Assembly (NCBI GenBank): GCA_903864185.1
Contig: CAIPEX010000009.1
Coordinates: forward strand, 44,281 to 108,280
Direction of reading: 5' to 3'
DNA length: 64,000 nt
Source: an uncultured Chloroflexota bacterium
GTDB lineage: Bacteria; Chloroflexota; Limnocylindria; Limnocylindrales; Limnocylindraceae
Numbering within the stretch: the first letter of the stretch is position 1; every line of letters begins with the position of its first letter. The notes under the pieces were generated by a model that ran no database searches, was not told where the DNA came from, and was given only the letters and a program-made list of their open reading frames with translations. This document shows positions 1 through 64,000 of this stretch, piece by piece. Position numbers and translations under genes: made by a program.

Positions 1-351
1 CGCACGAAGGCGATCTTTGAACGAACCGCCCGATCCATTACGGAGCAGGGTGGAACCATCCTGAAAGATGTCGCGTGGGGCCGTCGACGCATGGCCTACG
101 AGATTGATGGCGTACGCGACGGGGTCTACCAGATCATCGTCTTCGAGGCACCCGCATCGGCCGTTGCCGAAGTGGAGCGCGTCTTGCTCATCACCGAAGA
201 GGTGCTTCGCCACCTTGTCATCCGCGACGAGCGCAAGGGCGCCGCAGCGCTGCGTGACGATGTGATCGACGGCATTGCCGCCGCGAGCCTCGACGAAGAT
301 GAGATCCAGGCCGCTGCAGCTGCAAGTGAATTTGCAGCGAACGCGGAGTAG
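1..351 (+). CDS. rpsF: 30S ribosomal protein S6, 5'-truncated by window edge
   Basis: Translation ...WGRRRMAYEIDGVRDGVYQIIVFEAPASAVAEVERVLLITEEVLRHLVIRDE matches the S6 core. Followed by ssb and rpsR as in the conserved rpsF-ssb-rpsR cluster. Confidence 0.85.
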   Translation, partial: RTKAIFERTARSITEQGGTILKDVAWGRRRMAYEIDGVRDGVYQIIVFEAPASAVAEVERVLLITEEVLRHLVIRDERKGAAALRDDVIDGIAAASLDEDEIQAAAAASEFAANAE

Positions 352-359
352 GGGGCTCG

Positions 360-818
360 ATGACGTACGCACGTATTACCCTGATTGGCAACCTCGGTGC
401 CGACCCTGAACTCGCGTTCGATGCGCAGAACCGACCACGCCTCTCCATGCGCGTGGCGGTAACAGAGCGGCCACGTACTGCCAACGCGGAAGAGAAGACC
501 ACCTGGTATCGCGTGACCGTGTTCGGCCGCGCCGGTGCCGAGGATGGCAAGTCTCGTCCCGAGAAGCTTGCCGAGTTCTTGCGCAAGGGCCATGAGGTCT
601 TTGTGACCGGACGGCTCGAGGCTCGAACCTATGACGCGAAAGACGGCACAACGCAGATTGGCCTGAGCGTCGTTGCGGATGAGTTCGTGCTGCTGAAGTA
701 TCGGCCGCGCGACGCTGAGGGTGGGGCCCCTGCACGAGAGCAGGCTCCGCGACCAGCAGCGAGCACCGACGGTGGCTCGCAGGCCGCGCCAAACGATCTT
801 GACGACCTACCCTTCTAG
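360..818 (+). CDS. ssb: single-stranded DNA-binding protein
   Basis: OB-fold N-terminus (ITLIGNLGADPEL...WYRVTVFGRAGAE), Gly/Pro-rich linker and the C-terminal acidic tip ...DDLPF typical of bacterial SSB. Confidence 0.9.
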   Translation: MTYARITLIGNLGADPELAFDAQNRPRLSMRVAVTERPRTANAEEKTTWYRVTVFGRAGAEDGKSRPEKLAEFLRKGHEVFVTGRLEARTYDAKDGTTQIGLSVVADEFVLLKYRPRDAEGGAPAREQAPRPAASTDGGSQAAPNDLDDLPF

Positions 819-841
819 ATAGCAGCGAAAGGAGCATCACC

Positions 842-1111
842 ATGCCAGAGGCACCAAAGCGATTCAAGAAGCGAGACGACAAGTTCGGTGCAAGCCGACG
901 CCGTCGCGCCTGTTCATTCTGTACCGATAAGCAGGGGTACATCGATTACAAAGAGGTGAATCGTCTGCGCCGCTATCTTTCGGATCGCGCGCGGATTGAG
1001 CCACGACGTAAGACGGGGACCTGCGCACAGCATCAGCGGGAGCTCGGAATTTCGCTGAAGCGCGCCCGCCAGATGGCACTCCTCCCGTACGCGCCAGAGC
1101 ATCTGCGCTAG
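842..1111 (+). CDS. rpsR: 30S ribosomal protein S18
   Basis: CSFCTDKQGYIDYKEVNRLRRYLSDRARIEPRRKTGTCAQHQRELGISLKRARQMALLPY matches the S18 signature. Confidence 0.93.
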   Translation: MPEAPKRFKKRDDKFGASRRRRACSFCTDKQGYIDYKEVNRLRRYLSDRARIEPRRKTGTCAQHQRELGISLKRARQMALLPYAPEHLR

Positions 1112-1123
1112 TCGCGAGCGAGT

Positions 1124-2092
1124 ATGGCCACGGGAACGCCTCCAGCGGCCGGTTTCCCGAATGCAGAGCGCCTGATTGCCTACTTTGAGGGCGAGTACCG
1201 CCCGCTGAGCGAGGCCAAGATCGGGATCCTCTCGCATGCGTTCCTCTATGGGACGGCAACATTCGAGGGCGTGCGCGCGTATTGGAATGCCGATACGTCG
1301 ACGCTCTACGCCTTGAAACTCGACGAGCACCTGATGCGCCTTCGCAATTCAGCGAAGATCATGCTGATGGACCCGCTCCCGGATGTTGCTGAACTGCGAG
1401 GGATCATCCTTGAGTTGCTGCGCAAGAACGCATTCCGCGAGGATGTCTACGTTCGCCCAAGCGTCTACAAGAGCACCCAGGCAATCGGCGTGCGCCTGCA
1501 CGGACTGACAAATGACACGTATGTCGTTGCGGTGCCGTTTGGCGATTACGTCGACACCGCGAAGGGGCTTCGCTGCGCCACAGTATCGACGCGGCGCACA
1601 AGCGACCTTGCGATTCCAGCACGCGCGAAGATTGCCGGAAACTACGTGAACAGTGCCTTTGCGAAGAGTGAGGCCGGTTTGAGTGGCTTTGATGAGGCGA
1701 TCGTGCTCACCGAGGCAGGCAAGGTCTCGGAAGGGTCAGCAGAGAACCTCTTTATGGTGCGCGGCGGTCGCCTGATCACGCCAGGCGTCAACGACGACAT
1801 CCTCGAGGGGATCACGCGCGCGGGGATCGTCGAGATTGCACACGAGCTCGGGATCCCCGTGGTGGAGCGTCAGATCGATCGCAGCGAGCTCTACATTGCC
1901 GACGAGATCTTCCTTGTTGGCACTGGCGCGCAGGTTGCGCCGGTCTCCGAGGTCGACCACCGCACGATTGGTGCGGGCGGCACCGGCCCACTGACGAAGA
2001 AGATCCAAGATCGCTATTTCGATGCGGTGCGCGGGCGCCTTCCTCAGTACGAGCACTGGCTCACCCCGGTTACGAGCGTCTCGCCGCGCTAA
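1124..2092 (+). CDS. ilvE: branched-chain amino acid aminotransferase (class IV)
   Basis: 322 aa. Class IV aminotransferase fold motifs (EGVRAYW..., GTGAQVAPVSEVD) and length match IlvE. Confidence 0.8.
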   Translation: MATGTPPAAGFPNAERLIAYFEGEYRPLSEAKIGILSHAFLYGTATFEGVRAYWNADTSTLYALKLDEHLMRLRNSAKIMLMDPLPDVAELRGIILELLRKNAFREDVYVRPSVYKSTQAIGVRLHGLTNDTYVVAVPFGDYVDTAKGLRCATVSTRRTSDLAIPARAKIAGNYVNSAFAKSEAGLSGFDEAIVLTEAGKVSEGSAENLFMVRGGRLITPGVNDDILEGITRAGIVEIAHELGIPVVERQIDRSELYIADEIFLVGTGAQVAPVSEVDHRTIGAGGTGPLTKKIQDRYFDAVRGRLPQYEHWLTPVTSVSPR

Positions 2093-2097
2093 CCGCG

Positions 2098-3741
2098 CTA
2101 GGGGAGGGTCGGTAGGTCTGCCCCAGTAATGATCTGCACGTCAACGACAACCGTTGGGTCGTCAATGCGCGTCGCCTGCACGCCGAGGAGTCGTTCCAGT
2201 AATGCGAGTGTCGCTGGGATCCGCACCTCTGCCCCGTTGTAGACGATGAAGCGTGTGGTGAGGAGGCCGATCTCCGGTGAGGTGATCCCCGTCGGCACAA
2301 TGGCTGGCGCACCGTTATGGGCAAGCGCAGCGGCAAAGGCGGCGGCCTCACCGGGGCGCCCCGTCCCATTGAGCACCCAGACGCGTGCCCCTTCGCGATC
2401 GATTGCGCGCTTGGCGAGCTCTTCTGGGCTGGGCTCAGCTGCAAACGCTGCCTGGATGGCGGCGCGGATCTTTGTGACATTCGGGATCGTTACATAGCCG
2501 CGCTGGTCCATTGCAACCGTCTGGTAGTTCGGTGGCGAGAAGACAAGCGAGCGGAGGTTGGTTGTATCGATTCGGCTGATTAACTCAAGGAGGCGCGGGA
2601 GGTCGTCTTGCGGGAAGTCACTCTTCAGCGAATCTTTCAGGCTCGTGATGAGCCCGACGATATTTGTACGGATCGACTCAACATCGGTTTGTGCGCGAAT
2701 CGCTGCAATGACTTGCTGCTGCCTGGAGGCACGATCAAAGTCAGAGCTGCCATGGCGTGAGCGCGCAAAGATCAGAGCCTGCTCGCCGCTCATGCCATGC
2801 ACGCCGACCTGGATGCGCACGCGGCGCTGATAGCCTGGCGATGCGGGATACGTCTCATCAACGACAGGGTTCTGGGTGACGATCCGTACGCCATCAAGCG
2901 TGTCAACGATCTTCTGGAAACCTTTAAAGTTCACCATGACGGAATAGTCGATGGGGATGTCGTAGAACTCGCTGAGCATGGCGCGAAGGGCTGGCATCGG
3001 CCCATCGGTGAATACATCTGGATGGTGGCGAGCAATAGCGTAGTAACTATTGATCTTGTTGTTGTACGCATCACCGTAGAGGCCTTGTGCACTGGGCGGG
3101 ACGGGGAAGTCGACCGTGTCGCGCGGAATGCTGAACATGGTGACTGAGCCTTTGATCGGATCGACACTCGCAACGATGAGCGTATCAGTATTAAAGTCGG
3201 CGCTACCACCGCGTTGGTCGATTCCGACAAGGAGTACATTCAGTCGACTCTTCCCGTCCCAGTGCGCTGTGCCACCACTTGGATCTGGAGCCGCTGAGCC
3301 GTCCGGATTACTGAAGATGCCGCCGACAAGATCTGACGCGGTCGTGATCCACCCGCTGATATAGAAGTGCAAGCTGCTGCTCACCACAACGGCGAGCGCG
3401 AGGCCAACGAGGGAACTGATGAGCGGGCGTACGCCCCCGACACGAACGAATGAGCCGCGCCAAGCATCGACGGCAGAGGCGGCGCGCCAGATGCCCGCAA
3501 GGATGTTCACGATGCCAGCAATGCTCAGGCCAAGCGGCGAGATCAGTGCACCAGCGAGGCCACCAAGCCCCTCTGCAACGTAGATACCTGCAACGAGCGC
3601 GGTGATGAGGAAGAGCGGGGAGGCAAAGAGGAGTGCGGCGTGCCAGCGGCGCTGATAGGCCTGGCCGAGTCCAGGGATGAGCATGGAGAGTACTGCTGCC
3701 GTAAAGGCGGAGGAGCGGGGGGCTGGCGTCTGGATGCTCAT
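2098..3741 (-). CDS. LytR-CpsA-Psr (LCP) family cell-envelope phosphotransferase, membrane-anchored, with LytR_C domain
   Basis: N-terminal TM segment, LCP core (LNVLLVGIDQRGG...TDTLIVASVDP...SIPRDT) and C-terminal LytR_C-like domain. The ORF is open to 3819, but MSIQ at 3741 is the more plausible start. Confidence 0.75.
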   Translation of the reverse strand: MSIQTPAPRSSAFTAAVLSMLIPGLGQAYQRRWHAALLFASPLFLITALVAGIYVAEGLGGLAGALISPLGLSIAGIVNILAGIWRAASAVDAWRGSFVRVGGVRPLISSLVGLALAVVVSSSLHFYISGWITTASDLVGGIFSNPDGSAAPDPSGGTAHWDGKSRLNVLLVGIDQRGGSADFNTDTLIVASVDPIKGSVTMFSIPRDTVDFPVPPSAQGLYGDAYNNKINSYYAIARHHPDVFTDGPMPALRAMLSEFYDIPIDYSVMVNFKGFQKIVDTLDGVRIVTQNPVVDETYPASPGYQRRVRIQVGVHGMSGEQALIFARSRHGSSDFDRASRQQQVIAAIRAQTDVESIRTNIVGLITSLKDSLKSDFPQDDLPRLLELISRIDTTNLRSLVFSPPNYQTVAMDQRGYVTIPNVTKIRAAIQAAFAAEPSPEELAKRAIDREGARVWVLNGTGRPGEAAAFAAALAHNGAPAIVPTGITSPEIGLLTTRFIVYNGAEVRIPATLALLERLLGVQATRIDDPTVVVDVQIITGADLPTLP

Positions 3742-3821
3742 ATGCGCACGATAGCGCCTCGCTGCGAGAGCCGCGGAGGGCGTGTTTGCCTTCGTGAGGG
3801 TGGCGTGGCACGCTCTCACCT

Positions 3822-6800
3822 ATGACAGCACCCAGCACCGCCCGGCCAGACCTTGTTGCACTCGAACACGAGATGCTTGCGCGTTGGCGTGCCGAGGGGA
3901 CATTTGAGCGTCTGCGCGCACAGACAGCTGGCGGTACCCCGTGGTCATTCCTTGACGGGCCGATCACCGCCAACAATCCGATGGGGGTGCACCACGCATG
4001 GGGGCGCACCTACAAAGATCTCTTCCAACGCTTTCACGCTTCGCTTGGAAAAGAGTTGCGTTGGCAGCAGGGTTTTGACTGCCAGGGGCTTTGGGTCGAG
4101 GTCAATGTTGAACGTGAGCTCGGCTACACCTCAAAGCGACAAATTGAAGAGCAGGGACTTGCAGGCTTTATCTCCCTCTGCAAGCAGCGCGTCCTCACGT
4201 ACGCTGCCCGTCAAACGGAGCAGTCGATCCGGCTTGGGATGTGGATGGACTGGAACAAGCCAGAAGAGCTCTTGAAGCTTCGCGATGCCCTCGCGCGTGA
4301 TCCACTCGCAACTGTTGAGATCGCTGGTGTAACGGGAGCCGTATCTGGCAGCGTGGAAGAGGTGATCGGTCAACTCGGCAGTGCAGAGGTGGGCGGCTCG
4401 TACTTCACGTTCTCGGATGAGAACAATGACTTGATCTGGACCTTCCTTGCAAAATGTCACGAGCGTGGCTGGCTCTACAAGGGGAATGACAGCATGCCCT
4501 GGTGCGCCCGCTGCGGCACGGGGATCAGCCAGCACGAGATGACGGAAGGGTATGCCGACCGCGAGGACCCTTCGGTCTACTTTGCGCTCCCGCTCGTTGA
4601 TCGGCCGGGTGAGGCACTCGTTGCATGGACCACCACACCGTGGACGATCCCTGCGAATGTTGCAGCGGCAGTGCACCCCGACCTCGACTACGACCTCGTT
4701 GAGTTTGACGGGCGCAAACTCTGGATCGGCAGTGCACGACGTGCCGCAGCACTCGGCGGCGGTGCACCTCGCGCAACGACGATCGAGACGCGCAAGGGTG
4801 CCGAGCTCGTTGGGTGGTGCTACCGCGCACCGTTCGATGAGCAGCCTGCCGTTGCTGCAGCACTCGGCGCTGATGGTGCCGCACATCGCGTCCTGGCATG
4901 GACGGAGGTCGGTGCGACAGAGGGCACCTGCATCGTGCACATTGCCCCCGCATGTGGCAGCGAAGACCATGCACTCGGCGTCGCCGAGGGGCTACCGATG
5001 ATCTCGCCGATTGATGAGAGCGGTATCTACCTTGATGGCTTCGGCGAACTCACTGGCCTCGCCTGGGATGCGGTAACCGAGCGTGTCTTTGCTGCGCTAG
5101 AAACGGCTGGGAGCCTGGTGCGGCGCGAGCGCATCACCCACCGTTATCCGCACTGTTGGCGCTGTTCAACGCCGCTCGTCTTCCGCCTCGTTGATGAGTG
5201 GTTCATCAGCATGGGGCCGGTCTACGAGAAGCCGCGAGACCAACTCTCGCCAGCAGAGATTGCAGCAAGCCTGCGCTACCAGATCATGCAGAGCGTTGAT
5301 GCGATCACCTGGCATCCTTCGTTCGGCTATGAGCGCGAGCTCGACTGGCTCAAGAACATGAGCGACTGGATGATCTCAAAGAAGCGCTACTGGGGCCTTG
5401 CCCTGCCGATCTATCCGTGCACGGCATGCGACACGGTTGAGGTGGTCGGTTCGCGCAAAGAACTTGAGTCGCGGGCGATCTCAGGTGCAGAAGAGCTGAA
5501 GGGGCGCAGTGCGCACCGTCCATACATTGATGCCGTAACGATCGCCTGCTCCTCATGTAGCGCACCTGTCACGCGTATCCCCGATGTTGGGAACCCGTGG
5601 CTCGATGCCGGTATCGTCTCGTTCTCAACGATGCGCTATCGCGACGACCCAGAGTATTGGAAGCGCTGGTTCCCCGCGGAGTTGATCACTGAGAGTTTCC
5701 CTGGGCAGTTCCGTAACTGGTTCTATTCGCTCCTTGCCATGTCTACCGTTATGGCAGGTGCGGCACCAACGCGGAACGTCTTCGGCTACGGGCTCGTCTT
5801 TGCGGCCGATGGACGCCAGATGCACAAGAGCTGGGGCAACTCCATTGAATTTGACGAGGCGGCAGACCGCATGGGTGCAGACGTCATGCGCTGGCTCTTC
5901 GCCGGATCGCGTCCAGAAGAGAACGTCCACTTTGGTTGGGATGCAGCAGACGAGACGCGCCGCCGCCTCCTTGTGCTTTGGAACGTCAATTCGTTCTTCA
6001 CCGCATACGCCGAAGCTGCGCAGTGGAGTCCAACTGCATCGGCCCCCGAACCTGCGCAGCGCCCGGTCATCGACCGCTGGATCTTGAGTCGATCTGCCGA
6101 GTTGGCAACAAGCGTCGAGCACTCGCTGGCGAGCTACGATCCGCAGCGCGCCGTACGACGCCTTGAAGAGGGGATCGACGAACTCTCCACCTGGTATCTC
6201 CGCCGCACGCGCGATCGTTTTACTGCTGCTCCAGGGGCCGATCGCGATGCAGCGTTCGCCACGCTCCACACTGCCCTCCTGACCCTCTTGCGTGTGGCAG
6301 CGCCAATCTCGCCGTTCATGACAGACGCGCTCTATCGCGAGCTTGCGGGGCAGCCAGTCGATGTCGGCACACCGCAGGCACTGACGGAGCCGCTTGCCGC
6401 TGCCATTGCAGGTGGCCGCGCACCCTCCTCCATCCACCTTCTCCCGTGGCCGAGCCGTGAGAGTGCTGCGTGGCGCGACGAGGAGCTTGAGGGAGCGATG
6501 GCAATGGTGATTCGCGCAGCAGAACTCGGGCGTGCTGTGCGTTCAGCCGCAGGGATTCGCACGCGACAGCCACTGAGCCTCGCGCGCGTGGTCCTTGGCA
6601 CTGGTGCCTCTGCTCCAGCAGAACTCCTCACCATCCTCGGGGATGAGTTGAATGTCCAGCATGTGGAGCAGGTGGATGATGCCTCGGGACTCTTTGAACG
6701 GCGCGTCAAGGTGCTCTTGCCAAAGGTCGGGAAGCGACTTGGCGCATCGATGCAGGCGGTGGTGCAGGCGGCACGTGAAGGTGCAGTGGAGTTCCTTCCT

Positions 6801-7196
6801 GGCGGAGGCGTAAGGATCGCGGGCGTCGAGTTGGCGGCGGATGAGATTGAGGTACAGGCTGCAGCACGTGACGATCGTCATGTTGCGGAGCGAGACGGAG
6901 TGGTTGTTGAGCTCGACATAACGCTCACCCCTGAGCTCCTTCTGGCCGGCGATATTCGTGAGTTGACGCGTGCGATTCAAGAGGCGCGCAAGGTTGCGGG
7001 CATGGTGGTGAGTGAGCGTGCCGATGTTGAGATCTACGGCGGGTCTGGCGAGCTTTCGGCGCGTCACGGCGAGATCGCCCACGCTGTTGGCGCCGAGAGC
7101 GTCACCTTCCATGCATCCACGGGCCCAGCGCATGCCGTGAGCGTGCCCATCTCGAGTGGCGAAGTGGGCGTTGTCGTCCGACGAGTAGGAGCATGA
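3822..7196 (+). CDS. ileS: isoleucyl-tRNA synthetase, type 2 (eukaryote/actinobacterial-like)
   Basis: 1124 aa. HIGH region PITANNPMGVHHAWGRTYKDLFQRF and KMSKS variant GRQMHKSWGN, with an IleS2-type C-terminus. Confidence 0.93.
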   Translation: MTAPSTARPDLVALEHEMLARWRAEGTFERLRAQTAGGTPWSFLDGPITANNPMGVHHAWGRTYKDLFQRFHASLGKELRWQQGFDCQGLWVEVNVERELGYTSKRQIEEQGLAGFISLCKQRVLTYAARQTEQSIRLGMWMDWNKPEELLKLRDALARDPLATVEIAGVTGAVSGSVEEVIGQLGSAEVGGSYFTFSDENNDLIWTFLAKCHERGWLYKGNDSMPWCARCGTGISQHEMTEGYADREDPSVYFALPLVDRPGEALVAWTTTPWTIPANVAAAVHPDLDYDLVEFDGRKLWIGSARRAAALGGGAPRATTIETRKGAELVGWCYRAPFDEQPAVAAALGADGAAHRVLAWTEVGATEGTCIVHIAPACGSEDHALGVAEGLPMISPIDESGIYLDGFGELTGLAWDAVTERVFAALETAGSLVRRERITHRYPHCWRCSTPLVFRLVDEWFISMGPVYEKPRDQLSPAEIAASLRYQIMQSVDAITWHPSFGYERELDWLKNMSDWMISKKRYWGLALPIYPCTACDTVEVVGSRKELESRAISGAEELKGRSAHRPYIDAVTIACSSCSAPVTRIPDVGNPWLDAGIVSFSTMRYRDDPEYWKRWFPAELITESFPGQFRNWFYSLLAMSTVMAGAAPTRNVFGYGLVFAADGRQMHKSWGNSIEFDEAADRMGADVMRWLFAGSRPEENVHFGWDAADETRRRLLVLWNVNSFFTAYAEAAQWSPTASAPEPAQRPVIDRWILSRSAELATSVEHSLASYDPQRAVRRLEEGIDELSTWYLRRTRDRFTAAPGADRDAAFATLHTALLTLLRVAAPISPFMTDALYRELAGQPVDVGTPQALTEPLAAAIAGGRAPSSIHLLPWPSRESAAWRDEELEGAMAMVIRAAELGRAVRSAAGIRTRQPLSLARVVLGTGASAPAELLTILGDELNVQHVEQVDDASGLFERRVKVLLPKVGKRLGASMQAVVQAAREGAVEFLPGGGVRIAGVELAADEIEVQAAARDDRHVAERDGVVVELDITLTPELLLAGDIRELTRAIQEARKVAGMVVSERADVEIYGGSGELSARHGEIAHAVGAESVTFHASTGPAHAVSVPISSGEVGVVVRRVGA

Positions 7197-7669
7197 AGCG
7201 CCAGCTTTTCGCTGGCCTGAGCCTGCTGATCATCGTGATCGACCGAGTCAGCAAAGGCTGGATTGCCGCGCAGGTACCCGGCGGCCAGCAGGTTGAACTT
7301 CTCGGACCATACCTTCGCCTTGTGCACGGCGAAAACCGCGGCGGCCTCTTTGGTCTCATGCAGGGAAGCGCACCAATTCTCGGCCTCTTGAGCATCGGGG
7401 TCATTGTTGGCCTCATCATTCTCCATGAGCGTGAGACGGGTCTGCGACCTACGCTCCTGACACTTGGCGTGGCGGGGCTCGTCGGTGGCGCAATTGGCAA
7501 TCTCATTGATCGGTTTACGCTCGGCTACGTGTTGGACTTTATCGATATGGGGATCGGGAGTTCACGATTCTGGACATTCAACGTTGCAGATATGGGGATC
7601 ACCATTGGGATCTGCCTCCTCCTTGCAGACGGACTCCTTCCGGACAAAAGTCGCTGGCGCCTCCGATGA
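7193..7669 (+). CDS. lspA: lipoprotein signal peptidase II
   Basis: VHGENRGGLFG and FNVADMGI motifs in a four-TM profile. Overlaps the ileS stop by 4 nt, matching the conserved ileS-lspA pair. Confidence 0.88.
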   Translation: MKRQLFAGLSLLIIVIDRVSKGWIAAQVPGGQQVELLGPYLRLVHGENRGGLFGLMQGSAPILGLLSIGVIVGLIILHERETGLRPTLLTLGVAGLVGGAIGNLIDRFTLGYVLDFIDMGIGSSRFWTFNVADMGITIGICLLLADGLLPDKSRWRLR

Positions 7670-8610
7670 GCGAGCGACGGCTGATTGATCTCCCAATCCC
7701 ACCTGAAGCGGCACGCCAGCGTGTCGATCGGTTTGTTGCAGACCGCGCGGGGCTCTCGCGCACATTCGTGCAGCGGCTCATCAGTGGGGGGCACCTCACG
7801 ATGGATGGACAGGTCGTACGCGCAAGCAGCACGCTCACGCCAGGTGGCGTGCTCCACTTGGAGATCCCACCCGTTGCAGAGACAACCTTGAATGCAGAGG
7901 ATATTCCGATCACCGTCGTCTATGAGGATGAAGATATTGTCGTTGTGAATAAGCCAGCGGGACTAGTCGTGCATCCAGCGCCTGGCCATGCAACGGGTAC
8001 GCTCGTTAACGCACTGCTCCATCACGTTGAAGAACTTCCCGGGATCGCTGGTGTTGCACGCCCAGGCCTTGTGCATCGCCTCGACAAAGACACCTCCGGT
8101 CTCTTGATCGTCGCGAAGGGGGACCTTGCACAGTCAAGCCTCATGGCGCAGCTGAAAGCACGACGTGTGAAGAAGACGTATCTCGCACTCGTGCAAGGTG
8201 CCGTCGCTGCTGAGGTGGGTCGCATCGAGGCGCCAATCGGCCGTGATCCACTTGAACGCAAGCGCATGGCTGTCGTTGCCGGCGGGCGCGAAGCGACGAC
8301 TGGCTACCGCGTGCGTGAACGGTTTGCAGGCTGGACACTCCTTGAGGTCGACCTCGTCACCGGACGCACCCACCAGATTCGCGTCCACCTGACCGAGATC
8401 CATCACCCCATTGCAGGCGACCCTACGTATGGCAACGGCACGAGCCGTCGTGGCCCAGAAGGGCTGACCCGCCTCTTCCTCCATGCCTGGCGCGTCAGCT
8501 TTACGCACCCGCGCGATGGACGACTCATGCGCCTTGAGGCGGAGCTCCCGCCAGAACTTCTCGCGCCGCTCGATGCGCTACGGTTGGCCTCCAGTAGATC
8601 GGAGGGGTGA
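7666..8610 (+). CDS. rluD: 23S rRNA pseudouridine synthase, RluA/RluD family, with S4 domain
   Basis: S4-like N-terminus, catalytic HRLDKDTSGLLIVAKG motif and KTYLALVQG. 4-nt overlap with lspA. Confidence 0.85.
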   Translation: MSERRLIDLPIPPEAARQRVDRFVADRAGLSRTFVQRLISGGHLTMDGQVVRASSTLTPGGVLHLEIPPVAETTLNAEDIPITVVYEDEDIVVVNKPAGLVVHPAPGHATGTLVNALLHHVEELPGIAGVARPGLVHRLDKDTSGLLIVAKGDLAQSSLMAQLKARRVKKTYLALVQGAVAAEVGRIEAPIGRDPLERKRMAVVAGGREATTGYRVRERFAGWTLLEVDLVTGRTHQIRVHLTEIHHPIAGDPTYGNGTSRRGPEGLTRLFLHAWRVSFTHPRDGRLMRLEAELPPELLAPLDALRLASSRSEG

Positions 8611-9233
8611 TGGAGCCACAGCAACGCGATGGGGCACCTGGCGCTCAGGTCATCGTGATCTCTGGCCCAAGCGGCGTGGGGAAAGACACCATCATCAATG
8701 AGTTGCGCCGCCGCCCCATCGGACAGGCGTTCCACTACGTGGTCACCTGCACCACGCGCAAGCCGCGCACGGGTGAAATGAACGGCGTCCACTACCACTT
8801 CCAGACCCCAGAAAGCTTTGAGGAACTACGCGCTGCTGGAGAGCTTCTCGAGCATGCCACCGTTCACGGTCGCTCGTATGGCACCCCGCGTGAAGAGGTA
8901 CGCACGGCACTCGCTGCTGGGCAGGATGCGCTGTGCAAGATCGACGTGCAGGGCGCACGAAGCATTCGAGCGATCATCCCTGAGGCGCTCTTGATCTTCA
9001 TTGCACCGCCATCACCTGAGGCGCTCGCACAGCGACTTGCTGGTCGTGGGACCGAGAGCGCAGAACAGCTCGTTGCCCGCGCGCACACTGCAATGGTTGA
9101 GATGGAGCGCGCAGGCGAATATGACTACATGGTGATGAATGAGACTGGCTACCCCGAAGAGGCTGCCGCTGAGGTGGAGCGAATCGTTCTCGCTGAGCGT
9201 GCCCGTCACCCGGAGCGCCGGATCCGAGTGTGA
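8607..9233 (+). CDS. gmk: guanylate kinase
   Basis: P-loop ISGPSGVGKDT, TTRKPRTGEMNGVHYHF and typical length. Confidence 0.9.
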   Translation: MMEPQQRDGAPGAQVIVISGPSGVGKDTIINELRRRPIGQAFHYVVTCTTRKPRTGEMNGVHYHFQTPESFEELRAAGELLEHATVHGRSYGTPREEVRTALAAGQDALCKIDVQGARSIRAIIPEALLIFIAPPSPEALAQRLAGRGTESAEQLVARAHTAMVEMERAGEYDYMVMNETGYPEEAAAEVERIVLAERARHPERRIRV

Positions 9234-11632
9234 GTGCCGAGGCACGCCTCGCGCAGATCGTTCGCGTTGCCCTTGATCTGCCTGGGTCACCAGGCGAACG
9301 CCTCTACGACTACGCACTCCCTGATGGCCTGCACGTTGGGATCGGTGACGGCGTGGTCGTACCGTTTGGTGCACGCCGCGCCGTAGGGATCGTCGTTGCA
9401 TGCGACACAACGCCACCCGAAGGCATTCTGGTTAAACCGCTTGAGTCACGGATCGGCGAGAAGCCAATTCTCAGTCCGCGCGTGATGCAGCTTGCACAAG
9501 AGATTGCCGACTACTGGGCGGCACCACTAAGCATCACCCTGCGATCACTCTTGCCCCCCGGCCTACTCGACAAGGTGGAGCGCATGGTGCGCATCACTGC
9601 AGCCGCGAGTGCCGAGGGGCGCTCCGCAGCGAACCGCTTGGGAATCGGCGAGGAGTGGACACGTGTCGATCGCCTTGCTGGCGCACGTGGAACCTCGCGC
9701 CCGGCAATTCTCCGCCAGATCCGTGCGCTCACAGCGACGGGCGAGATCGAAGCCTCGTGGCATCTCGCAGCGACGGGTGCGCGCAGTGTGAGCGAAGAGT
9801 TCGTCACGCTCGCAAAAACGAGCAGCGACGAGTTGCCGCGCCTCGGCGCACGGCAGGCAGCTGCGTATGCAGCGCTCAAGACTGCTGCCGAGCAGGGGGG
9901 CGGAGGCATTCCTGCGCGAAGTCTTCCCGGCGGCCTCGCCACGGCGCGGCGCCTGGCAGAACTCGGGCTCGCAACGATTGACGTACGCCGACGCGAACGC
10001 GTTCACGCAGAGCGGCGCAGTGGTCGTGCAGATGTGGCGACCGCGATCATCGAGTGGAGCCCAGAACAGCGCGAGGTGATCGGCATCGCTGCGCAGCAGG
10101 GCGCCCACGTAACGCTCGTTGATGGGGCCCCTGGTTCCGGCAAGAGCCGAGCGGCCGTTGAGGCGGCCGCACGCGTCATTGCGACCGGTCGCTCAGTGCT
10201 CTGGCTTGTTCCCGAGACGTCGCATGCGAGCCTTGCACTCGACCTGCTTCAAGCCGCATCTGATGCGCCCATTGAGATTGTGCATTCCGGGATGAGCCAG
10301 GGTGGGCGACTCGATGCGTACGATCGTCTCGCTAAGTCAACCCCACACATTGTCGTTGGAACACGAATAGCAGTAGGGGCGATCAACGATGCAATCGGCC
10401 TTATCGTGATGGATGAGGAGCACGAGTCGGGCTACAAGTCGGATCGAACGCCACGGCTTCATGCACGTGAGGTTGCCTGTATGCTCGCGCGTCTCCATGC
10501 GGCACCGCTCATCCTGCTGAGCGCAACCCCCTCGATTGAGTCACTTGCACGAGCCGCCCGTGAAGGGTGGGGGAGGATCACCCTCTCGCCGCGCGCAGCA
10601 GCACCGAAGGTTGAGGTCGTGGACCTGCGCCAAGAGCTCGAAGACGGCTGGCGTGGAATGGTCAGTCGATCACTGCTGGCGCACCTCCGCGCACTTAACT
10701 GGAGCGCGGGCGCACAGGCACTACTGATCATCAACCGCCGTGGCCTCGCCTCGGCCTTGCTCTGTCGCGATTGCGGCGCCGCCCAGTCGTGTCCGTCATG
10801 TGAGCGGCCGCTCATCCTCCATAGCGCCGGATCACTCCTACGCTGCCACGGGTGTGGCCTTGTTGCGGAGCCGCTCACCCGGTGCCCTAGCTGCAACAGT
10901 GCACGGATCCGCCCGCTTGGTGGAGGCACCGAAAAACTCGAGGCGGAGATCCGTACCCTCTTCCCAGAGCAGTCTGTTGACCGACTTGATGCCGATGCTG
11001 CCGCCCCCATCGGTGCTGCAGATCGCATCCTTGACCGTTTTAGGTCGGGCGCAACACAGATCCTTATCGGCACAGCGCTCGCCGCAAAGTCGCTGAACCT
11101 GCCGAACCTCGCACTCGTTGGGATCGTGAGTGCAGACACTGGACTCCTCTTGCCCGACGAGCGCGCCGCAGAGCGTACGGTTGCCTTCATTGTTCAGGCG
11201 GTCGGGAGGCTCGGTCGCGGGAGTGGGGCAGGACACGCTGTCATCCAGAGCTACCGCCCCGAAGACCCCGCGATTCTCGCCGCTGTGCAGATCGCTCGTG
11301 GCGGATCTGTTGCTGCCTGGCGCGAGATAGAGGTGTTGCGTCGCCAGCAGGCTGGCGGCGCACCCTTCCTTCGCACGGCAAAACTTACTGCCACTGCAAC
11401 GACGGCAACAGGGGCACGCCGCGCTGCAGAGGCGCTCCACGCGTCAGTGAGCGAGCGTACCGCTGGGGATGCGACGGTGCGGCTCTATGGCCCAGTACCG
11501 GCATGGATTCCACGGCGCGCTGGACGGTGGCGCGAGCAGGTCATCTTGCGCTGTGCCGACCCGCTCCCGATCGTCAACTCGCTCACCTCGCGTGATGTGA
11601 GCATCGACCTCGATCCGGAGACCCTCCTCTAG
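9230..11632 (+). CDS. priA: primosomal protein N' (replication restart helicase PriA)
   Basis: 800 aa. Walker A DGAPGSGKS, DEEH box and the PriA Cys-rich Zn region (CRDCGAAQSCPSCERPL...CHGCGL...CPSCNS). Confidence 0.9.
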   Translation: MSAEARLAQIVRVALDLPGSPGERLYDYALPDGLHVGIGDGVVVPFGARRAVGIVVACDTTPPEGILVKPLESRIGEKPILSPRVMQLAQEIADYWAAPLSITLRSLLPPGLLDKVERMVRITAAASAEGRSAANRLGIGEEWTRVDRLAGARGTSRPAILRQIRALTATGEIEASWHLAATGARSVSEEFVTLAKTSSDELPRLGARQAAAYAALKTAAEQGGGGIPARSLPGGLATARRLAELGLATIDVRRRERVHAERRSGRADVATAIIEWSPEQREVIGIAAQQGAHVTLVDGAPGSGKSRAAVEAAARVIATGRSVLWLVPETSHASLALDLLQAASDAPIEIVHSGMSQGGRLDAYDRLAKSTPHIVVGTRIAVGAINDAIGLIVMDEEHESGYKSDRTPRLHAREVACMLARLHAAPLILLSATPSIESLARAAREGWGRITLSPRAAAPKVEVVDLRQELEDGWRGMVSRSLLAHLRALNWSAGAQALLIINRRGLASALLCRDCGAAQSCPSCERPLILHSAGSLLRCHGCGLVAEPLTRCPSCNSARIRPLGGGTEKLEAEIRTLFPEQSVDRLDADAAAPIGAADRILDRFRSGATQILIGTALAAKSLNLPNLALVGIVSADTGLLLPDERAAERTVAFIVQAVGRLGRGSGAGHAVIQSYRPEDPAILAAVQIARGGSVAAWREIEVLRRQQAGGAPFLRTAKLTATATTATGARRAAEALHASVSERTAGDATVRLYGPVPAWIPRRAGRWREQVILRCADPLPIVNSLTSRDVSIDLDPETLL

Positions 11633-11663
11633 AAGTTCTCGATCGGCTTGCTAGAATCCAGAC

Positions 11664-12221
11664 ATGAGTGTTCGCCCGATCCTCCTTCTTGGTGACCCGC
11701 GCCTGCGCCTTGCTGGCGCACAGGTGGATGCCTTCGACAAGCAACTCGCCGAACTCATTGACGACCTCGTGCACACCATGCGTGCCGCACCAGGGGCCGG
11801 GCTTGCCGCGCCACAGCTCGGCGAAGCGCAAAATGTCGCCGTCGTTGAGGCACACGGACGCATCTATGAACTGGTGAACCCCCGCATTGTTCGCGAGAAT
11901 GGCGATCAGCGCGATTATGAGGGCTGCCTCTCAATCCCTGGGTATGTCGCAGAGGTGACGCGGCGCGAGAAGGTCTGGGTGGAGGCGCAGGATCGCCGCG
12001 GGAGACTCTATAAGTTCAGCGAAGAGGGGTTCCTTGCTCGTGCCGTCCAGCACGAACTCGATCACCTCAAGGGGAAGCTCTACATCGACTACCTCGACTC
12101 GCTTGACGACCTCCTCCCCGTCGTTGATGGCGAAGACGAAGATCCAGAAGATCCCGCCAATTCCCCAAAGCGTGCCGCACGAGAGCGTCGTGCCAAAGCT
12201 GCGCGAGCCCACAGTCACTAA
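11664..12221 (+). CDS. def: peptide deformylase
   Basis: Motifs GLAAPQLG, EGCLSIPG and QHELDHLKG. Confidence 0.92.
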   Translation: MSVRPILLLGDPRLRLAGAQVDAFDKQLAELIDDLVHTMRAAPGAGLAAPQLGEAQNVAVVEAHGRIYELVNPRIVRENGDQRDYEGCLSIPGYVAEVTRREKVWVEAQDRRGRLYKFSEEGFLARAVQHELDHLKGKLYIDYLDSLDDLLPVVDGEDEDPEDPANSPKRAARERRAKAARAHSH

Positions 12222-13167
12222 GCATCGCCTGATCCTGATCGGGAGCGGCGCGTTCGGCGTGCCATCATTCGCTGCGGTCGCTGCCGACCCCCGCTTTGAC
12301 GTGCTGGCAGTCATTACACCCCCTGCGCGCGCCTCTGGCCGCGCGAAGGAGCTCACGCCAACGCCAGTGGCGCACTGGGCAGCGGCTACAGGGCTCCGCG
12401 TCATTGAGATTGCGCGCATCCGAAACCCCGATTCGATTGCGCAGGTCTTGGAACTTCAGGCAGATGCCGCCTTCCTCGTTGATTTTGGCCAGATCATCCC
12501 TCGCGGTCTACTGAGCGGCCTGAAGCACGGCGTCGTAAACCTTCACCCCTCGCTGTTGCCGCGACACCGCGGCGCGAGTCCAGTCCCAGCATCCATCGTT
12601 GCGGGTGATGCGGTGACGGGCGTAACGACGATGCTCATGGATGAGGGGGTTGACACTGGCCCGACGCTCCACGTTGTCACAGCACCGATCGACGAAACCG
12701 ATACCGCCGTGACGCTTGAGGCACGTCTTGCAGCGCTGGCGGCAGAGGGGGTTCCGGACACACTGGCTGGCTGGCTCCAGGGGACGATTCCGGCTGTTGC
12801 GCAATTGAATGAGGGTGCAACGACAACCGGCCTGCTTGACCGAGATGCGGGGCGCATTAGCGCCACGGTATCGGCCGTTGATGCCTATCGCCGCTGGCGT
12901 GCGTATCAACCGTGGCCAGGCGTCTGGGTGGAGGGGGTTGGGATTGATGGCCGTCTCATCCTTGCCGAGGTTGGCGTACCCGTTCCGCATCAGGGTGACG
13001 AGCATGGTGCAGTGGTACTCGTCGATGACCTACTGCTGCTCGTGCTCGCTGATGGGGCGCTCCCGCTTCTGCACGTGAAGCCTGCAGGAGGTCGAGAGAT
13101 GAGCGGCGGTGCATATGCACGTGGGAGAAGCGAGATCCTGAGTGGGCGTGCGAGAATCACGCCATGA
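12190..13167 (+). CDS. fmt: methionyl-tRNA formyltransferase
   Basis: Fmt N-terminal fold (LILIGSGAFGVPSF..., VNLHPSLLPRHRGASP) and C-terminal domain. The track ORF opens at TTG 12034 inside def. I chose the in-frame GTG at 12190 just before the conserved core, overlapping the def 3' end by about 30 nt. The start is uncertain. Confidence 0.8.
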   Translation: MPKLREPTVTKHRLILIGSGAFGVPSFAAVAADPRFDVLAVITPPARASGRAKELTPTPVAHWAAATGLRVIEIARIRNPDSIAQVLELQADAAFLVDFGQIIPRGLLSGLKHGVVNLHPSLLPRHRGASPVPASIVAGDAVTGVTTMLMDEGVDTGPTLHVVTAPIDETDTAVTLEARLAALAAEGVPDTLAGWLQGTIPAVAQLNEGATTTGLLDRDAGRISATVSAVDAYRRWRAYQPWPGVWVEGVGIDGRLILAEVGVPVPHQGDEHGAVVLVDDLLLLVLADGALPLLHVKPAGGREMSGGAYARGRSEILSGRARITP

Positions 13168-14372
13168 TGAATACCCCGCGCACGCTTCCTGCGTTGACCG
13201 ATCTCGACCCCGCTGCATTGAGCGCACGCATCGCGAGCCTTGGGCTCCCTGCATTCCGTGCAGCACAGGCACTTGACGCCGCCTGGCGCTCACCAGCAAA
13301 AAACTGGAGTGAGGTCACCACCTTGAGCCAAGAGGTGCAACAGCAACTCGCTGCGGAGTTTGAGTTTGACTCCGCCACCGAGACCGTCCGCCAAGAGGCA
13401 GAAGATGGCGCAACGACAAAGCTCCTCCTTACGCTCCGCGACGGTCAGAAGATCGAAGCGGTCCTGATGCGATATCCCGCGGACCGCCGCAAGGGGACTG
13501 GGCCACGCGCAACGATCTGTGTCTCTAGCCAGGCTGGATGTGCGGTTGGCTGCCCATTTTGCGCCACCGGTGAGCTGGGGTTTGGCAGGAACCTCACGTC
13601 GGGTGAGATCCAGGACCAGGTTCGTGCGGCTCGTCGCATCCTGCGCGCAGAAGACCGCGAACTTACGAACGTTGTCTTTATGGGCATGGGTGAACCGCTG
13701 CAGAACATTGATGCGGTCTTAGACGCAGTGACTGGCCTCACCGACCCCAAGCGCGGTGCGATCGGGCAGCGTCGCATTGTGATCTCCACGAGCGGTGTCG
13801 TGCCTGGTATCGCTCGACTTGCAAAGGAGCGACCGCAAGTGACTCTAGCCGTCTCACTTCATGCAGCGCGGAATCCGCTTCGCGATCTCCTCGTACCCCT
13901 CAATCGAAAGTGGCCCGTGGAACAGGTCATTGCTGCTGCGGCTGCGCATGCGCGGAGCACTGGTCGGCGCACCACATTTGAGGTAACGATGATTGACGGA
14001 ATCAATGACCGCCCCGAGGATGCACAGGCACTCGTCTCCGTGTTGCGCGGGAGCAGCGCCCACGTCAACCTCATCCCGATGAACGCGGTTGCACATACGC
14101 CGTGGCATGAATCGACCCCTGTGCGGATTGAGCAGATTGCTGCAGAGCTGCGCGCAAGTGGGCTCTCCGTCACCGTGCGCCGCAATCGTGGCCGGGAGGC
14201 CGGCGCCGCCTGCGGTCAACTTGCTGCCGAGCGTGCCGGTACACCACCTCCAGCAGCTGTCGCTCGGCGCCGTGAACAGCTTGTTCAGGCGAGCGCAGCG
14301 GCACTGCAGGGGCGACGCACGACAACGCCAATTGCCGCTTCGGGACCGCTCCTGCCGGAGAGCGCCACATGA
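13164..14372 (+). CDS. rlmN: 23S rRNA m2A2503 / tRNA methyltransferase RlmN (radical SAM)
   Basis: Radical-SAM CAVGCPFCATG motif and RlmN/Cfr family layout. 4-nt overlap with fmt. Confidence 0.88.
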   Translation: MMNTPRTLPALTDLDPAALSARIASLGLPAFRAAQALDAAWRSPAKNWSEVTTLSQEVQQQLAAEFEFDSATETVRQEAEDGATTKLLLTLRDGQKIEAVLMRYPADRRKGTGPRATICVSSQAGCAVGCPFCATGELGFGRNLTSGEIQDQVRAARRILRAEDRELTNVVFMGMGEPLQNIDAVLDAVTGLTDPKRGAIGQRRIVISTSGVVPGIARLAKERPQVTLAVSLHAARNPLRDLLVPLNRKWPVEQVIAAAAAHARSTGRRTTFEVTMIDGINDRPEDAQALVSVLRGSSAHVNLIPMNAVAHTPWHESTPVRIEQIAAELRASGLSVTVRRNRGREAGAACGQLAAERAGTPPPAAVARRREQLVQASAAALQGRRTTTPIAASGPLLPESAT

Positions 14373-15040
14373 CCGCGAAGATCCAGATCGCTGCAAGCAT
14401 CCTGAATGCCGACCTTGGCGCGCTGCGCGAGGCGGTGCAACGTGCGGAGGCGGCGGGCGTCGATCGTATTCATCTCGACATCATGGACGGCAGGTTTGTT
14501 CCCAACATCACGTTTGGCCTTGCAACCGTTGCCTCGCTACGCTCCGCGACCACGCTCCCATTCGATGCGCACCTGATGGTTGCAGAGCCCTCCTACTGGG
14601 CAGCACGATTCGCCGCAGCAGGTTGCGAGACCGTTGCGATTCATGTCGAAGCGCCAGAGGCACATGCCGCAACGCTGCAGGCGATTCGGAGCGCTGGCGC
14701 AGAGGCGGGCCTTGCCATCGATCCTGGGACACCAGCGAGCGCCCTTGAACCCTATGTCGCACAACTCGACTTCGGGCTTGTCATGAGCGTGAAGTCGGGA
14801 TTCGGCGGCCAGCTGTATCAGCCCGAAGCTGCCGCCCGGTGCGGCGAGTTGCGCAAGCTGCTCGGCCCCGCAGCGCCGATACATTTGGACGGCGGCGTCA
14901 AGGTGCAGGTGGCTGGAGACGCGGCGCGTGCAGGTGCCACCGTGCTGATCGCAGGTACAGCGCTGTTTGGAGCGCCGTCAATGGAGGAGGCGGTACGCGA
15001 GTTGCGTGCTGCCGCAGCCGCGGCGCTCGGGGGGAGTTAG
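14369..15040 (+). CDS. rpe: ribulose-phosphate 3-epimerase
   Basis: Motifs HLDIMDGRFVPNITFG and HLMV. 223 aa. Confidence 0.9.
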   Translation: MTAKIQIAASILNADLGALREAVQRAEAAGVDRIHLDIMDGRFVPNITFGLATVASLRSATTLPFDAHLMVAEPSYWAARFAAAGCETVAIHVEAPEAHAATLQAIRSAGAEAGLAIDPGTPASALEPYVAQLDFGLVMSVKSGFGGQLYQPEAAARCGELRKLLGPAAPIHLDGGVKVQVAGDAARAGATVLIAGTALFGAPSMEEAVRELRAAAAAALGGS

Positions 15041-15231
15041 GCGCTCTTCGCCGCAGTGCGTCGGCAGCCCGTGCAGACCAGCACCTTCTTGGTGGTGCCG
15101 CCAACAGCGATCATCGTTGGCTGCAGGTTGGCCTTGAATCGACGATGGGCGCGGACGCGGTTGGCGCCAACGGACTGGGGGTTGAACCCCGAGATCGAAT
15201 CCTTACCGCAGAGGACACAGAATCGAGCCAT
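15037..15231 (-). CDS. rpmB: 50S ribosomal protein L28 (Zn-ribbon C+ form)
   Basis: MARFCVLCGKDSISGFNPQSVGANRVRAHRRFKANLQ...VCTGCRR matches L28 with CxxC...CxxC. A Shine-Dalgarno sequence (GGAGAG) lies upstream. The track ORF runs to 15333, but the conserved start is at 15231. Its stop overlaps the rpe stop (convergent). Confidence 0.85.
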   Translation of the reverse strand: MARFCVLCGKDSISGFNPQSVGANRVRAHRRFKANLQPTMIAVGGTTKKVLVCTGCRRTAAKSA

Positions 15232-15345
15232 TTTTTCTCTCCTACTTACGCTGGGGGCGCACCCGCGCGGGACGCCATTGCAGTCGTGCCGTATCGTAGC
15301 AGGAAGCGTGGGGTCGGCTCGAGACCCCGCCAAGGGAGGTCGTTG

Positions 15346-15390
15346 ATGCTCATAGTTGCGCGGCTATCGCTGCCCTGGACGGTCCTGTGA
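15346..15390 (+). other. putative 14-codon upstream ORF (MLIVARLSLPWTVL) translationally coupled to yloV
   Basis: Strong Shine-Dalgarno sequence AAGGGAGG (15332..15339) sits 6 nt before the ATG at 15346. Its TGA stop (15388..15390) overlaps the GTG start of yloV (15387..15389) as GTGA. Confidence 0.25.
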
Positions 15391-17096
15391 GCCGACGTAG
15401 CTGGGACGGCGTCGAGCTGATGGCCGCCCTCCGGTCTGGCGCAGCCCGGCTGGAAGAGCGGGTCGACGACATCAACGCGCTCAACGTCTTCCCTGTTCCA
15501 GACGGGGACACGGGGACGAACATGCTCGCCACGCTGCGCGCCGCAATTGCCGAGGGAGATGCGACGCTTGCTAGCGGCATCACCTCGATTGATGAGGTGA
15601 GCGCTGCTGTCGCTCGCGGTGCACTACTCGGCGCCCGAGGAAACTCCGGCGTCCTCCTCTCGCAGATCCTCCGCGGACTCCCCCAGGCTGTTCGTGGCCG
15701 CAAGCGTGCCCGCGCGTCCGAGATCGCCAGTGCCCTCTCAATCGGCGCCCTTCACGCCTACGCCGCAGTCGCTGTGCCCACTGAAGGCACGATCCTCACC
15801 GTTGCTCGTGAAGCGGCATCTGCGGCGATGCAAGACGCGGAGAGCGGACCAGAGCTCCGCCCATTCCTTGAGCGAGTCGCTGGCATTGCTCGTACCTCCG
15901 TTGAAAAAACCCCAAACCTTCTCGCAGTCTTGCGCGAAGCCGGTGTCGTCGACTCTGGTGGTGCCGGACTCCAACTCATCCTTGAGGGGATTGCGAATGT
16001 GCCCTCCGTGACGCCGTCGCCAGGCGGCGATGAGACAACACCGGCCTCAAGTGCCACTGCGCCCATTCTCAGTGCTCCTGTCCCGCATCGCGCGGATGGT
16101 GAGAGCGGCGCCTTTGGCTACGAGACGGTCTTCATCCTCAGCGCAACAACGACACCACTTGACCTTGGCGCGATCCGAACCGGACTCGAGGCGCTCGGCG
16201 AAAGCGTTCTCGTTGCAGGGGATGGGCAGATCTGCAAGGTGCATGTCCATAACCAACGCCCAGATCTTGTCCTTGCATACGGTATTGAGCGCGGCAATGT
16301 GCGCGCAGTAACGATTGAGAATCTCGATCAGCAGAGTAGCGAACGCGCCACTGGGCATGAGGCGTTTGCTGCGCTCGCGGCGAGCAGAACTTCCGCAGGG
16401 GTTGGCGCAGAGCGCAGCGCACAAGCGAGCGCGCCAAGCCTCCAAAAGAAGACGGCGATTGTGGCGGTTGCCGCCGGGGATGGGCTCGGCGTGATCATGC
16501 GTGGCCTTGGCGCACAGGGGATTGTGCATGGTGGGCAGACGGAGAATCCTTCGACGGCAGATATTGCCGCAGCCATCGACGCAACGGCATGTTCTGCCGT
16601 GGTTGTACTTCCGAACAACAGCAACATTGTCCTTGCAGCGCGCCAGGCAGCCGAAATCTGTGCTGCCGATGTGGTCATTGTGCCAACACGCAATGCAGCA
16701 GAGGGGATTGCCACGCTCCTCGCATGGGACCCTGGCCTTCCACTTGCCGATCTCGTGGCGCGAATGGAGTCTGCTCGAACAGCTGCACGTACCTTCCGCA
16801 TCGTTGAGGCGGTCCGAGACGCAGTGGTCGGCGGCGTCAATGTTCGGGCGGGGGAGATGATGGCCCTCAACCCAATTGACGGCATCATCGCAACGGGCGC
16901 AACAGATACTGAAGCGCTGAGTCGCGCACTTGCGCAGCAACCAGCAGAACTCATCACGCTCTACGTCGGGGCCGACCTAGACAGCAGCGCGACGGATCTT
17001 CTCGTCGCGGCGGCTCGGGCGGCAGCACCGGCAGCCGAGATTGATCTGCAGCACGGCGGTCAACCGATTGAGCGGGTGCTTGTAGGCCTGGAGTGA
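15387..17096 (+). CDS. DAK2 domain fusion protein YloV (DhaL-like + DegV-like)
   Basis: N-terminus ...INALNVFPVPDGDTGTNM is the DAK2/DhaL signature. 569 aa. Sits in the conserved position between rpmB (divergent) and recG. GTG start. Confidence 0.85.
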   Translation: MSRRSWDGVELMAALRSGAARLEERVDDINALNVFPVPDGDTGTNMLATLRAAIAEGDATLASGITSIDEVSAAVARGALLGARGNSGVLLSQILRGLPQAVRGRKRARASEIASALSIGALHAYAAVAVPTEGTILTVAREAASAAMQDAESGPELRPFLERVAGIARTSVEKTPNLLAVLREAGVVDSGGAGLQLILEGIANVPSVTPSPGGDETTPASSATAPILSAPVPHRADGESGAFGYETVFILSATTTPLDLGAIRTGLEALGESVLVAGDGQICKVHVHNQRPDLVLAYGIERGNVRAVTIENLDQQSSERATGHEAFAALAASRTSAGVGAERSAQASAPSLQKKTAIVAVAAGDGLGVIMRGLGAQGIVHGGQTENPSTADIAAAIDATACSAVVVLPNNSNIVLAARQAAEICAADVVIVPTRNAAEGIATLLAWDPGLPLADLVARMESARTAARTFRIVEAVRDAVVGGVNVRAGEMMALNPIDGIIATGATDTEALSRALAQQPAELITLYVGADLDSSATDLLVAAARAAAPAAEIDLQHGGQPIERVLVGLE

Positions 17097-19264
17097 CAGC
17101 ACAGCCCTGGGCGGTCCCGCTCAAGGGGCTTGCCCTACCTGGCGGACCGAGTCTCCTCCGCGGACTCGCGCGCCTTGGCATCACCACCGCAGCCGACCTG
17201 CTCCTCTATGTTCCGCGCCGCTACGAGGATCGCCGTGAGATCACCCCGATCGGGGAGTTGCACGGCGGAGTGCCAGGGACGATTCGTGCCCGCGTTGCGG
17301 ATCTTCGGATTGAGAAGACCTGGCGTCGTGGCGTTCAGCGAACGATCGCAACGCTCGTCGACGAGAGCGGTGCAATCGATGCGATTTGGTATGGGCGACG
17401 CTTCATTGAACGCCGCTTGCACGTAGGGCAGCAGGTCGTTGCCTCAGGACGCGTCAAGGCACAGGGGTGGACGCTCACACTTGAGGCTCCAGAGTTCTCA
17501 CCGGACGAGGGCGACGCACAGGTCGGGGCTGGTCGCATTGTGCCGATCTACCGACTCACGACTGGCATCACTGCGCCAACGCTTCGGCGTGCAATCCGCG
17601 CCCTCCTTGACACCCATGGCGCAACACTGAGTGATCCACTCCCGCACGAGATTCGTGACGCGCATCACCTGATGGGGCTTCGTGAAGCTATCGAGTGCTT
17701 GCACTGGCCAGAGGAGTTTGAGCGCCGTGATGCGGCACTGCGTCGCCTCGCCTTCGACGAGTTGCTCGCCGTGCAGTGTGCACTTGTCCGTCGACGCCGT
17801 CGCATGACGCGCGGAACCTCCCCCTTGCTGAAGACGAGCGCGGCGCTGCGTGCTGCAATTGAAGAGGGCGTCCGTGCGGGAATCGGCGGGAACGTGGTCG
17901 GCGCTACCCCGGAGTGGACGAGCGACCAGGCGGCGGCGATCGAGGCGATTTGCACGGCCATCGCCCAGCCCGAGCCGATGATGCGGCTCCTCCAAGGCGA
18001 CGTCGGGACAGGAAAGACAGCAGTGGCTTTTGTCGCAGCAGCTGTGGCGGCACGCGCGGGGTATCAAACCGCCCTGCTTGCTCCAACGGAGCTGCTTGCA
18101 CGGCAGCACGCAGCAACTGCAGCCCGCCTCCTTACCCCCTTGGGCGTGCTGAGTGTGCTGCGCGTGGGGAGTCAGACCACCGAAGAGCGACGGACTGCAC
18201 AGCAGCAGATCGCCGACGGTAGTGCCGCACTGGTCATCGGGACGCACGCCCTCTTCACCGAGGCAACGGAGTTTTCCCGGCTTGGCCTTGTGGTCGTCGA
18301 TGAACAGCATCGGTTCGGCGTTGAGGAGCGATCGCGCCTCCTGGCGAAGGGTGATGGCGAGCCGCACCTCTTACTGATGACCGCAACCCCGATTCCTCGG
18401 ACGATTGCGCAACTCCTCTATGCAGACATGGATGTCTCAGAGTTGCGATCGCTCCCTGCTGGCAGGAAAGAGATTCGAACAGCGATCCGCACGAGCAGCG
18501 AGCTCGATCGGCTCTGGGAGTTTGTTCAGAGCGAGGCGAGTGCTGGCCGACAAACCTTCGTCGTTGTGCCAAGGATCAGTGCCGACCCACTGGGCGAGGA
18601 GCCGAGCTGGTATGAGTCACCAGAGCTCGATGCCGCAGCAGCGAAAGGGATCGAAGAGGAGGCAGATCGAATTCGCCTTCGGCTGCCAGGCCTCCGTGTA
18701 GGAGTTGTGCATGGTGCGCAGCCCGCCACCGTGCGCACAAGCACGATGGCAGAGTTTGCTCGCGGCGCACTCGACCTCCTGGTTGGAACGACGGTTATCG
18801 AGGTCGGCGTTGATGTTCCGCAAGCAAGCACCATGATTGTGCTTACTGCTGACCGCTTCGGCCTAGCGACACTGCACCAACTTCGCGGCCGGGTAGGGCG
18901 CGGTGGTCATGAAGGTTGGTGCGTGCTTGTCAGCGACAGCGACGATGAGGTGGCACAAGCGCGCCTCCGTGCAATCGCAGAGACGCGCGACGGCTTCGTC
19001 CTTGCCGAGCGCGACATGGAGCTGCGTGGAGAGGGGAGTGTCCTCGGAACAGCGCAGAGCGGCCTCCCGCCACTGCGCGTTGCCAATCTTGGGCGAGCCG
19101 ACGACCGAGTGCTGGCAGTGGAGGCTCGCCGCGTTGCGGAGGAACTTCTGAGCGACCAGGGTGATCCGCTCCCTTCCGCCACAGAACTTCTTGCTGGGTA
19201 TGCTGCGGGCTGGCCGGTCGGCTCCGCGCTCGCCGGAGGGGCGAGTACGCCAGCACCTGCATGA
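17093..19264 (+). CDS. recG: ATP-dependent DNA helicase RecG
   Basis: Wedge domain, Walker A LQGDVGTGKT, DEQH box (VVVDEQHRFG) and helicase C-terminal motifs (QLRGRVGRG). Confidence 0.92.
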   Translation: MTAQPWAVPLKGLALPGGPSLLRGLARLGITTAADLLLYVPRRYEDRREITPIGELHGGVPGTIRARVADLRIEKTWRRGVQRTIATLVDESGAIDAIWYGRRFIERRLHVGQQVVASGRVKAQGWTLTLEAPEFSPDEGDAQVGAGRIVPIYRLTTGITAPTLRRAIRALLDTHGATLSDPLPHEIRDAHHLMGLREAIECLHWPEEFERRDAALRRLAFDELLAVQCALVRRRRRMTRGTSPLLKTSAALRAAIEEGVRAGIGGNVVGATPEWTSDQAAAIEAICTAIAQPEPMMRLLQGDVGTGKTAVAFVAAAVAARAGYQTALLAPTELLARQHAATAARLLTPLGVLSVLRVGSQTTEERRTAQQQIADGSAALVIGTHALFTEATEFSRLGLVVVDEQHRFGVEERSRLLAKGDGEPHLLLMTATPIPRTIAQLLYADMDVSELRSLPAGRKEIRTAIRTSSELDRLWEFVQSEASAGRQTFVVVPRISADPLGEEPSWYESPELDAAAAKGIEEEADRIRLRLPGLRVGVVHGAQPATVRTSTMAEFARGALDLLVGTTVIEVGVDVPQASTMIVLTADRFGLATLHQLRGRVGRGGHEGWCVLVSDSDDEVAQARLRAIAETRDGFVLAERDMELRGEGSVLGTAQSGLPPLRVANLGRADDRVLAVEARRVAEELLSDQGDPLPSATELLAGYAAGWPVGSALAGGASTPAPA

Positions 19265-19842
19265 GCGACATCCGTATTGTTGCGGGCGAGTTTCGTGGCC
19301 GCCGCATCGCTGTTCCCGAAACAGGAACACGCCCGCTCGCAGACAGGATGCGCCAGTCACTCTTCGCCGTCCTCGAGCCACGTCTCCTAGGCGCGCGTGT
19401 CATCGACCTCTGCGCCGGCAGTGGCGCTGCTGGCATCGAGGCGCTCAGCCGCGGTGCTGCGCACGCCACGCTTGTGGAGCGCGCGCCGCGTGCCGCAGCC
19501 GTCATTCGGTCAAACATCGCGCAACTCGGCCTTGATGAGCGGGCGGCCGTCGTGAGCGCAGATGCACTGCGTACCCTTGAAACGCTCGGCGCACGAGGAG
19601 AGCTCTTCGACCTCATCATCCTCGACCCCCCATACGATGATGCTGTGCTTCGTGCCGCACTTCTTGAGCGCTTAGCTGGCCCCGACTCTGTCGTCGCGCC
19701 TCGGGGCCTCGTGGTTGCAACCGGTCGGCGCGGAGGGGGCGCCGATGGGCAAGAGGGAGCGGGAGCGCTACGATTGGTACGCGAGTTGGTATTCGGGGAG
19801 TCAGTCATAGAGTTGCGTGAGCGACGCGTGGAGGAATCATGA
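19261..19842 (+). CDS. rsmD: 16S rRNA (guanine966-N2)-methyltransferase RsmD
   Basis: SAM motif VIDLCAGSGAAGIEALSRGA and DPPY (ILDPPYDD). Confidence 0.85.
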   Translation: MSDIRIVAGEFRGRRIAVPETGTRPLADRMRQSLFAVLEPRLLGARVIDLCAGSGAAGIEALSRGAAHATLVERAPRAAAVIRSNIAQLGLDERAAVVSADALRTLETLGARGELFDLIILDPPYDDAVLRAALLERLAGPDSVVAPRGLVVATGRRGGGADGQEGAGALRLVRELVFGESVIELRERRVEES

Positions 19843-20357
19843 GCGAGCGAGTCGGACTCTATCCAGGAAGCTTTGACCCAGTCACGTACGGCCACATCGA
19901 CTTGATTCGCCGTAGCCTCTCGCTTGTCGACCGTCTCGTTGTCGCTATCCTCCCCAACGCAGGAAAAGAGGCGCTCCTCACCGCAGATGAGCGCGAATCG
20001 CTCTTGCGCACGGTGATCACGGCCGAGCTCGGAACTGATGCCCGACGTGTAGAGATTCGCTCTGCATCGAACCTGGCAGTTGCAGTGGCGCAAGATGCTG
20101 GCGCGCAACTGCTCATTCGTGGCCTGCGCGCCGGTAGCGACTTTGAAGCCGAGTTGCGTATGGCGCATGCCAACCGACTCCTCGCGCCAGATATTGAGAC
20201 GGCGTTCTTGATGACCGCGCCAGAGCATGCCTCAACCTCGAGTCGCCTCGTGCGTGAGGTGGCGCGCTACGGCGGCCCGCTCGAGCGCCTTGTTCCACCG
20301 GCAGTGGTGCCAATCCTTACCGCAGCGGCTGCACGTACACGCGCGACAAAGGAGTAG
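19839..20357 (+). CDS. coaD: phosphopantetheine adenylyltransferase
   Basis: LYPGSFDPVTYGHIDLI (HxGH nucleotidyltransferase motif). 172 aa. Confidence 0.92.
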   Translation: MSERVGLYPGSFDPVTYGHIDLIRRSLSLVDRLVVAILPNAGKEALLTADERESLLRTVITAELGTDARRVEIRSASNLAVAVAQDAGAQLLIRGLRAGSDFEAELRMAHANRLLAPDIETAFLMTAPEHASTSSRLVREVARYGGPLERLVPPAVVPILTAAAARTRATKE

Positions 20358-20364
20358 CGCTCGC

Positions 20365-20886
20365 GTGAGCGTGCGCGCACTCTTCGCCGTCGACCTCTCG
20401 CCAATCCTTGCTGGGCGCGATGCCGCCCCATTCCCGATCCCACCCTTTGAGGTGCTGGATACGGTGGAAGGTGAGCCCCTGACAGCAACGGTCACGGTCC
20501 ACGCCGATCGAACCAACCGCGGCGTGCGTTTCCGTGGCACGGTGCGTGGCACACAAGAGAGTGCGTGCGCCCGCTGCCTGAAGGCCGTGCGCGTGCCGCT
20601 GGCGGCCGAAATTGATGAGGAGGCAGTTGAGGCACGCCACCAGACCGGGGAAGAGCTCGCCATCGGCAAGGGGAACATGGTCGACCTCGGGCGGCTCGCC
20701 ATCGAGGCGCTCGACCTTGTGCGCGAACTTGCTCCGATCTGCTCACCACCCTGCCCTGAGCGCTGCGGCCTTTGCGGGGGTGAGCACACAGCGGCATCCT
20801 GCCCAACACGAGAGGTTGACCCGCGGCTGGCCAGCCTGGCAGCCCTCCTCACCGAGGATCGCGACGACGAACCGCAGATCGGGTAG
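20365..20886 (+). CDS. yceD: YceD/DUF177 family protein (large-subunit rRNA accumulation protein)
   Basis: Cys-rich C-terminus (CARCLKAV...CSPPCPERCGLCG) and its conserved position directly upstream of rpmF-plsX. GTG start chosen after the coaD stop. Confidence 0.72.
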   Translation: MSVRALFAVDLSPILAGRDAAPFPIPPFEVLDTVEGEPLTATVTVHADRTNRGVRFRGTVRGTQESACARCLKAVRVPLAAEIDEEAVEARHQTGEELAIGKGNMVDLGRLAIEALDLVRELAPICSPPCPERCGLCGGEHTAASCPTREVDPRLASLAALLTEDRDDEPQIG

Positions 20887-20937
20887 GATCGGCATCTAGG
20901 CAGCGCCCCTCTGGGCGCCGAAAGCGAGGTCACACGC

Positions 20938-21144
20938 ATGGGCGTACCAAAGCGAAAAGCATCGAAATCCCGTCAGGGCGATCGTCGCGCGCATCATGCG
21001 CTGACAACTCCGGCGATGGATCGTTGCGCGCAGTGCGGAGCAACAAAGCGGAATCATCATGCATGTGAGGTGTGCGGCACCTATCGCGGTCGTGAGGTTA
21101 TTCGGCGCCCTGCCGCCCCGGACGCGAATCCTACCGACGCCTAA
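20938..21144 (+). CDS. rpmF: 50S ribosomal protein L32 (Zn-ribbon form)
   Basis: [23 protein letters not shown]...CAQCG...[12 protein letters not shown]. Confidence 0.9.
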
Positions 21145-21150
21145 CCAGCC

Positions 21151-22209
21151 ATGAGTGAGCCAGGCGGGAGTGTCCGCCTCGCCCTCGACGCTATGGGCGG
21201 CGATCACGGCGCTGCTGAAGTTGTGCCCGGTGGTCTTCAGTGGGCACGCGAGAATCCCCGCGACACCCTCCTCCTTGTTGGCGACGACACGGTGATTCGG
21301 GCACACGCCGGCGGCCCGCTCCCAGCGAACGTCACGATCGTTGCGGGTCCCGACGTTATCGGCATGGACGAGCACCCAGCTACTGCGGTGCGCGAGCGCG
21401 CAACAGCGTCCATTGTCGTTGCGACGCACCTTGTTCGATCAAACGATGCCGATGCCGTTGTCACCGCAGGGCACACAGGCGCCGGCATGGCTGCAGGTGT
21501 GCTCATTCTTGGGCGCCTGAAAGGTGTCAACCGTCCTGCACTTGCGGTCCAGTTTCTTCTTCGCGAGAAGCCACTCCTCCTTCTCGACATCGGGGCCAAT
21601 CCCGACGCCACTCCTGAGAATCTCTTTCAGTATGCGCATATGGGTTCGATCTTTTCTGAACGCGTCCTCGGCGTCGAGAATCCACGCGTCGCACTCCTCT
21701 CCATTGGAGAGGAGAAGGGGAAGGGTGATCTGCGTATTCAGCAGGCCACCGAACTTCTCGACACTGCAAAATTGAACTTCATCGGCAATGTCGAAGGCCG
21801 CCATCTTGCCGACGACGAGGCCGATGTTGTTGTCTGTGATGCGGTGCTCGGAAACGTCTCAATCAAGCTCGTGGAAGGTGTGACGACGGCAATTACCGAT
21901 ATGTTCCGATCAGAATTCCGTCGCCTCCCGTTCGGCCCGATCGCCGCGCTGCTCATGCGTGGCTCAATCGCCCGCATCCGTGCGCGCCTCGACTATGAGC
22001 GCATCGGTGCAGCGATCCTGCTCGGGGTTCGGGGTACCGTCGCGATCACGCACGGACGTGCACGGAAGCGCATGATCTATTACGCCTGCGTAACGGCGGC
22101 CAATGCCGTGCGTGAGCGGGTGAACGACCGCATCGCCGCGGCAGTCGCTGAAACGGCAATCAGCGCCCCGGCGTCATCCGCCACAGCCAGCACAGAAGCA
22201 TCCTCCTAG
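21151..22209 (+). CDS. plsX: phosphate acyltransferase PlsX
   Basis: ALDAMGGDHG...VVTAGHTGAGMAAG signature. The rpmF-plsX pair is conserved. Confidence 0.9.
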   Translation: MSEPGGSVRLALDAMGGDHGAAEVVPGGLQWARENPRDTLLLVGDDTVIRAHAGGPLPANVTIVAGPDVIGMDEHPATAVRERATASIVVATHLVRSNDADAVVTAGHTGAGMAAGVLILGRLKGVNRPALAVQFLLREKPLLLLDIGANPDATPENLFQYAHMGSIFSERVLGVENPRVALLSIGEEKGKGDLRIQQATELLDTAKLNFIGNVEGRHLADDEADVVVCDAVLGNVSIKLVEGVTTAITDMFRSEFRRLPFGPIAALLMRGSIARIRARLDYERIGAAILLGVRGTVAITHGRARKRMIYYACVTAANAVRERVNDRIAAAVAETAISAPASSATASTEASS

Positions 22210-22211
22210 CA

Positions 22212-22691
22212 ATGGCAGGGCGCAGGTCGACCGCTGCGCCGCGCAGCCCTGAGGCGCGCTTGCGCAGCGTCGCCCGCCGCGATGCGCTTACAGCGCTCTA
22301 TGAGGCTGAGTTCGGCCTTCGCGGAGGTCGCGAGATCCTTGAGCGGAGGATCGCGGCAGGGGAGATCCCAGAAGAGGTAGCGCAACTCGCCCGCCCCCTC
22401 GTGGCGATCGTTGAGGAGCACCGCCCGTCGCTCGATGCTGAAATCGAGCGCCTAGCCCCCGCGTTCCCCCTCGCCACGATGCACCGCATTGAGCGCAGCC
22501 TCCTGCGGGGAGCCCTAGGGGAGGTGCTACACTCTCGCGCGGCGGCGTCTTCTGAGGCGATCGCTGCGTGGACGGCTCTCGCCCGCACGTATAGCGGGGA
22601 GCCGGCGCGAAAATTAGTCAATGGCGTGCTCGGCACCGCTTATCGTGAGCGGACCGATCAAGCAAAGACGGAGGGAGCCAACAATGACTGA
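22212..22691 (+). CDS. nusB: transcription antitermination factor NusB-like
   Basis: [13 protein letters not shown]..., ...[28 protein letters not shown]... and ...[14 protein letters not shown] align to the NusB helical core (the FVNGVL motif). Confidence 0.72.
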
Positions 22692-22929
22692 CAAGGCCCA
22701 GATTTTCGCGGAACTCCAGAGCTATATCGTTGAGCAGCTTGGCGTTGAGAAGGAGAAGGTCACACCTGAGGCCGCCTTCATCGAGGACCTCAACGCAGAC
22801 TCACTCGACCTTGTTGAATTTGCAATGGGGCTCGAAGAGAAGTTTGACGTCAAGATTGCGGACGAAGACCTCGCCAAGATCAAGACAGTCCAGGACGCTG
22901 TCGACGCCATCATCGAGAAGCAGGGCTGA
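22684..22929 (+). CDS. acpP: acyl carrier protein
   Basis: 81 aa. [24 protein letters not shown] carries the phosphopantetheine-attachment serine. Shine-Dalgarno sequence GGAGGGA. The ATG overlaps the nusB stop (ATGACTGA). Confidence 0.9.
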
Positions 22930-22986
22930 GATGCGGCGGTCCGTTGGCCGCCGCTTCAGGGCATAGCCCAGACGGCGCCGGCGGGC

Positions 22987-23724
22987 ATGCGCATAGGCAG
23001 CATGGTGAGCGGCGTAGAGACTGGTCGAGAATCTGTTTCGGCGTTCGCCGCGCGCCTTGCAATCCCCCTTGGCGCAGAGGCGGAACTTACGCAGGCACTC
23101 ACGCACGCCTCTGCACGTCACCAGGATGGTGCGGCTGAGGACAACGAGCGACTCGAATTCCTCGGCGATGCGGTGCTCGGTGCGGTTGTCGCCGCGCATC
23201 TTTTTCTCCGTGATGCAGAGGCAAATGAGGGCGACCTTTCGGAGCGACGCGCTGCGATTGTGAGCCGCCAAGCACTCGCAGATATTGCGCTTGAGCTTGG
23301 CATCGATCGCGCACTCCACCTCGGTGAGAGTGAGGCGCAACGGGGTGGAGGGCGACGTCCAGCGGCACTTGCTGCTGCCCTAGAGGCCGTCATCGGTGCG
23401 ATCTTCTTGAGGCACGGGTATCTGGCCGCCGCACACTTTATCGAGCAGCACCTTGCCGCCGCTCTCGCGGCGCCACGTGCCGTACTCGGAAAGGGGATTA
23501 AGACGCTCCTCCAGGAGTGGACGCAGGCGCGCAACGGCTCCCTCCCGCGCTACGACATTGTCGCCACGCATGGTCTCGAGCATGAGCGAATCTTTGAATG
23601 CGCAGTTCGTGTTGATGGGAGCGAGATTGCACGTGGCTCAGGCTCAAGTCGCCGCGCCGCTGAGGCTGCTGCCGCTGAGGCGGCGATCGACATCCTCGGC
23701 ATTACACCAGGGGCGGCGCTATGA
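22987..23724 (+). CDS. rnc: ribonuclease III
   Basis: RNase III signature ERLEFLGDAVLGAVVA plus a C-terminal dsRBD. Confidence 0.88.
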   Translation: MRIGSMVSGVETGRESVSAFAARLAIPLGAEAELTQALTHASARHQDGAAEDNERLEFLGDAVLGAVVAAHLFLRDAEANEGDLSERRAAIVSRQALADIALELGIDRALHLGESEAQRGGGRRPAALAAALEAVIGAIFLRHGYLAAAHFIEQHLAAALAAPRAVLGKGIKTLLQEWTQARNGSLPRYDIVATHGLEHERIFECAVRVDGSEIARGSGSSRRAAEAAAAEAAIDILGITPGAAL

Positions 23725-26700
23725 GCCGGCTACGACTGCGCGAGGTACGCCTGAGTGGATTTAAGACATTTGCGGATAAGACGACGATTGCGTTCACCCC
23801 TGGCATTACCGCGATCGTCGGCCCAAACGGGAGTGGAAAATCGAACATCGTCGACGCACTCCGCTGGGGATTCGGCGAGGCCGGCAGGGGGATTCGGTCG
23901 AAGCGCGTCGATGAGGTCATCTTCGCAGGGTCAGAAAAGCGCCGCCCACTCGGGCTTGCCGAAGTCACACTCTCAATCGCAAATGATGATGGGCTCTTCG
24001 ACCTTCCCTTTACCGAAATTGAGATCTCCCGCCGTGCCGATCGCGGCGGCGGACAAGAGTATCTGCTGAACCGAGAGAAGATCCGCCTCCGCGATCTGAA
24101 TGAGCTGCTCGATGGGGCAGGGCTTGCTGAGAACGGACTCCTCTTTATCGGGCAGGGTGCTGTTGATCAGGCGCTCAGCTTGCGTGCAGAAGAGCGACGC
24201 GCACTCGTCGAAGAGTTTGCAGGGACTGCGCGACACGAGCGTCGGCGTGCACGGGCAGAGGCAGAGATGAAAGAGGCACTCGAAAATCGCGCCCGCGTCG
24301 AGGAGATCCTCTCAACGTTGCGACCGCAGGAGCGCCGCCTCGCAACCCTCGCCCGCCAAGAGGCCGGCCGCGAGGAGTTGTTGAACGAGGCGGTAGAGCG
24401 CATCGCCGCACTTGGGAGTCAGCGGGCAGGGTGGCTAGCACAACGACGACGCACGATTGGCGAACAACTCTCGACGATGAGCACCGAGTTGAGCGAAGTT
24501 CGCACGCGCCTCCGCGCATCTGACGCAGAGGCACAGGCACGGCGCGTGCGGCTCGCGACCGCTCGCACGGAACTTGAGGCCGCTCGTCGCGACCTCGAGC
24601 TCGCTCGAGAGGCACGCGAATCTGCCGCTCGGGCGCATGCCCGCATTGAGAGCGAGGCAACAGCGGTCGCCCGCGATGCGGAACGCCTTGAGCAGGAGAT
24701 CGTTGCTGCAGAGCGTGATATTCAATCTGTTGAGGCGCTACGAGCGGCTCCCGCACCTGCAGTCGATGCAGAAGCTGCAGCTGCGCTTGAGCTGATCGAT
24801 GCCGATCTAGCGACAGCGCGTCGAGAGGCGGCCATTCTCGCTGGCGCAGCCGCTGGCGACGGTGACGCGGGTCGCTCAATCCTCCGCGCCGTCCGCTCTC
24901 GTGAATCTGAACGTGCTGATGCAGAGGCGCGCCTTGCGCGAGCAGAGGCCGAGATCGCAGCCATTGGTCGTGACCGCGTGACGGATGAGCCAGCTGGGGT
25001 GCGCGTTGCGAGCGAGGCGGCAACTCGTGCATGGCAAGAGGCGAAGGTGCGCCTCGATCGTGCGATGACCGCTCTCACCGCCGCCGAGACGGAAGAGGTA
25101 TCGGCCCGTGCGCTTGCCGCAGAGCGCGAGAGTGCTGCCCGTGCTGTAGAGGCAGAGCTATCAAGTGACCGTGGCCGCCTCTCCGCACTTGAGTCGCGCA
25201 GAGCGACGCTACAAGACCGTGCGCTCGCTAAAGCGGCGCAGGCACTTGGTGGGCGGAGCCTCTTGTCCGGCGTCGAGATCCGCGAAGAGGGTCGTACTGC
25301 CGTCCTTGCCGCACTCGGCGTACTTGCTCGCGGCTTCCTTGTTGATCGCCGTGGAGCAACCCTCCTCGATGACGATGAGGGGGCCATTCTCGTCGACGGC
25401 ATCGCTGAACAGCAAATTCCTGGACACCCAACACTGCCTCGCCTCACTGCAGAACTTGTGGGTGACCCTGACGGGGTGCTCGCACGACTCCTTCAAGGTG
25501 TGAGCGTGGCGCCAAGCGTGAGCGCAGCGCTCGATGCGCTGGGTGACCTGCCACTCGGCGGGATGATCGTCACGCGCGCTGGAGCCGTGATTCGGCATGG
25601 CGGCGCAGTGACGCGTGAGGTTGCTTCGGCAGACGCCCTCGTGGAGCAGGAGCTCAAGGTCGCTGGAACGTCTGTGGAACAAAAAGAGAGAAAGGCGCAT
25701 GCATTGCGTGCCGACGCCGTCACGGCAGCGGCACGACAGGCCTCCTCATCAGCCAACGTTGCAGAGGTGCGCAGCGAAGATTCGGCCGCTCGCGCCGCAC
25801 TCCGGGTTGCGGAGGCATCGCGTGCCGCAGCCGCACGCACGCTCGATGCCACGCTCCGACGTGCCCAAGAGCGCGAGACACGCGAGGAGCGACTTGCGCA
25901 ATCGATCGCACAGTTGCGTGATCGACTCGCTGAGCTCATCGCACAAACAGGAGCCGACGCCGCGACCGATGCATCTGCTGAGTGGCATGCGCGCATCACG
26001 GAATTGACTGCCCGTCGTGCTGCAATTGCGAGCGCTGTTGATACTGACCGCCAGGCACTTCGCGCCTGGGAACTTGAACGCGCTCGCGGCGATGCGCTTG
26101 TCTCGTCGGCATCAGAGCGCGTGAAGCGCGCGGCTGAAGAGCGTGGAGCCCTTGAAGGGCGCCGTGCCGCACTAGAGGCCGAACTCGTCGGTCACGCCGG
26201 CCAAATGTCTGCCGCCATCTCACGCTGCACCGAGCATGAGTCGCGTGTGCAGGAGCGAACCGTCGCGCAGAGTGCAATCGAAACGGAGGCTGCCGAGGAT
26301 GACGAGCGGAAGCGCGATCTCCGCCAACGTGAGGCACATCTCGATGAGACAGTCCGACCCCTAGAGCGTGACGCACAAGGGATGGAGTTCGAGTGGGAGC
26401 GATTCATTGAAGAGTTGGCTGGCGATCTCGCCGCCTTCTCCCGCCGCCTGACAGAGGACCCGCGGATCGCGCCAGGCATCCCTGCAGCACTCGCCACACC
26501 TGCCGTTTCGCCAGATGGTGGAGAAGACGGTGCGGCCGCGGCTGATGACACGAGCAGCCGCGAAGCACTTGCTCGTTCCCAGGCACTCGCCTTGGCTGCG
26601 CATTGGGGTACAAGTGCTGCAACCGTCACTGCGCCTGATGCCGAAGAGCTACGCGCCCTCGAGCGGCTGCGTCGCAAGATCGGGCCGCTTGAGGCAGGCG

Positions 26701-27332
26701 GTGCGAGCATCGCGCTTGAGCACCAAGAGTTGCGCGCGCGGCTCTCCTCACTTGAAACGCAGACTGCCGATCTCGACGGGGCGATCGCAAAGGCGAGCAC
26801 CCTCATGTCTGAGCTCGACGTGCTGGTTGAGACAACATTTGCTGAACAGTTCACCGCACTGCAGGGGACGTTCGCTAGCAACTTCCAGCTCCTCTTTGGC
26901 GGCGGCGATGCACAGCTCAGGCTTGCTGAGGACGGCGATACGCGACGCCCTGGTGTCGAAATCGATGCGCGGCCACCACTGAAGCGTCGGCAGCAGCTCT
27001 CCCTTCTTTCGGGCGGTGAGCGTGCCCTCACGGGAGTTGCGCTGCTCCTCGGCATGCTCGCAGTGCGACCACTCCCATTTGTCGTCCTCGACGAGGTGGA
27101 TGCGGCGCTCGACGAGGCAAACGTTACGCGCTTCGGCGATGCGATTCGCGAGCTGAGCGAGCGCACTCAGGTCATCGTCATCACGCACAACCGTGGAACG
27201 GTAGAGGTGGCCGATAGTCTCTGGGGCGTTACCGTTGGCGAGGATGCAGCAAGCCGCGTCTTCGGCCTCCGGCTTGATGAGGCGAAGAAGATCGCTGATG
27301 CCGCCCGTGCGGAGCGAGAGGCCGCGCGTTGA
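23721..27332 (+). CDS. smc: chromosome partition protein SMC
   Basis: 1203 aa. N-terminal Walker A GPNGSGKSN, long coiled coils, hinge, and C-terminal LSGGE...Walker B (VLDEVDAALD). Confidence 0.93.
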   Translation: MSRLRLREVRLSGFKTFADKTTIAFTPGITAIVGPNGSGKSNIVDALRWGFGEAGRGIRSKRVDEVIFAGSEKRRPLGLAEVTLSIANDDGLFDLPFTEIEISRRADRGGGQEYLLNREKIRLRDLNELLDGAGLAENGLLFIGQGAVDQALSLRAEERRALVEEFAGTARHERRRARAEAEMKEALENRARVEEILSTLRPQERRLATLARQEAGREELLNEAVERIAALGSQRAGWLAQRRRTIGEQLSTMSTELSEVRTRLRASDAEAQARRVRLATARTELEAARRDLELAREARESAARAHARIESEATAVARDAERLEQEIVAAERDIQSVEALRAAPAPAVDAEAAAALELIDADLATARREAAILAGAAAGDGDAGRSILRAVRSRESERADAEARLARAEAEIAAIGRDRVTDEPAGVRVASEAATRAWQEAKVRLDRAMTALTAAETEEVSARALAAERESAARAVEAELSSDRGRLSALESRRATLQDRALAKAAQALGGRSLLSGVEIREEGRTAVLAALGVLARGFLVDRRGATLLDDDEGAILVDGIAEQQIPGHPTLPRLTAELVGDPDGVLARLLQGVSVAPSVSAALDALGDLPLGGMIVTRAGAVIRHGGAVTREVASADALVEQELKVAGTSVEQKERKAHALRADAVTAAARQASSSANVAEVRSEDSAARAALRVAEASRAAAARTLDATLRRAQERETREERLAQSIAQLRDRLAELIAQTGADAATDASAEWHARITELTARRAAIASAVDTDRQALRAWELERARGDALVSSASERVKRAAEERGALEGRRAALEAELVGHAGQMSAAISRCTEHESRVQERTVAQSAIETEAAEDDERKRDLRQREAHLDETVRPLERDAQGMEFEWERFIEELAGDLAAFSRRLTEDPRIAPGIPAALATPAVSPDGGEDGAAAADDTSSREALARSQALALAAHWGTSAATVTAPDAEELRALERLRRKIGPLEAGGASIALEHQELRARLSSLETQTADLDGAIAKASTLMSELDVLVETTFAEQFTALQGTFASNFQLLFGGGDAQLRLAEDGDTRRPGVEIDARPPLKRRQQLSLLSGGERALTGVALLLGMLAVRPLPFVVLDEVDAALDEANVTRFGDAIRELSERTQVIVITHNRGTVEVADSLWGVTVGEDAASRVFGLRLDEAKKIADAARAEREAAR

Positions 27333-28255
27333 AGCTCGCCTTCTGGCGGCGTGCCACAACAGGCGAGCAAGAGAAGATCGCGAGGAGCGCGGCAGCAGCA
27401 CACGACGCTCCTTCTGGGCGTTCCGCGCTCCGAGAGATCTTTCGGCGCGGTGGTGACACACCAGATTGGGCAGCGCTTGAAGAGCATCTCCTCTCCGCGG
27501 ACGCCGGGAGTACGACGGCACGTGCCCTCATTGCGGCCACGCGCGAGCAGGGGGGGGACGCCACGGCACTTCGTCGCGCCGCTGCTGATCTCCTGCGGCT
27601 CAGCCCTATCGAGGAGGCTGCCGCGCTGAGCGAGCCAGGTGTCATCCTGCTCGTCGGTGTCAACGGTGCCGGGAAGACCACCAGTGCCGCCAAGCTTGCC
27701 GCGCGCGCCCGTGCGGCTGGCGGATCACCACTCCTTGTCGCTGCGGATACGTTCCGTGCTGCCGCCATTGAACAGCTGCGCCAACTCGCCGAGCGCGAGG
27801 GGGTTCCGATCATCGAGGGTCGCGCTGGCGGCGATCCAGCAGCGGCAATCCACGATGGCCTGACCGCTGCTGCAGCACGCACACTCACACCGATCATTGT
27901 TGATACGGCGGGTCGCATGCAGACACGGGCCTCGCTCATGGATGAACTTGCCAAGATGCGGCGTGTCATTGCGCGTCTCGCCCCCGAGCTCACCGTAGAG
28001 GTGCTCCTTGTCCTCGACGCAACTGCCGGACAGAACGGCCTCGCCCAGGCACGTGGATTCGATGCAGCCGCGGGTATCAGCGGCGTGATCCTTACCAAGA
28101 TGGACGCAGGCGCTCGCGGTGGCATTGCGCTCGCAATTCGGCGTGAACTTGGGCTTCCGATCCGGTGGATTGGTGTCGGTGAGGGATCGGCCGATCTGCT
28201 GCCGTTTGATGCAGATGCATTCGTTGACGGGCTCCTCCCGCCAGAGGAGCGCTAG
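27329..28255 (+). CDS. ftsY: signal recognition particle receptor FtsY
   Basis: NG domain LLVGVNGAGKTTSAAKLA, DTAGR and GVILTKMD motifs. Confidence 0.92.
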   Translation: MKLAFWRRATTGEQEKIARSAAAAHDAPSGRSALREIFRRGGDTPDWAALEEHLLSADAGSTTARALIAATREQGGDATALRRAAADLLRLSPIEEAAALSEPGVILLVGVNGAGKTTSAAKLAARARAAGGSPLLVAADTFRAAAIEQLRQLAEREGVPIIEGRAGGDPAAAIHDGLTAAAARTLTPIIVDTAGRMQTRASLMDELAKMRRVIARLAPELTVEVLLVLDATAGQNGLAQARGFDAAAGISGVILTKMDAGARGGIALAIRRELGLPIRWIGVGEGSADLLPFDADAFVDGLLPPEER

Positions 28256-29562
28256 GCCTCGCGGCGCGCCTTCGCTTGGCGTGCTACCGGAAGTTCCTTG
28301 AGCGATCGCAACCTTCCGATGCGACTGCGCGCAACAATCAAGCCGACGAGCATCGAGGCACCACCGCCGAGAAGGAGCGACGCACCACTCCCGAATACTG
28401 ACGAGCCGATCGCGCCGCCCACAAGAATGCCGCTGAGACGACCCGCGATGTTCACCCCTTCGAATGCGGCATTCGCCCGCCCCTGGTAGTTCGCCGGGAG
28501 GACACGTCCACGGATCGCTCCCTGGTTCGCATCCCAGACCGTCTCAAATCCATCGCTGAGAAGTTGGTGCAGCACAAGGAGTAGGAGCGCAGCCCCTGGG
28601 ATGAGGAGCGCGAGCGGTACGAGGGTGAGGCCGAATCCAACGAAGAAGAGTCCCAGGACAACCGCCCGCCCTGTCCCAACGGCGAGCGAGAGTCGTTCCG
28701 TCAGTGCCCCGCCGACGAGCGCGGCGATTCCACCAGTGGCGATGATCCACCCGATCGTTCCAGCGGAGAGGTCGAGGCCCCGCACAAGGAAGAGCATGTA
28801 CGACGAACGGAAGAGACCAAAGTAGATGCCAACGACAAAGCTCGAGGCGAGGAGTGGTCGCATGATTGCAACGCTCCAGGTCTGCGTGAGGCCCTCGCGA
28901 AACTCAGCTCGCGCGGTGCGCCGAGTGGAAGGTGCAGGGAGGCGTGGCTCCTGCACCCGTAAGAGTGTGATGAAGAGTGCGGAGACGAGATAGGTGATCG
29001 CATCGATGCCGATCGCCGCTGGGCCGCCAATCCGCTCGATAAGGATCCCCGCTGCGCCGAAGCCGAAGAACTCGGCCGCCCCCCTGATTGCGAGGACCCG
29101 CGCAAGGACCGGCCGCAGCCCGTCGCCCGGGACGAGTCCAGCGAGATAGCTGCGTTCTGCGATGTCGAATGCTGTTGTCGCCATGCCAGACAAGGCGCTG
29201 ACGGCAATGAGATGCACAAGGGTCACGCCACCAGTGAAGGCTGCAGCGAGGGGGATCGAAGCGAGCAGCACTGCCCGTGCAAGGTCAGCAGCGATTAAGA
29301 ATGGACGGCGCGGTAGGCGGTCGATCCAAATCCCAGCCACCTGACTGATCAGCGCAGAGGCGACCAGGTCGACGGCAGCGAGAAGCGCCGCCTCTGCGGG
29401 GCTGATTCGCAGCCCAATGATGGCGAGAAGGGGGAGGGCGGCACGCGTGATGAACGAGCCGAAGGTCGAGACAGATTGCGCACCGATAAGGAGATTGACA
29501 TCGCGTCGGACTGCGCGAGTAGGCGCCCCGCCCTTTGGAGCGCGTGCGTTCGGCAAACTCAT
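28252..29562 (-). CDS. MFS transporter
   Basis: 436 aa. 12-TM hydrophobic profile with the MFS loop motif (GIWIDRLPRRPFLIAADL). The track ORF (738 aa) reads through into the antisense of ffh. The real start is taken at ATG 29562. Confidence 0.72.
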   Translation of the reverse strand: MSLPNARAPKGGAPTRAVRRDVNLLIGAQSVSTFGSFITRAALPLLAIIGLRISPAEAALLAAVDLVASALISQVAGIWIDRLPRRPFLIAADLARAVLLASIPLAAAFTGGVTLVHLIAVSALSGMATTAFDIAERSYLAGLVPGDGLRPVLARVLAIRGAAEFFGFGAAGILIERIGGPAAIGIDAITYLVSALFITLLRVQEPRLPAPSTRRTARAEFREGLTQTWSVAIMRPLLASSFVVGIYFGLFRSSYMLFLVRGLDLSAGTIGWIIATGGIAALVGGALTERLSLAVGTGRAVVLGLFFVGFGLTLVPLALLIPGAALLLLVLHQLLSDGFETVWDANQGAIRGRVLPANYQGRANAAFEGVNIAGRLSGILVGGAIGSSVFGSGASLLLGGGASMLVGLIVARSRIGRLRSLKELPVARQAKARREA

Positions 29563-29584
29563 GGTGGCAACGTACACTATCGAC

Positions 29585-31003
29585 ATGTTTGAGGGCCTCG
29601 GAACCGCGCTCCGCAGCTCCCTGCAGCGCCTTGGCGGCCGAGGGCGCATGAGTGCCGCAGACCTGGATGCCGGTCTTGCGGAGATACGTACGGCACTCGT
29701 TGATGCAGACGTTGCGACACCCGTTGCCGACGCGCTCATTACCCGCGTCCGTGTTGATGCCCTGACACAGGAGCTCGTTGGTGGACTCGGAGTAGGGGAG
29801 CGTCTCCTGGCGATTGTCCATAGCGCCCTTACCGAGACGCTCGGCGGTACGGCACGTGAGCTCGATCTGCGCGAGCGCCCCGCCACCATCTTGCTCCTCG
29901 GTTTGCAGGGGGCGGGGAAGACGACGACCGCAGCGAAGCTTGCCCAGTGGTTTGCCCGTGAGGGGCGGCGCCCCCTCCTCGTCGCAGCAGACCCACGACG
30001 ACCCGCTGCGGCGGAGCAGCTTGCCCTTCTCGGAGCAGCAGTGAACATCCCCGTGCATCGTGAGCCCCTCGGGACGCCCGTCGCAGAGATTGGTAGGCGC
30101 GCGATTGCGGCTGCGAAACGCCTCGGCCTCGACCTCGTGATCCTCGATAGTTCTGGTCGAACGACACTCGACGATGATCTCCTCACCGAGTTACGCGAAT
30201 TACGCGCAGCAACACAACCGCGCGAGCGGCTGCTCGTCCTTGATGCAGCGACCGGGCAGCAGGCGCTGCGCGTCGCCGAAGGATTCGCAGAAGCGGTGGA
30301 GCCAACAGGTGCCATTCTCGCCAAGCTCGATGGCGATGCACGCGGTGGCGCTGCACTCACCGTTGCGGGTGGGGCGGGCATCCCAGTCGTGTTTATCGGC
30401 ACAGGTGAGCGCTCAGACGCCCTTGAGCGCTTCCATCCAGATCGCATCGCGCGACGGATCCTTGACATGGGCGACCTGGATACGCTCGCCGAACTCGTTC
30501 AGCAGCGTGGAGTGGCAAAGCAGGGTGCGTCCCCTGAACTCAACGAGGAGCGCATCAAACGCGGTGATCTCACCTTTGACGACCTTCTTGCACAACTGCG
30601 GCAGATGGCCACCCTTGGCCCGATCGGCCAGGTCGTGAAGATGATCCCGGGGATGGGCGGCATGGCGGCTCAGGCCGAGGCGGCAGCAGCGAGCGGTGAG
30701 TTCGGGCGCGCGGAGGCGATCATCCTCTCGATGACACCTGCCGAGCGACGCGACCCGGCGCTCTTGAGCATGGCGCGCCGCCGCCGTATCGCTGGTGGGG
30801 CGGGGCGAGCACTCGAAGAGGTGAATCGCCTCGTGAAGCGCCTCGAGGAGATGCGCCTCCTCATGCGGCGCTCCAGTGGGGTAGATCCGAGCCGCCTCAT
30901 GGCTGGTGGCGGTGCCCTGCGTGGAAAGCATGCTGGCGGGCACCAGCGCCCGAAGGAGACCCAGCGTGAGAAAAAGGCTCGGAGGAAGGGGAAACGCCGC
31001 TAG
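29585..31003 (+). CDS. ffh: signal recognition particle protein Ffh
   Basis: Conserved N-terminus MFEGLGTALRSSLQRLGGRGR..., G domain LGLQGAGKTTTAAKLA and M domain with basic C-terminus. The track ORF start (29417) was rejected in favour of the conserved start. Confidence 0.93.
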   Translation: MFEGLGTALRSSLQRLGGRGRMSAADLDAGLAEIRTALVDADVATPVADALITRVRVDALTQELVGGLGVGERLLAIVHSALTETLGGTARELDLRERPATILLLGLQGAGKTTTAAKLAQWFAREGRRPLLVAADPRRPAAAEQLALLGAAVNIPVHREPLGTPVAEIGRRAIAAAKRLGLDLVILDSSGRTTLDDDLLTELRELRAATQPRERLLVLDAATGQQALRVAEGFAEAVEPTGAILAKLDGDARGGAALTVAGGAGIPVVFIGTGERSDALERFHPDRIARRILDMGDLDTLAELVQQRGVAKQGASPELNEERIKRGDLTFDDLLAQLRQMATLGPIGQVVKMIPGMGGMAAQAEAAAASGEFGRAEAIILSMTPAERRDPALLSMARRRRIAGGAGRALEEVNRLVKRLEEMRLLMRRSSGVDPSRLMAGGGALRGKHAGGHQRPKETQREKKARRKGKRR

Positions 31004-31118
31004 CCAGGGGGCGAGAGATGCGCAACCTGCCCGGAGCCGCTACCATCACCCGACAGGCCGCCTCGGCTGTACGGGGCATCCGCCCAGCATCCGCTGGGCC
31101 CAGGAGGAGCAAAACGGC

Positions 31119-31649
31119 ATGAGTGTTCGCATCAGACTTGCTCGCGTTGGCGCAACTCGCCAGCCTTCGTATCGCGTTGTCGCTACTGATCGCCGCCGCG
31201 CGCGCGATGGTCGCGCACTGGAAATCCTCGGCCACTACAACCCTCGCACCGAACCAATGACACTGGTGCTCGACCTGACAAAGATTGACGCCTGGATTTC
31301 GAAGGGCGCGCTTCCATCCGACGTTGTCGGCAAGTTGATCACGAAGGCACGTGGTAACGCGCCGGTCATGGGTGGCAAGACTGGGCCAAAGGCCGCAGAG
31401 AAGGGCTACACCGCACCTGGCACACGTCCAGTTGTTGCTGAGGCGGAGACCGTTGTCGTTGAGGCCGCACCAGAAGCCGCGGCAGACGTGGTAGCGGAGA
31501 CCGCACCAGAGACCGCTGACGCATCGCCAGTCGATGCTCCAGTTGCTGAGGTCGCCCCAGATGCACCCGTAGAAACACCAGCAGTCGAGGAAGTGGCGCA
31601 GCCCGTTGCTGAAGCTGCAGCTCCTGAAACAACGACAGAGGAGGCATAA
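31119..31649 (+). CDS. rpsP: 30S ribosomal protein S16 with long acidic Ala/Pro/Glu/Val-rich C-terminal extension
   Basis: MSVRIRLARVGATRQPSYRVVATDRRRARDGRALEILGHYNP is the S16 core. Shine-Dalgarno sequence CAGGAGGAG. 176 aa against about 80-90 aa typical. Confidence 0.88.
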   Translation: MSVRIRLARVGATRQPSYRVVATDRRRARDGRALEILGHYNPRTEPMTLVLDLTKIDAWISKGALPSDVVGKLITKARGNAPVMGGKTGPKAAEKGYTAPGTRPVVAEAETVVVEAAPEAAADVVAETAPETADASPVDAPVAEVAPDAPVETPAVEEVAQPVAEAAAPETTTEEA

Positions 31650-31886
31650 ATGGCCGCCGCAGATTTCGTCGAGTACGTTGCTCGATCACTTGCAGATAAT
31701 CCAGACGGCGTAAGTGTTGAAGTGCAGCAGGACGGCAGCGCCGTTGTGCTGCGGCTTCTCGTTGACGAAGACGACATGGGTCGCGTCATCGGACGAAACG
31801 GGAGCATTGCGAAGGCACTCCGCAGCCTCCTGAAGGTCATCTCAAACCGAACGGGAGAGAACTACGTCCTCGAAATCGGCGAGTGA
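31650..31886 (+). CDS. KH-domain RNA-binding protein (YlqC/UPF0109 family)
   Basis: 78 aa with GRVIGRNGSIAKALRSLL, the KH GxxG motif. Conserved position between rpsP and rimM. Confidence 0.8.
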   Translation: MAAADFVEYVARSLADNPDGVSVEVQQDGSAVVLRLLVDEDDMGRVIGRNGSIAKALRSLLKVISNRTGENYVLEIGE

Positions 31887-31944
31887 CCTTGCCCGCGACC
31901 TTCGGGTCGCGCAGGTCCGTGGCGTTCGCGGCCTCGATGGCACC

Positions 31945-32448
31945 GTGCGTATCGAAGTGCTCAGCGATCGCCCCGAACACTGGTTTACCCCTGGCATGCG
32001 CCTCACTGTCGAAACGGGAGGGAGGCAGCTCACCATCCTCGAGTCGATGCCAGCCTCACCTGGTTGGTTCCTTCGCTTTGGCGAGGTCGCAAGTCGCCTC
32101 GCCGGCGAGCGCTTGATCGGCGCCTATCTCACAGCAGTTTCTACCGATCAGCTTGAGCCGGGTCGCGTCTATTGGGACGATGTGATCGGCGTGACGGTAC
32201 GAGATGTCAACGGTGCCGAGATTGGTGTCATCCACGACTGCTATCGCACCGGCGGCGCCGAGGTCTACATTCTCACGACCCCCGATGGTGGCGAGATCGA
32301 TCTCCCCGCTATCCCATCGATTATCGTCACGTTTGAGCCGCGCGACGGCATCATTGTTGCCGACCTCACAGGCTCAGAGCTGAGCGTGAGAAAGCCCCCC
32401 GCTCCGCGTCGACGACCCGTCGCGAAGAAGCGCGACGGCAAGCCATGA
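31945..32448 (+). CDS. rimM: 16S rRNA processing protein RimM (start uncertain; homology continues upstream to about 31888)
   Basis: RimM fold with PRC barrel C-terminal domain. The upstream in-frame translation [21 protein letters not shown] is RimM-like, but no ATG/GTG/TTG is available before the GTG at 31945. Confidence 0.75.
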
Positions 32449-33152
32449 GCGGAGCAGCCGCAGCGCTTCGGATTGATATCGTCTCGCTCTTCCCTGACAT
32501 GGTTCGCGCGTCGTTGGACGCGAGCATCCCTGCACGCGCAGTTGAGCGAGGCCTTGCGCAGATTGAGTATCACGACCTGCGGCGATGGGGGATTGGGAAA
32601 CACCGCGCCGTGGACGACGAGCCCTATGGCGGCGGGGCTGGCATGTTGATGCGTCCAGAGCCACTTGTCGAGGCAATAGAAGAACTCCGCACCCCCGAAA
32701 GTCTCGTTGTCTTGTTTGATGCCGGTGGCGAGCGTCTGCGCCAACCGCGCGTTCGTGACCTTGCCACGAGGCCGCACCTCGTCATCCTCTGCGGCCGCTA
32801 TGAGGGGGTTGATGAGCGCGTTCGTGCATATGTGGATCTTGAGCTGAGCATTGGCGATTTTGTCCTCTCTGGTGGAGAGCCAGCCGCTGCACTCCTTTGT
32901 GATGCCATCCTGCGCATCATCCCCGGCGCAATCGATGCAGCCTCGCTCGACGAAGAGTCGTTCTCTACAGAACTCCTCGAGTACCCGCAATTCACTCGAC
33001 CCGCAGAGTTCCGGGGGGTCGGCGTCCCTGAGGTGCTGACCTCAGGCAACCATGCTGCGGTGGCCGCCTGGCGGCGCGAGCAGGCAGAGCGCCGGACTGC
33101 GGAGCGACGCCCCGACCTCTTGAACCCCTCTCCCCGTGGCTCGAGGGAGTAG
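32445..33152 (+). CDS. trmD: tRNA (guanine37-N1)-methyltransferase TrmD
   Basis: [10 protein letters not shown]..., ...[13 protein letters not shown] and SPOUT knot motifs. Confidence 0.92.
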
Positions 33153-33224
33153 CCAGCCACCCACGGGCCTGTGCTATCGTTAGCAGCCGCTGGCAGGGTT
33201 CCTGCCTTACACCACGGAGAACCA

Positions 33225-33680
33225 ATGGACCTCATTCGTACACTCACCGACGCGCAGCTGAAGACCGACCTGCCAGAGATCAAGACGGGTGACACCGTCA
33301 AGGTTTCTGCGAAGGTCGTGGAAGGCAATCGCGAGCGAATCCAGGTCTTTGAGGGAACCGTTATGCGCTTGCGCGGCGGCGGTCTTGGACTAACAATCAC
33401 CGTTCGCCGCATTGCGTCGGGCGTCGGCGTTGAGCGAACCTTTAAGGTGCACAGCCCACGCATCGAGAAGATCGAAGTCTTGCGACACGGCATCTCACAT
33501 CGAGCACAGCTCTACTTCCTCCGTGACCGCGTCGGAAAGCGCTCATCGCTGCGCGAGAAGCTTGGCGTCCCAGGCGAGGCGAGCGTTGCAGAGGTTGCCG
33601 CCGAAGAGGCGATAACGCCACCAGTACCAGCCCCCGTTGAGGCTGAGGTCGTAGAAGCATCGGAGCAAGATCCAGCGTGA
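33225..33680 (+). CDS. rplS: 50S ribosomal protein L19 with acidic Pro/Ala/Val/Glu-rich C-terminal tail
   Basis: GDTVKVSAKVVEGNRERIQVFEGTVMRLRGGGLGLTITVRRIASGVGVERTF is the L19 core. Conserved start MDLIRT at 33225; the track ORF opened earlier. Confidence 0.9.
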   Translation: MDLIRTLTDAQLKTDLPEIKTGDTVKVSAKVVEGNRERIQVFEGTVMRLRGGGLGLTITVRRIASGVGVERTFKVHSPRIEKIEVLRHGISHRAQLYFLRDRVGKRSSLREKLGVPGEASVAEVAAEEAITPPVPAPVEAEVVEASEQDPA

Positions 33681-34345
33681 TCACTGCGCGGCCGGATCGC
33701 GGCCGCACAATTCCAACACGTGATGCTGAAGAGCGGCACGGGCATCCAGAGCGATCCGTTGTTGGCATTGACGAGGTTGGTCTTGCCCCACTTGCTGGCC
33801 CAGTTGTCGCATGCGCAATCCTCATGCCGTCAGGAGCGATGATCCCTGGGGTTCGCGACTCGAAGCAGCTCTCACCGGCTCGCCGCCAGGTCTTGAACGC
33901 GGCGATCCGCGCCGACGCCATCGCAGTTGGGATCGGTGCCGCGTCAGCGCGTGAGGTAGAGCGACTGAATCCACGTGCAGCATCACATCTTGCAATGCAG
34001 CGTGCCGTCGCTCAGCTTCGCCGGCGCGGGGCTCAGCCCGATATCTGCCTTGTTGATGGCGGCCCTGCTCGTGAGCTGGCGGCACTCATCGGCGAGCACG
34101 AGACGATCGTCAAGGGCGATACGAGCGTCTATGCCATCGCATGCGCCTCAATCGTTGCGAAGGTGCTCCGCGACCAACTCATGGCGCGTCTTGCATCACG
34201 ATATCCAGGATATGGCTGGTCGTCGAACGTTGGCTACCCTTCGCCGGCCCACCTCCGCGCCCTTGAGACAGAGGGGATCACCGCCCACCATCGACGAACC
34301 TATGCGCCCGTTGCGGCCGTGTTAAACCGTGGAGGGCGCGAGTAA
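33677..34345 (+). CDS. rnhB: ribonuclease HII
   Basis: VGIDEVGLAPLAGPVVA (DE..G motif), ...DSKQLS... and ...YAIACASIVAK. Confidence 0.88.
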   Translation: MITARPDRGRTIPTRDAEERHGHPERSVVGIDEVGLAPLAGPVVACAILMPSGAMIPGVRDSKQLSPARRQVLNAAIRADAIAVGIGAASAREVERLNPRAASHLAMQRAVAQLRRRGAQPDICLVDGGPARELAALIGEHETIVKGDTSVYAIACASIVAKVLRDQLMARLASRYPGYGWSSNVGYPSPAHLRALETEGITAHHRRTYAPVAAVLNRGGRE

Positions 34346-34389
34346 TCCGCCATACGTGAGTGATGCGCAGCGCGCCGTAAGGTGCAGCG

Positions 34390-34737
34390 GTGAAGCTACG
34401 AGATGAAGAGCGGCATGTGCGCGGTGTCCGTGCAGAGCAGATCGCGGCAGCGGCACTCGCCGCAGCGGGCTGGCGCATCTACGCTCGGAACCACCGCATC
34501 GCCGGACTCGAGATCGACATCCTCGCCCGCGATCCCCGCGGGCAGCTCGTTGCCGTTGAGGTGCGTCGCCGAGCCCAACTCGGGGCGGAGGGACCGTTTG
34601 CGCTCCTCGGTGCACGTAAGGTTGCCGCCCTACGTCGCCAGCGCGATGCGCTCCCCGAAATTACGCGGATCGACCTCCTCTTCGTGCTTGGCGAGCCAGG
34701 CCGCGAGCGGCTTCGCCTCGTGCGGGGGATCGCCTGA
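34390..34737 (+). CDS. yraN: YraN/UPF0102 family endonuclease
   Basis: GE.IAA..L...GWRIYARNHRIAGLEIDILARD...LVAVEVRRR pattern. Conserved neighbour of rnhB in actinobacteria. Confidence 0.75.
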   Translation: MKLRDEERHVRGVRAEQIAAAALAAAGWRIYARNHRIAGLEIDILARDPRGQLVAVEVRRRAQLGAEGPFALLGARKVAALRRQRDALPEITRIDLLFVLGEPGRERLRLVRGIA

Positions 34738-34890
34738 ACCCCTCTCCGGTGCGTGCTACCATCTCTCAGCACTCGCAAGAGGCCTGCACTGAAAGGTGCA
34801 GAAATACGCACGCGGACTATGACGCCTCACAACGGTGGCCCTTCGGGGTCGTGACAGCGCCCCGCGGTGGACTAACCGTGAAGGAGAACT

Positions 34891-35763
34891 ATGGCGACAG
34901 TTACGATGCGCGACCTTCTTGAGGTCGGAGCACACTTTGGTCATCAGACACGACGCTGGAATCCAAAGATGGCCCCCTACATTTATGCCCAGCGCAATGG
35001 CATTCACATCCTTGACCTCGCGAAGAGTGCGAAGCACCTCCAGATCGCCCTTGACGCGGTTCGAGAGTGCGCCGCGAATGGTGAGTCGATCCTCTTCGTT
35101 GGAACGAAGAAGCAGGCACAGGGCCCTGTGCAGGAAGAGGCAACACGTGCAGGTCAGCCATACGTGACGAAGCGCTGGCTCGGCGGCATGCTTACAAACT
35201 TCACGACGATTCGCAAGCGTCTCACCCTCATGGAGCAGATCGAGGCACGTGAGCAGGCTGGCGAATTCGCACTCATGTCGAAGAAAGAGGCCGCCCGACT
35301 CGGCGATAAGCTCGAGAAGCTCCGTGGCACCTTGAACGGCATGCGCCGCCTTCGAAAGGCCCCGGGGATGGTATTCATCATCGATCCGAGCCGCGAGACG
35401 CTCGCTGCGCTCGAGGCGAACAAGCTCGGTATCCCCGTAGTTGGAACGGCAGATACCAACGTGAACCCCGATCAGTTGCAGTACCCGATCCCCGTCAACG
35501 ATGACGCGATCAAGTGCATTCGCTTGATCTGCGCATCGGTGGCAGATGCGGTGATTGAGGGCGCAGCGATTCGAGCGGCGCGCCTCCCAGAGCTTGAAGC
35601 GCAAGAGGCTGCAGCAGCCGCAGAGGGTGCTGAGCCGGTACCTGGTGCAAGCGAGGCGCAGGACGACCTCGTTGCAGCGCTGAGTGCGGCTGGAACCTTC
35701 AGCTTCTCCCCAGACGAAGACCCTGATACCGCCGCCGTGACTGGCGACGAGACGAAAGCGTAG
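34891..35763 (+). CDS. rpsB: 30S ribosomal protein S2
   Basis: [32 protein letters not shown]... Shine-Dalgarno sequence GAAGGAG. Confidence 0.95.
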
Positions 35764-35770
35764 GCGAGCG

Positions 35771-36367
35771 ATGGCGATTACCGCTGAAGCTGTAAAGGAC
35801 CTGCGCGAGCGAACCGGTGCAGGAATGATGGACTGCAAGCGTGCCTTGCAGGAGGCAGATGGCGATGTAGAAAAGGCAGTGCTTGCACTGCGCGAGGCGG
35901 GTCTCGCTGCCGCTGCAAAGAAGGCTGGCCGTGAAGCTCGAGAGGGTCTCGTCTCGTCGTACATCCACACGGGTGGGCGCGTCGGCGTACTCCTTGAGGT
36001 GAACTGCGAAACAGACTTTGTCGCTCGCAATGAGCAGTTCCAGAAACTCGTGCGCGACATCGCAATGCAGATCGCTGGTCTCGCTCCGCTCTACGTGAGT
36101 CGCGAGCATGTGCCACCCGAAGCAATCGAGGCCAAGCGTGTAGCGCTTGAGCTCGACGAGGCACTTGCGAAAAAGCCAGAAACCGTCCGAGCGCAGATTG
36201 TTGACGGGCAGATTCGCAAGTGGCTTGAGGAGATCTGCCTGCTCGAGCAGCCGTTCCGCGATGGCGACCAGACAGTAGAGCAACTGATCACGAATGCCAT
36301 CGCGACGATCGGCGAGAACATCCGCGTGCGACGCTTTGTGCGATACGCCCTCGGCGAGGAGATCTAG
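35771..36367 (+). CDS. tsf: elongation factor Ts
   Basis: [19 protein letters not shown] (UBA-like N-terminus) and [13 protein letters not shown]. Confidence 0.93.
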
Positions 36368-36390
36368 TTCGGTAGGTAGGGGAGGCGGCC

Positions 36391-37125
36391 ATGACGAGCG
36401 CAACGCGCTATCGACGGATCCTTCTAAAGCTCTCCGGCGAGGCGCTGCTTGGCGATCTCGAGTACGGAGTTGACCCGAAGGTCGTTGCATTCGTTGCCGA
36501 ACAGGTCCGCAGCGTGCGCGATCTCGGTGTCGAAGTTGGCATCGTGGTTGGCGGCGGAAATATCTTCCGTGGGATGGCCGCTGCAACTGCCACGGGCATG
36601 GATCGTGCGACTGCTGACTACATCGGCATGCTTGCCACGGCAATGAACGGGCTCGCTCTGCAAGATGGACTTGAGCGCGGTGGTGTGCCGACGCGCGTCA
36701 TGACAGCCATCGACATGAATGAGGTTGCAGAGCCCTACATTCGCCGCCGTGCTGTTCGCCATATAGAGAAGGGTCGCGTGGTGATCTTCGTCTGCGGAAC
36801 AGGCAATCCGTACTTCACGACCGACACTGCAGCAGCGCTGCGAGCAGTAGAGATCGGCGCCGAGATTGTCTTGAAGGCAACGAAAGTTGATGGCGTCTAC
36901 GACAAAGATCCTGTCCAGCACACAGACGCAAAACGGTATTCAAGCATCACGTACTCGAAGGTGCTTGTTGATGGCCTCAAGGTTCTTGATGCCGCAGCCG
37001 TATCCCTTTGCATGGAGAACGATCTCCCGATCGTGGTCTTTGATCTTGATGCGCACGAGAACATTGTGAAAGCCGTTCGTGGAGAGGATATTGGCACGTT
37101 AATCAGTCGTGGAGGTGAGCGATGA
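36391..37125 (+). CDS. pyrH: uridylate kinase
   Basis: [13 protein letters not shown] and ...[10 protein letters not shown]. Confidence 0.93.
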
Positions 37126-37667
37126 GCGATCGAGCTGCAGAGCGAATGACGAAAGCGGTCGAGGCATTTGCCCGAGACCTGAGCGGATTCCGCACCGGTC
37201 GCGCGAGCGCCGCACTGGTGGAGCGGGTGACCGTCGAAGCCTACGGTGCCGCAACGCCGTTGAATCAGATGGCAGGGATCAGCGTTCCCGAGAACACGTT
37301 GCTCGTTATCCAGCCATGGGACCCAAGCATGATCCCCGCAATTGAGAAGGCACTGAATAACGCCCAGCTCGGGATGACGCCAGCCGTCGATGGAGGAGTG
37401 ATTCGCCTCCGCGTTCCCTCCATGACTGAGGAGCGGCGTAAGGAGTTGGTCAAGCAGATGGGGAAGCGTGCAGAAGAGGCACGCGTTGAGATCCGGAGCA
37501 TTCGGCGCGACGAACAAGACGCTGTTAAGAAGGCCGAGAAGGCTCATGAGATTGGCGAAGATGACGCGCGGCGTCAGATGGATGCAATCCAGAAGCAGAC
37601 CGATGCGAAGGTTGCGGAGATTGATAAGTTGGCGACATCCAAGGAGCGCGAGGTTCTCGAAGGGTGA
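37122..37667 (+). CDS. frr: ribosome recycling factor
   Basis: ...[20 protein letters not shown].... Confidence 0.93.
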
Positions 37668-38413
37668 GCGACCCCGGAGTAGCGCGACCAGTCGACTCCC
37701 CGCCCCTCGTGCACTCGGAGACACTCCAGCACGAAGCGATCAAGCACGTTGCAATCATCATGGACGGGAATCGCCGCTGGGCTCGCGATCGAGGCCTCGA
37801 CGAGATTGAGGGACACGTTGCTGGAACTGAAGCGCTGCGTGCCGTTGTCCGGAGGGCGGCGGAGTGCAGCATCCAGCACCTCACGGTGTACGCCTTTAGC
37901 CGAGAGAACTGGGCACGAAGCGATAGCGAGGTTACGGCGCTCTTTGCGCTCTTGGCGACGACGATTGAGCGAGAGACCGATCAGCTGATCGCCAACAATG
38001 TCCGGGTCTCTTTTCTCGGGCGTATCGATGAACTTCCAGGCGACACCGCGTCACGAATCATCGCAGCCTGCGAGAAGACTGCCGCTGGTAGCGGCCTGCA
38101 ACTCCACGTTGCGTTTAACTATGCGAGCCGTACGGAGATCGTGGATGCAGTTCGATCACTCATACGTTCTGGAGCAAAGGCCGAACAGATTGATGAAGCA
38201 TCGGTAAGCGGCGCCCTGTACACGGCTGGGATTCCCGATCCTGATCTGCTTATTCGCACGGGCGGAGAAGAGCGGCTCTCGAACTTTCTCCTCTGGCAGT
38301 GCGCATATGCAGAAATTTTCACCTGGCCTGGACTCTGGCCTGACTTCGACCCCGCCGCCTTTGACGCTGCCCTTGCCGCGTACGCGCTCCGCCTCCGAAG
38401 GCTCGGCCGATGA
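37664..38413 (+). CDS. uppS: undecaprenyl diphosphate synthase (cis-prenyltransferase)
   Basis: HVAIIMDGNRRWA... and ...RTGGEERLSNFLLWQ. Confidence 0.9.
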   Translation: MSDPGVARPVDSPPLVHSETLQHEAIKHVAIIMDGNRRWARDRGLDEIEGHVAGTEALRAVVRRAAECSIQHLTVYAFSRENWARSDSEVTALFALLATTIERETDQLIANNVRVSFLGRIDELPGDTASRIIAACEKTAAGSGLQLHVAFNYASRTEIVDAVRSLIRSGAKAEQIDEASVSGALYTAGIPDPDLLIRTGGEERLSNFLLWQCAYAEIFTWPGLWPDFDPAAFDAALAAYALRLRRLGR

Positions 38414-39228
38414 GTAGCACGCTCTCGCAACGCGCAGTCGGCTCGGTGCTCGTCATTCCTGTTGGCCTCTCCCTCTTGCTCTGGCCACTTGGGACGCTTA
38501 CGGTAACGGTGCTGCTGATCGCTCTTGCCGCGCGAGAGGCTGGGTGGCTTTTCACGAAGATTCTCGGTGGTGCATCTGGCACGTGGGCCGCGCTGCTTCT
38601 CCTTGCGCCGCTTGCCGGCGCACAGCTATCTGCTGAGGGAGCTGCAATTGCAGGCTTGGCAGCTTTACTGCTCTTCCTTGCAGGCGAACTTGCGCAAGCA
38701 GTGCGCGCGCCCAGTACATCACTTACCAGAAGGGCAGCGACACTCGTTGGAACGCTCGCCGTTGCAGTTTGGCTTAGTCCACTCCTGCTCTTCCCCGTGC
38801 TCGGTAGCGTCGAGCCTCACGGCCCAGTTGCCCCATGGCTGACGTGGATGCTCGTCGTTGTGTGGAGTGCTGATACTGCGGCGCTCGTGACAGGGATGCT
38901 CTTCGGGCGCAGGAAACTTGCGCCGCGCCTCTCACCGAAGAAGAGTGTCGAAGGCCTCTTCGGCGGTGTTGCCATCGCAACACTCCTGGGAACAGTCACC
39001 GCCGCGTATTTGCTCAACATCGCACCACTCACTGCAGGCATTGCTTCGTGTGCAGTTGCATGCGCGGCAGAGGGGGGAGACCTCCTCGAATCGCTCTTCA
39101 AGCGGGCTGCAGGCACGAAGAGCTCGTCGAGGCTCATCCCTGGACACGGTGGCGTCCTCGACCGCATCGATAGCCTTGTTATTGCCGCACCCGTAGTGCT
39201 GCTCGTCTACCTCTTGGTAACACCGTAA
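38410..39228 (+). CDS. cdsA: phosphatidate cytidylyltransferase
   Basis: Multi-TM profile with the CTP-transferase signature ...KRAAGTKSSSRLIPGHGGVLDRIDSL. Confidence 0.85.
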   Translation: MSSTLSQRAVGSVLVIPVGLSLLLWPLGTLTVTVLLIALAAREAGWLFTKILGGASGTWAALLLLAPLAGAQLSAEGAAIAGLAALLLFLAGELAQAVRAPSTSLTRRAATLVGTLAVAVWLSPLLLFPVLGSVEPHGPVAPWLTWMLVVVWSADTAALVTGMLFGRRKLAPRLSPKKSVEGLFGGVAIATLLGTVTAAYLLNIAPLTAGIASCAVACAAEGGDLLESLFKRAAGTKSSSRLIPGHGGVLDRIDSLVIAAPVVLLVYLLVTP

Positions 39229-40377
39229 GTGGGCATGCGCGTCGCAATCATTGGTGCAACTGGTTCAATCGGAACCCAGGCGTTGGATGTGGCCTCCGAG
39301 CATCCAGAACGCTTCACCGTTGTCGCGCTCGCAGCGGGCTCGGAGAGTGAGCGATTCTCAACACTCCGGTCAGCACACCCACATGCCCACGCAATCACTG
39401 GTGGGTCTCGAGAGGATCTCGTAGCCCTTATAGAAGCGTCGGCGCCAGATCTCGTGCTCGTTGCATCGACCGGCCTTGTCGCGCTCCCTGCAACCCTCGC
39501 TGCGCTCAGAGGTGGCGCTGCGGTCGCAATCGCCAACAAGGAGACGATCGTTGCCGGAGGGGAACTCGTGATTGCCGCTGCGCGAGAGGCAGCAGCGCGC
39601 GTAGGCACCTCGGTACTTGAACGCTTGCGGCCGGTTGACTCGGAGCACTCCGCGCTGTGGCAGTGTCTCGCCGGCGAAGATCCAGCAAGCGTTGCAACGC
39701 TCTGGCTAACGGCAAGTGGTGGGCCATTTCGTGAGCGCGGAGCGGCAGAGATTGCGATGGCCACGGCAGAGGAGGCGCTCGCGCATCCCACCTGGACGAT
39801 GGGGGCAAAGATCACGATCGACTCGGCATCACTGGTGAATAAGGGGCTTGAGGTGATTGAGGCGCACCGCCTCTTCGCCGTCCCGATGGCGCAGATTCAC
39901 ATCGCGATCCATCCACAAAGCGTGGTGCACGGGCTCGTTGAATTTACTGGTGGCTCTACCAAGGCGCAGCTCGGCGTGCCAGATATGCGCAGCCCCATTG
40001 CATACGCAATGGGCTACCCTGAACGTATGGCAACACGTGTGCGCTCCGTAAACTTGCTCGAGCGTGGAACACTCTCATTCGATGCGCCAGACCTCGTACG
40101 CTTTCCGGGTCTCCGACTTGCACTCGAGGCAGGCACGCGAGGGCAGGCTGCGACGGGAACACTCATTGCGGCAGATGACGTTGCCGTGACACGGTTTCTC
40201 GCTGGCGAGATGCGCTTTGGCGGCATTCCCGCTCTGATTGAGGCGGCTCTGACGCAGTTCGCTCATGCTGCCTCCCCACGAGATGCGGCAGACGTACTCG
40301 CGCTCGATGAAGAGGTTCGAACCTTTGCACGCGGCTGGCGCCCTTCAGCTGCACTCGCACGTGGCACACATGCCTGA
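39229..40377 (+). CDS. dxr: 1-deoxy-D-xylulose 5-phosphate reductoisomerase
   Basis: VAIIGATGSIGTQALDV (NADPH-binding) and the Dxr fold. An alternative ATG lies at 39235. Confidence 0.9.
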   Translation: MGMRVAIIGATGSIGTQALDVASEHPERFTVVALAAGSESERFSTLRSAHPHAHAITGGSREDLVALIEASAPDLVLVASTGLVALPATLAALRGGAAVAIANKETIVAGGELVIAAAREAAARVGTSVLERLRPVDSEHSALWQCLAGEDPASVATLWLTASGGPFRERGAAEIAMATAEEALAHPTWTMGAKITIDSASLVNKGLEVIEAHRLFAVPMAQIHIAIHPQSVVHGLVEFTGGSTKAQLGVPDMRSPIAYAMGYPERMATRVRSVNLLERGTLSFDAPDLVRFPGLRLALEAGTRGQAATGTLIAADDVAVTRFLAGEMRFGGIPALIEAALTQFAHAASPRDAADVLALDEEVRTFARGWRPSAALARGTHA

Positions 40378-41461
40378 TCTGATCGGGCTCTTCTTCGGCG
40401 TGCTGGGCCCAATCCTCGCATTTGTGTTCATGTTGACCCCACTCATTGTTGTTCATGAGTTGGGCCACCTTATTGCTGCCCGCAAGTTCGGCGTGAATGC
40501 ACCAGAGTTTGGAATTGGATTCCCGCCGCGCATCGCAACCTTCTTTAAGGGTGCAAAGACGGAGCTGACAATCAACGCGATCCCGATCGGCGGGTTCGTG
40601 CGCTTGGCTGGTGCAGAGGAGGGCGATCTTCAGAAGGGCGGCTGGAATCACGCATCCCTTCGCGCAAAGATTGCCATCATGGTGGCTGGCGTTGCGATGA
40701 ACTTCGTTACCGCGATTATCCTCCTGACGATTGTCTTCGGACCGATGAGCGAGCGTGCAGAGGTCTACCTGAACGAGGTGCAAGCAGACTCTCCTGCTGC
40801 AGCCGCGGGAATGGTTTCGGGTGATCGTATTACCGCCATCAATGATGTTGCTCTAGAGATGCAGGGTGCTCCGTTGTCAAATTTGCGAACACTTGCGGGA
40901 GAAGAGATCAGTGTCACTGTCCTTCATGTAGACGGGCGAGCCGAGACGGTGACCGTGCACCTCCGTACGCTTGAGGAGGCAAAAGATCGCGGCGTACTTG
41001 GTGTGACAATCGAGAAGGTGAGCGCTGCTGGTCCACTCAGCCGTGGGCTGCCTGACGCGGCACGGATGGCAGTGGGGGAGTCCGCATCAGTTGCAACGGG
41101 GCTGCTCGACGCACTCTGGAAGCTTGCCTCATCTCCCTTCCAAAGCGGTACAGATGCACCAGCGCTTTCTGGTCCCATCGGACTCTCGGTAGCGGTTGCT
41201 GAGAACGCTGGTCGTTTAGGCCTTGCCGGACTCTTGCACTTCGCTGGAATTCTCTCGGTGAACTTGGCGGTCCTCAACATTCTGCCAATCCCGCCCCTCG
41301 ATGGCGGGCGAGTTGCAACCGTCGTGCTGCGCAGGGCCCTTGGCGAACGGCGGGGGGTGCGCGCCGAGCGAATCTTGCAGATGGTTGGGCTTGCACTTAT
41401 GTTGCTACTCTTCTCGTGGATAACACTCGGCGATGTGCTCGGACTCATCGGGAGGAACTAG
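40370..41461 (+). CDS. rseP: RIP (site-2) zinc metalloprotease RseP/Rip1
   Basis: [14 protein letters not shown] (HExxH) with a PDZ domain; the M50 LDGG motif is present ([13 protein letters not shown]). ATG at 40370 overlaps the dxr stop (ATGCCTGA). Confidence 0.85.
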
Positions 41462-42732
41462 TGAAGCCCACACTGAATGTTGTCGCTCGACCATCCGCAG
41501 AGCGACCCGACCTGCTCAAGCCACGCCGACGTGCCACCCCATCTGTCTCGGTCGGTGGCGTGATGATCGGTGCGGCACATCCCATCGTCGTTCAGTCGAT
41601 GACAAACACCGATACCGCAGATGTGGCCAGCACGTTTGAACAAGTTGCGCATCTTGCACGTGCTGGGAGTCAGATCGTTCGCGTGACCGTGAACAATGAG
41701 CAGGCTGCCGCGGCGGTACCAGGTCTCGTACAGCGACTCGCCGACGCCGGTATCACAGCGCCGATCGTTGGTGACTTCCACTACAACGGGCATAAGTTGC
41801 TTGCCGCCTACCCACAAACTGCAGCCGCCCTAGCAAAGTTTCGAATCAATCCAGGGAACGTAGGCACGAAACACCGCGATGAGAACTTCCAGACGATCGT
41901 CAAGATCGCTGTTGAGCACGGCAAGCCTGTACGGATCGGTGTGAACTGGGGCTCGCTTGATCAAGATCTTCTGACGCAGCTCATGGAGGAGAACGCACGG
42001 GCTGCGGAGCCCGTCAGCGCGCGCGCGGTAACGATTGAGGCGATTGTCCGCAGTGCCCTGCAGTCTGCAGAGCTGGCCGAAGCGACAGGGATGGCGCACG
42101 ATGCGATCATCCTCTCTGCAAAGACATCCAATGTCCGCGACTTGATCGACGTCTACCGCGAACTTGCCGCACGATGCGACTACCCCCTCCACCTCGGCCT
42201 CACTGAGGCGGGGATGGGCATGAAGGGGATCGTCGCCACTGCCGCAGGGCTCTCAAATGTCCTAAACGATGGGATTGGAGACACGATCCGCGTCTCCTTG
42301 ACGCCGGAACCAGGTGGGGACCGTGCACTCGAAGTCGAGGTTGCTCAACAGGTACTCCAATCGCTCGGGCTTCGCGCCTTCTCACCGCAGGTAACCTCCT
42401 GCCCAGGCTGCGGCCGAACGACGAGCACCTTCTTTCAGGCGATGGCGAAGGAGATCCAGGCTTACCTCAAGGAGCGCATGCTTGTGTGGCGTGGACGGTA
42501 TATCGGCGTGGAAGAGCTCGAGGTCGCGGTCATGGGCTGCGTGGTTAACGGGCCAGGCGAGTCGAAACATGCAAACCTCGGGATCAGCCTCCCTGGAACC
42601 TTTGAGGAGCCGGTCGCGCCTGTCTTTGTGGACGGGGCGCTCCGCACGACGCTCCGCGGCGGCCACATCGTGGCTGAGTTCACCCAGATCCTTGAGGAAT
42701 ACGTGGCGCAGCACTACCCGGAGGCGACCTAG
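41461..42732 (+). CDS. ispG: 4-hydroxy-3-methylbut-2-en-1-yl diphosphate synthase IspG (GcpE)
   Basis: ...[14 protein letters not shown]... and the C-terminal Fe-S motif CPGCGRT. GTG start abuts the rseP stop (TAGTG). dxr-rseP-ispG order as in actinobacteria. Confidence 0.9.
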
Positions 42733-42752
42733 ACCGAGCTCAGGAACCCCCG

Positions 42753-42761
42753 TGGTATGAT
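42753..42761 (+). promoter_or_regulatory. candidate extended -10 promoter element (TGgTATGAT) for the nusA leader
   Basis: TGGTATGAT closely matches the TGnTATAAT extended -10. It sits in the spacer of a CCCCC...GGGGG inverted repeat, about 30 nt upstream of the leader terminator. Confidence 0.25.
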
Positions 42762-42787
42762 CAGGGGGATAAAGGCCGCCGAACGAG

Positions 42788-42817
42788 AGACGTGGGTGAC
42801 CCCCACGTCTTTTTTAT
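42788..42817 (+). terminator. intrinsic terminator / attenuator hairpin in the nusA leader
   Basis: Perfect 9-bp stem AGACGTGGG / CCCACGTCT with a 5-nt loop, followed by TTTTTTAT. Lies 30 nt upstream of the nusA GTG. Confidence 0.6.
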
Positions 42818-42847
42818 CGGGGTCCAACAGAGCAGGGGAGGTCTGAC

Positions 42848-43945
42848 GTGAGCAAAGAGCTGATCAGCGCCCTCATTCAACTTGGCGCGGAGCGAGGAAT
42901 CGACCGCGACGCCGTCCTCCGGGCGGCCGAGGAGTCGTATGCCGCCGCGCTCAACCGCAAACACACCTCGGGTGATATCCATGTTCAGTTGAACTCAGAC
43001 TCGGGCGAGATGCGGGTCTTCCGCGGCCGCCGCGTTGTCGAGGAGGTGCTGAATGCTGGCGCAGAGTGGAGCCTGGTCGAGGCACAGGCCATTGACCCGA
43101 GCGCCGTCGTTGGCAGCCTTGTTGAGACCGAGCAGTTGAGCCCTGAGGTGGGGCGCATTGTTGCCGCGCAGGCGCGCCAGGTGCTCCAGGCACGCCTCGT
43201 CCAGATTCAGCGTGACACGATCATGAACTCGTTCATGGAGCGAGCTGGCGAAGTCGTGACCGGCCAGGTGGTGCGCGTCGACCGCCGAAACCTCGTCCTT
43301 GACCTTCAGAAGGCAGAAGCCTATCTCCCTGCAACCGAGCAGTCGCCGCTCGACACCTTCCGCATCGGAGAAAATGTGAAAGCGCTTCTCCTCGAGGTAC
43401 GACAGACCGTGCGCGGTCCTGAGATCCAGCTTACGCGCACACATAAGAATTTCGTAAAGAAGCTCTTTGAGATTGAGGTTCCAGAGTTGCTCGACGGCAC
43501 GGTCGAGATCACTGGCATTGCGCGAGAGCCAGGGAATCGCACGAAGTTGATGGTCGCCTCACGCCAGCCGGGACTTGATCCTGTAGGTGCGGTGATCGGA
43601 CAGCGTGGCGCACGCGTGCAGGCTATCGTCGAAGATCTCGGCGGTGAAAAGATTGACATCATTGCGCACACCGACGACCCCGCAGAGATGATCGGTCGGG
43701 CCCTTGCGCCTGCCCCCGTGCTCTCAGTCACGGTTGACGAAGCAACGACGTCAGCTGTTGTTGTGGTGCCAGAGCGCGCGCTCTCGCTTGCGATCGGTGC
43801 GGGTGGCCAAAACGCACGCCTTGCAGCGCGACTTACCGGTTACCGAATCGATATCAAGAGTGACAATCCGAATCCAGGTACGCAATCAGATGATGCGACC
43901 AGCGAACCAGCAGACGTTGCAGTGGTCGCTGAGCCGGAGGCATAA
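42848..43945 (+). CDS. nusA: transcription termination/antitermination factor NusA (short form without AR domains)
   Basis: N-terminal domain, S1 and two KH domains (...IGQRGARVQAIVEDLGGEKIDII...). Shine-Dalgarno sequence GGGGAGG, GTG start. Confidence 0.92.
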   Translation: MSKELISALIQLGAERGIDRDAVLRAAEESYAAALNRKHTSGDIHVQLNSDSGEMRVFRGRRVVEEVLNAGAEWSLVEAQAIDPSAVVGSLVETEQLSPEVGRIVAAQARQVLQARLVQIQRDTIMNSFMERAGEVVTGQVVRVDRRNLVLDLQKAEAYLPATEQSPLDTFRIGENVKALLLEVRQTVRGPEIQLTRTHKNFVKKLFEIEVPELLDGTVEITGIAREPGNRTKLMVASRQPGLDPVGAVIGQRGARVQAIVEDLGGEKIDIIAHTDDPAEMIGRALAPAPVLSVTVDEATTSAVVVVPERALSLAIGAGGQNARLAARLTGYRIDIKSDNPNPGTQSDDATSEPADVAVVAEPEA

Positions 43946-44219
43946 GACGAACGCAATCATCCGCACATGCATCGTCTGCCGTGAAGAGCGCGGGAGCGAT
44001 GAGCTTGTGCGAGTAACGGCTGGACCAGGCGCAGGTCAAGAGTCAACTGGAAAGATCGGCAGAGGCGCTTGGATCTGCCGCGGGGCTGATGAAGAGCACG
44101 AGCGTGACCTACGCAACGTGCTCTCGCGGTCACTCCGCCGAGCGGTGAGTGAAGAAGAGCTAAACGCGGTGCTCGTAGAACGAGCATCGACGAGCAGTAC
44201 GAAGGAGGGCGAGCGATGA
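43917..44219 (+). CDS. ylxR: YlxR/DUF448 family RNA-binding protein
   Basis: RTCIVCREERGSDELVRV...GKIGRGAWIC pattern of DUF448. Conserved position between nusA and infB. The start is uncertain (TTG 43917 or a non-canonical codon). No ATG/GTG lies between the nusA stop and the conserved Cys motif. Confidence 0.55.
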   Translation: MQWSLSRRHKTNAIIRTCIVCREERGSDELVRVTAGPGAGQESTGKIGRGAWICRGADEEHERDLRNVLSRSLRRAVSEEELNAVLVERASTSSTKEGER

Positions 44220-46090
44220 CAAAGCAGCGAAAGAGCGCACGCCCACCTCGGCCAGAACGCGCACCGCTTGAGCCGCGCGCCGAGCGACCAGCGCAAGTCC
44301 ACGACGGGATTCTTGAGCTGCCATCAACCATCATTGTGAGCGACCTCGCGACGCTACTAAAGGTCAACCCTGCCGACATCATCAACCCCCTCATTCGCAG
44401 TGGCGTATTCGCAACGATGAATCAAGGCATCGATCGTGAGACCGCGGCGCTCATTGCAACCGAGCTCGGATTTACCGTTGCTGAACCAGAACCTGAAGCT
44501 GTTGAAAGTGAACCAGCTGAGCCAGTGAAGACACAGCCGGCAGCGGCAAAGACCGTCTTCTTCGAAGAGCGCGTGGGTGCAAAGCTCGTCGCGCGTGCAC
44601 CAATCGTCACGGTTATGGGGCACGTTGATCATGGAAAGACGAGCCTGCTCGATGCATTGCGAAAGACCTCAGTGGCTGCTGGTGAGCGTGGCGGGATTAC
44701 GCAACACCTTGGCGCGAGCGAGGTGCGCCGGGGTGACCGCTCCGTCCTCTTCCTCGACACTCCAGGTCACGAAGCCTTTACCGCTATGCGCGCACGAGGC
44801 GCGCGCGTCACAGATATCGCAGTGATTGTTGTAGCAGCCGACGATGGCGTCATGCCGCAAACGCGTGAAGCGATCAGCCATGCGCGAGCAGCGAACGTGC
44901 CAATCATCATCGCGATGAACAAGATCGATAAGCCTGATGCAAATCCTGAGCGCGTGAAATCTGAACTTGCTGAATCAAACGTTGTCGTTGAGGCATACGG
45001 CGGCGATGTCCCGATGGTGGCTGTTTCAGCGAAGAGTGGCGAGGGGCTCGACGAGCTCCTCGACATGGTCCTCCTCGTAGCCGACCTTGGTGACTACACG
45101 GCGGATCCAGACCGAGCCGCAGTCGGCACGGTGATCGAGGCTCAGCGCGATAAGGGCCGCGGGCCCATCGCAACGGTAATCGTTCAAACGGGCACGCTTC
45201 ACGTGGGCGACGCCGTGGTTGCTGGTGGTGTTTCGGGTAAAGTCCGCTCGCTTGAGTCGACCGACGGCAAGCGGATTAAGTCTGCCGGACCATCGACAGC
45301 GGCGATCCTTTCGGGCCTCCCTGAGGTTCCGGCAAGCGGCGAGATCTTCCGGGTTGCTCCCGATGAGCGCGCTGCTCGTGAGATGGCAGAACAGGCACGC
45401 AATGAAGCTACTGCTGGTCGCGAGGGCCGAGGGCACGCATCGATGGAAGACCTCTACCAGAGGATCCAGTCGGGTGGAGGCAAGGAGGTGCGCGTCATCC
45501 TTAAGTCAGATGTTGCCGGCTCCCTTGGTGCGATCGAGCATCAGTTGGAGAAGATTCAAAGCGACGAGGTGCGCATCAACGTCCTCCTTTCTGCCGCAGG
45601 TGAGGTGACGGAGAACGACATCCTTCTTGCCAGCGCATCTGACGCGATTGTCCTTGGATTCACCACGAGTGTCACCCCAGGCGCACGTCGCATGGCTGAG
45701 ACAGAGAAGGTCGATGTTCGTCTTTACGAGATCATCTATGAGCTTGCCGATGATATGAAGGCAGCAATTGAAGGCATGCTCGACCCTGAGAAGTCCGAAG
45801 TGATCGAGGGCCGTGCAGAGGTGAAGCAGATCTTCCCAGGGAAGGGGATCATCATCGCCGGCTGCGTTGTTCGCGAAGGCCGGGTGACGCGCGGAGCAAA
45901 GGTCCGACTCTTCCGAGGCGGGAATCTTGTTGCGACTGACGTGATCGAGTCCCTCCGCCGCTTCCGCGACGATGTGCGCGAGGTGAAAGAGGGGCAAGAG
46001 TGCGGCATCGGCATCGGTGAGGGGATCGTGGTGCAAGAGGGAGACATGCTGGAGATCGTTGGGGAACAATCAACGCGCAGGAAGCTGTAG
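44216..46090 (+). CDS. infB: translation initiation factor IF-2 (short N-terminus)
   Basis: G domain [24 protein letters not shown] and NKID motifs, plus the IF-2 C-terminal beta-barrels. Confidence 0.93.
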
Positions 46091-46092
46091 CC

Positions 46093-46500
46093 ATGGTTGA
46101 CCGCATGCCGCGTGTGGACGAGCTTCTTCGAGAGGAGATCAGCTCGCATATCTCTCGCGACATTAGCGATCCGCGGCTTGGGTTTGTGACGGTAACCGCG
46201 GTTGAGACAGCACCAGACCTGCAGCACGCCAAGGTCTACGTCAGCATGATCGGCACCGAGGCCCAAGCAGCAGATTCACTTGCAGCGCTGAAGAGTGCTG
46301 CGCCATACATCCGCACCCTCATCTCTCGCGGGCTTCGCATTCGTCGTGTGCCGGCACTGCACTTTGCTGTGGATGCAACGGGTCTACGCGGTGCACGGAT
46401 TCAACAACTATTGGGAAGCATCGCAAACGGCAGCCAGCCGCCAGCAGATCTCTCGGAACTACCTACGCCAGGGGCGAGTAACGCGGAAAGCCATGAGTAG
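46093..46500 (+). CDS. rbfA: ribosome-binding factor A
   Basis: RVDELLREEISSHISRDISDPRLGFVTVTAVETAPDLQHAKVYVS. Confidence 0.9.
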   Translation: MVDRMPRVDELLREEISSHISRDISDPRLGFVTVTAVETAPDLQHAKVYVSMIGTEAQAADSLAALKSAAPYIRTLISRGLRIRRVPALHFAVDATGLRGARIQQLLGSIANGSQPPADLSELPTPGASNAESHE

Positions 46501-47542
46501 CCTGGCGCACCTCACGAGGTCGCTCGAGGCCGAAGCGAAGAGCGTTGTTCCGCCTGAACTATTGAAGCTGCTTACCACGGCACAGCGAGTGTGGGTTGTC
46601 CCTCACGAGCGTCCCGATGCCGATGCGCTCGGCGCAGCGCTCGCCCTTCAGTTGATCCTCGCAGGGCGAGGCGTTGAGGTGGCCGTTGTGAGCGCAGATC
46701 TCCCTTCGCAAGTGTATGACGTGATCCCGACCATCGGCCGCGTGGTGACGGAGCCGCCAGCGTGGGCGCCCGATGCGGTCGTGCTCGTCGATTGTGCGGA
46801 CCCACGTCGTGCCGGTCGCATCGGCGTACTCATTGACGCACTCCCTGCAACAACGCCACGTGCTCTCATTGACCATCACGTCTCCAACAATGCAACGTGG
46901 CCAATCAGCTGGATTGATGCCTCAGCAGCAGCGACATGTGAACTGGTTACGCTGCTCGCAGTTGCACTCGGCACAGAGTTGGAGAAGGTCGACGGGCTTC
47001 CCGCAACGCTTGCCGCCGGCCTCATCATGGATACGGCAACGTTCCAGCATGGGAACACAACTCCGCGCACATTAGAGGTTGGTGCACTCCTCCTCGCCGC
47101 TGGCGCGCCTATCTCTGAAATCTCGCGTCGCATCTATCGCACAAAGCCACTATCGCAACTCCAGTTGCACGCAGCCGTCCTCTCGTCCATTGCGACGAGC
47201 GATGAGGGGAGCACCATCTACGCCGTCATGAGCGAGCGCGACCTCACAAGCGTTCATGCATCAGTCGAAGACAGCGAGGGGATCGTCGACGTCTTGGCAC
47301 AGGCAGCAGCATCCGATGTCGCGCTCTTCTTTAAGGAGGAGAGTCCAACAGCGACGAGGCTCTCTGTGCGGACAAAGGGGGATGCGCCAGATGCAACAGC
47401 AATCGTTGCAACGTTCGGCGGCGGGGGGCATGCTCGAGCTGCAGGCGCAACCGTTGCTGCATCGCTGCCAGACGCCACCGCACTTGTGCTCACCGAAGTC
47501 GCACGTCTCCGCAGAAACGGTACAACGCGCCGAGCGGAGTAG
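46493..47542 (+). CDS. nrnA: DHH/DHHA1 family bifunctional oligoribonuclease/pAp phosphatase NrnA
   Basis: DHH motifs (HERPDADALGAAL, DHH at IDHHVSN) and DHHA1 GGGH. ATG overlaps the rbfA stop. Conserved rbfA-nrnA-truB order. Confidence 0.8.
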   Translation: MSSLAHLTRSLEAEAKSVVPPELLKLLTTAQRVWVVPHERPDADALGAALALQLILAGRGVEVAVVSADLPSQVYDVIPTIGRVVTEPPAWAPDAVVLVDCADPRRAGRIGVLIDALPATTPRALIDHHVSNNATWPISWIDASAAATCELVTLLAVALGTELEKVDGLPATLAAGLIMDTATFQHGNTTPRTLEVGALLLAAGAPISEISRRIYRTKPLSQLQLHAAVLSSIATSDEGSTIYAVMSERDLTSVHASVEDSEGIVDVLAQAAASDVALFFKEESPTATRLSVRTKGDAPDATAIVATFGGGGHARAAGATVAASLPDATALVLTEVARLRRNGTTRRAE

Positions 47543-47544
47543 AC

Positions 47545-48525
47545 ATGGCTAGGCGTCGCCCAAGTACGCCTGGCATTGACGGCGTGCTCCTCGTAGATAA
47601 ACCATCAGGACCAACGAGCCACGACGTCGTTGCAAAAGTACGTCGCCTCGCCGGACAGCCCCGCATCGGTCACGGGGGCACACTTGACCCGTTTGCAACG
47701 GGGGTTCTCGTCCTCGTCCTCGGTCGTGCAACACGCCTCGCCTCGCTGCATCTCGGCGGGATCAAACGCTACGAGGCGACCTTCTCGTTTGGTGGTCAAA
47801 CGACAACCGACGACCTGGACGGCGAGAGGGTCGGCGAGAGGGTCGGGAGCGCCACGGCAACAGCGACGAGAGATGCGGTTGCAGCCCTTCTGCCGCGCTT
47901 TCGGGGACTACTCGAGCAGGTGCCGCCGAGCCACTCAGCAAAGCGCACAGACGGTGTCCGTGCGTATGAGCGCGCGCGGGCAGGGGAGGTCGTTGAGCTC
48001 GCACCGCGGAGTGTTGAGGTCCGCCACTTTGAGCTGACGAGCTGGGACGACTCCCACCCTGAAGAGCCGCTCATGTCGGCCGTCCTAGAGGTCAGCTCTG
48101 GCACGTACATTCGCGCGATCGCTCGCGACCTTGGTGCAGCAGTTGGATCTGGTGCGCACCTCGTTGCACTTCGCCGTACCGCTGCGGGGGCGTTCGATGT
48201 TGCGCAGGCGCACGCCATGGAAGAGGTTGCACAGGCCGCGCTCGAAGGGCGCCTGCGCGATCTACTCCTGCCGCTCGATGCAGGTCTAACGGCGCTCCCC
48301 GTAGGCGTGATCACTGCCGAGGCTGGAGCGTTGATCACTGATGGTGCGCTGATCCCCGATGAGATGCTTGATGCCGCCGGCCGATCGGTTCTTGAAGGAG
48401 AGCAGCTCCGCCTGACGATTGATGGCAACTTAGTCGCACTTGCACGGCGCACAGCTCGAGGAGCACAGCCAGAACGCGTCTTCACTGTGCCGGTCCTGCC
48501 GCGAAGTGTTGGCGTGCGACGATGA
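47545..48525 (+). CDS. truB: tRNA pseudouridine55 synthase TruB
   Basis: GVLLVDKPSGPTSHDVV and GHGGTLDPFATGVLVL. Confidence 0.92.
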   Translation: MARRRPSTPGIDGVLLVDKPSGPTSHDVVAKVRRLAGQPRIGHGGTLDPFATGVLVLVLGRATRLASLHLGGIKRYEATFSFGGQTTTDDLDGERVGERVGSATATATRDAVAALLPRFRGLLEQVPPSHSAKRTDGVRAYERARAGEVVELAPRSVEVRHFELTSWDDSHPEEPLMSAVLEVSSGTYIRAIARDLGAAVGSGAHLVALRRTAAGAFDVAQAHAMEEVAQAALEGRLRDLLLPLDAGLTALPVGVITAEAGALITDGALIPDEMLDAAGRSVLEGEQLRLTIDGNLVALARRTARGAQPERVFTVPVLPRSVGVRR

Positions 48526-49373
48526 TCCCGCACGTAGCAAGCTGGAGCGCCCTGGAGCATGAACTAGGGGCACGAGTGCCTTCGCGCGGTGTCGTCCTGA
48601 CGCTCGGCGTGTTCGACGGCATGCACCTCGGCCACGTCGCCCTGCTCAAGCGCGCGCATGAGATGGCGCAGGGGTTGGACGCGCTGCGCGTGCATGTTGG
48701 CTTTACGCCACACCCAGACCTTCTCTTGCGCGGGGTGCTCCCACTTCAGCTGCTCGACCCTTCAGAGCTCGTCGCTCGTATGGAACAGGCAGGCGTCGAC
48801 CTCTTCTGCGAACTGCCATTTGACGCTCAGCTGCGCGATACGCTCTGGTCAGACTTTTTGATGCGCCTTACAAGTGTCACGAAGGCGGTCGGCATCACCC
48901 TCTCGCCTGAGAGTGCCTTTGGCGCACGCCGAGAAGGGACAGTCGCGCGCGTGGAGGCATGGGGGAGTGTGCACGGCCTCCAGGTCGCAGGGGTCGACGA
49001 AGTGCTCTGGGGCGGCGCGGCCGTTAGGAGTACCCGTATTCGCGAGGCAGTCGGACAGGGCGACCTTCAGGCAGCTCACGCAATGCTTGGACGCCCCTAT
49101 GCATTGATCGGCACGCGAACTGGTGACGCACTCGACCTCTCGCTCGAGCGGACCGCATGGTGCATCCCGCCAAGTGGGCAGTATGAGGTGGCCCTCCAGC
49201 CCCTTGAGCTCGCACTGCACGATCTTGAGGGCTCACGCGGAGAGGATGCCGTGGTCCGGGTGGATCGTGAGGCACGGATCTGCCACCTGCCCCCTGCAAC
49301 CCCTCGCGCCCACGAGGCTATTGATGGTGAAAAGGTGCGCATAACGCTCCGCGCTAGACGGCTGGGCGCCTGA
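48522..49373 (+). CDS. ribF: bifunctional riboflavin kinase / FMN adenylyltransferase
   Basis: LGVFDGMHLGHVAL (nucleotidyltransferase) plus a C-terminal riboflavin kinase domain. Confidence 0.88.
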   Translation: MIPHVASWSALEHELGARVPSRGVVLTLGVFDGMHLGHVALLKRAHEMAQGLDALRVHVGFTPHPDLLLRGVLPLQLLDPSELVARMEQAGVDLFCELPFDAQLRDTLWSDFLMRLTSVTKAVGITLSPESAFGARREGTVARVEAWGSVHGLQVAGVDEVLWGGAAVRSTRIREAVGQGDLQAAHAMLGRPYALIGTRTGDALDLSLERTAWCIPPSGQYEVALQPLELALHDLEGSRGEDAVVRVDREARICHLPPATPRAHEAIDGEKVRITLRARRLGA

Positions 49374-49452
49374 TTGCTACCCTAGGGGCATATCAGTGTG
49401 ATGTGAATGAAGGGTCGCCCTTTGAGCGGCCAGGAAGACAGGAGAACACCAG

Positions 49453-49722
49453 TTGCCACTAGACACGACAGCCGTTGAGCGCATCGTCGCTGAAAACGGT
49501 CGACACGCCAAGGACACAGGCTCTGCAGAGGTGCAAATTGCCCTCCTCACGGCGCGCATCGAAGAGTTGACGCGCCACTTGCAGACCTTTAAGCAGGACA
49601 ATCATTCGCGCCGCGGGCTTCTCAAGCTCGTCGGTCAGCGACGCCGCCTGCTGACCTTCCTTAAGCGTGACAACGCGGCCAGCTACCTCGCCCTCAGCGA
49701 GAAGCTCGGACTTCGCCGCTAA
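49453..49722 (+). CDS. rpsO: 30S ribosomal protein S15
   Basis: ...[50 protein letters not shown] start. Confidence 0.92.
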
Positions 49723-49728
49723 CCCCGA

Positions 49729-49776
49729 GCTCGGCAATAGCCGAGCACCTTGGCTGTGAGCACATATGTGCCAGCC
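49729..49776 (+). promoter_or_regulatory. two tandem hairpins in the rpsO-pnp spacer (candidate rpsO attenuator and pnp 5'-UTR processing/autoregulatory hairpin)
   Basis: Hairpin 1: GCTCGGC-aata-GCCGAGC (49729..49746). Hairpin 2: GGCTG-tga-GCACAT/ATGTGC-CAGCC (49752..49776). Shine-Dalgarno sequence AGGAGA is at 49782. Confidence 0.35.
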
Positions 49777-49790
49777 TGAATAGGAGAACC

Positions 49791-52385
49791 ATGGAAATCA
49801 CAACCGTATCCGCCGAGTTTGGCGGGCAGACACTCACGATTGAAACAGGCCGGATGGCCCGCCTTGCTGGCGGTGCAGTAACGGTGCGCTACGGCGACAC
49901 CGTCGTGCTTGGAACGGCGAACCGAAGCGAGCCACGACCTGGTCTCGACTTCTTCCCACTGACGATTGAATTTGAAGAGCGCATGTACGCCGCGGGGAAG
50001 ATCCCAGGCGGCTACATCAAGCGAGAGGGCCGAGCATCAGAAAACGCCACCCTTTCAGCTCGCCTCACTGACCGCCCGATTCGCCCGCTCTTCCCTGAGG
50101 GGTATAAGGACGACGTGCAGGTGGTCATCACCGTCTTGAGCGCGGATCAAGAGAACGATCCAGACATCCTTGGCACGCTCGCTGCATCAGCAGCGCTGAC
50201 GATCTCAGAGATCCCGTTCCTTGGCCCAATCGGCGCAGTGCGCGTCGGCCTAATCGATAGCAAGTTCGTGCTCAACCCGACCTTTGCACAACTTGAGACG
50301 AGTGAACTTGATCTTGTTGTCTCGGGCACGGCCGATGCCATCATGATGGTTGAAGCCGGTGCGAACCTGATCGACGAAGAGAAGATGGCCGATGCAATCG
50401 AGTTTGGCCACGATGCGATCAAGGCGTTGATCTCGCTCCAGAATCAGCTTCGCGAAAAGGTGGGGAAGGCAAAGCGCATTCCATATATCGAGCCAGCCGC
50501 TTCGAGCGTCCTCACGTTTGCTGAGGCACTAGAGGCGAAGGCGAGCTTCGTGGTTGTCGATACAGAGACGACAGGGCTCGATCCCAAGCTCTCTGATCTT
50601 GTTGAAGTTGCAGCCGTTAAGGTTGTCGGAGGCAAGATTACGGACCGCTGGAGCACGCTCGTCAATGCTGGGAACCCGATTGTCGGCTCCCAGATGCACG
50701 GACTAAAGACGGCAGATGTTGCTTCTGGCGTAGCGCCAAAAGCTGCTGCAGAAGAACTGTTGAAATTTGCGAAGGGCTCGATCCTCGTCGGGCATAACCT
50801 CGGATTTGACATCGGCTTCCTGGATGAAGCGCTTGGAAAGGGTCGAACCTTTGGCGTAGAGGAGGGGAGCTACCTTGACACCCTCGTGCTCTACCGCGAG
50901 TCGTACCCTGAGAGCGAATCGTTCAAGCTTGGCGACCTGGCGCGCATCTATGGGGTGGCAACAACGCCGAACCATCGAGCGCTCCCGGATGCTGAGGCTA
51001 CGGCCGAGCTCCTCCTCTTGCTTGCAGCCGACCTGCCGAAGCGTCTGAGCACGCTGAAGTCGGGGATTGAGGATTCCATTCGTGCAGCACGAAGCGGCAA
51101 GGGAGAGCCAAAGGCGCTCCTCGAGTCCGCTCGACGCGCAGCACGCGTCGGTAAGAACCTCTTCTACTGGATGCACAAGAAGACTGCTCGTGGGATGACT
51201 ATGAACGAAGGGATTCGACTCGACGGTCGCAAGGTTGATGAGATTCGACCGATCACCGTTGAGGTTGGCCTGCTGCCACGCGCACACGGCACGGGACTCT
51301 TCACCCGCGGCGACACACAGGCACTCAGTGCTGCGACCCTCGGGCCGTTGGCACAAGGGCAGCGCCTCGACACGATCTCGCCGATCACGGAGAAACGCTA
51401 TATCCATCACTACAACATGCCGCCATATAGCACCGGTGAGAACAAGCCGATGCGCGGCCCTGGCCGACGTGAGATCGGGCACGGTGCGCTCGCTGAGCGT
51501 GCGTTGATCCCAGTACTCCCAACGCCAGAAGAGTTCCCTTACGCGATCCGCGTCGTCTCTGAGTGTGTGACCTCGAACGGCTCCACCTCGATGGCTTCGA
51601 CGTGTGGCTCAAGCCTCGCGCTTCTCGATGCCGGGGTTCCGATTAAGGCATCGGTTGCGGGAGCCGCGATGGGTCTGATGTCAGAGCCAAGCGGCGAGTT
51701 CGTTGTCCTGACAGACATCCTCGGAAAAGAGGATGCCTTCGGCGACATGGACTTCAAGGTGACGGGTACCCGCACCGGTATCACCGCATTGCAGATGGAC
51801 ATTAAGGTGCAGGGGATTACCGGGAAGATCATCCGAACAGGATTGAAAGATGCCCTAACGGCGCGTCTCTCGATCCTCGACAAGATGGATGCCGTGATCT
51901 CAACGGCGCGACCTGAGCTTTCAGACTTCGCACCGCGCATCACGACGATCAAGATCAACCCAGAGAAGATCCGCGACATTATTGGTAAGGGTGGGGCAAC
52001 CATCCGCGGCCTGCAAGATAAATACCAGGTCAATATCAATGTCGAGGACGACGGCACGATCCAGATCGCATCTGCTGACCCAGAGCGTACGAAGGGCGTC
52101 CTGGATGCCATTAACGGCATCACGAAGGAGGTCGAAGTCGGCGCGCTCTACATGGGTAAGGTGACCCGCATCATGGGCTTCGGCTGCTTCGTCGAGATCC
52201 TCCCTGGCAAAGAAGGCCTGGTTCGCATTGGCGAGCTTGCCGACTACCGTGTCAACACCGTCGAGGACGAGGTTGCAGTAGGGGACGAGATCATGGTTGT
52301 GGTGATGGAGGTTGACCGCCAGGGGCGTGTGAACCTGTCACGCCGTGCTGCGATGCAGCGCCATAAGGCGGCTCCGCGCGACTGA
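49791..52385 (+). CDS. pnp: polynucleotide phosphorylase with an inserted DnaQ-like DEDDh 3'-5' exonuclease domain
   Basis: 864 aa. RNase PH domain 1 (aa 1-235), RNase PH domain 2 (aa 476 onward: [13 protein letters not shown]...FTRGDTQAL...), KH ([12 protein letters not shown]) and S1 ([15 protein letters not shown]) all align to PNPase. About 150 extra residues sit in the alpha-helical linker region. Confidence 0.93.
50544..51026 (+). other. DEDDh (DnaQ/epsilon-like) exonuclease domain inserted within pnp (aa ~252-412)
   Basis: Exo [14 protein letters not shown] (D257, E259). Exo [16 protein letters not shown] (D340). Exo III-epsilon [15 protein letters not shown] (H395, D400). Resembles DNA pol III epsilon, PolC exo and RNase T family domains. 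Confidence 0.75.
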
Positions 52386-52419
52386 TCTGCCGGCAGCCTT
52401 GACGAGCAGGGTTCCTACG

Positions 52420-53070
52420 GTGCGAGAGGTAGCGCTCAACGTCCTGGTCAGCGAGATCGCCGCGTGCAGTGCCTGCGCTCTTGCGAGCGGGCGCACAGCA
52501 ACGGTTCCTGGTGAGGGGCTCGCCTCGGCGAAGCTCATGCTTGTCGGTGAGGCTCCGGGTGCCCGGGAAGATCGCGAGGGGAGGCCATTTGCTGGCGCCT
52601 CTGGCACGCTTCTCAATCAACTGCTGGATGGCGCTGGGCTCAGTAGGAACGATGTCTTCATCACGAACACGGTGAAGTGCCGCCCGCCTGATAATCGCGA
52701 CCCCCGCGCAGATGAGATCGCTTCCTGCAGCACATTCCTCTCGCGTCAGATCGAGGCAATCTCGCCCCAGGTCGTCGCAACCCTCGGGCGTCATGCACTT
52801 GCTGTCTTTGCGCCTGGCGCAGTCATTGGCGAGGCACACGGTGCGCCCTACCAAGGAGAACGGCAAAACCTTCACAGCGGGGTGATACTTTTCCCCCTCT
52901 ATCACCCTGCTGCTGCGCTCCACAACGGCAAGCTTCGGCCAACACTTGAGGAAGACATGCGAGCCCTCGCGGCGCTACTCGGGGCTCCTGCTCGTGTGGG
53001 GGCTGGTACGGCTACCCTATACGGAACGCCTCAGGAGGGCGTACGTGCTGAAGCGGGAAGGGGAGGGTGA
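52420..53070 (+). CDS. uracil-DNA glycosylase, family 4 (thermophile-type, Fe-S cluster)
   Basis: ...CSACAL..., GEAPGAREDREGRPFAGASG and ...HPAAAL motifs. Start chosen at GTG 52420; the track ORF opens at 52345 inside the pnp 3' end. Confidence 0.8.
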   Translation: MREVALNVLVSEIAACSACALASGRTATVPGEGLASAKLMLVGEAPGAREDREGRPFAGASGTLLNQLLDGAGLSRNDVFITNTVKCRPPDNRDPRADEIASCSTFLSRQIEAISPQVVATLGRHALAVFAPGAVIGEAHGAPYQGERQNLHSGVILFPLYHPAAALHNGKLRPTLEEDMRALAALLGAPARVGAGTATLYGTPQEGVRAEAGRGG

Positions 53071-53071
53071 A

Positions 53072-54757
53072 GTGAGTCGACGACCGAACCGTGCCCCCGC
53101 AAGCGGTGCGCCGCTGCGATTGATCCCGCTTGGTGGCATGGGCGAAATTGGAAAGAACCTCTACCTCTACGAATACCTCGACACGATCATCCTCGTCGAC
53201 TGCGGGCTCGCCTTCCCGGACGAGACGACGCTTGGCGTCGACATCATAATCCCCGACATCACCTATCTTCGCGAACGAAAGTCTGCTGTGAAGGCAGTTC
53301 TCATCACCCACGGCCACGAAGATCACGTCGGCGCACTCCCGCACATCCTTCCCGAGCTTCCAGGCGTTCCTGTCTACGCGAGCATCCTCGCTCGGGGGCT
53401 GCTCGCAAACAAGCTCAAGGAGTTCAAGGTCTCCGCGAACCCACTCCTGCCGCTCAACGCTGGCGATCGACTCAACATCGGTCCATTCAGCATTGAGCCA
53501 TTCCGGATTGGGCACTCGATTCCAGATGCGATGGGCTTCGCGATTCATACGCCAGTCGGCACCGTTGTGCATACGGGTGACTTCAAGTTCGATCAGACGC
53601 CTGCAGACGGGAAGGGGAGCGACTTTGCCACCCTTGCACGAATCGGTGCAGACGGTGTCATTGCACTCGTCTCCGATAGCACGCGCGCAGAAGTCCCAGG
53701 CTATACGCCAAGCGAGAGGATCGTTGGCGAGGCGTTCCGTGGAATCATGAGTGAGACACAGGGCAGAGTGATCGTTGCCACATTCGCATCGAATATCGCA
53801 CGCATCCAGCAGGTGCTTGATGCCGCAAGCGAACTTGGGCGGCAGGTGGCGGTGGTCGGCCGCTCCATGGAGCAAAACGTGAAGATCGCCCGAGATCTTG
53901 GCTACCTTCGCTTTAAGACTCCTCTCGTCGCAAAAGAAGAGATCGCGAAGCGCAAGAAGCAGCCGCTTGTGATCGCAACAACGGGAGCGCAGGGTGAACC
54001 GATGGCCGGTCTTGCAAAAATGGCGAACGGTGAGCACCGCAACGTTGAGATTCAGGGTGGCGATACGGTTATCGTCTCCGCATCGCCGATCCCGGGAAAC
54101 GAAGAGGCAGTTGGACGAACGATTGACAACCTGTTCAAATCTGGTGCAAATGTGATCTACCACTCCATTGCCCAGGTGCACGTCTCTGGACACGCGTCGC
54201 AAGAAGAGCTCAAGCTCATGCTTGCGCTAACGAAACCGAAATACTTCGTGCCAATGCATGGGGAGATGCGCATGCAGGTCGCGCACGGGCGCCTTGCAAC
54301 GCAAATGGGCGTGGCAGCATCGTCCGTGTTCATCATTGATAACGGCACACCTGTGGAGTTCCTCGCCGATGGCAGTGCGCGACGCGGCAAGCCAGTGGCG
54401 CATGGCTCAGTCTTTGTTGACGGTGCATCCGTAGGGGAGATTAGCGAGATTGTCCTGCGCGATCGCCGAACTCTCGCCGACGACGGAATCGTTGTTGTCA
54501 TCGCCACTGTCGATGCCTCAACGGGACGACCTGTTGGGCGACCTGCCCTCGTCACCCGCGGATTCCTTAATGGCGACGAGGACAACAAGCTAGTCGAGGC
54601 TGCCATCGACATCGCCCTCAAGGCAATTCAACATAAGGGCGACCGAGCCGCGGAGACCGGCTTGATTAAGGCGCAGTTGAGCGAATCTGTGTCTCGCTTC
54701 CTCAGCCGGGAGACGAAGCGACGACCACTCGTGGTCCCGGTAGTCGTCGAGGTCTAG
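53072..54757 (+). CDS. rnj: ribonuclease J
   Basis: Metallo-beta-lactamase motif VLITHGHEDHVGALP, beta-CASP and C-terminal domain. 561 aa. GTG at 53072 lies immediately after the udg stop, with Shine-Dalgarno sequence GGGAGGG. Confidence 0.9.
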   Translation: MSRRPNRAPASGAPLRLIPLGGMGEIGKNLYLYEYLDTIILVDCGLAFPDETTLGVDIIIPDITYLRERKSAVKAVLITHGHEDHVGALPHILPELPGVPVYASILARGLLANKLKEFKVSANPLLPLNAGDRLNIGPFSIEPFRIGHSIPDAMGFAIHTPVGTVVHTGDFKFDQTPADGKGSDFATLARIGADGVIALVSDSTRAEVPGYTPSERIVGEAFRGIMSETQGRVIVATFASNIARIQQVLDAASELGRQVAVVGRSMEQNVKIARDLGYLRFKTPLVAKEEIAKRKKQPLVIATTGAQGEPMAGLAKMANGEHRNVEIQGGDTVIVSASPIPGNEEAVGRTIDNLFKSGANVIYHSIAQVHVSGHASQEELKLMLALTKPKYFVPMHGEMRMQVAHGRLATQMGVAASSVFIIDNGTPVEFLADGSARRGKPVAHGSVFVDGASVGEISEIVLRDRRTLADDGIVVVIATVDASTGRPVGRPALVTRGFLNGDEDNKLVEAAIDIALKAIQHKGDRAAETGLIKAQLSESVSRFLSRETKRRPLVVPVVVEV

Positions 54758-54759
54758 CC

Positions 54760-57030
54760 ATGGCGAAGCGACACGACTCGTCACGCAGTAAGGAGAGGCA
54801 GAAGAGCCTCATCAGCCCCGCCGCTCAACGCACGCTGATCTTTCTTGGTCTTGCTGTAACGGGCGTCATCTTTGCGATCGGCCTGATCCTCCCAGGGCGC
54901 GGCCTCATTGCAGACACGCTCCGCGACGTTATCGCGCCATGGTTTGGCGGCGGACGCTGGCTCCTCCCGCCACTGCTGATTGCAACTGGAGTCTGGGTCG
55001 AGCGCCGCGCTGCTGCAAGCAGTCGCCCGCTTCTCCGCGTGCTCCTCGGTGCCCTCGGTTTCGCTGCGCTCCTCGCATTGATCGAGATTCTCCTTCCGGG
55101 AAGAGGGGGGATTATCGGCGGCCTGCTTGGCTCCGGCTCGGCGCAAATGCTGACCGGCATTGGTGCCGCCGTCGCCTGGTTCGCAATCCTCGTGGGTGTT
55201 GGACTTGTCCTGAACGACGCGCTTGTCCGTTCGATCTTTCGGGCGCTCTTCTCGGGGGCAAAGGGTGGCGTTGGGGTCGCGCTGCGCGGGGCTGAGAGCC
55301 TTGTAGAGGCGCGCCAGCGGGCAGAGGCAAGTCGAGAGGCCGCCAGCCCAGTTGAACCGCCGCTCTCGCCTCTGCCGCCACGCCCAATACGAATTGAGGA
55401 GGCTGCACCCGTCCCATCCTCAGCGACGCTCGCCCCTCCGAAGGTCTCCGGCGCCGGGGTGCGTGCCGGTGCATCCGCGCGTTCGGCGTCAACCATCGCG
55501 GCCGACCTTCCTGCTGCTGGCACCCCCACCGAGTGGCGACTGCCAAGCTACTCGCTCCTCCCCGAGCGCGAGGCGGTCGCGACCGGAGGGGGGATGGACC
55601 ACAGCACGAATATGGAGGTGATCCGGCGGAAGTTGGAGAGCTTCGGCATCACGGCAACAGTTGATGCCTATAGCTCTGGTCCTGTCGTTACCCAGTACGA
55701 GGTGCTCCCGAGCGCAGATGTACGCCTGAGCCGGATCGAGGCGCTTGCCGATGACCTGGCGATGGCGCTGAGCGCGCGGTCGATCCGCATCCAGGCGCCG
55801 ATTCCAGGCCGCTCCGTTGTCGGCATCGAGATTCCCAACCGCGAAGGTGTCGTCGTTGACCTGCGCAGCGTATTCGAGAAGCGCGAGATGGCGGGTCCAA
55901 CTGCAAAGTTAATGTTTGCCCTCGGCAAAGACGTTGGCGGTAGCGAGGAGGCTGCGGATCTCGCAAAAATGCCACACCTACTGATCGCAGGCGCAACCGG
56001 GTCGGGGAAGAGTGTCATGGTCAACGCACTTATCGCCTCGCTCCTCTTCCACAACACGCCTGACGAGCTCCACCTGATCCTCGTCGATCCTAAGCACGTA
56101 GAACTCTCCGGCTATAACGGGCTTCCGCACCTGCTGGTCCCCGTGATTACCGAGGCCCAGAAAGCCTCAACCGTTCTCATGTGGGCTGTTGGCGAGATGG
56201 AACGGAGGTACCACCTCTTTGCTGCCGCAGGCGCGAGAAACCTTGAGGCGTACAACGAGATGATCGCAAAGGTACAGGCACTAGATCCTGGCGACCCAGA
56301 GCGAGTTAGCCATTCGCTTGCGAGTGCTGAGCGGCTCGAGTTCATCGTGATCATCATTGATGAGCTTGCCGATCTGATGATGCAAGATGGTCGAAATACC
56401 GAAGAGCCGATCGTGCGCATCGCGCAGAAGGCTCGTGCAACTGGTATCCATATGGTGCTCGCCACACAACGCCCCTCTGTGAATGTTGTGACTGGATTGA
56501 TTAAGGCAAATATTCCCAGCCGCATCGCATTCTCCATGGCGAGCCAAATTGACTCACGAACCGTACTCGACGCTCCAGGCGCTGAAGACCTCATTGGTCG
56601 GGGAGACATGCTCTTCCAGCCCTCCGACATGCCGAAGCCGGTTCGACTGCAAGGTGTCTTTGTCTCAGATGCAGAGATTGCAGCCGTCGTAAACCATTGG
56701 AAGAGCCAGGGAGCTCCACGATATCGGCTAGATATCCTCGACGACGGATCGCAGGGCAGGAGCAGCTCAGCCGCCTCTGGAAGGCCCGACGAAGATCGCG
56801 ATCGTCTCTTCGATGAGGCTGCGAGTGTTATTAACGAGCATGACCGCGCATCGGCCTCGCTCTTGCAGCGCCGACTCCGGATTGGCTATGCGCGTGCGGC
56901 GCGGATCATCGATCAGCTTGAAGCAGCCGGGTACATCGGCGCATTCGATGGCTCAAATGCGCGCGTGGTGCTCTCGCGCGAGGGGGGCGATGCCAGTACA
57001 CCTGAGGAGGGGGCGGGGGAGGGCCAGTGA
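54760..57030 (+). CDS. ftsK: DNA translocase FtsK/SpoIIIE
   Basis: N-terminal TM helices, Pro/Ala-rich linker, motor domain HLLIAGATGSGKSV... and C-terminal gamma winged-helix domain. Confidence 0.9.
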   Translation: MAKRHDSSRSKERQKSLISPAAQRTLIFLGLAVTGVIFAIGLILPGRGLIADTLRDVIAPWFGGGRWLLPPLLIATGVWVERRAAASSRPLLRVLLGALGFAALLALIEILLPGRGGIIGGLLGSGSAQMLTGIGAAVAWFAILVGVGLVLNDALVRSIFRALFSGAKGGVGVALRGAESLVEARQRAEASREAASPVEPPLSPLPPRPIRIEEAAPVPSSATLAPPKVSGAGVRAGASARSASTIAADLPAAGTPTEWRLPSYSLLPEREAVATGGGMDHSTNMEVIRRKLESFGITATVDAYSSGPVVTQYEVLPSADVRLSRIEALADDLAMALSARSIRIQAPIPGRSVVGIEIPNREGVVVDLRSVFEKREMAGPTAKLMFALGKDVGGSEEAADLAKMPHLLIAGATGSGKSVMVNALIASLLFHNTPDELHLILVDPKHVELSGYNGLPHLLVPVITEAQKASTVLMWAVGEMERRYHLFAAAGARNLEAYNEMIAKVQALDPGDPERVSHSLASAERLEFIVIIIDELADLMMQDGRNTEEPIVRIAQKARATGIHMVLATQRPSVNVVTGLIKANIPSRIAFSMASQIDSRTVLDAPGAEDLIGRGDMLFQPSDMPKPVRLQGVFVSDAEIAAVVNHWKSQGAPRYRLDILDDGSQGRSSSAASGRPDEDRDRLFDEAASVINEHDRASASLLQRRLRIGYARAARIIDQLEAAGYIGAFDGSNARVVLSREGGDASTPEEGAGEGQ

Positions 57031-58355
57031 CGTCCCAACCTGTGCTCGAGCCAGCAGAAGGATCCCCCGTGAGTGCAGGTAAGCAACTGCGATCTGCGCG
57101 GGAAGCAGCAGGTCTCTCTATCGCGCAGGTCTCGACAGCACTCCGTATTCCCGAGTTAGTGATTGCTGCGTTAGAGAACGAAGAGTTGGGACGCCTGCCA
57201 GAACCGATTTACATTACGGGGCTTATCAGGAACTACGCACGTCACCTGAAGATTGCACCAGAGCAAATCCTCAGCACCTGGCCTGCGGATGCGTCTGTGC
57301 CGCTTCAGCGTGACGCACGCCCCTCCGCGCCGCGAGAGCGTTCCAAGGACGTGGGCTCAGCAGAAGGCGCGTGGGTGGGGCTGCGCGCGCGCAGCGCTAC
57401 CTCCTGGAGCAGCCTTGTCCAGCGAGTCCTTCAGCTTGGGTCGATTCGTATCTTTGCTGTCGGCGTGGGTATCTTCCTCGCACTCCAGTTTGTGCGCTTC
57501 ATAACGCCACCATCGGTAACAGTCAGCGTTCCCGTAGAAGACGTCGTTACGCTCCAGGAGGGCGTGCTCGTTGCAACACTCAGCGGCACCTCTCCAGCAG
57601 GAGCGCGCATTAATGTGACGGCAAGCGGTGGGTCTGACGTTGCAGTGGTTGCAGATGAGCAGGGGAACTGGAGCCTACAGCTCCCACTCTCGTACGGCCG
57701 CACAGAGGTGGAGATGCAAGCTGAGGATGCGGCGACGGGAAGTCTTTCCGGTGAGATCGTTCGTCGTGTCTTTATCGTGCCCCTTCCGGCAGAGTTTGGC
57801 CCGATGCTCACCGCAGCGCTCCCGCTGGACGGGGTGAAGCTTGACTCGCTCCCACTCGGATACGAACTCGCGACGGCTCCAGGGCAGGAGGTAGCCTTTA
57901 GCGCGAGCAGCGATGGGATTCAGAGCATCAGTCTCGACCTGCTCGCTGGGGCCGACGGGCACCTAAGCGGGGAGATCTTCCTCCCGGCAGGCGAGTGGGT
58001 GGTGCGTTTTTCGGCTGCCGCACCGAGCGGACAAAAGACAGAGGTAGAGCGCTCCGTATCGATCAGTTACAGCGGTGCAGTCGTCGCCGTGGTGGGCACT
58101 GAGGGCTCCACATGGGTTCGCGCATGGAGCGACGGTGCCGTTGACTCGAGTATCGGCCCGAATGGCTCAACGATCCACGTAGGAGAAGAGTTCCGCTTCG
58201 CAGCGGACCGCGTCGTAGAACTGCGGTTTGGCGACCCTCGAGCAGTGACGATTACCCTTAATGGGCGTATCCTTAAACCCCTTGGTACACCAGGCGTACT
58301 CGGCTCGTGGTCGTTTAATGCTGACGGAACTGTCAATACTTCAGCGAGAAAGTAG
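57027..58355 (+). CDS. RodZ-like membrane protein (N-terminal HTH_25, TM, C-terminal DUF4115)
   Basis: HTH (LRSAREAAGLSIAQVSTALRIPELVIAALE) and a single TM (IFAVGVGIFLAL). The C-terminus (...WVRAWSDGAVDSSIGPNGSTIHVGEEFRFAADRVVELRFGDPRAVTITLNG) matches DUF4115. Confidence 0.65.
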   Translation: MTSQPVLEPAEGSPVSAGKQLRSAREAAGLSIAQVSTALRIPELVIAALENEELGRLPEPIYITGLIRNYARHLKIAPEQILSTWPADASVPLQRDARPSAPRERSKDVGSAEGAWVGLRARSATSWSSLVQRVLQLGSIRIFAVGVGIFLALQFVRFITPPSVTVSVPVEDVVTLQEGVLVATLSGTSPAGARINVTASGGSDVAVVADEQGNWSLQLPLSYGRTEVEMQAEDAATGSLSGEIVRRVFIVPLPAEFGPMLTAALPLDGVKLDSLPLGYELATAPGQEVAFSASSDGIQSISLDLLAGADGHLSGEIFLPAGEWVVRFSAAAPSGQKTEVERSVSISYSGAVVAVVGTEGSTWVRAWSDGAVDSSIGPNGSTIHVGEEFRFAADRVVELRFGDPRAVTITLNGRILKPLGTPGVLGSWSFNADGTVNTSARK

Positions 58356-58363
58356 GAGGAGCG

Positions 58364-58855
58364 ATGAGCAGCGACAATTCCTTCGACGTAGTGTCTGACT
58401 TTGACCGGCAGGAGCTCAAGAATGCGCTCGATCAAACACGAAGAGAGATCGCAACTCGCTACGACTTTCGCGGTGCAACCGCAGAGATCGAAGAGGAGAA
58501 GGAGGAGCTCGTCATTCGTGTAGACGGAGAGCTCCGGCTCAAGGCGCTCCGCGACATGCTGGAGTCCAAGGCGATCAAACGCGGGGTCGACCTGCGCACC
58601 TTTGAGTGGGGGAAGCACGAAGCAGCGGGTGGCGACACGTTGCGCATCCATGTGAAACTTCGCCGTGGTCTCGATGATGCGACTGCCAAGCGCATTGCCA
58701 AAGCAGTGCGCGAGTCGTTCCCAAAAGTCAAAACCCAGATTCAAGGGGAGGCGGTGCGCGTATCTGCAAAGTCAAGGGACGATCTGCAGGCGGTCATTGA
58801 CTTCCTCCGCTCCTTTGAGGTAGATCGGCCGCTGCAGTTCGAAAACTATCGATAA
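58364..58855 (+). CDS. yajQ: YajQ/UPF0234 family nucleotide-binding protein
   Basis: 163 aa. N-terminus SFDVVSDFDRQELKNALDQTRREIATRYDFRG matches the YajQ family. Confidence 0.8.
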   Translation: MSSDNSFDVVSDFDRQELKNALDQTRREIATRYDFRGATAEIEEEKEELVIRVDGELRLKALRDMLESKAIKRGVDLRTFEWGKHEAAGGDTLRIHVKLRRGLDDATAKRIAKAVRESFPKVKTQIQGEAVRVSAKSRDDLQAVIDFLRSFEVDRPLQFENYR

Positions 58856-58856
58856 C

Positions 58857-60410
58857 ATGACGCGAACAGGGAGCGAGATCGGTCTCGGCATAAGCCCAGC
58901 ACGTACAGCCAAGACCCTTAGTGCTGCAGATCGACTCCATGTTGTTGGCGTTGGTGGGGTGGCAGCGATGGGCGCTGCGCTTCATGCTGCCGCACTCGGC
59001 GTGCACGTGACCGGGGTTGATGACCGGCTGAGCCCCAGCGCAGAGAGGATTCTCCGCGATGCCGGAGTTGTGCTCGTGGATGGCAGTGACGTGTCGCCCT
59101 TGAAAACAGCAACGAGCCTTGCGGTCTCAAAGGCAGTTACGAGCATTCGCCCCGACCACCCACAACTTGAGGCTGCGCGTGCAGCTGGCGTGCCAATCAT
59201 CAGCGTGCAGCAGGTGATCGCCGACGCAGCGGCCACCTATGGTGGACCACTGCTGGCAGTTGCAGGCACACATGGGAAGACAACCTCTACCGGCTGGCTG
59301 CTTGAGCTTCTGCGTGCATCTGGAGTTAATCCCGCCGCATTTATCGGCGGTCCGCTACCAGAGGGGACCGGGACGCCACCTGGCTCGCCTGTCCACCTTG
59401 GTGATAGCCCGGGATTTATCGTTGAGGCTGATGAATATGCTGGCAACTTTGACGCGTACGCAGCAGACTGCGCACTCATCCTGAATGTTGACTGGGATCA
59501 TCCGGACGTGTTCCGCGATCGACGCGCCGTCATTGAGGAGTTCATCCGCTGGTCGAGGCCCACACTCAGTCGCACGGGTCTCGTGGTAAATGTGGGTGAT
59601 AGCGGCGGCGCAGATCTCGCAGCAGCAATCCTCAAGACAGAGCTGCCTGGCGCAACAGCACTGCCACTCTTCACGTATGAGCTGAGAGGGGAGGGGGGCA
59701 CCGAAACCGGTCGCGTGGCGGATGTCACCGCAACGCTGCGCACCCTGCCGCGAGGAGGTGTCGCCCTTGCAGATGTGCGACTGAGCCCACGCGCCCTTGT
59801 TGGCCTTGCAGCGCTTGCAGAACTCGCAGGCGAAGAGCTTGCCATCGGTATCCGCGGTGCGCACAATGCTGCAAATGCACTCGGCGTTGCTGCGCTGGCT
59901 AGCCTTGCAGGTGCAACGAGTGCTGGGATTCGCCAAGGGCTCGCGTCATTTACTGGGGTTGGACGTCGCCTTGAGGTGTTGTACGAGCGGGACGGTCGAG
60001 TGGTGATCGATGACTATGGTCACCATCCGGCAGCTATCGACGCCACGCTCGCAACGGTTCGGGCGATCTACCCAAACCGGACGCTCTGGCTGGCGTACGA
60101 GCCGTTGACCTACCACCGCACCGCCTCACTTTTAGAGCCACTCGCAGCCTCGTGCGCGGCCGCTGACCGCGTCTTTGTTGCGGAGATCCATGCCTCCCGG
60201 GACCCAGACCTGAGCATCGCGAGCTCGCTCGGCCTGGCCGAAGCGATCGTTAGACGGGGAGGGCGGGCCGAGGCGCCTGGTGCCGTCGAGGCGACTGCGA
60301 CAGCCCTTCTAGCCGCTGCCCCCGCCGACGTTGTCGTTCTCGTTATGGGCGGCGGGAGGTCCACCGAGATGGCGCGCCTCATCGCCGATGGATTCTCCAC
60401 GAGGGCCTAG
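58857..60410 (+). CDS. Mur ligase family protein (MurC/Mpl-like UDP-N-acetylmuramate ligase), stand-alone
   Basis: GTHGKTTSTG (P-loop), ...IVEADEYAGNFD... and DDYGHHPAAI motifs of the Mur ligase central and C-terminal domains. Not embedded in a dcw cluster. Confidence 0.72.
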   Translation: MTRTGSEIGLGISPARTAKTLSAADRLHVVGVGGVAAMGAALHAAALGVHVTGVDDRLSPSAERILRDAGVVLVDGSDVSPLKTATSLAVSKAVTSIRPDHPQLEAARAAGVPIISVQQVIADAAATYGGPLLAVAGTHGKTTSTGWLLELLRASGVNPAAFIGGPLPEGTGTPPGSPVHLGDSPGFIVEADEYAGNFDAYAADCALILNVDWDHPDVFRDRRAVIEEFIRWSRPTLSRTGLVVNVGDSGGADLAAAILKTELPGATALPLFTYELRGEGGTETGRVADVTATLRTLPRGGVALADVRLSPRALVGLAALAELAGEELAIGIRGAHNAANALGVAALASLAGATSAGIRQGLASFTGVGRRLEVLYERDGRVVIDDYGHHPAAIDATLATVRAIYPNRTLWLAYEPLTYHRTASLLEPLAASCAAADRVFVAEIHASRDPDLSIASSLGLAEAIVRRGGRAEAPGAVEATATALLAAAPADVVVLVMGGGRSTEMARLIADGFSTRA

Positions 60411-60520
60411 CGTCTTTGCGCAGCGCACAGAGCACGGCGGGAGACGCGGGTGATCCGAGCACATGTACGCTCGTGCTGCTCTTCACATAACTATCATTAT
60501 CGGAAGCAACGTAACAGGCG

Positions 60521-61828
60521 CTAGAGCACTCTCCCGATCGATCTGCGCTTCAGCTTCTTGAGTTCGCTTGCCACCTCGGCTGGTGCGAAGCCGGTGATGC
60601 GGAGCATTGCATCGCCATAGACCAGTTGGAAGCCGTAGCGTGCCCGAAGTGCTTCGACCTCTCCGACGACGTGATACGGGAGTTCTAGGTCTACCGGGCT
60701 CCCCTGCCGTTGCAGCTCCCCCTCCAGGCGCTCTAGGAGGCGTTCCACGCCGAGCCCGGTCACCGCGGAGACCAGGAGTGCACCTTCGATGGCGAGGCCT
60801 GCCTGGGACGCCCGGTCGACCTTGTTGGCCACGACGAGCCTCGGCTTGCCTGCGGCGCCGAGCTCCTCCAACACCTCTTGGACGGTGGCGCGGTGCTCTA
60901 GCCAGTGGGGATCGCTTGCGTCGACAACCTCAAGGAGCAGATCGGCGCGGGAGACCTCCTCGAGCGTGGCGCGGAACGCATCAACCAGCTGGTGGGGCAA
61001 CTTATGGATGAAGCCGACCGTGTCCGTAACGATGGCCTGTGCGCCGCTCGGCAGTCGAACGCGGCGACTCGTTGGATCGAGCGTGGCGAAGAGGCGGTCC
61101 TCAGCAAGGACCTCCTCACTGCCGACGAGACTGTTCAGCAGGGTAGATTTTCCGGCGTTTGTGTAACCGACGATTGCAACTGTCGGAGCACTGCCAGCGG
61201 TACGACTGCGCGCACCAGTCTCTCGGTTTCTTCGCACCTGCTCCACGCGTGCCTTCATGGCTGAGATCCGATCACGGATGAGTCGTCGGTCGGTCTCCAA
61301 CTGCGACTCTCCTGGGCCACGTGTGCCGATGCCACCACCTGTACGCGAAAGATGTGTCCAGAGGCGCGTAAGTCGCGGTAGCTGGTACTCAAGCTGGGCA
61401 AGCTCAACCTGAAGGCGTCCCTCGTGCGTTCGCGCATGGAGCGCGAAGATGTCTAGGATCAATCGACTGCGATCAATGACCTTGACATTGAGCACCTCCT
61501 CGAGGCCGCGCTGTTGCGTTGGCGAGAGCTCGTCGTCAGCGATCAAGAGTGTGAAACCGGTCTCAAGCTTTGCCGCAAGGAGCTCCCTCGCCTTTCCCGC
61601 ACCGATATAGGTGTCGGGATCCGGGTGCCGCCGCTGCTGCCACTCTGCGCCAACAACTTCTGCGCCCGCCGTGCGCGCTAGGCTCGCGAGTTCCTCAAGG
61701 GAGTCTTGTGCCGGCCAGCCGTGGTTCTCCTGACCTTCAACGGCGATAAGAAACGCACGCTCTTGCGGCGGCGCCAGGTCAATGATGTGACGCCCGTGAG
61801 GCTTAACTGGCTTCTCCTCGAGGTTCAT
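60521..61828 (-). CDS. hflX: GTPase HflX
   Basis: HflX N-terminal domain (...LIADDELSPTQQRGLEEVLNVKVIDRSRLILDIFALHARTHEGRLQVELAQLEY) and G domain (VAIVGYTNAGKSTLLN, DTVGF, NKVD). Confidence 0.9.
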   Translation of the reverse strand: MNLEEKPVKPHGRHIIDLAPPQERAFLIAVEGQENHGWPAQDSLEELASLARTAGAEVVGAEWQQRRHPDPDTYIGAGKARELLAAKLETGFTLLIADDELSPTQQRGLEEVLNVKVIDRSRLILDIFALHARTHEGRLQVELAQLEYQLPRLTRLWTHLSRTGGGIGTRGPGESQLETDRRLIRDRISAMKARVEQVRRNRETGARSRTAGSAPTVAIVGYTNAGKSTLLNSLVGSEEVLAEDRLFATLDPTSRRVRLPSGAQAIVTDTVGFIHKLPHQLVDAFRATLEEVSRADLLLEVVDASDPHWLEHRATVQEVLEELGAAGKPRLVVANKVDRASQAGLAIEGALLVSAVTGLGVERLLERLEGELQRQGSPVDLELPYHVVGEVEALRARYGFQLVYGDAMLRITGFAPAEVASELKKLKRRSIGRVL

Positions 61829-62772
61829 CGTCCTCCCTCTACGAGCTCCAACGCGAACGTCAGGAGTGCTGCTGGTGTCGCGGCGTCGTGCGGATCGAGT
61901 GTGGCATTGAGCGTCTCCTTGCGATACCAGGTGCGCTGCCTACGAGCATACGCCCAGGTTCGTGTTGCAGCGGTAGAGCGCGCTTGGGTCTCGTTAAGTG
62001 TGCCGGCTGCTAGTGCCAGCGCCTCTGCGTAGCCGATACCGCTCAGCGCCGGCGTCTCCTGTGGGAGCGACTCGGCAAGGATCTGCGCCTCGCGCATAAG
62101 GCCCGCGGCGAACTGGCGATCGATACGTGCACTGAGCGCAGTGCGATATGCGACGAGGTCCGGGGCATCAAGCAGGACGAAGCGCGTCGCTGCCGACCAC
62201 GGACTCTCCTCTTCAGTGGTTGGATCTCCGCCAAGCATCGTGATCTCGAGGGTGCGGATGAGCCTTCTGCTGCTGGCAGCCGCTACTGCATGCGCGGCAG
62301 CGGGGTGAAGTGCTGCAAGCTGCGCATCGAGTGGCGCACGCCCATCTGACGCAAGCTCCCCTTCGAGCCGTGCGCGTAGTTCCGGATCGGCTGGTCGAGC
62401 ACCGCCACGCAAGAAGCCACGGAGCAGCGCCCGCTGATAGAGGCCTGTGCCGCCAACCACAATGCCGATCCCCTGCGCTACTGACAACTCCCTGCGCGCA
62501 TCTTCGAGCCAGTCGTAGAGCGTAAACGGTGCACGTGCGTCGGCAATATCGATCCCTGCATGGCGACGATGGGCGCGAATCTCGGCTGAAACCTTATCCG
62601 TACCGATATCGAAACCCCGAAACACCTGGCGAGAGTCGGCCGAGAGGATGAGCGATGGGATACCGCGTGCCTCAAGGCTCTCCGACAGGTTGATCGCGGC
62701 TGCACTCTTGCCGACCCCTGTGGGCCCGCCGATAACGAGAAGCGGGATCTCGCTACTACCGGGCGTAGTCAA
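61825..62772 (-). CDS. miaA: tRNA dimethylallyltransferase MiaA
   Basis: LLVIGGPTGVGKSAAAI P-loop and ...IVVGGTGLY. Confidence 0.9.
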   Translation of the reverse strand: MTTPGSSEIPLLVIGGPTGVGKSAAAINLSESLEARGIPSLILSADSRQVFRGFDIGTDKVSAEIRAHRRHAGIDIADARAPFTLYDWLEDARRELSVAQGIGIVVGGTGLYQRALLRGFLRGGARPADPELRARLEGELASDGRAPLDAQLAALHPAAAHAVAAASSRRLIRTLEITMLGGDPTTEEESPWSAATRFVLLDAPDLVAYRTALSARIDRQFAAGLMREAQILAESLPQETPALSGIGYAEALALAAGTLNETQARSTAATRTWAYARRQRTWYRKETLNATLDPHDAATPAALLTFALELVEGGR

Positions 62773-64000
62773 CCGCCCGAGTCTCGCGGATCACCGTCAC
62801 GCGAATCTGGCCAGGATACGAGAGCTGCTCTTCGATGCGCTTCACCACATCGCGCGCAATGGTGCGTGCAGTTGCATCGTCAACCTGCTCTGGTCGGACA
62901 AGGATGCGCACCTCGCGTCCAGCCTGCACCGCATAGACCTTCTCGACCCCTTCGAACGACATGGCGATGTTCTGAAGATCTTCGAGTCGGCGCAGATGGG
63001 ACTCGGCCTGATCGCCTCGTGCGCCTGGCCGTGCCGCACTAATTGCGTCTGCGACCTGCACGATCGGTGCCTCGCGTGCCGTGCACTCCACCTCCTGGTG
63101 GTGGGCAGCAATCGCGTTGACGATCGCCTCTGGCATGCCGTGCCGTCGCGCGAGGTCGGCGCCGATCGCAGCGTGCGTCCCTTCAATCTCGTGGCTCAGC
63201 GCCTTGCCCACGTCATGGAGTAGACCTCCGACCTTTGCAGCGCGGATGTCCATCCCGAGCTCTCCAGCAATTGCACCGGCCACCTGGGCCGTCTCAACTG
63301 AGTGCTGGAGCACGTTCTGTCCGTACGATGTGCGCCACTCGAGGCGACCAAGGATGCGAAGGAGCTCGGTTGGAATGCCCGTGACGCCGACCTCAAGTGC
63401 GGCGCCTTCGCCGTTCTTGAGCGCAGCCTGATCAACCTCTCCCTGCACCTTCTGCACGATCTCTTCAATCCGAACGGGGTGGATGCGTCCATCCTGCATG
63501 AGCCGCTCAATGGTGATGCGGGCAACCTGCCGGCGAACGGGATCGAACGACGAAAGTGTCACCTGCATCGGTGTCTCATCGACGAGGAGCTCCACTCCGG
63601 TTGCGTGCTCAATCGCACGGATGTTGCGCCCTTCACGGCCGATGAGTCGACCCTTCATCTCTTCGCTTGGAAGCTTGATATGCGTAACGGCGTGCTCCGC
63701 ACTGTGGTCTGCGGCGACGCGCTGCATCGCCGTCAGGATCATGTCACGTGCGCGGTCGGCAGCCGACTCTTCCGCGCGGCGCTCTAGCGCCGCCTGGAGA
63801 CGCCCAGCCTCGGATTCTGCATCCACGGTGATCCGCGCAAGCACCTCGGTGCGTGCCGCCTCTGGATCGAGCCCCGCCACCTCTGCGAGTCGGCTGGTCA
63901 CACTGGCCTTAGCAGCAGCAAGCACGGCAGCCTCTTCAAAGGACGCGCGCTCGCGCTCCGCGATGCTCGCTTCGCGCTGCACGAAGAATGTTTCGCGCTC
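62756..64000 (-). CDS. rny: ribonuclease Y (KH + HD domains), N-terminus beyond window edge
   Basis: KH domain (LIGREGRNIRAIE) and HD domain (LLHDVGKA...HH) with the RNase Y C-terminus. The reading frame remains open to the window end. Confidence 0.85.
   Translation of the reverse strand, partial: ERETFFVQREASIAERERASFEEAAVLAAAKASVTSRLAEVAGLDPEAARTEVLARITVDAESEAGRLQAALERRAEESAADRARDMILTAMQRVAADHSAEHAVTHIKLPSEEMKGRLIGREGRNIRAIEHATGVELLVDETPMQVTLSSFDPVRRQVARITIERLMQDGRIHPVRIEEIVQKVQGEVDQAALKNGEGAALEVGVTGIPTELLRILGRLEWRTSYGQNVLQHSVETAQVAGAIAGELGMDIRAAKVGGLLHDVGKALSHEIEGTHAAIGADLARRHGMPEAIVNAIAAHHQEVECTAREAPIVQVADAISAARPGARGDQAESHLRRLEDLQNIAMSFEGVEKVYAVQAGREVRILVRPEQVDDATARTIARDVVKRIEEQLSYPGQIRVTVIRETRAVDYAR

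What the first reader, a model, noticed from the sequence alone, without database searches (positions are those of the whole stretch)
50544..51216. The exonuclease insert replaces most of the PNPase alpha-helical domain but helical flanks remain
In canonical PNPase about 85 aa of all-alpha domain separate PH1 from the RIDGR motif of PH2. Here about 22 aa precede the exonuclease domain, which spans roughly aa 252 to 412. About 65 aa (aa 413-475: ...[58 protein letters not shown]) follow it, up to PH2 at aa 476 (nt 51216).

That layout looks like a domain insertion into a loop of the helical domain, not an end-to-end gene fusion. Such an origin would be evolutionarily interesting. It may also disrupt the surface that in other bacteria docks RNase E or degradosome partners.
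Basis: inference. Interest (0 to 1): 0.55.

Follow-up and report, generated by a model that had tools for sequence, protein, structure and literature searches.

The report
PNPase with built-in DEDDh exonuclease
The RNA-degrading enzyme PNPase of a whole class of freshwater and soil Chloroflexota (Limnocylindria) carries a second, apparently active exonuclease domain inserted into its helical linker domain, which is otherwise full length; no paper I could find describes this.

Summary

"Domain insertion, not end-to-end fusion" is supported. "Replaces most of the helical domain" is not. The flanks (26 + 62 aa = 88 aa) add up to a full-length helical domain. Excising aa 252-412 in silico gives a 703-aa protein that aligns in one stretch, with canonical spacing, to solved PNPases. 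The exonuclease sits after the first helix of the helical domain. Its last helix runs on as one predicted 39-residue helix into the next helical-domain helix.

The architecture is class-wide: 80 species-level Limnocylindria genomes were fetched and 120 full-length proteins listed. All five DEDDh residues and the phosphorolytic site are conserved. The exonuclease clade is monophyletic and no donor was found.

The function is inferred: a ring with three phosphorolytic and three hydrolytic 3'-exonuclease sites. It most likely clears RNA 3' ends or short oligonucleotides. A DNA-end role is the main rival. The RNase E docking idea has no support.

The parts
49453..49722 (+). rpsO (ribosomal protein S15), directly upstream of pnp
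   Evidence: ORF. The rpsO-pnp order is kept in nearly all 80 related loci.
49791..52385 (+). pnp: an 864-aa polynucleotide phosphorylase with a nested exonuclease domain
   Evidence: TIGR03591 919 bits against a cutoff of 525. Pfam domains. Foldseek matches to PNPase structures at E 1e-44.
49791..50465 (+). PH1 (first RNase PH-like domain, aa 1-225), including its long terminal helix 196-224
   Evidence: RNase_PH and RNase_PH_C hits. Aligns to E. coli 10-242. Helix.
50466..50543 (+). N-terminal piece of the helical domain (aa 226-251): a loop plus helix 1 (aa 238-248, nt 50502-50534)
   Evidence: Model. Aligns with the start of the canonical helical domain once the exonuclease is excised.
50544..51026 (+). 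Inserted DEDDh (DnaQ-fold) 3'-5' exonuclease domain, aa 252-412
50559..50567 (+). Exo I motif D257-x-E259 (DTETTG)
   Evidence: Invariant in 60 of 60 full-length relatives and in stand-alone exonucleases.
50808..50810 (+). Exo II aspartate D340 (VGHNLGFD)
   Evidence: Invariant in 60 of 60.
50973..50990 (+). Exo III-epsilon motif H395-x4-D400 (HRALPD)
   Evidence: Invariant in 60 of 60. This motif defines the DEDDh subclass.
50979..51095 (+). Continuous predicted helix aa 397-435. It joins the last exonuclease helix to helical-domain helix 2.
   Evidence: Models, with local pLDDT about 94-98.
51027..51212 (+). C-terminal piece of the helical domain (aa 413-474): helices 413-435, 440-451 and 455-473
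   Evidence: Model. phmmer aligns query 417-862 to Anabaena PNPase 8zaw 278-723. PF03726 positions 48-81 match this stretch in relatives, and positions 55-81 match in the window.
51213..51905 (+). PH2 (catalytic RNase PH-like domain, aa 475-705). It contains IRLDGR (475-480), [16 protein letters not shown], and D648/D654/K656, which correspond to E. coli D486/D492/K494.
51906..52355 (+). KH (aa about 706-775) and S1 (aa about 776-855) RNA-binding domains
   Evidence: Pfam KH_1 and S1 hits.

Best explanation
This is the housekeeping PNPase of a Candidatus Limnocylindrus-like bacterium (Chloroflexota, class Limnocylindria).

What is shown:
- A complete DEDDh (DnaQ-fold) 3'-5' exonuclease domain of about 161 aa was inserted in frame after the first helix of the all-alpha helical domain, at roughly E. 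coli residue 252/253.
- The helical domain itself remains full length (88 aa) and is split 26 + 62 aa.
- The N-terminal helix leads straight into exonuclease strand beta-1. The last exonuclease helix continues without a break into the next helical-domain helix.
- Both catalytic centres are intact and conserved across the clade: DEDDh (D257, E259, D340, H395, D400) and the phosphorolytic PH2 site (D648, D654, K656, RR, SNGSTS).

What is inferred:
- The canonical PNPase trimer would carry three phosphorolytic sites in the central channel and three hydrolytic DEDDh sites.
- The hydrolytic sites would lie on the ring face opposite KH/S1. There the helical domain borders a side pore to the active site.
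- The hydrolytic module most likely works on RNA in series or in parallel with phosphorolysis. It could trim free 3' ends, or digest the short limit oligonucleotides that PNPase releases (the job done in trans by the DEDDh enzymes Orn and REXO2 elsewhere). It could also provide phosphate-independent decay.

The event looks single and ancient, followed by vertical co-inheritance. The donor is unresolved.
For: Architecture and fold:
- Domain hits and PNPase equivalog score.
- Domain model with pLDDT 90.3 and pTM 0.83.

Clean insertion:
- The excised 703-aa chimera aligns in one stretch with canonical spacing to 26 solved PNPase sequences.
- PF03726 remnant in the C-flank.
- The linker plus insert is 246-249 aa in all 60 full-length relatives.

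Activity-competent:
- DEDDh residues are conserved in 60 of 60.
- PH2 motifs are conserved, mapped to E. coli D486/D492/K494.
- Exonuclease dN/dS is about 0.34, against 0.18-0.21 for the PH cores and 0.5-0.6 for the flanks. All are below 1 (dS is likely saturated).

Housekeeping copy, lineage-wide:
- truB-ribF-rpsO-pnp-udg-rnj synteny in the 80 loci.
- The 80 best species-representative genomes all carry Chloroflexota or Limnocylindr* labels, apart from two labelled only 'bacterium' and one odd label.
- The 120 best full-length proteins are about 858-876 aa, apart from one 729-aa entry covering 84% of the query.

Single origin:
- The embedded exonucleases are monophyletic in an NJ tree.
- Exonuclease and core distances correlate (Mantel r 0.71, 0 of 999 permutations).
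- An exhaustive representative search shows one 50%-identity cluster plus fragments in its best 150 rows.

Position and role of the helical domain: PMC2723993.

PNPase leaves a short oligonucleotide product, and DEDDh nanoRNases act downstream of it: abstracts of PMC11572968 and PMC7261184, and PMC9779919.
Against: - No biochemical data exist. The substrate (RNA or DNA, long or short) cannot be read from the sequence.
- The closest sequence and structure relatives are DNA-acting or dual-specificity exonucleases (PolC-exo, epsilon, DinG-exo, ExoX). Orn ranks lower (7wik, Foldseek rank 37), and no Orn model is among the 25 NCBIfam rows shown.
- Orn works as a homodimer with a 5'-phosphate cap, and nothing suggests that here.
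- I had no model coordinates and no trimer model. The placement next to the side pore is extrapolated from E. coli structures.
- I could not check whether these genomes lack orn, nrnA/B/C or RNase R.
- The full-length model is poor outside aa 100-480 (mean pLDDT 65).
Confidence: 0.55

Rival explanations
1. DNA-end processing. The inserted DEDDh domain is a 3'-5' exodeoxyribonuclease. It would equip PNPase for a role in DNA repair or recombination (trimming ssDNA 3' ends) rather than in RNA decay.
For: - The best sequence and fold matches are DNA-acting exonucleases: PolC-exo, epsilon, DinG-exo and ExoX.
- A UDG-superfamily gene follows pnp immediately. Its listed start overlaps the pnp end, and this order is conserved in the class.
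- From my own knowledge, not checked here: B. subtilis and mycobacterial PNPases have been implicated in DNA repair and act on ssDNA with Mn2+.
Against: - The host protein is an RNA enzyme with KH and S1 domains.
- The same conserved block also holds rpsO and RNase J, so gene order may simply be inherited.
Confidence: 0.2
2. The exonuclease replaced most of the helical domain, and the flanks are short helical remnants of a largely deleted domain.
For: - Pfam does not call PF03726 on the window protein at default thresholds.
- phmmer of the intact protein leaves about 40-55 residues of reference helical domain unaligned.
Against: - The flanks total 88 aa, the canonical length.
- The excised chimera aligns end to end with canonical spacing.
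- Four helices are predicted with pLDDT above 90.
- PF03726 positions 48-81 are recovered in relatives above the gathering score.
Confidence: 0.05
3. A non-catalytic module. The DnaQ-fold domain is kept as a 3'-end or nucleotide-binding, regulatory or scaffolding element rather than as a working nuclease.
For: - Its dN/dS is higher than that of the PH cores.
Against: All five catalytic residues, and the surrounding Exo I, II and III motifs, are invariant across 60 sequences that fall to 50% pairwise identity in this domain. Pseudo-nucleases normally lose these residues.
Confidence: 0.1
4. An artefact: a chimeric assembly or a read-through of two adjacent genes (end-to-end fusion).
For: Many database relatives are fragments of 445 aa or less.
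Against: - Those fragments are frameshifted pieces of the same gene.
- At least 56 independently assembled loci carry an uninterrupted ORF of about 860 aa, and 119 of the 120 best database proteins are about 858-876 aa.
- PNPase sequence lies on both sides of the insert, in frame.
Confidence: 0.01

Closest known systems
Canonical bacterial PNPase (E. coli 3GCM/7OGK, C. crescentus 4AM3, S. aureus 5YJJ, Anabaena 8ZAW)
   Same: PH1, helical domain, PH2, KH and S1 in the same order. The phosphorolytic site residues are conserved. The gene sits in the rpsO-pnp locus. After excising the insert, length and spacing are canonical (703 aa).
   Different: A 161-aa DEDDh exonuclease is nested after helix 1 of the helical domain. 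I found no solved or described PNPase with an extra catalytic domain there.
PolC-type DNA polymerase III (exonuclease nested in the PHP domain)
   Different: The host is a DNA polymerase and the role is proofreading. Identity is only about 30-45%. There is no evidence that PolC was the donor.
DinG with N-terminal DEDDh exonuclease, and exonuclease-GIY-YIG proteins (PRK07883 family)
   Same: These give the best NCBIfam scores (PRK07883 models 120-124 bits; DinG 105-109 bits). The top Foldseek hit is 8zef, S. aureus DinG.
   Different: In those proteins the exonuclease is a terminal fusion to a helicase or a GIY-YIG nuclease, not a nested insertion. All scores are far below the equivalog cutoffs.
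Eukaryotic exosome (RNase PH-like ring plus the DEDD-family Rrp6)
   Same: A PH-like ring is combined with a hydrolytic DEDD-superfamily 3'-5' exonuclease. This analogy rests on established knowledge.
   Different: There the PH ring is catalytically inert, Rrp6 is a separate DEDDy subunit, and it binds on the cap side. Here the ring keeps its phosphorolytic site, the exonuclease is DEDDh, it is covalently nested, and it is inferred to sit on the opposite face.
Oligoribonuclease Orn / REXO2 (DEDDh nanoRNases)
   Same: DEDDh fold (7wik and 6n6i among the hits). They act downstream of PNPase on its short products (abstract of PMC7261184; PMC9779919).
   Different: They are stand-alone homodimers with a 5'-phosphate cap. 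The insert is not closest to Orn by sequence or structure. The functional analogy is a hypothesis only.

Membership tests
Polynucleotide phosphorylase (TIGR03591 / PRK11824) | Whole-protein score above the curated equivalog cutoff | tested here: met
   919.3 bits against a cutoff of 525 (TIGR03591), and 912.7 against 471 (NF008805), matched in two stretches.
Polynucleotide phosphorylase (TIGR03591 / PRK11824) | Two RNase PH-like domains followed by KH and S1 | tested here: met
   Pfam RNase_PH (two stretches), RNase_PH_C, KH_1 and S1. Foldseek E 1e-44 to PNPase structures.
Polynucleotide phosphorylase (TIGR03591 / PRK11824) | Phosphorolytic active site in PH2 (E. coli D486, D492, K494; the RR and SxGSxS phosphate-binding motifs) | tested here: met
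   D648, D654 and K656, RREIGHG and SNGSTSMAS are present and conserved. 59 of 60 relatives keep the metal-binding motif; the one exception has a disrupted stretch there.
Polynucleotide phosphorylase (TIGR03591 / PRK11824) | All-alpha helical domain of about 85 aa between PH1 and PH2 | tested here: met
   Present but split, 26 + 62 = 88 aa, with four predicted helices. Spacing is canonical after excision. PF03726 matches only partly: 16 bits in the window, and 25.5 bits against a cutoff of 24.6 in P0176.
Polynucleotide phosphorylase (TIGR03591 / PRK11824) | Homotrimeric ring; phosphorolysis and NDP polymerisation activity | not testable with these tools
   Needs biochemistry or a multimer model.
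DEDDh / DnaQ-like 3'-5' exonuclease superfamily (PF00929) | Profile match above the gathering score | tested here: met
   88.3 bits against 24, E 1.1e-24, covering profile positions 1-164 of 164.
DEDDh / DnaQ-like 3'-5' exonuclease superfamily (PF00929) | Exo I (DxE), Exo II (D) and Exo III-epsilon (Hx4D) catalytic residues | tested here: met
   D257, E259, D340, H395 and D400 are invariant in 60 of 60 relatives and in aligned stand-alone exonucleases.
DEDDh / DnaQ-like 3'-5' exonuclease superfamily (PF00929) | RNase H-like alpha/beta DnaQ fold | tested here: met
DEDDh / DnaQ-like 3'-5' exonuclease superfamily (PF00929) | Divalent-metal-dependent hydrolytic 3'-5' exonuclease activity | not testable with these tools
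   Needs an enzyme assay.
Oligoribonuclease (Orn) / nanoRNase | Sequence membership in the Orn family | tested here: not met
   No Orn model appears among the 25 NCBIfam rows shown for either query (62 and 30 families hit). The best models are PRK07883, PolC and DinG. The Orn structure 7wik is only Foldseek rank 37.
Oligoribonuclease (Orn) / nanoRNase | Homodimer with a 5'-phosphate cap selective for very short RNAs | not testable with these tools
   No coordinates or multimer model were available.
PolC-type DNA polymerase III / epsilon / DinG equivalogs | Score above the curated equivalog cutoffs | tested here: not met
   PolC 112-115 bits against 873; DinG 105-109 against 789; dnaQ_proteo 69-73 against 223. 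Only the exonuclease domain is shared.

The most novel reading that the evidence does not exclude
Limnocylindria PNPase is a covalently bifunctional 3'-exonuclease machine, a bacterial counterpart of the 'PH ring plus DEDD nuclease' logic of the eukaryotic exosome. The DEDDh sites sit at the side pore of the helical domain. They hydrolyse the limit oligoribonucleotides (or stalled or structured 3' ends) handed over from the phosphorolytic site. This would replace a separate nanoRNase or hydrolytic exoribonuclease and make RNA decay less dependent on phosphate in these oligotrophic bacteria.
Probability: 0.25. Interest if true: 0.75.

Novelty: new variant of a known kind. Interest (0 to 1): 0.55.

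Why it matters
[quoted passage not shown] Here a whole, environmentally abundant class of Chloroflexota has placed a second, apparently active exonuclease exactly there.

This gives a natural experiment on two questions. One is what the helical domain and its side pore do. The other is how phosphorolytic and hydrolytic 3'-5' decay can be coupled in one particle.

It is also a clean example of evolution by nested domain insertion. The helix continuity at the C-terminal junction explains how the host fold tolerated it.

On the practical side, automatic annotation gives these proteins inconsistent names: 'DNA polymerase III epsilon subunit family exonuclease' or 'polyribonucleotide nucleotidyltransferase'.

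Tried and rejected
1. The homolog search with the insert alone returned only proteins of 445 aa or less. Inspection showed frameshifted pnp fragments, not split genes. The full-length search was needed.

2. Donor search:
   - The exhaustive representative search, Pfam on the nearest hits, cluster look-up and NJ tree gave no clear donor.
   - The only apparent stand-alone sister, P0253, shares the idiosyncratic loop and the start of the C-flank with the PNPase insert. It sits on a 943-nt contig, so I judged it to be another PNPase fragment.
   - The nearest non-PNPase exonucleases reach at most about 47% identity. Those checked are heterogeneous: stand-alone, PolC, and exonuclease-GIY-YIG.

3. 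No second DEDDh paralog was found in the window or in the 80 loci.

4. The afdb50 fold library was unavailable, so I could not see whether AlphaFold DB holds this architecture.

5. dN/dS uses NG86 on sequences whose synonymous sites are probably saturated. Only the ranking of regions is trustworthy.

6. Full-length AF2 model: mean pLDDT 65, poor in parts of PH1 and PH2 and in S1 because the alignment is shallow. I used it only for aa 196-480. A separate domain model was built for the fold searches.

7. Six literature searches and a look inside PMC13212565 found no description of this architecture.

8. GC content dips to about 0.55-0.57 over 50150-50900. A similar dip occurs at 51800-52100, so there is no compositional sign of recent acquisition.

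Full report
**1. The observation**

The finding spans nt 50544-51216. These are codons 252-476 of a single 864-codon ORF on the + strand (49791-52385). Pfam finds, in order:
- RNase_PH and RNase_PH_C (PH1, to about aa 209);
- RNase_T/PF00929 at aa 254-408 (E 1.1e-24, 88 bits against a cutoff of 24, full profile coverage);
- RNase_PH (PH2, 484-617);
- KH and S1.

NCBIfam scores the protein at 919 bits on the PNPase equivalog TIGR03591 (cutoff 525), matched in two stretches. The middle segment scores 105-124 bits on DEDD, PolC-exo and DinG-exo models. The quoted flank peptide is present.

**2. It is a real gene and the housekeeping copy**

The gene lies in the block truB-ribF-rpsO-pnp-udg-rnj. 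The wider window is ordinary chromosome. It holds ileS, lspA, gmk, def, plsX, ffh, rpsB, tsf, frr, ispG, nusA, infB, ftsK and hflX, plus an RNase Y-like gene at the far end.

Of these, 80 were fetched:
- All encode the insert at 55-95% identity.
- All are MAGs. Nearly all are labelled Chloroflexota, Candidatus Limnocylindria, Limnocylindrales, Limnocylindrus or Aquidulcis. Two are labelled only 'bacterium', and one carries an odd label.
- I did not inspect the unfetched stretches, so 520 is not a count of the architecture.

The gene order is conserved across the fetched loci. In the protein database, 119 of the 120 best full-length hits are about 858-876 aa, and all carry PF00929 plus the PNPase domains. 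Identities run from 70 to 97%. Some are named 'polyribonucleotide nucleotidyltransferase' and others 'DNA polymerase III epsilon subunit family exonuclease'. At least 56 loci carry an uninterrupted ORF of about 860 aa. An assembly artefact or gene read-through is excluded. The many short hits are frameshifted fragments.

**3. The fold**

A domain model of aa 196-487 is confident (mean pLDDT 90.3, pTM 0.83).
- Its core has the beta1-beta2-beta3-alpha-beta4-alpha-beta5-alpha-alpha order of DnaQ-like exonucleases.
- Foldseek agrees.

The full-length model is mediocre overall (pLDDT 65) but matches PNPase structures at E 1e-44.

**4. Insertion, not replacement**

I tested this directly by removing aa 252-412.
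- The result is a 703-aa protein, the usual PNPase size.
- Its first 518 residues align to all 26 listed PNPase chain sequences from the PDB (bacterial and human) in one uninterrupted stretch with canonical spacing.
- Examples: chimera 5-516 to C. crescentus 11-522, 9-516 to E. coli 10-515, 7-516 to S. aureus 21-531, and 5-516 to 9qh3 (described as P. aeruginosa PNPase) 5-516.

The intact protein gives consistent offsets. Query 9-240 aligns to E. coli 10-242, and query 458-860 to E. coli 297-698. Query 417-862 aligns to Anabaena 278-723. The insertion point therefore corresponds to about E. coli residue 252/253.

The model predicts four flank helices:
- 238-248, before the exonuclease;
- 413-435, 440-451 and 455-473, after it.

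Residues 397-435 form one continuous 39-residue helix running from the Exo III helix into the helical domain. The end of Pfam PF03726 is still detectable in the C-flank. It scores 25.5 bits against a cutoff of 24.6 in P0176, and 16 bits in the window. The linker plus insert is 246-249 aa in all 60 full-length relatives.

So the helical domain is split, not replaced. The 'domain insertion' reading is right and the 'replaces most' reading is wrong.

**5. Both active sites look functional**

D257, E259, D340, H395 and D400 (DEDDh) are invariant in 60 of 60 sequences. Pairwise identity among these falls to 50% within the exonuclease. The phosphorolytic site is also conserved. Window D648, D654 and K656 correspond to the E. 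coli Mn2+ ligands D486, D492 and K494.

Region-wise dN/dS is below 1 everywhere:

| Region | dN/dS |
|---|---|
| PH1 | 0.18 |
| N-flank | 0.62 |
| Exonuclease | 0.34 |
| C-flank | 0.49 |
| PH2 | 0.21 |
| KH/S1 | 0.19 |

Synonymous sites are probably saturated, so only the ranking of regions is meaningful.

**6. Origin**

The evidence points to one old insertion inherited vertically:
- In an exhaustive HMMER search of 1.84 billion representatives, the best 150 rows show the embedded exonuclease as one 50%-identity cluster (P0136, 274 bits) plus fragments. Scores then drop to about 90-140 bits.
- The non-PNPase hits I checked are heterogeneous: stand-alone exonucleases, PolC, and exonuclease-GIY-YIG proteins.
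- In an NJ tree the PNPase-embedded exonucleases are monophyletic.
- The one apparent stand-alone sister (P0253) shares the insert's idiosyncratic loop and the start of the C-flank. It is probably another pnp fragment.
- Exonuclease and core distances are correlated (Mantel r 0.71, 0 of 999 permutations).
- There is no compositional anomaly specific to the insert.

The donor is unresolved. PolC shows that the same fold can live as a nested insertion. In P0261, RNase_T 438-592 lies inside PHP 350-705.

**7. How it probably works (inference)**

In E. coli PNPase the helical domain lies on the ring face opposite S1/KH. It is dynamic, and it forms part of a side pore giving access to the active site. 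That pore is thought to serve NDP and phosphate traffic rather than RNA entry (PMC2723993).

By homology, the Limnocylindria trimer would display three DEDDh domains on that face. PNPase leaves a short oligonucleotide product (abstract of PMC11572968). Such products are cleared elsewhere by separate DEDDh enzymes, Orn and REXO2 (abstract of PMC7261184; PMC9779919).

I therefore favour a hydrolytic partner activity on RNA: trimming free 3' ends, clearing limit oligonucleotides, or phosphate-independent decay. I am about 90% sure of the anatomy and evolution. I give about 35-40% to this functional reading.

The main rival is a DNA-end role. The closest relatives are DNA exonucleases, and a UDG gene is a conserved neighbour. 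However, DEDDh specificity cannot be read from such similarity. The insert is not an Orn family member.

**8. The RNase E idea**

E. coli RNase E binds a beta-sheet edge of an RNase PH-like subdomain (residues 327-331), not the helical domain. The Caulobacter GWW pocket is on the face opposite S1/KH. This window encodes RNase J and an RNase Y-like protein, which is a Gram-positive-type set. No RNase E was seen among the ORFs I scanned. The speculation has no support here, although steric effects on partners at that face remain possible.

**9. Novelty**

Six full-text searches and one targeted read found no description of a PNPase with a nested exonuclease. The proteins are in public databases under inconsistent automatic names. 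I rate this a new variant of a known kind: canonical PNPase plus a canonical DEDDh fold, in an undescribed nested arrangement that is fixed across a bacterial class.

**10. Limits**

- No coordinates, PAE or multimer model were available, so the geometry is extrapolated.
- Distribution outside the best 80 loci and 120 proteins was not enumerated.
- The nanoRNase gene census could not be run.
- There is no biochemistry.

Noticed in passing
window 52345-53070 (+): A UDG-superfamily ORF (PF03167, 125 bits) follows pnp. As listed, it overlaps the last 41 nt of pnp, though the true start may be further downstream. The pnp-udg-rnj order is kept in most related Limnocylindria loci.
   Followed up: partly
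window 52946-54757 (+) and 62756-63982 (-): RNase J lies two genes after pnp (directly after udg). An RNase Y-like gene (RNase_Y_N + KH + HD) lies close to the window end. This is a Gram-positive-type RNA-decay set. No RNase E was seen among the ORFs scanned.
   Followed up: partly
proteins P0001-P0094, e.g. P0024, P0042, P0081: Many database relatives of the insert are pieces of pnp of 445 aa or less, with out-of-frame tails. Many come from long contigs (up to about 1 Mb). They look like indel or frameshift errors in assemblies, not genuinely split genes.
   Followed up: partly
L078 and L079: Two contigs of the same MAG (CAYMTJ01) carry 100% identical pnp genes. This is probably a duplicated contig in the bin rather than a paralog.
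   Followed up: yes
window 48522-49373 (+): The RibF-like ORF (283 aa) shows only the FAD synthetase domain at E <= 1e-4. No riboflavin-kinase domain hit was seen in its C-terminal third.
   Followed up: no
proteins P0006, P0008, P0253: A divergent subgroup of insert-bearing PNPases has about 43-50% identity in the insert region. In P0006 and P0008 the C-flank is about 3 aa longer. It marks deeper diversity of the architecture than the 80 fetched loci show.
   Followed up: partly
window 50150-50900 and 51800-52100: GC content dips to about 0.55-0.57 against about 0.60-0.65 around it. The dips are not confined to the insert, so they do not mark a recent acquisition.
   Followed up: partly
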